Assembly: GCA_030704615.1 (NCBI GenBank)
Contig: CM060733.1
Span: 50,716,001-50,780,000 of the forward strand
Direction: 5' to 3'
Origin: Takakia lepidozioides
Lineage: Eukaryota; Plantae; Bryophyta
DNA length: 64,000 nt
Shown here: positions 1 to 64,000 of the stretch, in pieces
Numbering within the stretch: position 1 is the stretch's first letter
Layout: each line of letters begins with the position of its first letter
Notes under the pieces: generated by a model
The model's input: only the letters and a program-made list of their open reading frames with translations
Told to the model about the DNA's origin: nothing
Databases searched by the model: none
Program-made: the position numbers and the translations under genes

Positions 1-17
1 GGTGGTGTGTTGCACAG

Positions 18-3000
18 TATACAGAGCCATCTTCAGTCCTCTGATCATCTTTCTGGCTTGGTGAGTTGGTTTATTGCTTCTGACTTGGGGGACCCACAGG
101 ATGACAAAACCATAGCTCACCCCACTGTCAACTTGCTCACATCTACGATCAAGGTGGACGCAGAGCAGACAGACCTCCGATTCTGCTTCCGCATTATCTC
201 TCCAAACAAGAATTACACTCTTCAGGTACCCCCTCCATCTTTCCTTATTCGTGGAATGATAAATCCCTTGATGCAACAGGAAGTTGTTGGGATGTGGATA
301 TAAAGCATGCTTGCAATGCATGTGCAGGCTGAAAACGCAATTGATAGGATGGATTGGATGGACAAGATAACCGGCGTTATTGCATCTCTCCTAAATAGTC
401 AAGTCCCAGACCAGGTAAGACGGATTAAAGGGAAAACAGGATGCAATTATGCTGGTATTACATGTATTCAGTTGAACAAACCTCGTTCATTTCTACATCA
501 CTTGCTGGTGTTTCAAGTACCTAGGGGATGTGCCTGGTATAATTACAAATATGATACATGTAATATCTTGTAGTTACCATAGTTTTTATATGCCAAGGAG
601 TGTGAGGGATTGGACATTCAAGTTCATGAAACATGTGCAATTTTGGTGCTCAACAAACTAAGCTGGAAAGAGAGAAGTACTTCATTTACATGGCAGTGCA
701 GAACACAATTGGCAATCGTACGTAATGAAAATTGAGATGCTCCCATTGACCATCCCTGTGAAGCCTTATGAATGTTGTTGATGCAACTGGTTGGCAGAGG
801 CCTTATCGAAGTCCAATGAGTGGGGGTCACCATCGGACAGTTAGTGAGAGCAGTATGTTTAGTGCAGCATCTTCGGACCTGGACACTGTGGAGGACACAG
901 CAGTATCAAGAGGTTACTTTAGTAGTTCACATCGTGACCGTGGATCTGGAGGTGGATTACATTCTCAGAATTCATATGAACAGCAAGACAGGCCATTGGA
1001 CGTACTGCGACGGGTTGTAGGGAATGATGTGTGCGCTGATTGCAGTGCCGCGGAGCCCGATTGGGCTTCATTGAATCTGGGTGTCTTGCTTTGCATCGAG
1101 TGCTCAGGGGTGCATAGAAATCTTGGGGTTCATGTTTCTAAGGTATGTAGCAGTAGCAATCTTGTAGTTTCTTAGAGGTCTGACGGAGTACTAAAAAAAA
1201 GCAGCTCTCTCGGAATATCGAGAAACCAATAATATATCAGAACACAGTTGAGCGATTTTTCATTGATGTGCTGCTGTGCCAGAATAGCTATGCTGAACAA
1301 TGCTCGCCAAATTGCAAGCTGGTATTGCCACAGCTTGGAAGTTACTGGCAATCTTTATGCTAAGAAATGTTTTTTGTTTGTTTCACTGACTGAAATGGAT
1401 AATGATTAAATGCTTAAATGCATGTTTACCCATGGTATTCTCGATTCTGCCATCAAGAAAGTGTGTTTGTGTGCCGCATAAACAAAACCAGAAGTTGCTC
1501 AAAGTGTTGAGCTAATTTTTCCTTCCTTTATATCAAACATGTGTGACTTGCCTTGGTTTAACCCACAAACAAACCTTTTCTGGATCACAAAGCAATTGTC
1601 TGTGACTTGGACAATTTTAGGTGGTGGATTATGGTAGTCTTCCTGACTGTTTCTACTAGCTAGGATTTTTTTGCTAGCTGCCTACTAGGTGTTTTTCTTA
1701 ATTTTAGGATCCGTGAACTGGCTTGGTTTGGCTGGCAGGTGAGATCATTGACCCTGGATGTAAGGGTGTGGGAGCCGTCTGTCATTGGATATTTCCAGGC
1801 CATTGGAAATACATGTGCCAATTCAATTTGGGAGGGGCTTCTTCCAACAGAGGGCTGGACAAGAAGTTTTCCCTTCGGAGCAGCAAGCAACAGGTATTTG
1901 TGAATCTGAAGTTCGCTTACTATTACTCGGGCATTCCCTCATGGTCAGCACTTGGGTATTGTATGCTGATGGTGTTTTGTGAATGAACTGTTTTCAGTGG
2001 GGCTAGCCAGGATAGTGATCGCACCGGGGCAGATGTTGCAAGAGCAAAACCGGATTCCAGGGACCCTCTCCCTGTCAAGGAGAAGTTTATCCAGGCTAAG
2101 GTGCATTTCTCTCCTCTGTTTGTTGTTCTTTCTTGTTCTTGTTCTTTCCCTCACCCCTTTCCAACCCCCGCCACCAACAGTTGTACCTTTTCACAGTCCA
2201 GTTTGAGTGGCTCGCAACAAGGAGGAACAGCTGCACCAACGTAATTCTGTCTGGCTAGTGGCTGACTTTGGACATGGTTGATCTTTGCAGTATGTTGAGA
2301 AACGATTCGTACAGAAGACAAGGGTGGATCCACGTGGCCCTGCAGTGGCACGCCAGATCTGGGATGCCGTCCAAGCAAACAGGCAGCAACTTGCACTCCA
2401 TCTCCTCATCACAGCTGATGCTAATCCCAACACAACCTTGGAACAAGCAATAGGATCTTCAGATCCCTCACGATCACCATTAGTTGCAACCCTGACAACA
2501 GCACTGTCACGAAAGCACAGCGGTCCCTCTCAAAGCCAGCGCAGCAGCTGGAGTGGACCCTTAGTTGGAATGCACAGTTCGCCAGGTGTGTCAGAGTCAA
2601 GGTTGGCAGGTTCTAGCCCAGGGAGTGGAGCTAGGGGGAACGCTGCATCTAAATTGAGTAGCCCCGTATCCAGTGAACGGTCAGTTGACTCTATAAAGGA
2701 TATGCGTGGATGCACACTGCTGCATTTGGCTTGTCAACTTGGGGAGCTGAGTATGATCGAACTACTTCTTCAACATGGGGCGCAGGTCAATGTTAGTGAT
2801 GCTCTGGGCCGATCTCCTCTTCACCACTGTATTTTGAGTGGCAGAAATTCATGTGCAAAACTACTACTCACAAGGTACAGTTGTAAATTTCAATGCCACT
2901 ATTTTTGCAATATTATATGGGAAGATGCAGCAAGTTGGCATCTGCTGACTCTTATAAGCTTGTGGCCGTTTAGTCTGCAATTTTGTGATCAAGTTAATGG

Positions 3001-3388
3001 GACTTTCAAGCAGGTGGTCATTTTTCACTCAGTTATACAAGTGGTCTTGGAGTGGTTAGTTGTGCACTGATGATGTAATCCCATGTAAGCCTGCATGTGA
3101 CTTAAATCATCACCATTATCACTCGGGAACTCGGAACGTGCAATGGCACTTACCTTGTGGGCGTAGTTGTTGGCATGTTCATTTCACCCATTCAGTCGGG
3201 TTTATTAGGCAGCTTCCGCTACTTCGTGTGTTGACCTTGCATCTCACACTTTACTTCTTGCACCTTGCAGAGGAGCTAACCCATCTGCGACAGATACTTC
3301 GGGGAAAACTCCATTGGAGAGTGCAATGGACCAAGGTGCCATAACAGATGAAGAGCTTTTCCTTATGCTGTCTGAACCGAGCAGATAG
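18..3388 (+). CDS. ADP-ribosylation factor GTPase-activating protein, ACAP/AGD1-4 (VAN3/SFC) type; 5' part lies outside the window
   Basis: GT-AG exons ~18-225, 328-414, 798-1142, 1739-1893, 1998-2100, 2291-2874, 3271-3388 (TAG). They encode the PH-domain end ([27 protein letters not shown]...[22 protein letters not shown]), the ArfGAP zinc finger (CADC...[34 protein letters not shown]) and ankyrin repeats ([22 protein letters not shown]). Confidence 0.93.
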
Positions 3389-5398
3389 CACGACTCACTT
3401 CCTCCATGCCATTGTTTCCTTGTTTCAGCAACCTTCTTGGATGGGGTAGATTTGTGCATTGGGCTACATTGTAACCGCGTGGAATTTCTTTGTTAGTAGA
3501 AGCTGATAGTGTAAATCATTGATGTGGCATTGCCAGGGTTCCTCTCATCTTTCTCAAATAATAAGATAGTCAGAAATATTCCTTAATGAAAAGGAAAACA
3601 AATCTGGGATGTCAAGCAGAGAGTAAGCAAGGCGCTATAACCAGAGTTTCTTATGCACTGAGTAACTGAAATGGGTTTGAGGGGGCACATGTTAGTTGAA
3701 CTCTTAAAGAGTTCTGTTAGCCCCTTTAATGTTGTTCATGGAAAGTACTTGGACGTAGGTTCTGTAGATGGTTAGAGCAGTGACTGTTATGATGTTTACC
3801 ATGACAATGGTTTCTAGTGAACCTGTCAAAGTCCATGCACACAGCTGAAAAACAAGTTCCTTTGGTGCTCAGGCTAATTGTAAGGCTCGCCACTGTGCCG
3901 GGTTAAATTCTTTTCTCAAACGGTTTAAATCTGAGGACTTCAATCTCGAAAATAATCTCTCTTGAGGTGAGCAGCTTAGAGGACCTCAGGTTGTTGTGTT
4001 CTGAACTGAACTAAAGCATGCCTGGTTGTTTTCTTTTTCGGTCTGTCTATGGAGAATTCTCAACTCTTTGTGTGTAGGATTGGGCCATAATCAGACCATG
4101 TTGATATGTTGCTGATCTCCCAAACAGGTGCCTTAGTATTTGAGCACCTACAGGCTTGGACGCCATCCCCTCTGAAATTTAAGCCAAGGGGAGCGAGTAA
4201 AGAGACCTCTCCTGAAACCTGACAGGTGACATTTGCGCAGAATATGTATAGGTGTGGGTGCCTGCCCTATCCTTCCAGCTAGGTGCCTGCAAGGGCTATT
4301 CCTGTACTTAATGGCTGATACTGTTTGATTGGGACCCCTTCCCCTTCCCCTTCCCATTCGTTATCCCATGGTGATGACTGCTAGCCAGTTTTACTCTGGA
4401 ATGCTCCTGTTTCTAAATCCTGTATTGGGAAGTTGACCAAATCACAAATATCAGACTGGTTTGCAGTATCATTGGTGTGTTCTGAAGATTGAAGTTGCCC
4501 CCAAGATGTTGTGGTGAGACTTGGAAAACTGGCCATTTGCAAAGAAGAGGAGATTGCACATGGGTGTGGTCCGATTTATGATGCCTACTTTGGACGAGGT
4601 CCGTTTCTCCGACACAGTCTGGCGATGCGCCTTGTTGACGCATGAGGTACGTGCCAGCGTCCATAGCAAACATGCAGATGCTCCTCCACCGATGTACAAA
4701 GTTGTGGGTACTTGCATGATGATCTGTGTTGGTCAGGTGTAGGCCCCTCCCATGTTCGACCACTGCTCTAGGCCTGATAGGCAGCATCGAAACCAGAGAA
4801 CCTAACATCTCGCTCCCTTTTGTGCATGCATGGGATTTGTGCCGTATGTGGAGCAGATGCTGATTTGGGTGACGTAAATCAAAGCATCTGGACTCTGTGG
4901 GCCCTAGCAAATCTGGTTCGCCCTCACTCTCCTCTTCCTTTCCAGCCCAAGCTTTTTATTACATGGCTGCATCATAGAACCCACCCCGCTCCTCGCCCTT
5001 CCTGCCCTAAACTTCATTGGAGAAGCAGCGGAGCTTTGCATTCATGAGCTGCCAGGCAGTTGACCCAAGCTCCACCTACCCCGCCCCACCCCAGCGATGT
5101 CACACCTGCACATGTGGACCCCAGACCCCCAAACGATACCGTGATACCCTTCCAGTCGGTCGATGGAGGAAGAAATGACTGACGGAGCGCAGCAATGACT
5201 AACGGACGCTTCGTGAGCCATTTTCGTCCACAAATATACAAGTGGCGTCTGAAGTCTGAACATGCGAGAGTCGGTTCTACATCTCCATCCACTTCCCTAC
5301 GTATCCTTCACTTCACACTCGTAGTACATTCATTCATGAATTGCACACTTATTGAAGTGGTGGAGGGCCCACTGTGTGTGTGTTTAGAGACCTAACTA

Positions 5399-5597
5399 TA
5401 TACGTATGTGGGGAGCTTGTCTAACGGTTGTCCCCGTCATTTTTGTTGTATTATACGTATGTGAGGAGCTTGTCTAACGGTTGTCCCCGTCATTTTTGTT
5501 GTATTATACGTATGTGAGGAGCTTGTCTAACGGTTGTCCCCGTCATTTTTGTTGTATTATACGGATGTGAGGAGCTTGTCTAACTGTTTGTCCCCAT
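5399..5597. repeat. 53-bp tandem minisatellite, about 3.7 copies
   Basis: Unit TATACGTATGTGAGGAGCTTGTCTAACGGTTGTCCCCGTCATTTTTGTTGTAT starts at 5399, 5452, 5505 and 5558; copies are nearly identical with no spacers. Confidence 0.95.
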
Positions 5598-5643
5598 CCT
5601 CTTTCTTGGCCCTGCTTTTTCATAAAGGAAGCCAGGGACTACG

Positions 5644-5920
5644 CAATGTGTTTTTATTTCTGGCGAACTTTCGCAATATTTCGACCTCAAAAAATAAAAT
5701 GGAATATTCTGTCGTAAATTCCTTGTTTTCTCATGGATGAAATCGCCAAACTTCTCCAAATAAAATATAAATTATGGATGAATTCGCCAAATATGGATGA
5801 AATTACAGCGAGGAGGATGATTCTATCCAAATTTCAGTGGATGAACGAAAAATGTGGCTATTTCCTGCAAAACTCAGCAGCCACTCCTGATATTCTCCAA
5901 ATTTCAAACAAAAAACACTG
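5644..5920. mobile_element. Possible degenerate MITE (hAT-like)
   Basis: Ends CAATGTGTTTTT and AAAAAACACTG are imperfectly inverted; internal repeated GGATGAA..CGCCAAA motifs; no clean TSD. Confidence 0.35.
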
Positions 5921-7899
5921 TAACAGTAACGCATCCCTCTCATGGTTGGAGAAGGGAACATTGTAAGTGTTGTTGAGAACTTAAGTAAGAAAGATGGAAG
6001 TGATACGTTCAAAATGATTCTACCAAGGCAAGGCTACCATGCATCCATGTGTCATGTTGTTTTATAGACATGTGGGGAATGGAGCTTGATCAACTTCCTT
6101 GTTGCTTCTGTGGGCGGTTTTGAGACGACTGAGGAAGGAAGGATGATGAGGAGGAAGGAGAAGAAGTGGGAGAGAACAGCCACGCAGCCCTGACACAAAG
6201 CGGGCGTAGCAAAAAAAGACTGCCTGCATTATTCCCTCAATAATTCACACTCGCTCTGTTGTTGTGTTGTGTATTTTGGGCCCACCCAGCACACCAACAC
6301 TAAAAGGCCCCAGTTAGGGTTTGCTGTCCTGTAGGCTGTAAGAGGGTGGCTGGCTAGCGCGTTGGTTATCCTTCTAGTTAGGTTAAGCTGTCCGGCTAAC
6401 TCCATGTTAGCTTGTGTGTCAGTTAGGGTAGACAACCCAATAGCTAGTCCGAAAATCCAAAAATCTCAAATGAAAATATTTAGACCTCTTGCAGTTTAAT
6501 GCGCACTTATTCATCTAATTGAAGGGTGCACTGGCTGGGTAGTAGCCCATTAGGTTTATTTAAGAACACTATTTTAGTGGCAATCTCTAAGAACTCTAGT
6601 AAGAAGTTGTCGGCGCTTTGGATCCCCTTGTGTTGGTTGAGTTTCTATAGCATCTAGGGTAGTTGCGATCATTCTCTATTGACTATGTGCAGGGGTGTAG
6701 AGTCCGTTAGATGGAGAAGGCTTTGGATGCTGGTGGCAAGTGATCCGACATTCCAGGTGAGTATGTTGAGTGACTGTGCTTGTGCTGGCTAGGAGGAGGA
6801 GGTGTGTGGGGGGCTATTGGACCTAGGGAATGTTGGAGGTGGGTCATTGGTGGAGCTGGGCATGCAGGGTGGCAGCTGTACCTACCAGAAATAATCAAAT
6901 TAAGTACAGAATACAATTCGAGTGGATGGGTGCGACTCATGCATTTGCAAGTAAACCTATTCACTGGACACTAAAATGTCGTTTGGACGCACATGGGTAG
7001 GTCTAGAGATGTGCAGCCAGCTCCGCAATGTCTCCGCACTGCCATACATATGGTCCACCATTTCACCAGCAAAATACGTGTTCCACCACTTTTGCCAGTC
7101 AGTATGGAGCCGCCGTAGCTTGAGAGAGATGACACCAACCGGAGGTAGCGTAAATAAGAGCATACCGTACTGCCCCCTTTGTGGTATGGGCTGTATATCA
7201 CGCTCAAAATATATGAGATCAAAGAGTACTTTTGCCATGCTTGAGCAACTATAGACTTCCAATCTAATGCACAGAAGAATTCCGTTTATTGATTTGTTGG
7301 TACCTATCATTGTACCTAAGCCTCCAAAAGCCGTTCTCTATCCACTGCCGCCGTGGGATGAGTAAGTTAGCCATGGCCACATGTTAGGAAAATGTGCGGC
7401 CAGTCCCCTCAGCCTAGGGGTTCGTTAGAGCCCCAGCGTCGGCGTTCCGCCGCGGCATTAGATATATGTGCGAATAAGGTATCAAATAACAAGAGTGAAA
7501 ACATTGAGATGCATTGAGTCTCATATCAGATTGATGGAGGGGGTGTGGATTCAGGAACAGTTAGAATACTTAACTGAGTTTTGCAAATTAACCAGAATAA
7601 AGTTAACCAGGGATCTCCCTGTTAACAAAAAAAAAAAAAAAAAAAAAACTTACCAGCTTGCTACAGTGATGATATTAATCATCAGCCAGCATATTGCCAA
7701 ATTACAAAATTAAGAGGACAAGTCAAACAGAAAGAAGTCAAAAACTGTATTCACATCCTGCCAGCAAAAAAGGGCCCTCTTGTCCAAATCCAAATAGTAA
7801 TTGTATCCTCACTTGGTCATTCTATTGGTCAAAGGCGTATTCTAGTTTTTATTTTATTTTCAAAGGGAGGAACAGAGGCCCTTAAGTTTTATTTAAAAA

Positions 7900-10800
7900 T
7901 ACGACTTCCTGGCCAAACTTAGGGCAGCCACTGCTGTCAGTAAAACTTTGAGCAAAGAAATCTCTGAGGCCAGAAAAAGGAAATTTCAGGCCCTTACAAA
8001 ATGCCTCAGAGTTTGCCAAGTGAGGATGGAGTCCCCTAGGTATGATGAAGCCACATTCCGGACGTACCAGGAAGCTAAGGAGAATATGGAGTTATTCCAG
8101 ACACTCAAGGAGAAGAAACTTAGGCTTTAGGCTAGAATAAACTGGTCCACCAAAGGCGAAAAAATGACCAAATACTTTTTGATAAAGCTAGGCAGAAGAG
8201 GGTGGCTCACTCTATTGCCGAGCTCAAGGACCCTACTTCGGGCACCTCAGCAACCACTCCAAAAGAACTGGCAGCAATGGCAGCCAGTCACTTTGAGAGA
8301 CTGTTCCATAGTGAATCATGTCTTTCACCACTTTCCCAAACACAAGTCTAGTGCCTACAACATACCCCACCACTGCTGAACCCCAATGGCGCAGCGGCCT
8401 CGCTGGAGGAGATTTTACGAACATCAAATTGCAGGATGCCCTACTTGATCTTCAAAATGGCAAGTCACCAGGTTTAGACGGAGTCCCGGTTGAGTTCCAC
8501 AAATCCATGTGGCAACTATATCCCATGATTTTGTAGAAATAGCCACAACCATATCTTTCAGCCTCAGAACATGCCAACCCAGTTGTCACAGGGAATAATC
8601 ATCTTGCTCTTTAAAAAGGGTGACAGAACCAGCATTGCCAATTACATGCCGATTACCCTACTTATCGTGGCTTACAAAGCCATAGCCAAAGCCCTGGCAA
8701 TCCAACTGCATCCCCACCTCCCAGCTATTATACGCCCTAGCCAAAGGGTTTCATCAAAGGTAGATACATACTAGACAATCTACTCCTAGCCCAGGAAATT
8801 CCAGTCTATGCCAAAAAAACAAACCGGGCTATAGCAATGCTCCTCCTTGACTTTGAGAAGGAATTCGATAGGGTGGAATGGTCCTTTCTCCTTGGGGCCC
8901 TCCACAAGATCGGTATCCCCCAAGCTTTCTGCTCGCAGGTCAAAACACTATTGATGGGATCTTCAAGTAGAGCTCTCCTAAATGGGCATCTCTCCAAATC
9001 ATTTCCTCTTCTCCGCTCAGTCCGACAAGGCTGCCCACTCTCCCCCTTCCTCTTCATCATAGTGACGGATACACTAGTAGGCCATATGCTCCAAGCAAGC
9101 CAATGCATTCAAGGGCTTCACATCACCAACCGTGTGACCAGACAACCTCAACAAGTCAAGGAGTCCATGTTTGTGGACGCTACCTTCCTGGGCTTGCAGG
9201 CCACAAAAACCAACTTGGATAATGCCAGCTCCTGACTGTGGCCTTCTCATGGGGGAAACTTCAGCCTCAACACTAGGGACAGACCCCACTTCGGGCCAAG
9301 ACAAAGGCCTAAGGTGGCTGAAGCCAGGACAAACAACCACCCTGCTAGGTTATACTTTGGGGATTGACCTCTCGGATCAGCAGATATTTGCGGCAACACA
9401 AGCCAAACTAATAAACAAGCTGGCATACTGGGGCTCCCAGCACCTGTCAATCACTGGAAGGGTGCTCGTAGCTAATCAGGTCCTGTTAGCGGGTCAATGG
9501 TATTTTGCCTCAGCCTAGAAACCCAACGCCACTCAGATCAAAGAAACGAAAAGGCTTCTTCAGAATTTCGTGTGGGGTGCAAGACACCCCTAGGAAAAAA
9601 AAAAAGGCCTCAGATCGCGTGGAAGCAAATCTGCTTGCCAAAAAAGAAAGGGGGTCTGGGCATAATAGACCCGGAAACCCAGATCACGACATACTAGCTA
9701 AGTGGATTCCGAGGTTCTTGGGGCCAGAGGGCGGAACCTGGAAACACCTCGTCTGTGATAACATGGTCCTTACCTCGCCCCTGAAAACTACCCCTTGGTT
9801 CCCATCCCTCAGATGGATTGCATATGCCATGATGCCACGGGGTCTACTTCCAAAAATTACCACCTAACGTACAAAAAAATATAGGGTGTCATTTATTCTT
9901 TACAACTAAAAATTAGAACATTTTTCAAAGTAATATAGGGTATGAGAAATATAGGCGGGAGCATTTAAATGAATTCAGGGTAGAGGTTAAAGTCTCCAAT
10001 TACATTTTATTTAGAATTACTCATAGGGTGAAGGTATTTTTGAATGACACCAGCAGTGTATGGATGTGTAGTGTGAAAAGAAAGGGGTAAAAATCCATTT
10101 GTAGTTAGTTAGCTGATTGTTCATTGACCAGAGAATGACCCTACCTACACTGTAAAGTGTGGGCAGAGCTAAGGTTAAGCTGTTTGATTACTTAGATCCA
10201 TGATGAACATGTGCAATTGCATATGCCACGATGTTTTCCCCCTCCATTCTGTTTCTTTTCTCTCTGACGACTAGCCTTCATATGCAACTATCAGTGCATC
10301 CCTTGCTATATACCAATGCAAAATTTCATAAACAGCAGCTGCCATCATTGGAAGCAGAGTGTGTCCGTTGTTAATTCTCATTTAGAAAACAAACCCCACT
10401 TCAACATTGTTGTGGCAACAATACCTTTGATATCTTGTTCATGGTCCGAGTGTAGGCACAACAAGATCCCCCCACTACCTTAGCAGCTCAATAACTTTGA
10501 CTTACGATAGAGGTCAGAATGTATACACCCTTGCTGATGTCGATAGTGATACTCTAGATGAGTTTGTTTCTAGCAAGTAATGAAATATAAAATGCAAGTT
10601 TGTATGGGAATGTAAAACATAAGTTTTTGCTTTGTAAAAATTTATTTATTTAATTTCAAATATTCATGGTTGCTGTTGAATATAAAAAAATAGCCTACTC
10701 AAAAATGTTGTATATTAGAAAATTATATAATTATAGGGTGTAGAAAAAACCAAAAAATTAAAAATACCCCCTAGGAAAATACCATTTTATCGCACGTGTC

Positions 10801-11280
10801 TACCAAACTGATAAGGAGTGCCCCCCCCCCCCCCCCCCCCCGCGAGCAATGGATTCAAGTATAAAATGATTGGGTCTTCCCTATGGGCATCCATCTGGGA
10901 TGCTTGGTCCAAACTCAGACCGCACATTAAAATCGACTCCTGAATCCTATGATGAAACTCTCCGCCAAGGAAGGTGCATTCAACCCAAAAGATCAGATCG
11001 CGGAAGCCAAGGTGGGGAAAATCAGAGCCGCATCGTCTTATGATACCTTAGTGCAATCTTCTTCTACACTTTGGCTGCCCATTCTACAGCTAGGCCCAGC
11101 GATACCCGATGCCAATTTCTGGACACTAGGAACTATCAATAACACAATCAGGATCATGTTTGTCACGGAAACTGATAATCTCCTCTACAAAGGGTACCTC
11201 TTTCATTGCGATACCAATACAATGAGGCTCACCCTCCAAGGCTCCACCCCTCGTTTCTCTCACACCCCCATCAGAGTCTG
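7900..11280 (+). mobile_element. Degenerate non-LTR retrotransposon (LINE, L1/Tx1-like) ORF2, interrupted by a ~1-kb insertion
   Basis: Fragmented RT motifs GKSPGLDGVPVEF, LLFKKGD..NY.PITLL, LLDFEKEFDRVEW, SVRQGCPLSP, FVDAT (degenerate YADD) and KKKGGLGI, with stops and frameshifts. The frame breaks at ~9822 (SLRWI) and resumes at ~10846 (NGFKYKM..LW). Confidence 0.9.
9823..10845. mobile_element. Unclassified AT-rich insertion (~1 kb) inside the LINE
   Basis: LINE coding sequence is collinear on both sides when compared with the paralogous LINE at 30570-30810 (SLRWIVNGFKHKL). The insert has repeated ATAGGGTG motifs and ends in a long C run. Confidence 0.6.
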
Positions 11281-11374
11281 TTTAATTTTTTCCCTCCCAA
11301 TAATCTTGTAAGGGCTATGCCCACCAAAATATTTCAGAATAAAGTTAACCAAGGATCTCCCTGTTAAAAAAAAC

Positions 11375-11790
11375 GCACATAAAAATATTCCAGGGAGCCA
11401 TAGAGACTAACAATTTGGACACCGCCACGCGGCACGCCCGACTCGATCCCGGAGTGTCAACATCCTCTGCATCACCTGAAATTTGGCCCTGGTCTCTTCT
11501 ACGATTGTGCCCGGCAGCCTGTATTGGATCAGGTGCAATAGGTGGCTCCTCGCCACGAAAAACAGTCGCTCTAGGGCCACAATCGATATGTGGTACTACC
11601 TCCCCATCCTCGAGGGAGACGGATCGATGTTTCCTCACCATCGCATCCTAATTAACACACACCACCAGCACTTTTATTTTCAAAAACCGTTGGCGAAAAA
11701 ACCCTATGCCTCAGCCTCGGGGCTTTCAAAATTGGTAATCAAAGGTGGAGCATCCCTCTAGTGCTAAAGAGCCCAATACAATAAATCCTT
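11375..11790 (+). mobile_element. Additional LINE ORF2 C-terminal fragment
   Basis: Starts CGCACATAAAAAT, resembling 10921 CGCACATTAAAAT of the preceding LINE, and follows a polyA-tailed retroposon end at 11336-11374. Confidence 0.45.
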
Positions 11791-12039
11791 CCTCACGTTC
11801 TATCTTCAGGATGTCCACACCATGGAAAAATTTGTTGAGACCCAGCGCTTTGCGCTTTGGGTATGTGAATCCTAATTACACCATTTATCCTTTCAACCCC
11901 AAGACCCACAACCAAAATCGCCAATCCAAAACCCAGCACCATAAAGAAAAGCAAACTCACCCAGTACCATATGAAAAAAAACAAAACAAAAATAAAAACT
12001 AAGAACCCCAATTAAAGGCCCTAAACCCTAAACCTAGAA

Positions 12040-12290
12040 AGGCCGGCCGTCGCCTCCTGCGGCGCGTTTTTTTCAGTCTTTTACCTAGGGGTCGCACCCC
12101 GCGACAGAAAGCCGTCGCGGGGGGGGGGGGATGTGTTTTTTTAATTTATGGGGCCAGGGGTCGCAAGCAGCGACGGCCCGCGGTCGCAAATACCATTTTT
12201 ACATTTTTAAAAAAAAGCGGGGTGCAGGCATGCGACGGCCGGGCGTCGCATGTAGGCGCCGCGCCCTTTTTTTTTCCCTAAGTAACTAGA
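12040..12290. mobile_element. End of a CACTA-like DNA transposon (subterminal repeat block)
   Basis: Paired inverted GCGAC/GTCGC motifs, poly-G runs and a T-tract end; same architecture as 31293-31620 and 32640-32830. Confidence 0.55.
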
Positions 12291-12429
12291 AACATTGCCT
12301 GAAATAATAAAAAAGAACTACTACATAATATTTTACTAGAAATTGACATCATATCTATATACTAATAATCAATTCCCCTCATTTGGCCCTATTTATCCGT
12401 AAAACTTTGGTTTCTCCAAGTTGAACAAA

Positions 12430-15400
12430 TCTACGTGCTGCTAGAAGCTGTTGAAGCACTCACTCCTCTCAAAACAATTGGTCTGGACGGCCTACCTATT
12501 GAATTTTTCAAGGCCCTTTGGCAAGGATTTTCTTTGCATGGCAAACGATGTCCTTCTGAAAGGAATCATACCTTCGCATTTGGCTTAGGGAATCATCACA
12601 CTCATTCATAAAAAAGGGGACCGTGATAACTTGGCTAATTATAGGCCAATCACCCTGCTGAATTCCTCTTACAAGATTAATACGAAGGCGCTCGCCATTA
12701 GGTTGCAACTTGCAACCCTTATTGTCTAAGCTTATTTGACCAAAACAGACCGGGCTTTTGAAACGTAGGATGATTCTTGACAATATTCTCCTTCTCATGA
12801 GGTCACCATGCTCACTCCTCCAATCAACTTCTTGCTATGCTTATGCTAGATTTCGAAAAGACCTTCGATAACATCAACTGGGAGTACCTGCTAGGAGCTC
12901 TCAAAGCTTCTGGCATTACGAGTCACTTCCTCGATTGAATTCATATCCTCCTCTCCTTGGCATCCAGTAAGGTGATTATCAATGGTGTCATCTCCACATC
13001 CTTCCATTTCTTCAAATCTGCAAGACAAGGTTGCCCGTTGGCTCATTTCCTCTTCCTCGTTGCTGCGGATGGCCTTGGACATCTCATGGACAAAAGACTG
13101 GACTCTATCGGCCTTGTAATTCCGGATCCTCTCCAGGCCACTGCCTGATTTTATTCCCTCCATTAAGTCCTCTCACTTACGCTGATGATACCACTCACTT
13201 CATTGATAACAACTCTTTTTTGAATGTCTGTTCTATCCTCAACTCGCTTTCAAGCTTTTGCTTGGCTTCTGGGCTAATTTAAGTTAATTGGAACAAATCC
13301 GTGGGGCTGCTCAGTCATATGTCTGATACAAGTCCGCTGCTCATTGCACTCCCTGGTGCATGGATCTTGGTCTGCACTGGCTCGTTGAGGGGGAAACTCA
13401 TGTTTTTCTAGGGCATCAATTTGGCCATAATCTTCCTGATAATGTTCATTTTGCCCCTGTCATTGCTAAGCTCAGGAAGAAGTTGGCTTACTACTGGAGC
13501 TCCCTGCATCTCTCCATCTTTTGGCAGAGGGCTCGTGGTCAATCAGATCCTTCTGGCCTCTATATGGTTAATTTCTTCGGTTTGGTCCCCACTGCCTAGG
13601 CTCTTCCTCATCAACCACATTAAGTCATTGATGAGGAACGTCATATGGGGAGCTACCTCTGCCTCTTCCAACAAGAGAGCCCTGGTTAGCTGGTCTGAAC
13701 TCTGCCAAAAAAAAAAAATGGTGGCTTTGGGTATTCTTGATCCGCAATCCCAAATCACGGCCCTTTTAGCCATGGGTTCCTAGAGTTCTCTGCCACTTTG
13801 CTAGTCCGTGGAGCTGTTTGATCAAGCAAGTCCATCTAACTGCTGCTATTCCTCGTACCAGCCATTTGTGGCTCTCCTCGCTGAAATGGGTAGTTCAAGG
13901 GGGCAAGTTACTACGATTCATCGCCCAAACTTGGATCTCAGACCTGGCAGTCAATTTGGCATGTCTGGTGTAATCATGACTCCAAGGATCTTATTCTATG
14001 TTATAGGCCCATTGGGAGTCTTCTCCCCTCTCACATGTTTCTCACCTCTGGAACAAAGGTGCTGGTTCCTTAATCACTCCGGCCTTAGTTGCCGAGGGAT
14101 TCTCCTTCAGGAGGGTGTCTAGAGGCTGGGATACTGTTACTGGCAGCCTTCCACAATCGTGGTGTGATTTGCTTTCTTATCCTCACCCCTGCATTCTCCC
14201 ATTATGGCTTGGGTTCTCTTGGAACTCTGAGTTGAGAGCCTTATTTGCAATTTTCAGCCCATGATGGTCAATTAAGTGGCCCTTGTTTCAAGGTTCTCCC
14301 TGACGGTTCCCTATCTGCTCTTGAGCAGGCCGAGATTCTGCCTGCCAGTTTTGAATTCTATGTTAATAGGGTCTTCTGCCTTACTATTGGTAGGTCGAAC
14401 CTAGCCCCACCCCAACAGCTGCAGCACTATGCCCGAGATTTCAAATGGTTCTTTTCTGCTCCGATCAGGTTCTTGCAGTTTGATCACGGGGAGTGGTTCT
14501 GAATGAACAAGATTCATGATCATCTCTTCAGCTACTCTGTCAAGATGGGCTAACACCAACATGTAGCCCAGTGGTAAGGGCATATACCCTCTTACGAGTG
14601 GTTGTTGGTTCAAACCACCCTGTTGGTTGTTATAAAGGTGTCCACTTTCCTACCGGAAGGCAGTAGCCCTTCTGGGCCAAGTGACACCATAAGTTATGCT
14701 TGCTTCGGCAAAGTGTCCATTTTTTTTTTGTTTTCTTCAAGATGGGCTTTAGTCTCCTGATGCTGGCTATGAAATTCGAGCGTAAGTAATCCAAGAAATA
14801 GGCTCACAATCAGGGCCATCCTATCTTGTGGAAACCGGTCTGGAATGGTATTTCGAAAAAACACCGTTCTTCTCAAATTTCAGCCTTCCTCTGGAGAGTG
14901 GCCAACTGAATCCTTCATGTGGGACAGTTCTTTTCTGAGATCCCCTTTAATTGTTCTACTTGCAACCTTCAATTGATTGAGAGTATCGAGCATTGTCTGC
15001 TCCTCTGTCCGTTTGCCGCCTCTAGCTGGAACCATGTGGGTTGCTTTAAAGGAATTGTCCTCTGGCATCTATGGAAAGCGAGATGTCATTCTCTTCCAAA
15101 ACTCTCCTCCTTGTTTACAGAATTAGGTGTTGTTTGGAGTTCACTCATATTTAATGTCTGAGGCTCGCAAATCCCGATTGGTGCTGTCTGCAGCTTTTCT
15201 CAGATGTGGGAGCAGTAGGAGAACGCAGCTGTTTTTTGCCTTCGACAGGTCCTTGGGATCAAAAGGGGATTTCATCTACAAGCGTACCTCTGATACCAGA
15301 ATCCAATGGAACGACAACATCCCAACCTGCTGGAAAGCTCTAATAGCGCTAGGCGCTCCCCCAGCCGAGGCTGATGAAGCGGAGATGAACTGGCGTCACC

Positions 15401-15665
15401 ACCGTAGGCTCAGAACGGGCAAGTCCAAGGCTCGGCTGTCGTTTGAGCATCCCAAAAGGAAGCGTGGCTAGTCTTCTAGCTACTCTGGTTCTTGCTTAGC
15501 TGCTCTAGCTTACCTCCTAATTCTCTTATCCCTCTCAGTCTTTTTCCCTTCCTTCTGAACTCTAGGCTCGGAGCGGTGTCTCATTCCTCAGCCTTCATGG
15601 CCTTGTAAGGTTATTTTTTTCTTACCTTTAAATAAAATTTTCCAGGGCCTATGTCCCCTGTTCTC
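12430..15665 (+). mobile_element. Degenerate LINE (L1/Tx1-like) ORF2 with zf-RVT and 3' tail
   Basis: [56 protein letters not shown]...ESIEHCLLLC, ILWHLWKARC-like motif; ends AATAAA...AGGGCCTATGTCCCCTGTTC plus a microsatellite. Confidence 0.9.
14552..14736 (+). mobile_element. tRNA-derived SINE (family A, copy 1), inserted into the LINE
   Basis: A-box TAGCCCAGTGG, B-box GGTTCAAACC and T-rich tail; perfect 12-bp TSD TCAAGATGGGCT at 14540-14551 and 14737-14748; homologous to 63739-63910. Confidence 0.88.
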
Positions 15666-18600
15666 TCTCTATATATATATACATATTTTAAAAGCCAAAC
15701 CGTAACATTTGTCCACATACATTTAGGGTTTCAAAATATGCAACTAAGTGAGGGTGGATGGATGGGAAAGACAATAATGGAGGGCAGGGTGGGAGTCCCA
15801 AGTGGCAAGGTGGTGGTGATTTTTTTTGTTTTGTTGTGATGTTGTTGCTGGTGCCCTGACACAGTGGGGTAGGGAAGGGCAGCCTACTCTCTCTCTCATG
15901 TCCTTCACAATATCTGTGGGTCCCATATTCCTATTCTACATACATATATATATGTCTGTACTGGTTTATTTGCTTACTGGCCACTGATCCTGTCCAACTA
16001 GTAATCCTTTTAACTGTTCTGTTGGGCTTTATCAAAGTTGTGAGTAAGTAGTAGTCTATTTCACTAAACACACACATTTTATCAGCCAAGTATGATTAGG
16101 GTTTCTAATGACAATTATTGTCTGCCAGATTAGTACATAGGCTAATGAGTGTATGAATGATATGCTTGATGGTCGCCCATTAATTAGTCTGCACTTGGGA
16201 CTCACACACTGGCCACCTGAAGGCATATCCCTGAAGAAATTTGAGGTGTATTGTAGGTGCTGTGCCAGCATGTAGGTAGCTGTTCACATTTGTAAGGTCC
16301 AGTCTTTGGATGGCAATGATAGTTATTAATGTCCAGGGCAGTGTTCAGACAATAGGGCAGATGGGTTTTGTCGGTAGCACTAAGGAAATGCAAACAAGTC
16401 TGAGTATTAAAAAGTTTCTAAGAACTATAGTGTCTTCCAAGTTCCAAGTGTCACTCTTCTCAAATAATATCTGTAAAAAAAATAAAATTACTGAGAATTT
16501 CAGTTTTAAATTATTTCTGCCAAACTTATGGTTCTTGTAAGGCTGAGAACATTGGAGAAAGTGTGGAAGGTGTCAGAGAAATAATGTAAGCAACAAATAG
16601 GCAAAAGTTTTGTGAACCAAAGAGACTTTAAATGCTCCCCATTGTATTGCCTGACACCCACTCTGCATAAAACAATACATTTGCAGCCTATTTTTCATAC
16701 TTCCATATCATGTCTTGAAACCCTTTTTCCTGTCCTTTCATGAAACTTTGTCAAGGAGTTGCATCTAACTTATTACCGTGCTAAACTCGGTCTGGTTCAT
16801 CAACTCCACTATGAATGCACTGGGGTGTTGTGTGGGACTGGGATTTTGATCCTCATTCCTCTCCTCATGAAAAAGAAAGACTTGTCCTGCTCATGTGCAG
16901 AATTCTTGGGGATAGTGAGCACTGAGGGTCATCCTTGGTTAAAAGAACTAATGTTTGATATAAGATCAATGAACTGGAACATCAGGAGGAGGGAAATCCG
17001 CAGTTCACGGTTTATGGGTGGAATGCATGTGGGTCGGTCTGGCAGCAAGCTTGACCCAACAGGCCACCAACTTGCAAGAGTGATGATCCGGATGATACCA
17101 TTCAGTCTGGCAATGTCTACAGACCCTAAAAAACTGGAGCTAGGTAGTGTGTACAGTGTAGACGGCATAATTTGGAGGATTCTGGTCGCAATCTGACCTC
17201 ATTCATCGAGCCTGCTCAATCATTGAAAGTTCAAAGAGATGACCTAACTCAACTTCACCCAGTGCAATGCAGAACTGACAAGAGGTTCCAAGCTTCTGCT
17301 TTCCTAACTGTGGTTTGTACTCTATCATGGCACTTCCCTTTGTCCGAGCGCTTGGAGTCAGATGCAACTCGGCAGTGGGCCTTGTGTGGGTATTTTTTCC
17401 ACAACAAAAAGTTTTAAGAGATCAAGACAACAGGCTGTTGTTTCATGCCAAATCTTATCTATAACCTAAATCTTCTAAAGTGAGAGAAAGCAAGAACTAA
17501 AATTCATGTGAGTATTTAAGGATGTATTTAAGAGTCATTTGGATAGATGACGGCCCATTTTGTAGAGGAGGAGTAAATAGCACAAAGTCCTCTCTCTCCC
17601 CCTCAGTCTCTATGGATAGATGAAGTTACACGTGATCTATCTAGAAAGGAGGAGTAAATTTATCTTTAATAGATAGCATAAAAAGTTAAAAGTTTGTTTT
17701 AACATCCAAAGAGTTTACAAAGCTTACTGAGGGGCACATGTTGAATTTAGCCCAGGATCACCCTGGATGTGCTGCCAGCTGTAATTGTAGAGTAAGAAAA
17801 ATAGCGCTTACAGGGGTAAGATTCATTGTGAGTTAATCCGTTCCTGTAAGATCCGCTTACTAGAGATTCTCTTCCTGCAGTTAATGGAAGAAGGGCCAAG
17901 AGTCCCTATCTTGCTCTGGAGGAACTGCAGATCAGTACTCCAATCACCCTATCTCAGCTTGTGCTCATTATACTCGACACCATATCACATTGACACCCTA
18001 GGCTATAGCCCAAGTGATTTCACTCATGTCACTCCAAAGAAGAAGGTACGTAAGGGTTTAGATGGACGCACCCACCTACCAATTCACCATGACAGAGTGC
18101 GGATGAGCTAGGTGCCTTGTGTGAATACTGAAAGTCTACGGAATTCGAGCCAGCAAATTAGCTGCATTGGTCCAAGAGTAGGTCGTCATATGCCGATCCA
18201 AAGTGATGTAACCATTATGTGGATGTACCGACGCTTCCATTCCTAAATGATGTAAGCGTTCTGGAAACATTCAATGTAACTCGGGAGGTTAATCAGATGG
18301 TCCAGTTCGAATCAGTTCAGCTATTTATGTGCATCAAATCCGAACTGATAGTTGACAGGAATCCAGCAACAGCCTAGTAATTTCTGGTAATTTCTGGTAA
18401 TTTCTGTCGTGGTAGCTTGTATAGTTCTTGGTAATTTGTTTTATCCTTCTTTCTTCTAAAACTCACATTGAACTCGTGGGGAGCAAGTCATCAACACTGA
18501 AGAGTTATAATTAGCTTGCAATGAAATTAGCTTTGCTCTTGTATAATGAAACGTGCTGCCCTCCGGACTGAGAATTGGTAAAATGGAGTCGCCCGCCGAC

Positions 18601-21050
18601 CTACTTACTTCCTTTATTCTCCAAGTGGCGGTACTGGAAGCATGCAATCTGCAGACATGAATTCCTATTGAACACTGAGATATGGGGATATTCAAGGCCA
18701 GTCTGCATCTCCGCAATGAACAAGAAGCATCACACATGCGCTAACACATGCTTCCCTGAAACGCGCCAGAAATCATGGTGTGCAGGCGTTGGCCCTTGCC
18801 AAGCTCTAAATTCAGCCTCTTTCTTTATGGACTGTTCGGTCCCCACTTTTCGGTGCTCTATTGAGATTTAGCACTCGTATATTTAGTGAAAGCGTGGATC
18901 AAAACGGTCTTTGAAGTTTGAACCCAGGGAGGGGAAGCAGCTTGTCAACTGGCACCCCCTCAGGACTTAGTCCTGGGCTCCAATGAGCTGTAGAACTTTA
19001 AAATCCCGACTTATGCATTCAGGGACTGGGTCTTACACTTCAATGAGCTGTAGGACTTTGACTCTTCATAAAACTGCATCAAAACCCCAATTGCCTCTTT
19101 GCCAATAGGACAAACAAAAGGCAAGAGCTGGCATAAAATCAGTGCCTCCCTCCTTGTGAGCTCATTGGCCAGTAGCCCACATATACTACAGGATTCGTTT
19201 GGTAGTTCCCAAACTGTGGACTGATCTCCTCAGCAGTTTTGTGACCTACCCAAAGTCTCAGGCACAGTCTTATGGGTGAACCTAAGTTCTACAAAAGGTG
19301 AATGTATTTGACTGCATTTGATGAAAACCAGAAATTTCTTAGTTAGCTTGGTTACTTAGGCGGATTATGGGAACAAGTACAGACCATGGCCACTTATCTG
19401 GCCTCCCATTATGGGTTTTATTGTTCTAGTAAGAACACAGGCTACTGGTCTGTCACACAAAATTATGTGACACGGTTGCTCCCAGTGCTGAGTGTGCTGC
19501 TGCTTACTGTCTCGTCACCCACAATTATTGGTACTCACAAAATTGAAGATACTCAATTTGTAGGACAAAGGGAGGGAATTCTATCTGGGCCCAATTCTCA
19601 ATAAGAGCTTTGAGACAAAAAGACAGCTGATGCAAGCTAATATGACATGTGGAGTTTGAAGACTGGTAGTAACATGGATCCAACAGTGCCTGATTGCACC
19701 TGAATGCCAATGCATGAATGCATGGCTGCATATTGACTTTCATAGAAAGGCTATGCCAGACCTTATATGGACCCCAACTATCCTGCGCATTTCTCGATTC
19801 ATGTGCACATCTCTCAAGGACTATGCTAATACAGCCCCACCCCCAGAGTCTGTAACACACATATTGCTAAATTCAACAAAGATAAGCTTATGGGTTGTGC
19901 ACAATTCCGCAGGAAAGTGCAAGGCAACAACATGTAACATGCCATGAAGCAGTGTGGGCATGGGATGAGATGGGTGCACAGAAAGAGTGTGCTGGTGGAC
20001 GAAAGGAAATGGCAGGCCAGCGACAGCGACCAACCGCATAACACATTCACACTCGAGACTGTGCGATCTCAGAGTAAAGCACGAACAAATGCGAGTCTCA
20101 CGTGCGCCGTGGAAGCGCACAGTCCGGGGGGCGTGCATTATGAGGAGGGACCCACGCATAATGCCATGGAGCGCATTAGCGCAGGGATGCATGAAGCACA
20201 TTCAGCGATCGATGCATGAGTGATGCACAGCGCATGAAGAAAAGCTGCAGCGAACCGGAGGAAGCGACCGACATGTTCGCTTTCATTTAGAGAGGGGGCC
20301 TGAGCAACCATCTTTGTAAATCGAGTCTGACCAAGTAGAGAACAGAGCACTCCGGGTGCTCTCGAGAAGCATTACTGAAAACGTCCTGCCTTCTCACTTC
20401 GTCAGTGCTCAAGACGCTCGTGATCTCTGGTCAGTTCCTGCAGCTGGATAGAACTGAATCTACCCACAGTTCAGGTTGCACTGCTTCGGTTGAAGTATCG
20501 ATTCGACGCCCATTCTGTGTGCCCGCCCATATGAGGGTGGTGAGTACTGTGTAGCATCCGGAAGTTGGAAGCTTAGTGGTTGCCCAATACAGTTGTGTGC
20601 TGGCGGAGAATGCTGGCCTTTCTTTCAAATCTGGGCCAGGAATCCCTCGGAGGAGAGCTACACATATGTTGAGCCTTTTGGCAGGCACATGGGCGTGGTG
20701 AGACGGACCTTTGAAAGAGGGGCAGTTTCGTAGGCAACTGGAAGGCCAGTAACGAGCTTAGAACAAGAGTGCTGCCGGGATCACACCACATTTGGAATTG
20801 ACAGGGTTGAACATCGGCGAACTGTGGTGCAACAAAAAAGTTACAATGAGCTGCTCTAGCCGTACCTCATTTTGCAGCCGATCACCGTTGAGAGATATGG
20901 GGCTGCCCGCCATCTATATTATGCGTCGGTTCTAGAGTTGCACCAAGTGCGTGCATCTCGTTGCTCTCGGTGCCGAGGCTCCAGCTCGGCTTTGGAAGAC
21001 GTGTAAAACATCTTTTTGACCTGTCGAAAATTCGACAGGAAAGCATTAAA

Positions 21051-24000
21051 ATGGGAGAATTGGTGGAAGCGTTGCTGCCTCAATCGATCTTCAGTCTACT
21101 AGATCAGTTACTTGCACTGTGGAACACAGTGCGAGCACCGATAGTAGCACCGCTGCTGCAATGGGCCATCAATATTTGCTTGGTGATGGTCACCATGCTG
21201 TTCATCGAGCGGTTATTCATGTGCGGGGTGTTGGTAGTCGTAAAGTTGATGCGTCGCACCCCAGAAACGATCTACAAGTGGGAAGCTATCAAGGACGACG
21301 TGGAGTTGGGGAATTCTGCTTATCCCATGGTTTTGGTACAGATTCCCATGTACAATGAGAGAGAGGTGCTCGTTCTCTCCATCTCTCTCTCTCTCTCTCT
21401 CAACTTTCGAGTTCTGAAGCATCTCTTTTGACTCTCACCTGTCTAAGGCCGGTTACGAAATTTTGAATGAAGTAACGCTACTGAGGAGCCACATCACATT
21501 CAGCAGCCTTCATTTTCCCTTTGAACTTGCAGTTCACTGCGAGCATACAGTCGGCGAGTCTAGTTGGTCAGGTTTCTCACATGGTGAAGGTTCAGTCCTC
21601 AGGTCGGTAAGAGTGCAAGGGCGTGGTGAGAAGTTGTTGTAAGAGATTTGTTCTCCCAGGCCAGAGTTGTAAAGAAAAGAGGTGGTGCATGGATGGAGCA
21701 GGTGTATCAGCTGTCAATACAGGCGGCGTGTGGATTGTCGTGGCCATCTGATCGCATTATTATTCAAGTGTTAGATGACTCCACGGATCCTTCTATCAAA
21801 GTATGCAACCGACCTTGGTGCCTCAGTAGCCCCGTTTTGGGACACATGTTGTATCTCTCTGCTGACTTTCCAACGACCAGACTTGCTAGGAGTGTTTGGG
21901 AAGTTGTGAAATCCTTGCAATTTACATTAAAACGCCAGCAGACCTGGTCCATAGAATTTCTGTGGGCACCACAATGCTTGTACACGAGCACTGCAGAACC
22001 TACACACATGCACAGTGGAGTCTTGCAGCGAGCCAGACTGACGCACGATGCACGTCTTCTTACAGGAACTGGTGCAGATAGAATGTCAACGCTGGGCCAG
22101 TAAAGGTCTCAACATCAAGTATGAAGTTCGAGGTAGTCGAAAGGGTTACAAGGCAGGAGCGCTGCGGCAAGGGATGAAGCACCCCTATGCTCAGAAATGC
22201 GACTTTGTGGCCATCTTCGATGCTGATTTCCAGCCCGAGCCGGAGTTTTTGTGGCGCACTGTCCCCTACCTCGTTCACAATCCCCAGCTGGCGTTGGTCC
22301 AGGCCCGGTGGAAGTTTGGTACACTGCACACACCCTACCTACCCTGCCTGCATCCTCTTGTCATTGCATTCTCCTCTATCTGCCCCAGCCTTGCAATCTA
22401 TCTAATCTCCAAGTTCTCAGTGAGACCTGAACAGTTGGATATAACTTGCTCAAACCCACCAGCAAGAAATTGTTATACTACCCAGCGGTTCACGAGTCAG
22501 TCTTACATCTCGTTAGAGAACTCGGAGCTCCGCACACCAATTTCTAGCTCCCGAGCGTCATTTACAAATGACCTCGACAGATTTGTTTAAGGCAACTGAA
22601 GAGTTTATCTCCTAGTTGGAGGTGTTGTCCCCATCCATGACAGCCTCATCCATGATCAGAGACTGTAAGTACATAATCTGCATGAGCTGGTTGCATGTGT
22701 ACCTCTCTCCTCATGCTGGATCCATCAAATTCTTCCAAATCTGAACGTCCCATCTGTTTACACCTCGTGGCTACTCTCTCCTCCACCAAACTGGTGACAG
22801 TGAGAAGGTGGCTAGACAGCTCCTAGCTGCTGCATCCGACCGGCAACGGTACAGTTATGGAGGTGAAAAGTGTAAAGAAGCATCTCAGTCGTCTCTCTCC
22901 CCCGACACACTGCGGAACTGAACATGTGTCGCCAGCGGGAGTCTGCCACCCATTGGGATTTCAGTTCCCACGCTGGATGTCTCATTCATCCTCGTCCCTT
23001 TCTTCATCCATCTCTCGGTAACACCTCTCGGTAACACGCACGGTTCTGCTCTACAACCGTGCGACGGACGGACGTAGTCTCCGTCGAGGATTCGTGCGCA
23101 TCCGTCAGTCTCCGTCGTCTCCCTCGGTCGGGCTCCTTCGTCCGGAGTGTACTGCAGAGCAGCACTTACGGTGCGCAGCTGTTTGCGGGGGGGCCAATGA
23201 AGCAGGCGATCAGATGTGGGTCCCGCAATAATGCACTGATGCTGTCGCCGACAGCTCTTAAAGGCTGTGTCGTATATTATTTTGTATGATGGGAATGTTT
23301 GATCCGATAGAGTGGTGGTGGTAATGAATTAGGGTGTCAGTAAGAGAAGAATCCCTGCCTGCGTACATGCATCCGCCATAGCTGTGAGCCACAGTGCTGT
23401 GGTGGGCCATGATGACGGACTTTGAATCCACATGGGATCATGGATTTCACATTCCGTGTACCGAAGAGTACAGAGGAATTATTATTGAGCCTTATAGATG
23501 TGCGTCTGGGACTGGGACGGTTGTGGGATTGGTATTCATGACACTACAAAGTTTTAAACTCTACCGCCCTTCGTTACTCGGAATGAGATGCTTGAGATTT
23601 TACTTCGCAACAGGAAGAGTTGAGTGCATGTTTTCCGCGACGTTCAATGTGCATGAGATTCACGGAAAGCCCAGTGTGACCCAGTCAAGAACGGAAGTAA
23701 TTGTTAGCTGCAGTTTCAGGAGCATGGTAAATTCTCGTGTTTCCAAGGGCGCTTGATCCGATCTCGAATGTCAGATGTTTAAACTGGTGTGGATTTAGAC
23801 TTCAATGCAGGTGAAGAACTAAATTTGGATTTGTTTGTGTATTGAGCACTTTGGGGTATTATATTAGCACCGCCTTTTCTCCTGAATCCGCCACTAAATG
23901 TTTTTCTTGTTGCGCAGTGAATGCGGATGAGTGCCTCATGACGAAGATGCAGGAGGTATCACTGAATTATCACTTTTCTGTGGAGCAGCGAGTGGGCTCT

Positions 24001-26383
24001 GCTACCTACGCTTTCTTCGGCTTCAACGGTATGCATTCGTGATTCTTGGATTCGCAGTCTCGATGAAAGTTGACTGCATTTCAGGCTTTGTTTGATCTAT
24101 GTTCAGATAGTCAGTTTGCAGGTTCTTAAGATTCTGAACCCACTCATACTAGGTTTCTGGTGAAGTTTGCTGAATGTCTTCTTCTGTATCAGTTACTGAG
24201 GGAGCTTGTGGTTAGGCACTGAAGACAGAAGTAGGTGGCCTGAGTGTTGGAACTTACCTGTAGATCTATGTTGGAGGCTACTTTGTGTGTAACACCTGCG
24301 AGGGGGGCAGTCTGGCCAAACTGGTGGCTAGGGCTTCTGAGTCTCTGGAATTAATTGAGTGCATGAAGTCCTCGGTGGAAAGCATGCAGTGGTCATAGGT
24401 GGAAGAGGCACTCATGTTAATTGTGTCTTGCATCATTTCTTCCTTACCTATGCTTCAAACTATACATCCCTGGGGGGTTTTGGTCCGGTGTTGGTGAATC
24501 CTACAGTCCTAGATTCTCACCGAATAGCTTGAAAAAGTACATAGCTAACATAACATTTGTATGGATAGCATATGGATGTGGCAAAGTGACATCTATACCA
24601 TGCATGCAATTCTAGACTAACTAGTGAACCTGGACATGGTCTTTCCAGGGACTGCTGGAGTGTGGCGAATTCGTGCCATGGATGAAGCGGGAGGTTGGAA
24701 TGACCGCACAACTGTTGAAGACATGGACTTGGCTGTGCGAGCTAGTTTGAAAGGATGGAAATTTGTGTACCTACATGACCTGGAGGTAATGGCTCTCTTA
24801 TTCAACTGCAAATTTGGCTCACATTTTGACACAAGTGTAGTCACTATTCTTGCTGGTCCTTCCTAGCTTTGGTTAGCAAGATGGCTGGGTGTGAAAATGC
24901 TAGCAGTAGGACAAGAGAGGGGACAACCATACTCCTACATTTTGTGCACTAAAGTGACTTGATAGATAACATCAAAACCTGGTACTGTGTTTGCACTAGG
25001 ACTTCAGCTATAAGGCATCCAGGAGCCCTTCTAGAGTCTTTGTGTTACCACAACTCAGTGAGTGAGGAATGACTTTTGGTGGGACAGTGCAAGAATGAGC
25101 TGCCCAGTACATTCAAAGCATTTCGGTATCAACAACATCGCTGGTCGTGCGGCCCAGCAAATCTATTTCGCAAAATCTCCCCCCAAATCGTAAATAACAA
25201 GGTCTGTCGCAGGTTCCTGTATTTGGCACATCTGTTGACTCAGCATGTCTTTCTTCCTTCGGCTTGTTTGTTTGGTGGTGCCACTCTATTTTCCTTACGG
25301 CTGCTCTGATGCTGCAACATTGCAACTGATGTACTGAGATATTGATGTATGCAGAAAGTGAAGACATGGAAGAAAGTGCACATGCTGTACGCCTTCTTCT
25401 TTGTGCGCAAGATCATTGCTCACATTGTCACCTTCATTTTCTACTGCCTTGTCATCCCTGCCACTGTGCTGGTGCCTGAAGTTGACCTGCCCTTGTGGGG
25501 GGCTGTCTATATTCCATCCGCTATAACGCTTATGAATGCTGTCACCACGCCTAAGTAAGTATCTCCGTGCCAAAGTATCAGAGTCTCATAGGTGTTCTAT
25601 ATGTGCTCTCTTCTTCCCCTTACCAACTCCCATCCTTTTTCATCAAGCCATGAAATGTTATTGCTGTGCATGCATCAGCGTGTGGATCTAGGTCTAGAAC
25701 TGAAACACTGGAGGCCCACAACAGATCAGAAAGCTTCCGAAATTGTATGATAGAACTCTACTCAATTTGAGCGCTGAAAGTGTACCTATCAAGTCAAGCA
25801 TAAAGTAAACATGGGGGATGTGTGCAGGTCGCTGCATTTGCTGGTGTTTTGGATTCTCTTTGAGAATGTGATGTCCTTGCACCGCACCAAGGCCACTTTC
25901 ATAGGTCTCTTGGATATCGGCCGTGTCAACGAATGGATCGTTACTGAAAAACTGGGAAATCTCATGAAGTACAAAACATCATCAAAACTAAACGGGAAGA
26001 GATATACATTGCAACGTTTGGCGAGCAGTGTGATTGTCAGGGGATGGAAGATGGGAGAGAGGTAGCACCCTGCCCTCAACCTCACACACTTAAGTTCTGT
26101 TAGTTGCAGGTAGGTAGTTGTAGCTGGAATCTCATGTACCAAGGATACCATTCAAGAATGCACAAAGAAGATACAGAATAAGAGGCTAATAAATTACCAT
26201 TGTATGTCTGACAGGATGAACCTTTTGGAGCTCTGGACTGGAGGATATCTGCTATTCTGCTCATGGTACGACTTTTGGTACCAAGGAAAAAACCACTTCT
26301 TTATCTACCTCTTTTTGCAAGGGTGTGCGTTTATCATCATGGGCATGGGTTATGTTGGTACATATGTACCACAGAGCTCTTAG
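21051..26383 (+). CDS. CSLA: Cellulose synthase-like A (glucomannan 4-beta-mannosyltransferase, GT2), 543 aa
   Basis: Nine GT-AG exons: 21051-21365, 21702-21800, 22066-22318, 23918-24028, 24649-24785, 25088-25201, 25355-25554, 25828-26061, 26215-26383 (1632 nt, open frame). Motifs [47 protein letters not shown]. Confidence 0.96.
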
Positions 26384-27580
26384 CTCACTTGGACAGGCGA
26401 TCTTTGCCCCTACAAGTTTGAACCCAGTTTGATTGAGGCATATTGCCTTGCTCATTAAGTAAATAGAACCAAAGCGGTTGGGCCTCTTACCCTCCCTCCC
26501 ATAGCAAAACTTGTAATAGTATTTCATCTCCCAATAGTTAGTGTATATTTCACTTCACCAGCTGTCCGCACTCTCGTTTAGTGCCTTACTGCGAGTACAC
26601 ACTCCTGAGATGCAGTTCAATATTAGCCCTCAAGCATTCTGAGTGCCGAGCACTCCTACATCCCTTCAAATTCTGCACAAATTCTACAATTTCCAACCAC
26701 TATAGTTTTTTTCCCCCGGAGATTAGGGTCGTGAATTGGACAGTGACAAGATGAAAAGGATGAAGTTGAGAGAAAGAGGAGGATGGAGGGGCAATCTTAG
26801 TACAATCTCCCCTATCCACCTTATGTATCTACTCGTATTACTGAAACGTTGAATAAAGATGTCACTGCTTCAATGCAATCCCTGCTCTCTTTTTGCAATG
26901 GTGTTTGCCGCTGATTCAAGAAGATGCAAGATACTAAACTGATTATGAATGCATATGAGCTGAAGCCATGGAGATCCCGGGACTTTACCCATTTACCACT
27001 TACCATATCAATAATATGGCTTCTTTCCCTGACTATGGTTGAAGGAGGACATTGTAGGAAGTGCTGATGCTTCCATAGATCCTTAGTGAGAAAGTCCGTT
27101 CAGATTCCTCCCTTCCTTGAAGGATATGTGTACATGGTAGGAAGATTTCTCTCTTTCATATATTTTGAAAATTTGAAGTACAGTGACTCTCTCTCTCTTC
27201 TGGGTTGCATCATTCTGCACACAAGCTCCTGATAGAAAATCTGATGTGGGAGATATTAATGTAGGTAATCTTGCTAACATGATTTCACTTGAGTCTGGAT
27301 TAGAGTTTAGAGGGCATGGACATCACCTCACCGAGGCGAAGTTTTCTCATGGGCCAGTGGAATAGAAGTATCACCAGTATCACCCCAATCCATGAAGGGG
27401 TCGATGGACGGTTGAAGGATCGCTTTTGAAGGAGTTTTTCTCGGAAACTAAGTGTAATTCCAGATACAAGACTTGAATGGCCTTTCTTGCCAAAAGTTTT
27501 GCAAGGCCTACTTGTCACAGCCAACATTCTTGTTGAGATGTCAAAATATGTTGAAACTTCCAATAAAAGGGCCACATACT

Positions 27581-27822
27581 TTTTCTTTTTCTTTTCCTCA
27601 ATATAATGGAAACCTGGGAGCGACAGCTCACAATTCAGGCCCTTCAAGTTGAGGAGGGGGAAAAATTAACCCCCTTTCATTTATTGGCCATGAGACATAC
27701 AGGACGATCAACGCCCAGACATACCGGAACAATCCCACACACGGGTGTGTGCAGGGCAGCGGGTTCGAACCCCCAACCACTAGGGCGACACATTGGGCAC
27801 TTACCAGCTGAGCTACCATCCA
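27581..27822 (-). mobile_element. tRNA-derived SINE (family B)
   Basis: Minus strand reads GGATGGTAGCTCAGCTGG (A-box)...GGTTCGAACCC (B-box), then a non-tRNA body and an A-rich tail (GAAAAGAAAAAGAAAAAG); no canonical acceptor stem. Confidence 0.75.
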
Positions 27823-27879
27823 ATGTGCCATATGTTCCAACAGTTGACCACGCTAATAAAAATCATCTTACATTACATT

Positions 27880-30800
27880 TAAAAAAAAAAATAAAAAACA
27901 GGAGGAAAAAAAACAAAAAACAGCGGACAGTGGCCCTAGGAAATTTATTGCAATTATTGGAGGGAAAAAATTAAACCCTCTCTCTACAGGATAAGACACA
28001 CATAGTCAGTGAAGGGGGGACCATTCTACTCAGCATGAATAAGACACCAACTAAGAAGGCCCGGGCCTTTGCATACGAAACATTCCAGGGGTGAGTTACC
28101 AAGGTGGTACTAAGCTAAGCCTGTCTGCTTCTGAAGTGACTTATAGCCTATGATGCATACTTATGATATAGTCCTGATTGACCATGATTAGCGGAAGTTG
28201 AGCCTGGAGGCCTTTGATGATTGTTTGATGTGCTTCCAATTGACGTCCCTGTCAAACTCCAACAAGGTGGTGGATGGTGCCACTAATGTCCCTCCAGCTC
28301 CTCGGGGGCATTGATGATTGTTTGATGTGCTTCATTGACGTCCCTATCAAACTCCAACAAAGCGGTGGATGGGGCCACTAATGTCCCTCCAGCTCTTGGA
28401 GGGCAACTTGTTCTATACATAGTGGTCTGGGGAGGAGCTGAAGCAAGTGATACCTTCACGCCCCCGGGTCGATGCAAAGGTAGCATGGAGCTGGCCTACT
28501 TGGTGTTGATCTCTTTTGATATCTGTACATCTTCCAAGCTTTCCTGACTTCAATTTGCAGGTCGTGGTAAATATGGGATAGGAAAGAGGATGTCTGGCAT
28601 GTTTTTGCAGAGAAGGTTTTATCGCATCTTGCTTTCCATAAGTGCCAGAGGATGGAGGGTGAAAGCATGCTAATGTGTACCACTGACACTCCTGAAAAGG
28701 ACTAAATTTTGACTGCTGGCGTGTTACACCGCGGCGCGTGGACATGACATGTTGCGATGAAAACGTGATAAAATTTACAGATGATAGTGGGCACCTTGAC
28801 CCCATCCATTGGATGCTCGTACACCCTCTTGTACACCTCCAATTTTGCTCGTACACCACTAATTTTGAGTTTACGATACTAACTCAACTTCCGTTTGTCA
28901 CCATTTGTTTTCCCCTCATCACATCCAAGCTAGGTTTGGTGTGTTTGATGCCTACTTCAGTGTTGCAGATGCTTATATAATTTGTAGGAGTTTATTTGAT
29001 ATATTTTTAATTTTAAAATAATTTGCAATAAATGATACACTATTCGTAAGAACTCATTTTGGCCTCAAATTTAAAATTGGAGGACCTTGTAGCCATTTCA
29101 AGACATGGCCTTCTTCCTTTTCAGTAGCTAAACACTTTTAGTGAAAGAACTATGTTCAAATTTTGAGGTTTAGTAGTACCAAAGTTTGGTGCCCATAAGT
29201 TATGCATACTGCGTAGTAGAAAATTCCTATGATAATGGGTATTTCTGGTTTTGCAGGTCTACTGTCCTTTTTGCATTCTTCCATACCTTACATAAGCACA
29301 TGAAAATCTCTGATAGGACCTTCACATGTTATGGGTGTGAAAATGAGTCCTAAAGGATTACAACATTTTGGGACATTTGAACCTTATGCTATTCAAGACT
29401 CTTTTAGGACCCCTTATAATTGTCAAATCACAAAACAATTTATATGGGCATGACAAGAACTTCAAGGGCTTTCCAATGATATAATGTGTCTGTGGTTTCA
29501 TACTGAACTCAATATCCTAAATTTGGATCGATTGCGCCATATGTGATGGAAAACAGTTTGTGACATCTTTTTTGGGTCCTATTAGTGTGCTTTGACCCTG
29601 GAACTTCTGAGAATATCGAAGACCGGGCAGTGGAGGGCCTTTGTCTTTGTGTTCTGGTCGTAGTTTAATAGTATGGTCAGATGAGAGAGGTGTATATGGT
29701 TCCATGTACGATAAAAAGCAGTGCAAGGGCCACACTGTTGAGGGTGCGTGACAGTGGAGCAGACAGTGCTCTAGAGTCTCCATTATGGCTGATGGGCAGC
29801 ATTTGCAGAGAAGGGCATCGTTGAAGCCCAGCCATTCACATACTTTCAAAACCCTATTTGCTATCTGCCACAGAAAGGCTGCTATCTTTGCTAGTCTTGT
29901 TTTGTTCCAAATTGTGCCCCAGTTCCAGTTCTCATCTTGGAAGTTGAAATGGCTCCATCAGTCGTTCCATTTGTTGTGATAGGATTGATGCTTTGAGAGG
30001 GCAGAGTAGGCCTTTTTGTATTAAAGGCAAAGTATGGCAATGGGGCGCAATCAAAGCTCCACTGCCACTCCTTGGGGTCCATCTGTAATTTGGCAAGTGG
30101 TCTACCTGAGATCCAGATAAAGGTTTGTGTTGCCAGCTGTAGTAGGGTAGAGAAGTGTTGAGCAGAGGGATGGGGTTCATATCCTTGGAAGGCGATAACC
30201 ACCAGTATATTCTTATATTGGGGGTCTGGGTGAAGCATAGGTAGGAAAGGGGTTGGTATTCTTGAAGGGCAAGTCTTGTAGTGTATGTGTCGACATGGAA
30301 TGGATAACCTTTGAAGCTCTGGCAGGACGATTCAGTGACAAAGAGGACGGTAATTGTGTTGTTTCAAATGATCCGTCCAGAAATTGATTTCTGGTGTGAA
30401 TGGTCCTTCCAGAGGGTTGTTTAATCACAGTGATGATGAGGTTTGAATGAGTTTATCATAGGATGTTATGGCCCTTCTATTTCCTACTATAGCAGCAGTT
30501 TGGTCCCTAGACAGGATTGAGTTGTTTTTCCATAAGTCTTTGACTTAGTTTAGACCAGATATGCCAGATGGTTCAAGTTGACCAAAGGAAGGAGCTTGGC
30601 AATTTGTGTTTGAATCCATTAACTATCCATCGCAGGGAGGGTTGCCAGGGGGCTGCTTTTAGGGATGAGGCCATGGTTATGTTCTCCGCAACCAGGAACT
30701 TCCACCAACCTCCTTCAGGTCCCAGGAATCTTGGAATCCATTTTGCCAGAAGGGCAGTGATTTGCATCTCTAGGTCAAGGACCCAAGTCCTTTTTTTTCT

Positions 30801-31290
30801 TTTTGGTAGCAAGATACTTGTGGTCTCTTCTTATCAGAGGGATTTCTTGCTCCCCAGATGAGGTTTCCAAGCAGCTTTTTAACTTCCTAGATTTGGGGGC
30901 TTACTGGCCTCCAGACAGAGGCAAAGTACCATATTCCTGTCGACAAGACCTGATTGGCAGCAAGAGCCTCGCAAGTAATTGAAAGGTGGTGGGATCCCCA
31001 GTATGCCAGTCTGGTTCTGAGGTTTTTTAGAGTTGGCGTGAACCTCTGTTGATTTGTGAGATTTATTCCAAATGTGTAGTCAAACAGCCTAGTTGTGGTT
31101 TGACGAGGTTGGAGCCATGTGAGGCCCCTATCTTGGCTCCAAGTGGGGCTGGGACCTAAAACGAAGTTGTGGTGTCACTGTGTGGTCCTCTTCGAAAGGT
31201 CTGTGGGACTCATTCGGGTGTGGTTGTTGCGTTGCAGGTGGAAGATCCAACATGCTTGCATTGAGTCTGGGTTGTATGGGATCAGGTGTA
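27880..31290 (-). mobile_element. Degenerate 5'-truncated LINE (L1/Tx1-like), interrupted by a CACTA element
   Basis: LLAKWIPRFLGPEGG.WK.LV.ENI (shared with the LINE at 9700-9790), CKCC..METLEHCLLHC zinc finger and ILWHLWKARC; 3' tail AATAAATTTCCTAGGGCCACTGTCCGCTG plus a T-rich tract at ~27880-27950; 97-bp tandem duplication at 28214/28311. Confidence 0.88.
28687..29587. mobile_element. Non-autonomous CACTA (EnSpm)-like element nested in the LINE
   Basis: Termini CACTCCTGAAAAGGAC and GTCCTATTAGTG (reverse complement CACTAATAGGAC); 3-bp flanks TGA/TGC (one mismatch); LINE sequence rejoins when it is removed. Confidence 0.7.
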
Positions 31291-31292
31291 GA

Positions 31293-32840
31293 CACTACAC
31301 TATTCGGGGGGGGGGGGTGGTGACGCCCTGGGCGTCGCTATTGGCCTATTTCCGGGCCCACGGAAATCGGGAATCTGCAACGCGATGCTGGAGGCATCGC
31401 GCAGATGCGTCGCTATGAGAACGTCGCAGATGCAGGACTTAAGGCGACGCCGGGGGGGGGGGGGGGGGGGTCGCACATCCAACCCCCTGAAAATCCCCAC
31501 TAGCGACGCCCCAAGCGTTGCAATGCCTGGGACGTCCCGGGCATCGTTATAGTCATACAGGAGGGGGAAATATATATATATATATCGTTTTTTAAAAGCA
31601 ACGCCCTGGGGGTTGCTTATTGAGGTTTTTTGAATTATGAATTTTCAAAAATGGCGGGATCCACACGGTTCAAAAAATGGCGGAACACACACTTGTCACG
31701 TAGTATCAAACCTAACCCATAAGCATGTATTTGCAAGTAGCTGACACATATCGAGTTCCTAAATCATTCAACGTGTTGTTAGGCAAATTCGAACTCAAGA
31801 CCTCTAGATTATACACATAGTAAGGCACTTCACACTAAGTTCCAACATATCAATTACAAAACTTACACTCAAACACATGATTTAATTGTATATAAGATAG
31901 TTCATGCATACATCGGTTGCTCGTCGAGACCAGTGTTGTATTGGTATGTCCATTTTGGCATACCAGACTGGTCCTGGTAGGTCCAACGTAGGGCCCAGTG
32001 TAGATTAGGACAAACCATGGTAGGTTATAGGATGGGTATGGGTATTTTCAATTTTGAGATACCCTGTTCCTAGGCATGGGTATGGCAAAAACTCAAATAA
32101 CATATTGGGGTAGTATGTACAATGGTATGGTATATCCCAATAGTCATCATATTGTATTCAAAGCTGAAAATAAAACTAGATTGAGGGCAACATACAAAAG
32201 GTAAAAAAACACACATGCCCATACAACCTAATATGTATTGCTCATAAATTAGTGAAGGTCTTTGTATATTAAGGCTGGATTGTAACAAATGGGAGAAAAG
32301 CTGGATGCCATGACAAAAACTGAAGAAATCCTCCGTATTATATCTTGTACGCCATACCTTGTACGCTTACCATTGTACGCCATACCTTCTACCCCACCCA
32401 TCTCCAAACACTTGAGTACTGTTCCCAATCGCAATATTGCTCTGCCAATTACTCTGACTGGTATGGTATATTCAGTTTGGGTATGGACCTGGAACCCTAA
32501 ACCCTAAGTTCTACATACACCGGGGGGATAGGTTGTATGACATACCAGCCGAGTTGGTTCTGGCATACCCTTACATATACCCTTGCACATACCCCCGTTG
32601 ATTGGCACATATCAGTACAACATTGGTCGAGACCTCAAAGCGACACTTTTTGCATCGCTCAAATATAAGCGACGTCTCTGGGTGTCGCTTATATTTGAGC
32701 GACACGACCTCGCATTTAAAAACCGACGTTTTTTTTTTTTTTTTTTCCTATGGTGCTTGAAGCGACGCCTGGGTGTCGCTAAGGCGTCGCAACCTCCCAA
32801 CCGACATCCGGAAGGTCGCACCAGGGGCCGACCCTAAATG
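31293..32840. mobile_element. CACTA-like element left arm with GCGAC/GTCGC subterminal repeats; right end not identified
   Basis: Starts CACTA(CACTA) at the 5' break of the LINE; dense inverted GCGACG/CGTCGC pairs at 31320-31620 and 32640-32830; long G runs. Confidence 0.6.
31931..32625. mobile_element. hAT-family MITE (copy 1)
   Basis: TIRs CAGTGTTGTATTGGTAT / ATATCAGTACAACATTG; perfect 8-bp TSD GTCGAGAC (31923-31930 and 32626-32633); internal GGTATG/CATACC repeats. Confidence 0.9.
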
Positions 32841-33190
32841 CGTCGTCTAGTTGCAAATTTGGACGTGACGTGGCGTTGACGCGTCAACGTCACGTCTGAC
32901 GTTCGTAGATTTTTTTTTTTGGTTATTTATATTTATATATAAATATAAATATAAATATAAATATTTATATTTGTATTTTGTGTGTTGGGACTTCATTTGG
33001 TCTCATATGCCAATTAGTGAGGTGTCAAGCCTCACTTGGAACATGGGGAGAGGGTTGAGGAGGCTCATCTTATGTGAACTAGGGGCGGTAGAGGCACCAT
33101 TGCAGCAAGCCCACCTCTAGTGGGCACCGGATCAGATTGTGGAAAAGGAAAGTCGACGTCATTCTCTTGTGACGTTAGGGAGGTTCCCAC

Positions 33191-33649
33191 GAGTGTTGTA
33201 CCGGTATATAGGTATTGCCTGGTACGTGCACATGTATATGCACTAGTATTAGATACCAGACCAGTCTGGTATCACTTGGGAGAATACTTGGTCATACATC
33301 AGAACCAGGGCTGGTATTAATTTTTTCATACCTCATTTATTCTGGTATGTGTACTATACTACTAAGTTATGTATATATGTGCCTACATATTTGTACTTAT
33401 ATAGATTTATTTCTTTATTGTATTGTATTTTTTCACTTGATACTTGCTATGGAATGATACCAGAATTGATATCTCATACCAACTGGTATTGTGGTCATGA
33501 TATACTCATACTCATACTAGTATTTGGAAAAAGATACATCTATTATTATATAGACCAGCCTGATATGAAAGTTCTGCGATACATCTGGTACCAGGACCGA
33601 CACCAGGACCAGTCTCGTATGTCCTAAAACTGATACAAGTACAACACTG
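33191..33649. mobile_element. hAT-family MITE (copy 2, related TIRs)
   Basis: TIRs GAGTGTTGTACCGGTAT / ATACAAGTACAACACTG; flanking direct repeat TTCCCAC; internal TGGTAT/ATACCA repeats. Confidence 0.82.
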
Positions 33650-34758
33650 TTCCCACCTTCATTGGCCAAATGGTGGGTAGGGGTCGAGGCTTCGCAATGC
33701 ACGACTCGCGGATTGTTCCATTCACACAGCAAACCATATCATCCGGGCTAAACCAAAATTTGTGCATACTCGACTCCCTTGATCCATATGGCCGAATCAA
33801 TCATGTGAACGTTGGAGTTGGGGTGCCTGTTGGGCCTTTCGCTATCTTGGACTTATATTTCACAAAAGTAATGGCCCTCACTGCTATGCAGCCAACTTTA
33901 GACGTAGGGGCAATGCACTCGATGTGCCATTCAGAGTCAGCACAGGCAGGGGACAGAGACATCGCATGTCACCACGAACTTGGTGCACTCCCTGTTCAGA
34001 ATGCAGAAGATCGATCGGCCAGCTGCAATTGATAAACTTCAAGGAACATTTCTTCGCCGAAGCGGCCTACAAGAAATGCAAGAGCGTGAAGTCAACAGAG
34101 ACATGGTATTCGTTAACGCGCAAGGCATTCCTAGAGTATATGTACACGGTGAGAATCAAATGCCTATGGCTCTCTAGGCGCAGGGACGCCACCTACTTCC
34201 ATAGGGCCCACCTCTGAAAGGGGGCATTAGCCTCAAGACGAAGTGACTCTTAGTTAGGCCACCTTTGGCCGGAGTCTTCTCTTTCTCTGGTGGAATCAGT
34301 GTCATCACTTGAGTCTCAAGTGGATTATTTTTTCCTTAGTAACAAAACACACTATATTCAGGCTAGTCTTAATATAGTATGATCTCAGGCTCCTTTCCCT
34401 TTAAATGAGAGAAGAAATTGTAAATAGAGAGGAAAGCAATAATTTAAGGTACCCACTGGTCAAAAGTAGAGAGGGCAAAAAAGATAGATCTAGAAGACCC
34501 ACAAGAATAGCTGCTTGGCTCATGAAGGGGAAGAGAGAGAGAGAGAGAGGGGACCAACCGAAGATAGCGTGAATAAGAGCATCTCCTCCATGCGGGTACT
34601 GTCTCCTTCCTTTCACAGGTGGGCTGTATAAATTATATGTAGATATAGAGCTCTTTGTTTTCTACAAGAACAGCGTGCCAGCCATCGGATTCAGGCTTAG
34701 AGCTGTGAGCAAGGGCCTGAGGGGATCAGTTTGCAAGCAGGATTTGAGGGGAGGGAGA

Positions 34759-34925
34759 ATGTTAGTTTCTCTGGAGACTTTGACTGGCAAGACCATTACC
34801 CTTGAAGTGCAGAGCTCTGACACTATCAAGACTGTGAGGACGAAGATCCAGGACAAGGAGGGCATCCCCCGGCTTATCTTTTTCGCTGGGAAGCAGTTGG
34901 AGGAAATTGTTACGCTCAGACTAAG
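34759..34925 (+). pseudogene. Truncated, degenerate ubiquitin
   Basis: [49 protein letters not shown] versus ubiquitin [52 protein letters not shown]; lacks PDQQ, drifts out of similarity after residue ~52, no LRLRGG. Confidence 0.88.
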
Positions 34926-36335
34926 ACGCCGTGGACGTTGACGACACGCCTTACCAACGAATATGCTGAAGGGCCCACTATAGAAGTGCAGTACCAGCCG
35001 GCAGAAACTAAGGAGGCCCTTCAAAGCTTTGGACGGTGTCTTCTTTTCTAAATGCTGAGTGAAGAGACATCTCTTAAGTAGTGTGCGGTTTTAATGTGCC
35101 CGGAAGCCCACCGATGGAGGATGTTGTTAAATTGAGGCACATCTGATCTGCTCCAAGTTGTAAGAGCTAAACTCACGAGCTCGTCAATTTTGTTTTTGCC
35201 CCGTTTTTGCTCAACGTGTAGCTGTTTAAAAGTAGTTCTCGGCAGCTGACTATCTTGCAACGTTGCAGGGCTTTAGACCATGTGATTTATTGGTGGTTGA
35301 TACGTGAATCTAATAAATCCCTTCCTATTTCTCTGTGGAAACTGACAATGAGGAAGCATTGGTATATATGTACATCGTGTGAATGTGGGGTGGTGGAAGG
35401 CTTGGTTCTACTCAACGACGCATCTGTACTAGGTTCAGTAGGATGAAGAGATCCTCATCTCCATGAGCATAGTACTATCTGGTAACAATCATTCTTAGTA
35501 ACTTAAGTAAAGACGTCAACTCTTCCTAGGCATATTTTTGACAAAACTAAGTTGCCAGTGCTCTGTAATTGTCGAGGCGCCATTGTTAGTGCTCGTGTAG
35601 AAGTTTTGAGATAGAAAAGGCAGGTCGAGCTTGAATCAATACAGCTTGAGACATGTATACATGTGGAAAGAATGCTGTAGATCACATTATCAAATATATA
35701 GAGACTCTGGAAAGAGGCCGTGAGTTATAAAGTAAACAAGAAATTGACATATGTTACAGTACCTAGAGAATACATGTATCATCTTAACAGCCACAGTTCC
35801 GAGAGCTACATTCCTCCCAGTCTGCACTGTAAAATCTTGGTTTTGCTCCATGAACCCTATAAGGGCTTTCAAATGTTCATAATGCATTACATAAAAATTT
35901 TGCCTTTTAGGCTGGCCTAGAACCCAAATATAGGTGGGCAGCTTGTTTAGAATTGTGTCCTTGAACTTTCATCACGTGTAAGTGTTGAGATTAAGTACTG
36001 ACACCCCGCTAGCAATCATCTGCATCTCAGCACGTACATTTGCAAGCTTCACGACTATCTCAAGATTGTATCGATACAGCAGCATGCACGTATACTGCAG
36101 GGAGGTACGTATGATCTTTATGAGGCCCTTTGAAGGGTCTCGTGTGTGGGGAGAGGCGAATGCCATTCTCCACCATCGGAGGTGTTATAACTTCATAGTG
36201 AGTGTGACCAAGGTATTGGTCAGGAAATTTTTCCGAAACACGTCAATTGATGCAACCCGTAGTGTCATCTAAACGGGACCAGGAGTGCGCCAGTCACAGT
36301 ATCTTTATATCTTATGCCTGGCTCGACCAGTCACT

Positions 36336-39300
36336 CTAGCTCATGATGGAACTCAGTTCCGAGAAGTCCCACAGGAAAACATCCGAGCTCAGGACCTTCT
36401 CAAGCCCAGCCGCGTCACCGCCAGCAAGGCTTGTGCTGCTGCAGCTGCTACCGCTCGGGCTCGGGCTCCACGGTTCCACTTCACAGTTGTTTGGTATCTG
36501 GTTGTGGCTGGGGCTTTCCTGACATTGACTTCCTGAGCTAGTGTGCTCATGCGGGTCCCGAAGGAGCGCTGTAAACATTTGTGGCGTGTCCGACATTGAC
36601 GGCATTGCAAGGTGGCTTGCCAGTGTGGTGCCTGGACCTCCTGAATTGCTACCTGTGACAGTTCAGATGTAATATCAAACAACAGCCGGCCCTACGTAAG
36701 TGGGCAGTGCAAGGATACATACATGTCCATACCCCTTATAGAGCAGCCTGTGGGACCATATCTAGAACTCTGTGAAGGTTTCTATAAGTATCAGATGGGT
36801 CCCTATATATTTCATAAGAATTGTACATAGAGAAATCAATACGGGTCTACAGTCCAGCTAGTCTAGCTATCAATATTGTGCACAGTATGGGGCCAGATTT
36901 ACAATAACATGTAGAATCCTCAACATAAGAGGAGAGTACGCAGCAGTACCTGTCCAGTGTCCTCCGTGAGTCCTGCATGTTAGTTCCCCGTCCCTCCCAA
37001 CACTGAGACTTGGAAGCTGCCTTCCAGCCGCTGTGTTCACCCCACCAGAGCTAGTGGAGTCCAGAAGCATATCTAACACTGATTTGGGCAGCTGGGCATC
37101 TCCTTGACTTCCCATCATCTGATTGCACACCTGAGAGAGGCTACCAGCTGAACTAGGCCCCTCTCCACCACAGAACCTGCTGCGCATCATTGCCATATTG
37201 TGGGACAAAGCTTCCTCCCTTCCACTCACCCCATCCCCTCCAACCTGCATGAAATCAGGGACCTGCTCGGAACTTTAGGGTCGGTCCAAAAACCGAACAG
37301 TTAATTATTGGACCCCTGACCTCGGGAAATTTTAGGTGAGGAAAATGTAGACCTGTATGCACTCGCCATTAGGTACAGGCCTGAACCTACTAGATTCAAG
37401 CGAAAGCTCTGCAAGTCTTCGGGACGAAAGAGTCGTGACCAAGCTTTGTAAGCTAGTATGGATCGAACAGTTTTGATTTTCCTATGAGCCTAGGACAAGA
37501 ATCTATGCACTTACACTATACTGGAACTCTACTTCGCTACGCGCCCGGAATATCACATGTGAAGCTCGCAAAGTCAGATCCGGCAAGAATCCTTTCTCCC
37601 CGAAGAGTCTAAGGATCATAGCTTACCTGCTTTGTCTGCACCGCTCTCGATAAGCTGTACTTAATTTTCTGCACCACAGCATCCACTTGCAGATGCCTAC
37701 TGTCGGACCCAGGGTCACAGCGGTCACTGATCGGTGTATCGTAAGGCCCTGCAAGAACCGACTTGGGACTGGACACACTGGTGCGAGGGGCAGCCACCAT
37801 ATCCCACGATTGTCGCCCCGTAGATGTCGAACGAGGCATCGGTGCCACGGGAATATTGGACCCTTCCAGCTGCCAGTCTGGGCGCTTCCTCATCAGCACA
37901 TTCAACATGTCGTCTTTGAAACAGCCCAATGCAGCCTCAGCGATTTCCCCCCCTTTCGGAAGCGCCATGCTACCCGCCAGGTCCGCCAGCAACTGCGAGA
38001 TCGGCTTATGAGTTATGGGGTCGATGCCCATTTCGCACAGCTTCTTCTTCAGCCGCGTGTTCCAGTAGTTCTTCACATCATTATCCGTGCGTCCTGGCAG
38101 CTGTGCTGCTATCAGTGACCACCTGCAGCACTCAACCTCCCCGCTTCAATACTCCCACTTACACCTTTCTCCCTCGTCACTCTGCGCGTTCGTAAGTCTC
38201 CAGACGTGTAAGACCTCAGGAGTACTCAGCACTGCCGAGGAAGACAGAAATTCAAATTTGAATTCAAATTATCCCTAGTTCGAACCACGGGTGACACACT
38301 GACGGACGCTAGCCGTTGACGTCAGTTGGTGGAAGCTGCGGCGGACGGCACGGTGCACGCGGGTACCGCGCGGCCGTTCTACGGCCGCGCCGTACCCGCG
38401 GTCGCCATTACTGCCACCGTCCAGCCTTCTGGAGTAAGCAATGATAAGGCTCTCGATGAACGAACCCGATCCACTGCCACGTTCATCCGTGACGAGTGCC
38501 GTGCGGGCCACACTCGCGGCCGCGGTTGGTGAGTCTCTCTCTCTGTCTCTCTGTCTCTCTCCCGTCCAACTCCAGACCTCGCAGGCCTCGAATTGAAGAG
38601 AACTGGAGATATCTAGACGAGGCCCAAGTCATCAGCGTGAGCTGAATTGGTGAGGAACTAACTAAGTATGTGGAGAGGATGGGGTGAGGGGGAGATAATG
38701 GGAGGTGGTTCGAAGTGATGACAAAGGCGGTGGTGAAGGGGTGGGTCAAAGGTGTGGCAGGTGCTGTGCTGACAGGAGCAGAAAGTGGCGAGTGAGGTAA
38801 TAAGTGAGAGGGTATCGGGGAGGAATGATGAGGGAATGTAGATCGTAACGTCAACGCTGGCGCAGCGGTGATGCAGGGGAATCATAGCCACCCTCTGTTT
38901 GTAGAGAGCGCTAGGATAGCTGACGCTTCGAGGCGTATTCAACACTTTGATCTGACATCTGCCAGAGGGTAACCCCATGTTCGCTTTGTACAAAAGCACA
39001 AGATCCAACTTTATAGAGATCACATCCATGCACCAGACGGGTCCAGCTTCTGTGGTAAGCAACTGGGCTACTACTGCGGACGGAATGCAGACGTAGGCTT
39101 TTAGAGGCGCGGCATTACTAGGGGGGCTCTACATTACTAGGGGGGCTCTAGAGTAACGGCCGCCATTATACCGGCCATCTGTCGTAATGAAGCTTACGTG
39201 CGGAAAGGGCGAGAGCTCGAGAGAGAGATCAGCGGGAGAGAGGACTTTTGATGATTGCAGCACAGGACGGCGATCAACAGCATGCCTTGTGGCTTGGGCG

Positions 39301-41489
39301 GCTGTCCTCTGCACTGCAGGTCATCATATATGGCTTGCTACCATCATCACTACGTCTCCTAGACTGTCGGCAGGCGCCTGGGTGCCCTTTTCTACTCTAA
39401 TTCAAATGCTTGACGCGTAGTACTCCCAAGCAAGTGTAATTAACGACATGGGTGCCTGACCAGAATAAAGTGGCCTAATACACCATCTAAGTGCATCTGC
39501 TCATGATCCAACGAGATACCTTCAGCTACGTCTTCTCGTGACCTTATTAGGCTAGGCGGCAAAATTACGTTCTCAAAAGTGACGTTGACGCTATCTATCT
39601 CTGTGGTCATCTGATGAGGCTACTATTGTTAGACAATGTACATGCAGAACTAAAATGCAGTCAAGACAGTGGATCCTCATAGCCAGCTGCTCATAGGTAT
39701 ATGCAGTCGGTTTCTGCATAAGTATATGCAAAACGAGATCTGAAACAAGCATTTGTTCACAACACAAATGCTCCTGTCAGGATGCAGTAGCTTATATCAT
39801 CCAGTAACACGTTAGCCGGACCCATGCCTGGCATGCATGGAGGAGAAACCCGCCAGCGTGAACATGAATCGCACTGATTCGGTAAAGGCCCGAGAAACCT
39901 AATCAAAACTATACACGCGGCGGCGACATTGACAATCTGAACTGGTACTGGAAAGGACTTCCCTTGGAAGCTTACGAAGTTTTGGGAACACGCGGACCGA
40001 CTGCTCGTTATATGTATGAGCTACATTTACATTTTGGTTCTTAGGAAAACATATAGCTAGCTACAGGTTCCAGTTAGACCGTTTAGCATCCTTGTGCTGA
40101 AGTATTAAAAAAGTTATACCGCGGGACTGATCTGTTTCAAGTGTCGTAAGAAACGTTTGTGATTACTAACCGACTGCCAAGAGCTGCATGAAGGTTGACG
40201 ATGAGCTGTTCTTCATTGTCAGTGAAACGCCCATGCTTGAGGTCAGGGCGCAAGTAGTTGGTCCACCGCAGCCTACAACTCTTGCCACATCTCTGCAAGC
40301 CTGTGCACAACCCGAGCCGCTCCCAACGTTCAATATTAGGCAGCCGAGCTTATCAAAGGGTATCTAAGTCGTCCAAGGTTCAACATTTGACTAGACTTAT
40401 CAGATGCGAGTAGCGTTCCCTCAACTCAAAAACTGTACGTATGTTAATTGGGCAGTCTGAGAAGATGAATTGCACTTCCCATCTGAATCAAACATTCTTA
40501 CCGAGTCGAATAGTAAAGTAGCTGCAATGTACATGTGGCTTATCTGGCCAGAACCCCAGGCAGAATTAACCTGCTAGCTAACCTCCGGTGTCTGTTGACA
40601 TGGATACCAATGCTGATGTTTATGTGCACTCTCGCCATTTAAATTGCAAATGTCTAATAGAACTGCCCGGACAATTCTGGCAGCCTACACTTTACTATCA
40701 TGTACCCTTGACATGCTTTGCACTCTCAGAACTGCGTTAAGCTTCACATGAACATTATATTTAATATCTATAGAAATGTCAAAGCCCCTCAAACGAACTC
40801 TGACCAAAACATTTTTCGAGTCCAGTGTGGTACAACATGCAGGAGTTCCATGACATCGCTAGACCTTTGAATGTTGGCACATAATGTAGCAATACGGGAG
40901 CAAAATAATCCAGCATATCACCAAGGCCCGGACCAAAATAATCAGTGCTAACAGTAGGCCGGCAAAGCGCAGTTGCCGCGATCCCAAGCGGTGGTCAGAC
41001 TTTTGAGAACACGGCATGAAGATTGGCAAGGTATGTGGAGAGCACGGATCTCCACAGAGCCAAACTATACATGTTTTCCACATGAGGAAGAGAATGAGGT
41101 CCACTACACTGTTCCTCTCTGCCGTGGACACTAGATCATCCCCTGGAGACTGTCCACCTAAATGGCATCCACAGCGTAGTAGCTTATAGATTCCACTCCA
41201 AGGGGAGCTGCAGCTTGGAGCTGAGTCGGACACAGAAAAATAAGCTTCAGCTACATTTCATGAATCCGTGTCCAGAGCCTTGACGACCATCAGATACAGT
41301 GCGTCAGAGACTTCATCCAGAGCAAAGAGCATTGGGATACATGTTAAGGGCCATACCAGCTTTTTTGGGCAAGGTTCTCCAACTTCCAGTCCCATGCTGT
41401 GCTATACACGCCAACAGCTTCGCATCCTCCTCGGGTGTCCACGGCCCTCTTTTCACACTATCCTTTTCGCAACAAGGTGCTCTCCCCAT
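36336..41489 (-). CDS. MYB80: R2R3-MYB transcription factor, MYB80/MYB103/MS188 clade, 456 aa
   Basis: Exons 41489-41357 (133 bp, [45 protein letters not shown]), 40300-40171 (130 bp, [23 protein letters not shown]), 38122-37627, 37244-36950, 36652-36336 (1371 nt, open). Clade motif GIDPITHKP...[13 protein letters not shown]. Exons 4-5 are inferred from splice sites and phase only. Confidence 0.9.
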
Positions 41490-42637
41490 CGCAGATACAA
41501 TCTATAACCCGCCCGCTCAAACCTCCCTCTACAACCCAATGCCCCACCTCTCACCGCTTACGCATGGCTCACTCTTTTCAAGCACACACAAGCGAATTCT
41601 CACACCTCGCCTACTCAGCTACCCAAATCTCTCACTTGCTCCACCACCTCGAGAGAACCTCGAGATCACACTAGACACAGATGATTCAAGCACGCCCAAA
41701 ATAAAAAAGCAAGCTCGCTCCTCCCGCCGCCTTTCACTCCCTCTCCAAATTCCTCACTCGCCTTCACACACTCTAGTGATCTGTGCAGTGCCGGGAAAGA
41801 GATGGATGCGGCGGAGCTGCGGGGCCGGGCCACGCAAAGCGCGGGGACCAAGCCCCTCCCCCCCCAACGTACCGCGCTCTGCGAGCACGCACCGCACGTG
41901 GCGCCCGATGCCCGTCCCTCATGTCTTCTGCGCCCGCCTCTTGCGTGCCCCCCGCCCCTCGTGGTCCCCCCCGGGCCCCCGTCCGCCGGGCGCCCGTCCC
42001 GACCGACGGGCCGTCGGCCAGGCTGGGCGCCCGCCCAGCGGGCCCCGTTCCCGCGCCTTTGTAACCACTTTTCGTGTTTAAGCCGCCACAAATTGAATCG
42101 TTACTATTATTATTATTATTATTATTATCCGCTGGCCGCCGCTTGTTCTCAACCCCCTCCAATCTCGCGTCCGAGATTTGAACCCGCCACCACCCAGGCG
42201 GCACCGCCCCCTTTCAAATGATCCCCCCCAATAAATAAATAAAGACAAACCGACCTGAATGCTGAATACATTGAAAAAATGGGAAGAATGATAAAAGGTT
42301 CTACAATTTATAAATGTATTGAATTAGTAAATTGGACGGGTCTGGGGTTCAACCCCAAGTTGTGGTTTGTCAACCTTTTGGTCTGGGTGATGCTCATATG
42401 AAAGGGGGTTATTCTAAGCTGTTCCCAGCCTGTTTCCTTTTTCAAGAATATATATACATATATATATATATATATATGCACACAAATTCAGCTTATATAT
42501 TGCTGGAAAGTGTTGTCTCAAATTCACTAGGCACAAACCAATTCTAATTTTAATAATTAAAAAAATATGTTATGATAAATTGGGGCAGCGTTTGAGAGGA
42601 AATTTGAGGACGACGAGATTAGGGTTGAGCATGGTTT

Positions 42638-43738
42638 CTATGATCTTCTCGGTTGGACGAGCTTTCCATGCATTCCTGTTTGCGAATGCATGCAGGTGTT
42701 GGGATGTGCGTTGAACAAGAACTTGTAAAGCTCTGCATATAAAGTCCTCTTCTCAGCGTTTTGTCCCATGACCAATTGGGCAAATGCAAACTTGTTGTGG
42801 ACGTGGGTTACCAGCTGGCTCTCTTCCTTATACGGACCTCTCCCATATTGTGTAAGCGAGATGGCATCCGGAGACAATTCAACCTCGTCTATGATTCTGT
42901 CGTCTTCGAGTATTGCTTCTGCAAACTTGTTCCACGTGATGCCCTTTGAAAAGAATTTGGGAGCGATATTGTGTGCTTCTTGCATAAACTTCCACAAATC
43001 GCCGTCCAAATGTGGGTGCAACCCCAGTCGTATTGTGGAATCATGTTGTTGTACGCGCATTTTTAAGGCCCTCTGGTACTGATCATATATTTTGGAGCCC
43101 ACCAACTTCTTTGAGATCCGCTCCCGAGCTTGATCATGGAATTGGCGCAAATAGATTTTTCGCATGGGTGATAACAATATCCTCTCTTGTTCAACTTGAC
43201 GTGTCTCCAGTGAGGTGATTCGCTTCACATGTCTGTCCAGTTTGTTGTCGATCATCCTCACTCTTTCAACAAGCTCTTCGAGATTGAATTTTGTATCCTG
43301 AGTTCTTTCTCTCTCTCGCTCGTACTTTATCGCAAGGTCTTCTATCCTTTCCTCGAGACTTGTAGGGATTTGCAATTCTTTCTCATTTTTCAATGAATTT
43401 TTGTGACTCAAATCATCATCAATTTGTAAGAAATTGCCTCCTTTAGCCTCCAAGAGTTTGATGCGCTTAGCCTCTTCCATACATTGAACACACCGGTGAA
43501 GCAACTTAACTTGGACGGGATTCTCACTGCGGCTAATGTAATTCACAAACAAACAATCTGCCTGTGCTTTGGCTTGATCATCAAACACAGCGTGATCTTG
43601 AGCAATAAGGTCCAGAAATATGGTGTTTCCTGCTGATTGCCCTTCCATTATGCCTTCAACCAAGTATAATCAAAGATAAGTCTTGATGCACTCTGCCAAG
43701 TCTCTAATGTTTGGCACCTCTATAACATTGGCCTTCAT
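42638..43738 (-). CDS. Intronless orphan ORF (coiled coil plus helical C-terminal domain); one in-frame TGA at codon 23, 336 aa from the ATG at 43648
   Basis: Longest uninterrupted ORF in the window (341 codons). The upstream ORF 43670-43894 is in the same frame: ATG at 43738 gives MKANVIEVPNIRDLAECIKTYL*LYLVEGIMEGQ. Heptad-like segment LEERIEDL...LEELVERVRMIDNKLDRHVKRITSLE. Function unknown. Confidence 0.6.
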
Positions 43739-43900
43739 GACAACGAGGAACAAGGAGTGCTTGTAATATGTTTGTGAGAGATTTGAGATTCGAGAAGATA
43801 CAAGGTGGACAACACGAACAAGGAGAGATAGCACTCGGTGATTTGAAGTGGTACAAGAGCTCTCATAATGCACTGTAATATAAGCCAAATTCACCCAATT

Positions 43901-44160
43901 GTTTTTTTTTTTTTTTTTTTTTTTTTTGAGGAAAGGGGAGGAACTTGGAAGCCCTTTAGATTATTGAGGGGAAAAAAAATACCCAATTTAATTTGAAGGT
44001 AATACAAGCAAATCAGACTGGATTTGTATTAGTTCATTTCCTTGTCCTTGGCATAGGGAACAGACTAACATGAAAAGCCCAACCTCAGAAGAAAATTATT
44101 GGTTGCTTAGAGTGCATGGTGAGATTTGAACTCCAGACCGAAGCACACTGCTAGACTTGT
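43901..44160 (-). mobile_element. Short polyA-tailed retroposon remnant
   Basis: Minus strand: degenerate B-box (GAGTTCAAATC, ~44122-44132), tail TTTTCCCCTCAATAATCTAAAGGGC like the LINE tails at 11285 and 27950, then a long A tract. Confidence 0.55.
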
Positions 44161-47100
44161 CTTAATCTTTATTATCATTATTATTATTTTGTTTTTTAGT
44201 TGTTGTCTTTAAATGCGATTCCAGGCACATGATGCAATCATGGGATATTTGCAAGGACCCTGGATGCCAAGGGACGATCTAGACGCATCCAAGGGCAGAA
44301 AGGGCGCCACGCAGAGGGCGCGGGCTACGGTGGCCGCAGCGCAGTACCGCGCGGACGCCGCGGCGGCGACGCGGCAAAACATGACGCCTGCCGCCCACGG
44401 ACTCCGCCCTGCCCCGCACGGCCCGTGCGTCAGCGCGGGCGTCAGAGCACGGCCGTGCTCTCTGCCCGCTTTGATGCGCTTCCGTGCGTCCCTTGCCGCC
44501 TGCTTTTGATCATTCCCTGCCTAAGCACAGACTCTGATCTCTCGCATGCGATTGTTAGCAACGCAGGCCCGAACTCTCTGAGCTTCGAATGCGTTGAAAA
44601 GTTGATGATGGCCCCAGTTGTGTGTACATGTGCAGGGTGATTGTACCCTTTGCTGTGTGTGAGGGTTGCAATGAGTTGGGCTTAGGTGAAAGCTTCCATT
44701 CCTTTTCGTGTTGATGGATACCTGTTTGTACAGTTTGTCAGGGGTGGTACAATAATAGTTTGGCTTGTGAGAGTTGCCTGGCCACACTTGGGAGTCCTTT
44801 GATCGATCCCATATTACTCAATTTGCAATCCTTGATCAATCCCGGCATATGATAGGATACTAGTCCATTGATGTGAACATGATTAATTGCTGTGAGGACA
44901 AGTCTAGTTGCACCGTTATTTAGTAACGCCCCATGGCGGCAGTCGAATTACATCATCGCAATATATGTGAGGAATTGAGGATTGCAAACATCGCAGCTGC
45001 AGCTAAATAGGCCGCAATAGCTGAAAACCCTACTCCCAGCCTCATCAGTTTCTCAGAGCGAGGCCCACTGTCCACACCAAGATCTTCACAGGATCTTCAC
45101 TTTAGTTTTGCGGGTCGTCGAAGAGAAAGAGGTTTCTGTGAGCTAAGCGTGAATTTGACCTGCTGGAAGAGAAGTGGACATGGTTGACCAGGGCGAGAAG
45201 GAAGCCTGCCATGGCTTGACTGGGTCGCCGTCAAGCCCAGCTACACGCAGCTCCGTACTGGTCCATGCACTCTGGCTCTCTCTTGCTGCTGGTCTACACT
45301 GTGGCGCCTTAATCACCCAACTTTGACCATCTGAAGTCAAACCCATGAGCATCTTATGAATAGATTAGAAAACTATATGAAGGAATTACTAGATAATTTA
45401 AACAGCTGGATGCATTAGTACATAGATTAGTTAATCTCTTCAAGTCATCTGGAGTCAAACCAGAGTCTCTGACACGCAACTTAGCTGCTTCACAGACGAG
45501 GGCTGCTAGAACCCACATTCGATCGGTGAGCTCAACAGGGATAACATGATCTAGAGCTCTAAGATCATTGTCGCCGTGGACAAATCCTGTGAGTCCCTAA
45601 TTTGGCGACATAACACGGGCTGCAATCTCGAACACTTCGAACGCCACCCCCACGCCACCTAGAATTGATTCAGACCAGGGTGGATCGAGCCGGGCGTATC
45701 TTCAGGTAGCCAGGAGTTCTGATTTCCCATTAGAGTACCCAACCTTTACATAGCCATTGAGAACCTTTAGCTGAAGATTGCAGAGTTCAATAACAAAGAG
45801 CTATAGTGACAAAGAGTAAGCTAATCACATTAGTTGTGGTGTAAACCGTTGGAAACTGCAGAACGTATCTGTAAGATTGAAGCCGACTGGCTTGGTGAGT
45901 GTGGGGTCACCCGTTGATTGGTAATAGACATGTCCGTCCATCTATGACGTGACATGTACGGTGTGAGTACTGTTTGGCCTCCGGGCAGCGACAGGACGGG
46001 AGCTGGCAGGCAGGGAGAGCTGGGCTCACTTAGCTATGTGGCCATATATCTGAGTGTATTGATCATGACCGTCAACATAGGGGAGGGCAATATTTCGAGA
46101 TCAGATCAGTAATGTCGGATCTGTGAAATTTCTTTTCCTCGGATCGATCTCGGATCCATATCTCACCCACCTCAAAAGTTTGCGCTGATCCAGCGCTGCC
46201 ACCAGAAAGGTCGATATGCTTTTGGACCTTGGATTCTTAATTCTAGGAGAGAGACAATCTGCTTGAGCAAATTTTGAGACCAGTTACAGTGTGATTAAAG
46301 GGCCCAACGATGGAAAAGTGGATTTCCCATAAGCTGCATGGATTTATCCATTTTCATCCTCGGCCGACAAAAAAAGATCAAACTCCATCCCTTGGAAAAA
46401 TATAGAAGCTGCAACAAGCCTATCTGTTGTCTTTCCCTGAAGATTTCTTAACACGGTAACTGCCAGATCATGTACAAAAGCAGGTTCTTCCTTTTATTCT
46501 CACCTGGGCTGCAATTTTATCAGTTGATCATCTGTTACCAGGCCTGACGCGACGAAGGCCTGATTTTTTATTTTTCAGCTGCAGAATTTAATAAGCTGCT
46601 AAGTGCTCACCTACAAATATACTCATTCTCAGGATAGTCTTCCCCTCTAGCAGGTCTAGCAGGAGACAGGAGGTATTGTATTCAGAAATGATTAACTATC
46701 GGCATCTTCCCGTCACAACAGTGGTTGTGGAGATCACTTTTGAACGAGTCTCAATCGGCGCTTGAGTGAACGTCATCCTACATAGTCCGTAAACCACGAA
46801 TCTAACGCAATTTAAGCTGTTGTGTTAGAGTGAGTGCATAGCCTGAGCTTCTATCCAGAACTTTATCAGATACTTCCACTACAAGCCAGCAAAGTATAAT
46901 CAGCTTGACGATCCATAAACCAGGATTATTGACCAGATCATTCAGGTGTGAGGTGAAGGCAGCTGCCTACAGAGTGTATCGGTGGGCCGTATAGATAGAG
47001 TGGCCTTATACAAGAGCTTGCGCTGCTTAAGGAGCTTGTTGTGTTTGTAAGTAGGCACCATTGAAGGCTCAAGATGCCCTTAGTAGATTCTCTCCGCCGC

Positions 47101-48382
47101 CCGTCTCTCTCTCTACACTCTCTCTCAATTCTGTTAGTCCTCGCCAGCTACTACAGGGACTACGCCGCCTCTCACGGCATTTTTAAACGACCCCCATGTT
47201 GGGTCCTTTCTGTACTTGTTTGCACAGTACCGTACCTCAGCTATCATGTTTTGCTCGTCCGTTCTAGAATATGACTCACTCATAGAATCGAAATGAGCTG
47301 TAAGCAGGCCAAATCATGAATCATGGCTAAACCCGAATCACTCATGTGTGCTCATCTGAACACTGTCACCGAAATTTGCACCCAGAATGAATCCGTGCAG
47401 AATACTGTCCAGAGCTTTAATGAATTCGCAACTGTGTGTAGAACTGTTACATACTACTGGCCGGTAATGTGCTTTGCGAAATGATTGATGATGCAATTCA
47501 AATTTCAGGAGGACTACTCGAAACTATCCTGGCGCCGCTTGAAGGCATCCTCTGTAACTTAGAATCCTTACACTCATCTAAAGAGGACTACTCGAAGCTC
47601 TATTCCTTAGACCGCAGCTGTCTTCCGGCCTTGGGTGTTACTAGTAGTACTGTCCAGGATTGCATATTATGGAGCTACTTTGTGGAGCAGATTGCGCCAT
47701 TAGACCCCCAAATGGTGCGAGAAGAAGTGGGGAACAAGCAAGGCTTTTCGTCCACAGCCTTGTAACATACTTCGTCACTATCATCACGGTTCACCTCTGC
47801 TACACGAAAGCTCAGTGTGCCCCGTTCCTCTTCTGTCCTGTCACTAGAAGATACTGCTCTTTCAGAAAAACGCTACCGTTTCTCTGAACCTTGTGTATAC
47901 TGCTATGTTTCAATGGCGTGCACATTTTATTAGTTTCGGCATTTGAGTCAAACACACAATCTCCACTGCCGAAATTCAACTTCTTCATGACACTGGAAAA
48001 GACATCCGACTAGTGTTTGATTCAATACCCAGACAGGAGAGCTTTCAGCAAATCAGCTCTTCTCTCACCCTTGCCCACTCCTCTCCTCCGCTCCATCCTG
48101 ACTAGGGCATAAGGCCTATAGGTACAGATTCCAGCAAGCAATTGTGAAAACAACATACATATTCTAGCCTTCTAGTCCAGACCAGAAATGACCAAATGGA
48201 CTACATCGATGATCCTGTACTCCCCTCTGCATGTCCCAAAGAATCCATTGCCCAGCAATGGAGTAAATTATAATGTAGTAAAATGTGAAAAAATTGCAAA
48301 AAGTTATTTAGAGTTTCCCTATGGAAGAAAATAAATGTCCAAATTTAAAATGGGCTAGCAAAAGAGGGCAAAACCCTTTAGT

Positions 48383-51300
48383 CTACAATTGATCATGCTG
48401 TTGTTCTTCAGCAGCCTTCCTCTCGGTGGATCGTTTGATTAAAAGTGCAGCTCTCACAACATTGCCCCTTGTTAAAAGCCCAACCTACAGCCAGCACCCC
48501 CAACAAACAACCAGACGTGCACACAATTAGAGGCGTAAATGCATGTCCTCCAGACCAGTTCGTACAAGGTCTTGCCCTCATAGCAGAACAGTCACTTTCA
48601 TACTTGAGGAGTTGAGAAACTTACCAGCCTGCATGAATCATCAACAACTGGCAAGCGTCTGAACTTGCTATCTAGCAGCAACCTGGCCCATCATACCCAG
48701 CAAAGCCAATCCTCAGTTTTGCCACCCAAACTGCTGGAATCCAAACCATACCCACTATCCAACACTTATCACATCTCAGTGTTGAAAGCAACAAGGTTTG
48801 CTCACAAAAAATGCAGGTACCAGAAGCTCGTTGAACCAGTGTGAACTAGCTTAATTTTCATTGAAACTTTCCGACTGGAGAATCAACTTCAGATTGTTTA
48901 ACATGACTATAAGTTACAAATGCTAAGTAAGGCTTATTGACCACACCCAGTGCAATTAGGGACCGTCTCCCCAATCCCACACAGATAGTACCCATAGCAA
49001 TCAATCTGGGTCTCATCCCCGACTCGTGAACCAAGGTATACCTAGCAGCATCTTCCAGGTTGGTCATCTCTCGAACCACAAGAGGAGATGGGGTCATCAC
49101 TTCTCCAACAGTTCTGCCATTTGGTTTGACCAACAACTTCTGAATCTCCTTAAAGGCCTGCATTATCAATAAGGATACAAGACTTCTTAGCTAGTAGAGA
49201 ATGCACATGCATATCACACAGGCTACTAAGCTGTACACCACAGAAGGTCCTAGCAACAACCATTCAATAATTGCAGAAATCCTTGTTACATTCTAGGTCT
49301 GAAATATGTACTGGACTTCAAAGGTGCTAAGCTGGTAAGAAATTGGTTCCAGTTCAATCAAGAAGCAAAGCTCGATTCTCCAAGAGCAACTTGTGGCTCC
49401 AGCACTTGAGCACTTACTTTCCATGTCCTCCCTGCATCTGGAAAAAGGCCAGTTTCATCTGACCTCTTGCCTGCAACACAGCAAAAAAGTGAGCAATGGG
49501 CATGCATGAGCTCCAACTAAGTTACATGTGCGTATCAGCCTCTCCCCCTCACTTCTCTTACCCATCTCCCACTTTCGCGCAATTATTGCCATAAACCTAA
49601 ACTTCATTGACAATTTTTCCTCAGTTGTAGATGACGAAGCTGTACCACCAGGCAGCATCCACCCCATTGTAATTCAGCAACGATCTAGTGAGAGAAAGGG
49701 AAAGCCCATATTCAACTCAATGTCAACAAGAAACTACAGGTCTAGCGGATACAAAAATCTGATGATGTTTTTCTTGATTTTGCTTACCTGATATTGAGTC
49801 TAGTGCCAGCAAATCATAGTCAGAGACAACTCCAACCTGTGCCAAAGAGGAGAGCCAGCACACAGATCACCCCCATGTCCAAGCACTCGATGAGATACTG
49901 CTAGGCAGTGGTTGAGTGTAATTACAACCATTGACACAAGCCAGCTACCACCGCATCAAAAGGAGAAACATGTAGAAACTTCCATCCTCTGATAGTTCCA
50001 GCATCAGCTTTACACTCCCTTCAAACTCCCTACGGTGAACTTGGTGTCCAATGCTTTAAAGACTCTAGTCCAGTTAAGTGTCAGTAAGGAAGCACCAGTT
50101 ACCACCATAACACTCTAAAGGGCCACCCTGCACTTTTCCCAAAAAGGATAAGGAAGTTTCATGGTTCAAACTACAGTCGATTCTTCCTACACACAACGGG
50201 AGACTCATTGAATGCCTGATTCCTTTCCTCTGGCTTCATCTACGATCAACACCACAACAATTTTCCTATTTACAAGCATTGCCACAGTCATTGCAACACC
50301 CAGCTAGACTACAATTGCCTTGATTACTTGAAAAACCACAAGACTGTGTGAGTACCACCCAGTCAAGCTCAAAGATTCTACAACACACCAAATCACCAGA
50401 TAAACCCTAAACTCTAGAGAGGCCTGCTTCAGCCACACATCAAGGAATTACTACTTGGGGAATAAGAAATAGACAACATACCAGCACGCCATTTTCATCC
50501 ACCACAGGCATGCCTGTAACGCGCTTGTCAACCAGGACCTCAAGAGCTGTTACACAAAGCATTCAAGCCCCAAATCAATACAGAAAGACTCAAGTCCAGC
50601 TGAATAGATATACACTCTTAGCGGAGTGATACAGTATCATCACCCCCTGACGGGAAAGGCTATGGCGGCATACCTTCATCAACAGTGGTGGTAACTGAAG
50701 CCAAAAATAGCTCCTTTGTGGGTGTCATGAAATCGCCGACAGTGAGACTGCTCTTGCTTTTGCTGCACAAAAAGGAGCAAGCGTTTGCAAAGGCTTAGAG
50801 CATGCCTATGACAATTACACTCATGCTCCTGAATGACGGCAGAAAAGACCCCAATTTCTCACTGCATGCTTCTATCTTTGTAGATCATTACAAAATACTT
50901 TCACTAAGCATGTTGGATTGGTATCACTTTTACTTCTGTTTGGCCTTCAGCACTTCTCCAAGTAACTTTGACGTGATGCCAGAGACCAGCTCACTCTGTT
51001 CTCGGCCCGAACTGAAGAATTCTAAACCTAGACAAGGTAAATGCTTGGCAACGCTGTCAAGAATTCCAACTAGAAGCTTCCTACTTTCAATCCAAAAAAG
51101 GAACCGCTCACAAGCCGTGGAAATTCGGAAAAGATCTGGGGGGAACACGTCCCGAAACGCCTACAGTGCCATTCCAAAACCCTGTCCTGCCAGAGTACTG
51201 TTGATGGACTAGGTCTGTGTTGGACGCGCTTCGGAGAGCACTGACCACATCGAATGCTCAACCCCCGCGCCAATACTCATTTACACATGAACACTATGAT

Positions 51301-51667
51301 ATGGAATGCTCCTACAGAAACGAACACTAAAACCCCAACAGCTTACCGGAAGCGAGCTTTCTGTGAGTGTACTCTGAGGCGGGGCAAACACGCTTCCCTT
51401 CGACCTCGCCTTCTCAATAGAACCCAACCTGGCAGAAACCTTTCCCGCTAATCTCCCGGGCCCTCGCTCCTCTAGTCTCCTTACGGCAGCTGATTTCTGA
51501 ACAAAGGACGGTGAGCGCACAGAAATTGAAGGACGGATCCAGTCTCTAGCCACGGCGCCAGAAAATGACGAAAAGGCTGAGCATGGAGATATCCGGCAGC
51601 AGTGTCTGGCATCACCCAGCCCCATCCCAACCCTAGCCACGTCCATAGCTGCCTGCACGCCGGCCAT
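48383..51667 (-). CDS. CBS-domain protein CBSX1/CBSX2-like, plastid-targeted; possible +1 frameshift at start of exon 2
   Basis: Exons 51667-51347 (transit-peptide-like), 50762-50674 (TVGDFMT..TTTVDE), 50546-50482 (ALEVLVDKRVTGMPVVD), 49836-49788 (VGVVSDYDLLALDSISG), 49470-49418, 49157-49042 (VMTPSPLVVREMTNLEDAAR), 48682-48625 (KFRRLPVVD), 48484-48383 (VGLLTRGNVVRAAL, TAG). Confidence 0.88.
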
Positions 51668-52539
51668 GCTCCTCGATCCCTCTCCTCCTAGACTTGAAAC
51701 ACCGTCGCAATCTACAATCTCTCTCGATTCCCTCCACTCGCTTATACTCTTGCCTGCTCTCTGTCCGGAACCACAATGGCGGCAGATCAGCAGCATGCGC
51801 GAAGGTGACGACGAAGAAGATGGGCTGCGTAAGGAGAGGCTTCCAATGCACCCTCCCCACACGTGCGACCCTTCTCTCTTTTTTTTTTTTTTTTTAAATT
51901 CGTTTACTTACTTTATTCGCTTGTTGTTGGCTCTCTTGCATAGAGAGACTTTGCAACATGTTGAAGTCAACGGAGAAAATGTGGTCAAAGGAGGACCTTA
52001 AACCGTGTCAAGGCTCCGGTTCGTCCGATTGGGCTGAGTCATGCCCCTTACTCTCACCTTCTGCTTATCTTTTGCCAAAGCAAGAGAGCCCATTGCCGTT
52101 GTAGGCTTGCTTTTTTTTTTTTTGGTTTTTTTGTTTTTTTTAGAACAGGGGACAGAGGCCTGGTAGAAACTTTACTCGGAATTATTTGGGGAAAAAATAT
52201 TTTCTATCTTCTTACGATAAAAGTTTTTTAAGAAAAGAACTTACTTCTGTGATGCTGGCTAGGGTTTGATTCCAAGGGAGAATGTGCTTTTCAGTGTTAG
52301 TCATTGCAGGCTGGATACTTGTGTTATCAGCCTCTTGTGCATATAATTGTTTGGTGAAGGGTGGCTCTATGTTAGGTTGGCTTGGGCCGGAGTCCTATCT
52401 GCCTCAATGTTTGTAACGACTTTCAACTTTTTTTCTTTTTTCCTTTTTCTTGAAAAGAGAAACATTGGGAGCAACAAGTTGCTTATGAGAGTTTTCAAGT
52501 TGCTTCTCATAAGAAAGTTTTTGTGTAGCGAATCTTTTA

Positions 52540-53295
52540 ATTTTGTTGCAATAGATAATATGAAAGTCATGCATTGTTTGAAATGGCTTTGCTTCTAAGT
52601 TCTAACATGGAAAGTTTTTGTGTCATGTCTTTCAATTTTGTTGTGGATAGATAGTATTAAAGTGAAATGAGTTTACTTCTAACATGAAACTTTTTGTGCT
52701 GCGTCTTTCGATTTTGTTGCAAATTGATATTATGAAGAAGTTCTACAAAGTTGTTTGAAATGGTTTTGCTTCTAGCATTTGTGTCGTCATGTCTTTCAAT
52801 TTTTGTTGTAGATGCTTTAAAATTGTATTGAAGAAGTCTTGCACTGTTTGAAATGACTACTTTAAAATGTTTTGGTGTTGCGTCTGTCATATTTTTGTTG
52901 TTGCAAATTGACAGTATGAAGAAGTACTGCATTAATTGTTTGAAATGGCTCTGCTTCTCATATGAAATTTGCATGTGTGATTTATGTTGTAGATAGATAG
53001 ATTTACGAAGAAGTTATGCATTGTTTGAAATCGCTTTATTTCTAATATGAAAGTGTTTGTGTCGTGTTATTTTTTTTTTTGGTTGCAGATCAATATATAG
53101 TATGGAAAAATTCTACATGGTTTGAAATAGCTTTGAAAAAGTGTTCATATGTCGCGTCTTTATTTTTGTTTTAGATATTAGATAGTACGAAGAAGTTCTA
53201 TATTGTTTCTGCATTGTTTGATATGAATTTGCATATGAAATTGTAGCGTCTTTCATTTTTTGTTGCAAATAGAAGAAGTCATGCATTGCTTGCTG
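52540..53295. repeat. Degenerate ~90-bp tandem repeat array, about 8-9 copies
   Basis: Core (GC)ATTGTTTGAAATGG..TGCTTCTAA...GTCTTTCAATTTTGTTG recurs near 52571, 52660, 52750, 52841, 52935, 53018, 53116, 53211. Confidence 0.8.
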
Positions 53296-54711
53296 AGGTG
53301 AGATATCTGCTTGTTTGATTCGCGTTTTGAGTTTGGGCAGAGTATGCCTGACTAGTGTTGCTCCATAGTCTACCACTGTTTTCAACAATGTTCATCTCGT
53401 ACTCTACTCGTGGAGCATTGTGTCTCGTGACAACTCTCTTAGATAAGGTACTGTAAGCTGCCATAGTGGTGCACTTGTCAACGATACTAGTATTGTTTGT
53501 TAAAGTTTCTAAAACAAGTAATATATGATTCCGTCAACATGAAACTTGAAGCACTCAACAAGAAAGTGGAAGTACTACATCTTGAAATGAAGAACGGAGT
53601 GAACCTTTCCTCATACAATGTTAATCCGATTAGCCGGCAATCTGATGCTGCATAGCCTTGAGCGTGTTGCCAAATCATGGATCCGAATGAACGATGCAAT
53701 GACGGAACGCAAAGAGCGGCGGCTGCGTCGCAATCCCGCATATGAGGATGCGGATGAAAAGAAAATCAACAGATATGCCAAGGCCATTAGGCAAGTCGTT
53801 AGAACGTGGCAAATGAGTCTAGCAAGCGTTAGTGGGTGTGAAATCCATTGATCTCCCAAATGTCCAAGACCTTGTAGCTACCTTGGAGGCCGCTGAAACT
53901 GAGATCTTCTAAATAATCTCTTACCAACATGTTTTAAGCGCATAGTCATTTTCTTTGCGCCGCCAAGGTTTTTCATGAGTCCCCTTGTCTTTCGAGCTTC
54001 ATGTGCATGTATGTAGAGTCTCTTTACAGGATACTAGTTCATTTTACTTGCATATCATGAGAGACATGATATTTCGAGATGATACTAATTAGTTAATTAT
54101 TCACTTTTAATTGTCTTGATATATTAATTAATTAAAAAATCAATGTCATTTTTAATATTCTAGTTATATGATTGGTGTTGGTATCATTATGGTCTAAATT
54201 ATTTCATTTGGTTTCAAAAATCAGACTGCAATCACAATGAGTAGATATATTCTTGTTTGCTTGGCTCAAAGCAAAGCTTTCAGTAAATGTCGAATCTCAC
54301 AAACAAATATACACTCATGCGTCTCTTTGATGAATCTTGAACCACTGTAGAGCAAAAAGAGGGCTCCTGCATGTTCTTCTTGTTCACTCATGCATTGTGG
54401 TTAGTTGGATGACACAAGTGACACCGCAGCGGAAGAAAATATATCACCTACGTCATCTAGCATATTATCCTAGAAACTGCAAGTATGTCTAGTTCTAGTG
54501 AGTTTCTTCTCTTGTCCTATGTATATCTCTCTACCCTACAAACTGAATTGAATGAACATAACAAGTGGCCAAGATCTATGCTACTTGCCATCATGATTCC
54601 AAGGGTTTTCCATCTGCAATGTAGATTCTGGAAATGAATCAACACCTATTCGTTGCCGTGAGTGTACTGGTATAAGTAAATATTTGTGCTCTAAGTGCCA
54701 CCATGTTTCCC

Positions 54712-55283
54712 TCAAACCAATAATCTGAGGATCATAACAGCAACTTGCTCTAGTTCTGGCATAATCTGATGTGTGAGCATGAGTCATTCTAAGTCATTGT
54801 CTCAAACTCAAACCCCCAATCCTCAAACATATGATTCATCTATATGCCCCAAACATTGCATCTCAAGAGACAAGACCTCCACCATATGCACCAAATGATC
54901 ACCATTTACTGCCCAATCAGTCCGGACTGCACCAGCCCAGTCCATCTCTCACACATTGCTCCCAAGTCCAATCTGATGATCTATGCTTACTACTCGCTTA
55001 TATCAAACCAATAATCTGAAGATCATAACAACAACCTGCTCTAGTTCTGGCATAATCTGATCTGAGCATGACTCATTCTAAGTCCTTCTCAAATTCAAAC
55101 CCCCAATCCTCAAACATCTGATCCATCTATATGCCCCAAACATTGCATCTCAAGAAACAAGACCTCCACCATATGCACCAAAGGATCACTATTTACTGCC
55201 CAATCAATCTGAACTGCACCAGCCCAATCCATCTCTCACACATTGCTCTCAAGTCCAATCTGCTGATCCATGCTTACTACTCA
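54712..55283. repeat. 291-bp tandem duplication
   Basis: TCAAACCAATAATCTGA...ATGCTTACTACTC at 54712 and again at 55003, with scattered substitutions and small indels. Confidence 0.92.
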
Positions 55284-55925
55284 TTTATATTCTTCCCCGG
55301 TGCCCCCATCCATAACGGACGGTGCGCCGAGAGACTGCTAATTCAATGGCTAACCCATCGCTCTCGGCCTTTTATTTGGCAGATCGCGGGTAATTATCCC
55401 CCTTTCGCTCTACCTTGCACTCTGATAATATTTGTGCTCCCCAAGTTTTTCTACAGCTACTTCTTTTCATCCATTCGGATGAATAAGCACACATTTCTAT
55501 GTTAATTACCACCTTCGTTCATCTATCTGTCAACCAGCTATGCTTACTTATCTATCCCGCCAGTGATGACCAACTGTTGAGTCCGTTCATCCGCCCGTCA
55601 TCCTAAAAATCCCCAACTGGATGTCGTACGCCACCTTAGCATCCATCTAGTCATCTTTTTCATCCCTGCATTGCTTTCTTCCTGAGCCCCGACACTTAGC
55701 CAAAAACTAGCTCCTCCAAATCGCGGGACTCAACGTTGCCCTACACCACACTAACTGCTCAATGCATAGTTCTGCCTTTGTTGCTAGCATTTACAGAGAA
55801 TGACAACCTAAATTTGAACTAGCAGACACGCCAACCCTACTTATCACACACTAGTTTCTATATTATTTGTTTCTCTCTATATTGCATTCACAACCAAACC
55901 TCCATCCACAAATTGTTGTGGGAGA

Positions 55926-56450
55926 CACTAGTGTAAAAACACCATTGGAACGACATATTAAATGATCGAAAAATGTCATTTGAGCATCTGTATGAGGTGG
56001 CACCAATACAACAAATTGTGATTAGTACAGATCAGGTTCTCTTTGCTAAGAATCCTTACATAATTCGTTGGTTATATATATATGTTCAAATGATAATTTT
56101 TTGGTCGTTTAATATGTCGCTCCAATATTGATGTCGTTCCAACCGCAAGGTCCGAGCAACAGTGGTGGGAGCGACAAAATAATATACACACGTGGCACGT
56201 GTAACTAGATGACGTAGTAGGTCTAGCACACGTTATAAATAGACCCACGTGGGAAGAGATTTCCATGTGGCGAATGGACCATGTGAACTTTTCTTCTAAG
56301 TGGCCAATAGACCACGTGCCACGTGGTAAGATTTTTCGAGGTCCACCACGTCCGAACAAATAATTTTCATTGTCGAAGAATAATCAGGTGCATTTTTGGG
56401 GCGCCGACTTTGGCAATATTTGTTATACTTGTTGTAAATTATCTTTTATA
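55926..56450. mobile_element. CACTA-like element left end
   Basis: CACTAGTGTAAAAA terminus followed by inverted subterminal pair TTGGAACGACATATTA / TAATATGTCGCTCCAA; CACGTG-rich block at 56189-56325. Confidence 0.6.
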
Positions 56451-56669
56451 ATATTTCCTTGCAAATGATCAATGTGTCATTCCTCTGCCCAACCACATGT
56501 CTGCCACATGCAACAATAACAAGTTAGGATATCAAAATTGTGTTACCTTACCTCACCTGAGAACCCCATATGCCTAAAAACAACAAAAGTCCAACAAACA
56601 TGCATAGCTCTCACATATCTAGAATTTGCAAAAGTCAAATGCAGCAGCAAGATGGAAGCAACAACATAC

Positions 56670-58370
56670 CTTCCAATCAGAGTAAATGTAAGTGTTTCAT
56701 TCAGGTCCAAAATGAGTGTGAAAACGTGTTGTTCATGAGGAGGCAAGTCGGGCAAGAGTTTGTTTGAGTATGGGCTTGCAAAACCCTACCACATAGCCAA
56801 CATACATGCTTAGCACTTCCCTCACATCCCAAACACAAACTACACTCAAAAGTTTAGACATCAGTTTGTATATAACATGTTGTTTTGCATAGAACCCAGT
56901 TTTGTACAGGCCCTGGATGACAACCTAACAAATATATCAAATTCACATCATGTGGCACCTACAAACAAAAATTGAGTCATGGTTGCATTATGAGCACATA
57001 TTAGTACCCACAACAACCCAAACCAAACTTGTGTCTTAAGAATCTAGCATAACACATTGGGTATGGCACATAGAAGTGATTGGCGCAGGAAGCCATCTAT
57101 TCACAGTCAATTTCACCCACCCGCACTTGGTTTTCCAGTGATTTGCGCATGTCCAAATATGCTTCTGCCACATTGACTGCCGCTGCTCTTCAACACAACC
57201 CCAACACACAAGAGTTGAGCAGTCAATTCAACAAAATACAATTACTCTCACAAACCAGCAAATGGCTGATGTAGTAGACCATCCCATATGGGTGTCATTA
57301 CCCACATGGATGATTGTCCTGCAAACTATGTAGAACTCCAGATGGCAAAATTATCTGAACTGCTACCACACACTAGATACTATGATTGTGCTCTTCAAAC
57401 TTGATCGAATCCTCAAATGTGAGGAACTATCCCTACTGTATGCCCTTCTTTGTACTGAGGGTTTAAATTTCAAATACCTATATCTGAACCTTTGAATCCC
57501 ATGATTGTGTTTTGCCCTTCACTAAATAGGAAAGTGATGTGGATATCATGCTTAAGTTTAATCCTATCTAATATGTGCAATATTGGATATGGACATGGCT
57601 TGTTGAGTTGAAGCTTGACAGATCTGATTCACCTTCAGACTCGGGAAAAGGTGGGTTGTAGGCCTGGAATGTTCATAAGCAACTCTTATGGAAGGAAATC
57701 TTGAGTCTGTCCGGCTGGGATTCTAAATTCTTATGCTACAGACCACATAACCATCTTGAACAGAGCATTAGTACAGGAACAAAGCAACGAAAGTAGGAAG
57801 GGACAAAGCCGATTAGGGGTGGAATATGTGATTTTTGTTTCACTAGTTGGCATGGGGTGACCGGCAAACATACATCATCATTTGGTGGTCAAACTACCAA
57901 TTTTCCCTCTAACACAAGAGATCTTTGACCATTAATTCTAGGCCAAGGACATAAAAGAGTTAATGACTCTAGTTACAAGAGCGGTGTTAGGATGGATGTG
58001 AATTGATTTAGGAAGTACACGTGATAATACTGAGTTTCTTCTCAGCTTGGTGCCTCTTTCAGCCATTATTATAGGAGCCTGGAGGACCATGCAATGCTTG
58101 CAGGATAGCAAGGAATGTCCAAGTACAAAGGAGACGTCTCCAAGTGATGGAAAGACGGCCGTGGCCGCGGCAAATGTCTCCCCTCAACAAGCAGATATCT
58201 CACCCCAGCAAACATATTTCCCATAGTATTCCCCAAACTGGAATACAACCCTTGGAGAAGATTACTTGGGCTTGGGACGATTTGGGCTTGTTATCTGTTG
58301 TAAATTCTAAATTCTTGTTGTGCGAAGACACCTTCGCACTGCCCTTCTGGCAATGGACAACCAGGCCCAC
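56670..58370 (-). pseudogene. TIM50: TIM50 (mitochondrial inner-membrane translocase subunit) pseudogene, intron-containing, 3'-truncated
   Basis: Exon ~57187-57121 (AVNVAEAYLDMRKSLENQVR) splices to exon 56785-56670 (GFASPYSNKLLPDLPPHEQHVFTLILDLNETL, +2 frameshift, IYSDWK). Decayed exons at ~57256-57319 and ~57634-57736; presequence-like LSIARRAVRR at ~58330-58365. The downstream RGWRTFKRPG exon was not found. Confidence 0.8.
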
Positions 58371-59425
58371 CTCCATCCGCCCTCCCTCGGTTTACGTCGA
58401 CCGTCGAAACATCGGGCTGTTCGACGAAAAACGCAGGCCAACCCACCAGCCCCCGTTGTTATCGCGACCTGCCGCCCAGACTCCAGGGACGCCAGCCCGG
58501 AGGAGCAGCGGGCGATCAATAGAAACGTGCTATACAGCAGCGTAGTGAGCGCCGCCACCAAGCTCGTGTTTCTTTCCACGCCTTTCCGTGGCGGCGACAG
58601 ACCGCCCCATCTCGCTACCGCCTTCGAGCTTCACCCCCATGGCGCTGTCCACTTTTGGACATGTTCTTTACCAAACATTTCACTCGTGCCTCACCTTGCG
58701 AGATACCTCTACAATCCTCTAGGCCTGAAAAGTGCAAAGACACGGCTTGGGCAAACTTGGCTCTTTGGAAGAGGGGCTTGGTCATGTAGTCCTTGAAAAC
58801 AACATTGTATACATGATGCTTTGCTGCTAGTCTAAGTACCTCCACGTCTTGCACACCAAAAGTTGATGCCCACCATCTGCAGAGTACACTGGCTATCTGG
58901 GAAAAATCCCATTTTAATGAGTTATTAACTATGTCTGAAAAGCATGCCGTGTCTAGACTTTTTTATGTGTAAATGTCAACCCCTGTTTCTGAAATGTACA
59001 CAAACTGCATAAAATTCCTGAGGCACTGGGTCCTGTATGTCTATTTGATTTATGATCTCTGAGTGTGCTGAGAGATAATAAACATTCTGAAAAGAGACCG
59101 GATTAGCATGTGTGAATGATAAGAGAGATTGTACTCATAAGACGTTGATGGCCGTAGCCTTGTGGCCAAATGATAAGAGAGAAAGCATCTACAACCTGAA
59201 AGGGCAGCGGTAATAGTTGTGCAGGTTTTATTGGACTGTGTGCTGAGTTTATCGTGATGAGAGGGACCCAAAAGAGGCAATATTTAGCTGTCGACCATAA
59301 AGCCCTAAGTCTTCACAATGGTTGGAGCGATAGTCACTTCTGTTATGTTTGGTTGCGAAGCATCATCATTCTCACGCCACCTGAGACGGATTGGAATAAG
59401 GCTGAACATAGATGAGAGGGTGCAG

Positions 59426-59685
59426 AAAAATTCGGAAGGCTGCACCACCATACCGTGTGATGCTGCACAACGATCTAACTGTAACAAGCGGGAGTATGTG
59501 TCCAAGTGCTGATGAAGGTAATTCCAGGCATGACAGTTGACATTGCAGTCAACGTAATGCAGGAAGCACATGTGAATGGGATGGCTGTTGTCATTGTCTG
59601 TTCGCAAAATGATGCCGAGGTCGAACACTGCTTACAAGGAGCAATGGCCTTCTTAGTTCCATTGAACCAGCCAATGGTGCACTAG
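59426..59685 (+). pseudogene. ClpS1: ClpS1 (plastid Clp protease adaptor) last exon, pseudogene
   Basis: After acceptor GTGCAG: KIRKAAPPYRVMLHND / NCNKREY / VQVLMKVIPGMTVDIAVNVMQEAHVNGMAVVIVCSQNDAE / HC / SNGLLSSIEPA, with several frameshifts. Confidence 0.88.
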
Positions 59686-60816
59686 TCAAATTGCCAGCCT
59701 TGGGTCCTGCAAGTGTAGTGTACAGAGATCCCCGAACATTGGTGGTTATAAATCTTTGGACCAGTTGCATCTTGCACATAATGATATGCACAGCAGCAGC
59801 CGCTTCCAGAGAACTATATGCCTTAGGAGACGCTGTTGCAGAATCACTTTGCTTCTAGAAGAATTTGATCAGCAAACATCTACGCTAAATGGGCGTTGAG
59901 TTGTGAGATACACAAGGCAAAAATCTCTAGTGCAGCGGATCGAATTGTTGTTTAAGAGACCTGGTTCTAGATGCAATTTGTGTCGAGATCCTAGATTTCC
60001 AAAGTAACGTCTTTCTAGTTCATGGGGCCTTCATAAATGAAGTGGCGGTGTTACTCACAATAAGAGAATATAGTGCGAGTGGTTGTAGCCGAGAGCTGTG
60101 GCGATTAATTTGATTTCTGTGTACAAATGAGGGCAGGAGATGACAGGGAGCTACAGCTTGAGGTCATGTCCCCAACCTTTTCTTCAGCAACCTCCCCTTT
60201 GCTATTTACATCACACCAATGTGGACTGTTTACAAGTGGATCTCTGTCCAGAAGCCATTCGGAAGCCATCGGTCATATAAGGATCTGCAACCCACTTACA
60301 TGAAGATCTTGGCTGATGACAGTCGGTTATCCTGTCTGGTTACCAGTTGGCGTGGGTGCATTGGAGCTGCCTCCATCTCTCTGTGTACCTTCAGATGAGC
60401 AGAGAGGCGAGGTGGAAGGAGTTTAAATATCCGGCAACACCCTCTTCTCTCTTTTCGCAGTAGGGGAAGGAAGAACATTGGTAGCTAGCAATGCGGCGAC
60501 ATATGTGTTGGAAAACAGCTCCATATTCAGCGAAACTATAACTTGATCTGTGGAGGAAGTTAGAGACACCAAAGTAACTGACCTCTGTATTTGGATTGGG
60601 AGAGGCTTCGACTTAAAGTTTAAGCTAGACCATTGTGGGACTACTTAACACATATAGTAAAAAGTAGGTCTAAATCGCAAGAGATTAATATAAGAAACCT
60701 CAGGCTGAAGCCACAGATCGATTTGTTCTTCTTCCGCTGTGTTTGTGATTCTATGGTTGGGTGGAAAGCTCCTATACAATCCTCGTTAATGTTAATCGAC
60801 AATCTACGTTTACAAC

Positions 60817-63433
60817 ATGGCGATCTCCTTGGCAGTAGCTGCGATCGTAGCTGGGATCGACGGAGTTGTGGCTGAGGTCGAGACAAAGTTTGCCTTCTTC
60901 AATGCTGCAACAATTTTACAGGGTCTCTTTGTTGCAGTTGTAGTCTCTATCATCGTCATGAAGGTGAAGGAGGCGAAGCTGAATCTGCCGCCGGGCCCCA
61001 TCGCTCTACCTATCGTTGGCAACTGGTTGCAGGTTGGTTCAGAGTGGCGACGTTTTCTTGGATGGACGCCTTTTTTGGAGTCATGTTTGTCTTGCCTCTT
61101 CTGGTTCAGCTTACCGAGCAGAACGGTGCTGTTCAATGGCCTTCTTAATCTATGGCACCTGGCACTTTCAAGTGGTTGCCATTCTGCATGCAGAATGGCC
61201 AGTCCGTCGCCTTTCTGCGTGGCCAGAGTAAGCCATGGAAGACCTTAACGTTAGATCGTGGTGGCGCAGGACTTCATACGGATATCTGTCTGCCGACCTT
61301 TGTAGTTTCGCTTTGTCTGTCGACCGGTAGAAACAGTAGTTTCTACAGTGAGATGAGCCCAGTTTTTTTTTTGATGTCTTCTGCCCTCTGATGTAAATTT
61401 GTCTGCAGGTTGGAGATGATCTGAACCCTCGGAAACTTGCTGAGATGTCAAAGAAGTACGGTGACTTGTTCTTGTTGCGAATGGGGCAGAGGAACTTTGT
61501 GGTAATCTCCTCTCCAGAGCTTGCGAAAACTGCCCTTCACACCCAAGGCGTCGAATTTGGCTCCAGAACACGGAACCTAGTCTTCGACATCTTTACGGAC
61601 AACGCCAACGATATGGTGTTCGCAGCTTATGGTGAGCACTGGCGTAGAATGCGACGCCTCACGACCGCCCCCTTCTTCACCAACAAGGTTGTCCAAAACT
61701 CAAGGTTTGGGTGGGAGAGTGAGATCGACTGTGTGATTAAGGATTTGAAGGCGCGTCCCGAAGCTTCAACGACCGGAGTTGTGATAAGGAAAAGGTTGCA
61801 GCTGATGATGTACAATGTCATGTACCGCTTGATGTTTGATTCGCGATTTGAATCTGAAGACGACCCCCTGTTTGTGAAGCTCAAGGCGTTGAATGGGGAG
61901 AGGAGTCGGCTTGCACAGAGTTTTGAGTACAACTATGGTGACTTCATCCCCATCTTGCGGCCATTCTTGAGGGGCTACTTGAAAATCTGCAAGGAGGTCA
62001 AAGAACGGCGATTTGCACTATTCAAGGAGCATTTCGTCGAGGAGCGCAAGTAATTGGCTTCAAGTTGGCTGTTTTGTTGAACCTTCTCTGTACATGCTAA
62101 GCTTGAGATCATGGTGTATACTCTCCAAAGCCTTTCTGTTCCTATCTCTTGTAATGCTGGTGTCTTCCATGATGTTGCCAGCCAGGATAGAGGGGAAGGT
62201 TACGTAGCCTAACGATTTTGATCTCTGAGGGTATCCCCGTCTAATGACCAAGTAATCTGAAATGGTATGGAATGGTGCATCCCCGTGTAAACTTTTTTTT
62301 GTAAAGACGTGAACAACGATTGACACATGGGTCTGCAGGAAGTTGATGAGTTCGAAGGGTAGCAACGCAGAGAGTGACAGGTGCGCCATTGATCATATTC
62401 TCGATGCACAGAAAAGGGGGGAGATCGATGAGAATACTGTGCTCCTCATTGTTGAGAACATCAACGTTGCAGGTTGAGCTCTAACTCCTGATGTCGGGCC
62501 GTCACCTTTTCAACCTAGCTGTGGCTTGTTGAATAGACAGAGCTTGTTTAGGTCATTCAAGGCTGCCCTTTTGGAGGAGAGGGAGGTAGCAACTGTTGTA
62601 GGTCCAGTACTAACAGATATGTACTACATGAGCAGAAAGATGAGAGCAAAGCTAGTGTTTCAATGGAGGATGGTTGGAGGTAGCATATTCTAAAAAAATT
62701 CCACTGCATGTTTCTCCATCACCTGCTAGTGTGTAGCAGCGTGTTGCTGAGTATGGTGATCAGTTACTCCCGCTCCAGGCCCTTCTTGTGCAGTTCTCTC
62801 TCATTCTGCCTAACCCATGCCTTGTGGACTGATGCAGCAATCGAGTCAACAGTCTGGACGATTGAGTGGGGAGTGGCTGAGCTTGCCAACAATCCTAAAA
62901 TGCAGAACCAAATTCGCCACGAGCTTGATACTACACTGGGAAAGGGGGTCCTGATTGAGGAACCTGATACAAATGACAACAAGCTGCCATATCTCTCTGC
63001 TTTTGTGAAGGAGGTTATGCGGTTGCACATGGCAATCCCGTTTCTTGTGCCTCGCATGAATCTGCATGCTGCGAAACTGGCAGGTTATGATATCCCCGCT
63101 GAGACTAAAGTCCTGGTGAATGCCTGGTGGATTGGAAACAATCCGAACTACTGGGATAAACCTGAGCAATTCATGCCAGAGCGCTTTCTGAATGAAAAGA
63201 TTGAAGCTAGTGGGAATGACTTTCGATACCTGCCCTTTGGAGTAGGCCGGCGAGCGTGCCCTGGACTGATTATTGCCATGCCACTGTTGTCCCTTGTGCT
63301 CGGTCGGCTGCTTCAAACGTTCGAGATTCTACCTCCACCCGGTGTTGATAAGCTGGACATGACTGAGAAGGGGGGACAGTTCACTCTTCACATTGCCAAT
63401 CACTCCACGGTGGTAGTCAGACCTAGGGCCTGA
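60817..63433 (+). CDS. CYP73A: Cytochrome P450 CYP73A (cinnamate 4-hydroxylase-like), 528 aa, divergent active-site motifs
   Basis: Exons 60817-61032, 61409-62049, 62339-62472, 62838-63433 (1587 nt, open). [56 protein letters not shown] and heme motif [10 protein letters not shown]. Confidence 0.96.
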
Positions 63434-63738
63434 CAGATCAGTGGATATTGACACAACAACAAAAGGAGGGTGGGTTACTGGACAAGCCTAATCAACATTT
63501 CCTTCACAGTTTTTATGGAGGACATAGAATGTGGACTGTCTCATGTTGTTGCTCAATTTTTTACTTTTTTCTCTCTTTTTGGGCTCAATTGTTTTTTAAA
63601 AAAATTAAACAGGGGACAGAGGAATTGTATGTCAAATCATCTGTTTTTAGAGGCTCATTTCACATTGGTTGCCTGCATAATTGGACATGCTAAGGTCCAT
63701 AATATACGCTCCCACCTTGCTTGTTGTAATCCTTTGCC

Positions 63739-63910
63739 GACAACCAGCATGTAGCCCGGTGGTAATGTGCACATACAGCGTTGGATGTGGTTGTGGGTTC
63801 ATACCACGGTCTGGTGTGTCATGAAGGTGTCCACCTTTCAGCTGGAAGGCAGTAGCCCTTGTGGTGAAGTGACACCATAAGTTACGCTCCCTTTGGGAGG
63901 TGTCATACTT
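63739..63910 (+). mobile_element. tRNA-derived SINE (family A, copy 2)
   Basis: A-box TAGCCCGGTGG, B-box GGTTCATACC; shares GAAGGCAGTAGCCCTT and AAGTGACACCATAAGTTA with 14552-14736; perfect 12-bp TSD TAATCCTTTGCC (63727-63738 and 63911-63922). Confidence 0.88.
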
Positions 63911-64000
63911 TAATCCTTTGCCATTAAGCTTTGGTCCAGCTTCCATATACAAGTGTTCATCAAGATCATCATCTCTAAGTTGTCATGCCACAAATACTCA

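Follow-up and report, generated by a model that had tools for sequence, protein, structure and literature searches.

Cinnamate 4-hydroxylase (C4H) is an entry enzyme of plant phenolic metabolism, and CYP73 is among the most constrained plant P450 families, with duplicates that are usually lost and a family dN/dS of 0.051 (PMC5850782). The window analysed here, a 64,000-nucleotide stretch of DNA from Takakia lepidozioides, contains an undamaged CYP73 gene with alterations in motifs that are nearly invariant in C4H, which an earlier note had read as suggesting a new substrate or reaction. The locus thus raises the question of whether this gene encodes a new enzyme or a weakened spare copy of C4H. 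Judged from sequence comparison, a new enzyme appears less likely than a weakened spare copy; a redundant duplicate under relaxed selection would account for the pattern at least as well as a new substrate.

The window gene and its surroundings

The CYP73 paralogue (+ strand) comprises four exons, 1587 nt and 528 amino acids with no internal stop, in a splice model drawn from the window letters with GT-AG borders at all three introns. A second CYP73 copy in the same genome (seen in contigs aligned to the locus; hereafter the sister) is 92-95% identical in its exons, and the introns no longer align. The features of the window gene, and of three other genes in the window, are as follows.

60817..61032, +: exon 1, from the ATG; long N-terminus with hydrophobic stretches at about residues 1-19 and 28-49
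60988-60999, +: PPGP hinge, exon 1
61033..61408, +: intron 1, GT-AG, 376 nt; joint identical in the sister contigs of runs X5 and X6
61409..62049, +: exon 2, residues 73-285; P450 domain, B-C loop/SRS1, helices C-G
61418..61438, +: DLNPRKL; H79P common to the sister, N81K private to the window copy
61553..61633, +: SRS1, residues 121-147; private V129L, G138A, T144A, V145A; common to the sister G136D, Q139N
61592-61633, +: altered SRS1 motif quoted in the earlier note (14 residues, letters left out)
61658..61669, +: end of helix C; I156L, M157T, V159A, all private
61901..61924, +: RSRLAQSF, intact; carboxylate-binding R237/S238/Q242
62050..62338, +: intron 2, GT-AG, 289 nt
62339..62472, +: exon 3; helix H and start of helix I with N316D, D318N, N319T, Y322L; NINVA unchanged
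62457-62860, +: I-helix motif spanning intron 3 (13 residues, letters left out)
62473..62837, +: intron 3, GT-AG, 365 nt; splits codon A331
62838..63433, +: exon 4, residues 331-528 and stop; I-helix AIESTVWT, ExxR, SRS5, PERF, heme loop, SRS6
62846..62848, +: S334; Ser at the catalytic acid-alcohol Thr (T310, CYP73A1-type numbering)
63011-63022, +: EVMR
63035..63064, +: SRS5 (10 residues, letters left out); L399F, H403R; I371/P372/V375 equivalents unchanged
63176-63187, +: PERF
63236..63265, +: heme-binding loop (10 residues, letters left out); Cys471 at 63257-63259; motif that of active PpCYP73A48
63371..63391, +: SRS6, GGQFTLH; S513T; K484/F488 equivalents unchanged
2285-3070, +: ankyrin-repeat protein gene
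20961-22590, +: GT2 glycosyltransferase gene
37609-38076, -: MYB-like gene

The hallmarks of a heme-thiolate P450 are all present: Pfam p450 matches (exon 2, E=6e-35; exon 4, E=4e-60), ExxR, PERF, FxxGxRxCxG with its Cys, an N-terminal anchor and the proline hinge. The frame, splice sites, ExxR, PERF and heme Cys are intact, and the RSRLAQSF and NINVA segments unchanged, just as the earlier note had described them. Sorghum C4H (6VBY) was the top PDB match of exon 2 (E=1.9e-98) and was matched by exon 4 (E=3.7e-81), scoring far above any other PDB entry for both large exons. Exon 4 also contains the moss-type 2-residue insertion before KLPY, and the intron position at the end of exon 1 is the same as in the spliced sister transcript. 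The double hydrophobic N-terminus (60817-60963) resembles the double-anchor CYP73 type of PMC5850782; the sister version is 9 nt longer.

The window copy showed zero base differences over 975 nt from an independent 2017 sample (run X5), a match that includes A138, A144, A145, L156, T157, A159, F399, R403 and T513, and the DNA contigs of sample S1 showed no substitutions; its letters are therefore not assembly errors.

By the nomenclature rule, amino acid identity above 55% places a P450 in a subfamily such as CYP73A. Core identity of the window copy was 76-78% to moss CYP73A and approximately 70% to seed-plant CYP73A, and the family-specific F-helix Arg/Ser/Gln (R225/S226/Q230 of PpCYP73A48) is present as R237, S238 and Q242. 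In a CYP73-only tree it grouped with the moss CYP73s (support 86/81), on a long branch (0.34) as sister to every other sampled moss CYP73. The window gene is an intact CYP73 paralogue and a member of CYP73A. The I-helix signature AAIETT, found in all active bryophyte C4H enzymes assayed in PMC13646711, reads AAIEST here. Among the matches listed in protein database searches, none exceeded about 80% identity or carried the DLNP motif, and the window copy and sister were likewise absent; metagenome scans gave no match.

We found no second P450 within the 64-kb window, and hence no tandem array. In the DNA run, contig depth over 60424-60795, directly upstream of the ATG, reaches 6-9x the single-copy level. 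The sister transcript aligns with 60380-60421 and picks up again near 60846, the intervening sequence being about 115 nt in the sister and 424 nt in the window. This segment is a 5' UTR intron or else an inserted repeat in the 5' region of the window copy, and weak 14-nt inverted arms lie at 60540-60553 and 60711-60724. Approximately 310 nt past the stop, 63740-63910 is a very high-copy short repeat (summed contig depth >200,000 in X1) with a 77% identical copy at 14555-14708, probably a small non-autonomous element. An intronless 341-codon frame at 42638-43663 (- strand) matched no Pfam family, and no exact copy of it occurs in the protein collection.

Divergence at conserved sites and in the substrate pocket

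We compared the window copy with 178 full-length CYP73 proteins, a set biased to canonical C4Hs (top search matches, with a diverged fern clade and fused entries removed), against which 32 of 285 positions conserved at >=95% were altered; the median homologue had 2 such alterations and the highest 21. Twelve changes fall on positions invariant in all 178 homologues. G138A, Q139N, T144A, T334S, L336V, L399F, H403R and S513T occur in 0/178, as does H79P. The motif changes listed in the earlier note are all present in place and rare at conserved sites, save one: the Ala of RRACPG is found in 15/178 homologues, including the proven C4H CYP73A48 of P. patens, and so is no divergence. The same note had held that finding these residues in characterised bryophyte C4Hs would tell against it; RRACPG is such a case, but SRS1, the helix I motif, the SRS5 His and the SRS6 Ser are canonical in CYP73A48, which shows only 2 deviations at conserved sites versus 32 in the window copy. 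The Thr to Ser change in helix I arose at least three times in diverged CYP73 copies and in none of the 178 canonical ones.

These alterations gather around the pocket (SRS1/4/5/6), as had been claimed. Conserved sites within the substrate-recognition sites (SRSs) were altered at 15/77 versus 7/159 elsewhere (p=5e-4), a p-value that is optimistic, like the others for SRS enrichment, as the SRS limits follow standard P450 anatomy and were chosen after the changes were seen. Invariant sites were altered at 10/56 in SRSs versus 2/98 elsewhere, and enrichment persisted with sister-shared changes removed (p=0.002). SRSs make up 28% of sites and hold 47% of the deviations of the window copy, against 12% in ordinary homologues. 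In residues 160-299, which include the F-helix anchor, 0/59 highly conserved sites were altered, and the longest clean run covers 63 such sites in a row (p=0.005-0.016). Private changes within residues 73-159 numbered 4/26 in SRS1 and 6/40 outside, and were thus no denser in SRS1. Side chains became smaller at 6 changes and larger at 7; a larger-pocket reading was rejected in the absence of a net size trend.

The changes that crowd the pocket nonetheless leave untouched nearly every residue for which substrate contact is reported. Equivalents of F107, F119, V305 and F488, which we take to be further cinnamate contacts of C4H, are unchanged in the window copy, and its SRS1 retains the F107/V118/F119 equivalents. 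Likewise unchanged are the equivalents of V118, R213, S214, Q218, N302, A306, I371, V375 and K484, the cinnamate-contact residues reported in PMC11405693, PMC6270737 and PMC10184913. In the first shell the catalytic Thr alone is altered, to Ser, with the hydroxyl retained. Thr to Ser at this site is tolerated in other P450s; our literature search found no direct support for this tolerance, the nearest case being a stable CYP102 multi-mutant. H403R, in SRS5, aligns with an Arg of ferruginol synthase (5YLW), and Arg at this position is a heme-propionate ligand by established P450 anatomy.

The sister copy, selection and expression

Coding divergence between the two copies was 7.39%, and synonymous divergence about 0.18-0.23. 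The sister letters listed extend to position 61668, and private and shared changes are resolved for residues 73-159 rather than for the C-terminal half. Of the 22 base differences between the copies across residues 73-159, 12 are synonymous and 10 are replacements; 10/10 replacements fall on the window copy, with the sister matching seven other moss C4Hs at each of them (p=0.002). Private changes include N81K, V129L, G138A, T144A, V145A, I156L, M157T and V159A; H79P, V105I, G136D and Q139N are common to both copies. Through window 61418-61633, the spliced sister reads DLNPRNL and FTDNGNDMVFTVYG.

This pair resembles one already published. In the trees of PMC11405693 (Knosp et al. 2024), one moss pair at a basal position, Tle1c07234.1 and Tle3c04501.1 of Takakia lepidozioides, has support of 100/100 and branches of 0.0132 and 0.0609, respectively (sum 0.0741); the protein tree there gives 0.020 and 0.071 on a common stem of 0.106. 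Unequal branches, basal moss position and a summed length of 0.074 equal to the 7.39% between window copy and sister are features of both pairs, and Tle3c04501.1 is likened to the window copy by branch lengths and tree position, not letter for letter. Since the divergence of 7.4% matches, the window gene is probably Tle3c04501, already on the published tree; in the passages of PMC11405693 consulted we found neither assay nor discussion of Tle3c04501.1. The sister is probably the working C4H of the species, because the published tree shows two copies only. If the sister is the main C4H, this moss runs the phenylpropanoid entry step on an unusual SRS1.

The branch dN/dS of the window copy in residues 73-159 was 0.25-0.50, depending on the allotment of synonymous changes, and published branch lengths suggest a whole-core value of roughly 0.26-0.36. 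Rough estimates, in which SRS changes not known as shared were counted as private, gave 0.6-0.8 for all SRSs and 0.9-1.3 for SRS1 and SRS4, which would place the latter two near neutral and not clearly above 1. Neutral evolution since the duplication predicts about 5 stops and about 110 replacements; we found 0 (P(0) ~0.005) and about 34, which rejects neutrality and bears out the earlier view that the changes are not random decay. An unexpressed gene with evenly spread changes and dN/dS near 1 had been named there as evidence against a new function: the changes are in fact clustered and the whole-gene value is 0.26-0.36, but the ratio is about 1 in SRS1 and SRS4. With no stop, frameshift or splice loss and whole-branch neutrality rejected, the gene does not have the marks of a pseudogene; a recent loss is compatible with these data.

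The sister is present in runs X5 and X6, both guessed to be RNA, as long contigs from which the same three introns have been spliced out. The window copy is represented in X5 by three short pieces of low depth: one from exon 2, one across the border of exon 2 and intron 2, and one of exon 4 with 137 nt past the stop. It was not among the X6 pieces listed; its own splice joints were not seen in X5/X6 contigs, which show presence and not transcript level or absence. A fair reading is that transcription of the window copy is weak or conditional.

Competing explanations and known CYP73 enzymes

The reading that we favour, although we rate it about as apt to be wrong as right, is that the window gene is a lineage-specific young duplicate of a C4H gene in an early-diverging moss, redundant, under relaxed selection, and C4H-like but weaker. 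The sister would carry most of the C4H work, leaving the window copy under relaxed, not absent, purifying selection. Its product would be an ER-anchored heme-thiolate monooxygenase supplied by NADPH-P450 reductase, in which a cinnamate-type acid may be gripped by its carboxylate on R237/S238/Q242, with the ring above the heme, and then 4-hydroxylated. Turnover would be slower or less tightly coupled, because Glu-Ser would replace Glu-Thr as the proton-delivery pair and because of repacking in the B-C loop, in helix C and where helix I begins. Fold, heme and carboxylate-anchor sites would stay fixed and efficiency-tuning sites drift near the neutral rate; relaxation would free those invariant sites that tune efficiency first, plausibly near the pocket. 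A branch dN/dS well above that of the family, SRSs that are approximately neutral and unchanged contacts are consistent with a weaker spare copy, and the sister is itself altered at near-invariant SRS1 sites (G136D, Q139N), which suggests that the lineage tolerates pocket drift. Two points tell against the weaker spare: the changes shun residues 160-299 and favour SRSs, and positive selection on the pocket would look alike; and the sole assayed AAIEST moss enzymes are inactive on cinnamate, though the carboxylate site is rebuilt there.

That same SRS enrichment, in all three of its forms (15/77 versus 7/159; 10/56 versus 2/98 at invariant sites; p=0.002 without sister-shared changes), is an argument for neofunctionalisation in progress, with the B-C loop, helix I start and SRS5 reshaped by selection around a retained carboxylate anchor and a shifted aryl-acrylic acid preference, for example towards cinnamates with ring substituents (3-coumarate among them), or a change of ring position. 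The conserved fold, heme and F-helix residues would fit, as would a dN/dS of about 1 or slightly above in SRS1 and SRS4 under some assumptions, and 3-coumarate to caffeate is an existing side activity of bryophyte C4Hs (PMC13646711). We consider this possible but doubtful: the first shell is unchanged but for Thr to Ser, size shows no trend, SRS1 is no richer in private changes than its surroundings within residues 73-159, transcript evidence is weak, and the SRS limits were chosen with the changes known. The new substrate or reaction suggested in the earlier note loses further ground in that Ser keeps the hydroxyl, H403R lies where other P450s have Arg, RRACPG occurs in an active C4H, H79P, V105I, G136D and Q139N are common to the spliced sister, and SRS dN/dS is not clearly above 1. 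A young CYP73 with altered substrate or ring position and the carboxylate anchor retained would be a rather doubtful candidate; if true, it would be a CYP73 with a demonstrated non-C4H main role, and its 93%-identical sister a direct control for mapping causal residues.

Early decay, in which a once constrained gene later lost useful activity or expression with a stop or frameshift yet to come, is unlikely in our judgement. The thin transcript evidence, with one piece extending into intron 2, would suit it, as would the multi-copy sequence 5' of the ATG, in a stretch that is ~310 nt shorter in the sister transcript, the 12 changes at positions invariant in 178 homologues, and the analogous P. 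patens copies that are inactive (CYP73A51) or unexpressed (CYP73A50); against it stand the rejection of whole-branch neutrality, the clustering of changes (the 63-site clean run), the intact splice sites, ExxR, PERF and Cys, and identical alleles in an independent sample. Gene conversion, homogenising mid exon 2 with the sister and thereby erasing changes and inflating the apparent SRS concentration, is highly improbable. Divergence between copies is indeed 3.2% in 61670-62049 versus 8.4-9.3% in flanking coding parts (p=0.004), but synonymous change alone would yield 14-16 differences there and so fits the 12 found (P(12 or fewer)=0.2-0.4), the introns on either side can no longer be aligned at the 88% level, and the copies sit on different chromosomes, if the gene names are right.

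If the window copy is merely a weak spare, it represents ordinary unequal evolution after duplication. It reached AAIEST independently, with the anchor intact and a close sister, and so provides a clean natural test of second-shell residues for C4H efficiency and specificity; the pair also tests whether Thr to Ser alone matters.

The diverged AAIEST copies of P. patens are among the closest known parallels. PpC4H3 (AAIEST) is inactive on cinnamate, 3-coumarate and dihydrocinnamate, and bryophyte C4Hs convert 3-coumarate to caffeate (PMC13646711). P. patens CYP73A51 (Pp3c3_17840) is reported to yield no product from cinnamate and to fail in rescuing Arabidopsis cyp73a5-1, and CYP73A50 to be unexpressed. 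CYP73A51, CYP73A50 and PpC4H3 resemble the window copy in being diverged duplicates of moss CYP73, in the AAIEST of helix I and in their weak or absent expression. CYP73A51 reads DLKHRKL, FAGKGQDIVFTNYG, RCRLPAQNS, IAAIESTLLS, IPLLVPHMNV, RRSCPG and GGQFSLH; its carboxylate segment is rebuilt, whereas the window copy has an intact one. CYP73A51 is part of an old clade that includes Ceratodon. Judged by motifs, the window copy has neither the RCRLPAQN-type insertion nor the LLS after AIEST of the CYP73A50/A51 clade, and its identity as a CYP73A51/PpC4H3 orthologue was rejected, AAIEST alone being common. The negative assays of CYP73A51 and PpC4H3 therefore do not transfer, and on these motifs the Thr to Ser change in the window copy and CYP73A51 is convergent.

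A literature search found no CYP73 with a main reaction other than C4H. The diverged fern CYP73 clade (P0277, P0123, P0271-P0275; Adiantum, Ceratopteris and others) reads SLNVQAIETTLCS or NLNIQAIESTLYS, mostly RRCCPG, and a GGQSRLH-type SRS6, and P0277 also reads AIEST. With a conserved and more strongly altered pocket, this fern clade would be a better candidate than the window copy for a changed CYP73 function.

Among proven enzymes, P. patens CYP73A48 (XP_024373833.1) has 77% core identity and the same R/S/Q anchor, RRACPG and insertion before KLPY as the window copy, but differs in its canonical SRS1, AAIETTLWS, SRS5 His and SRS6 Ser. Sorghum bicolor C4H1/CYP73A33 (PDB 6VBY) is the nearest solved structure for both large exons, with all P450 core motifs aligning; it differs from the window copy in having a canonical pocket and no moss-type insertion.
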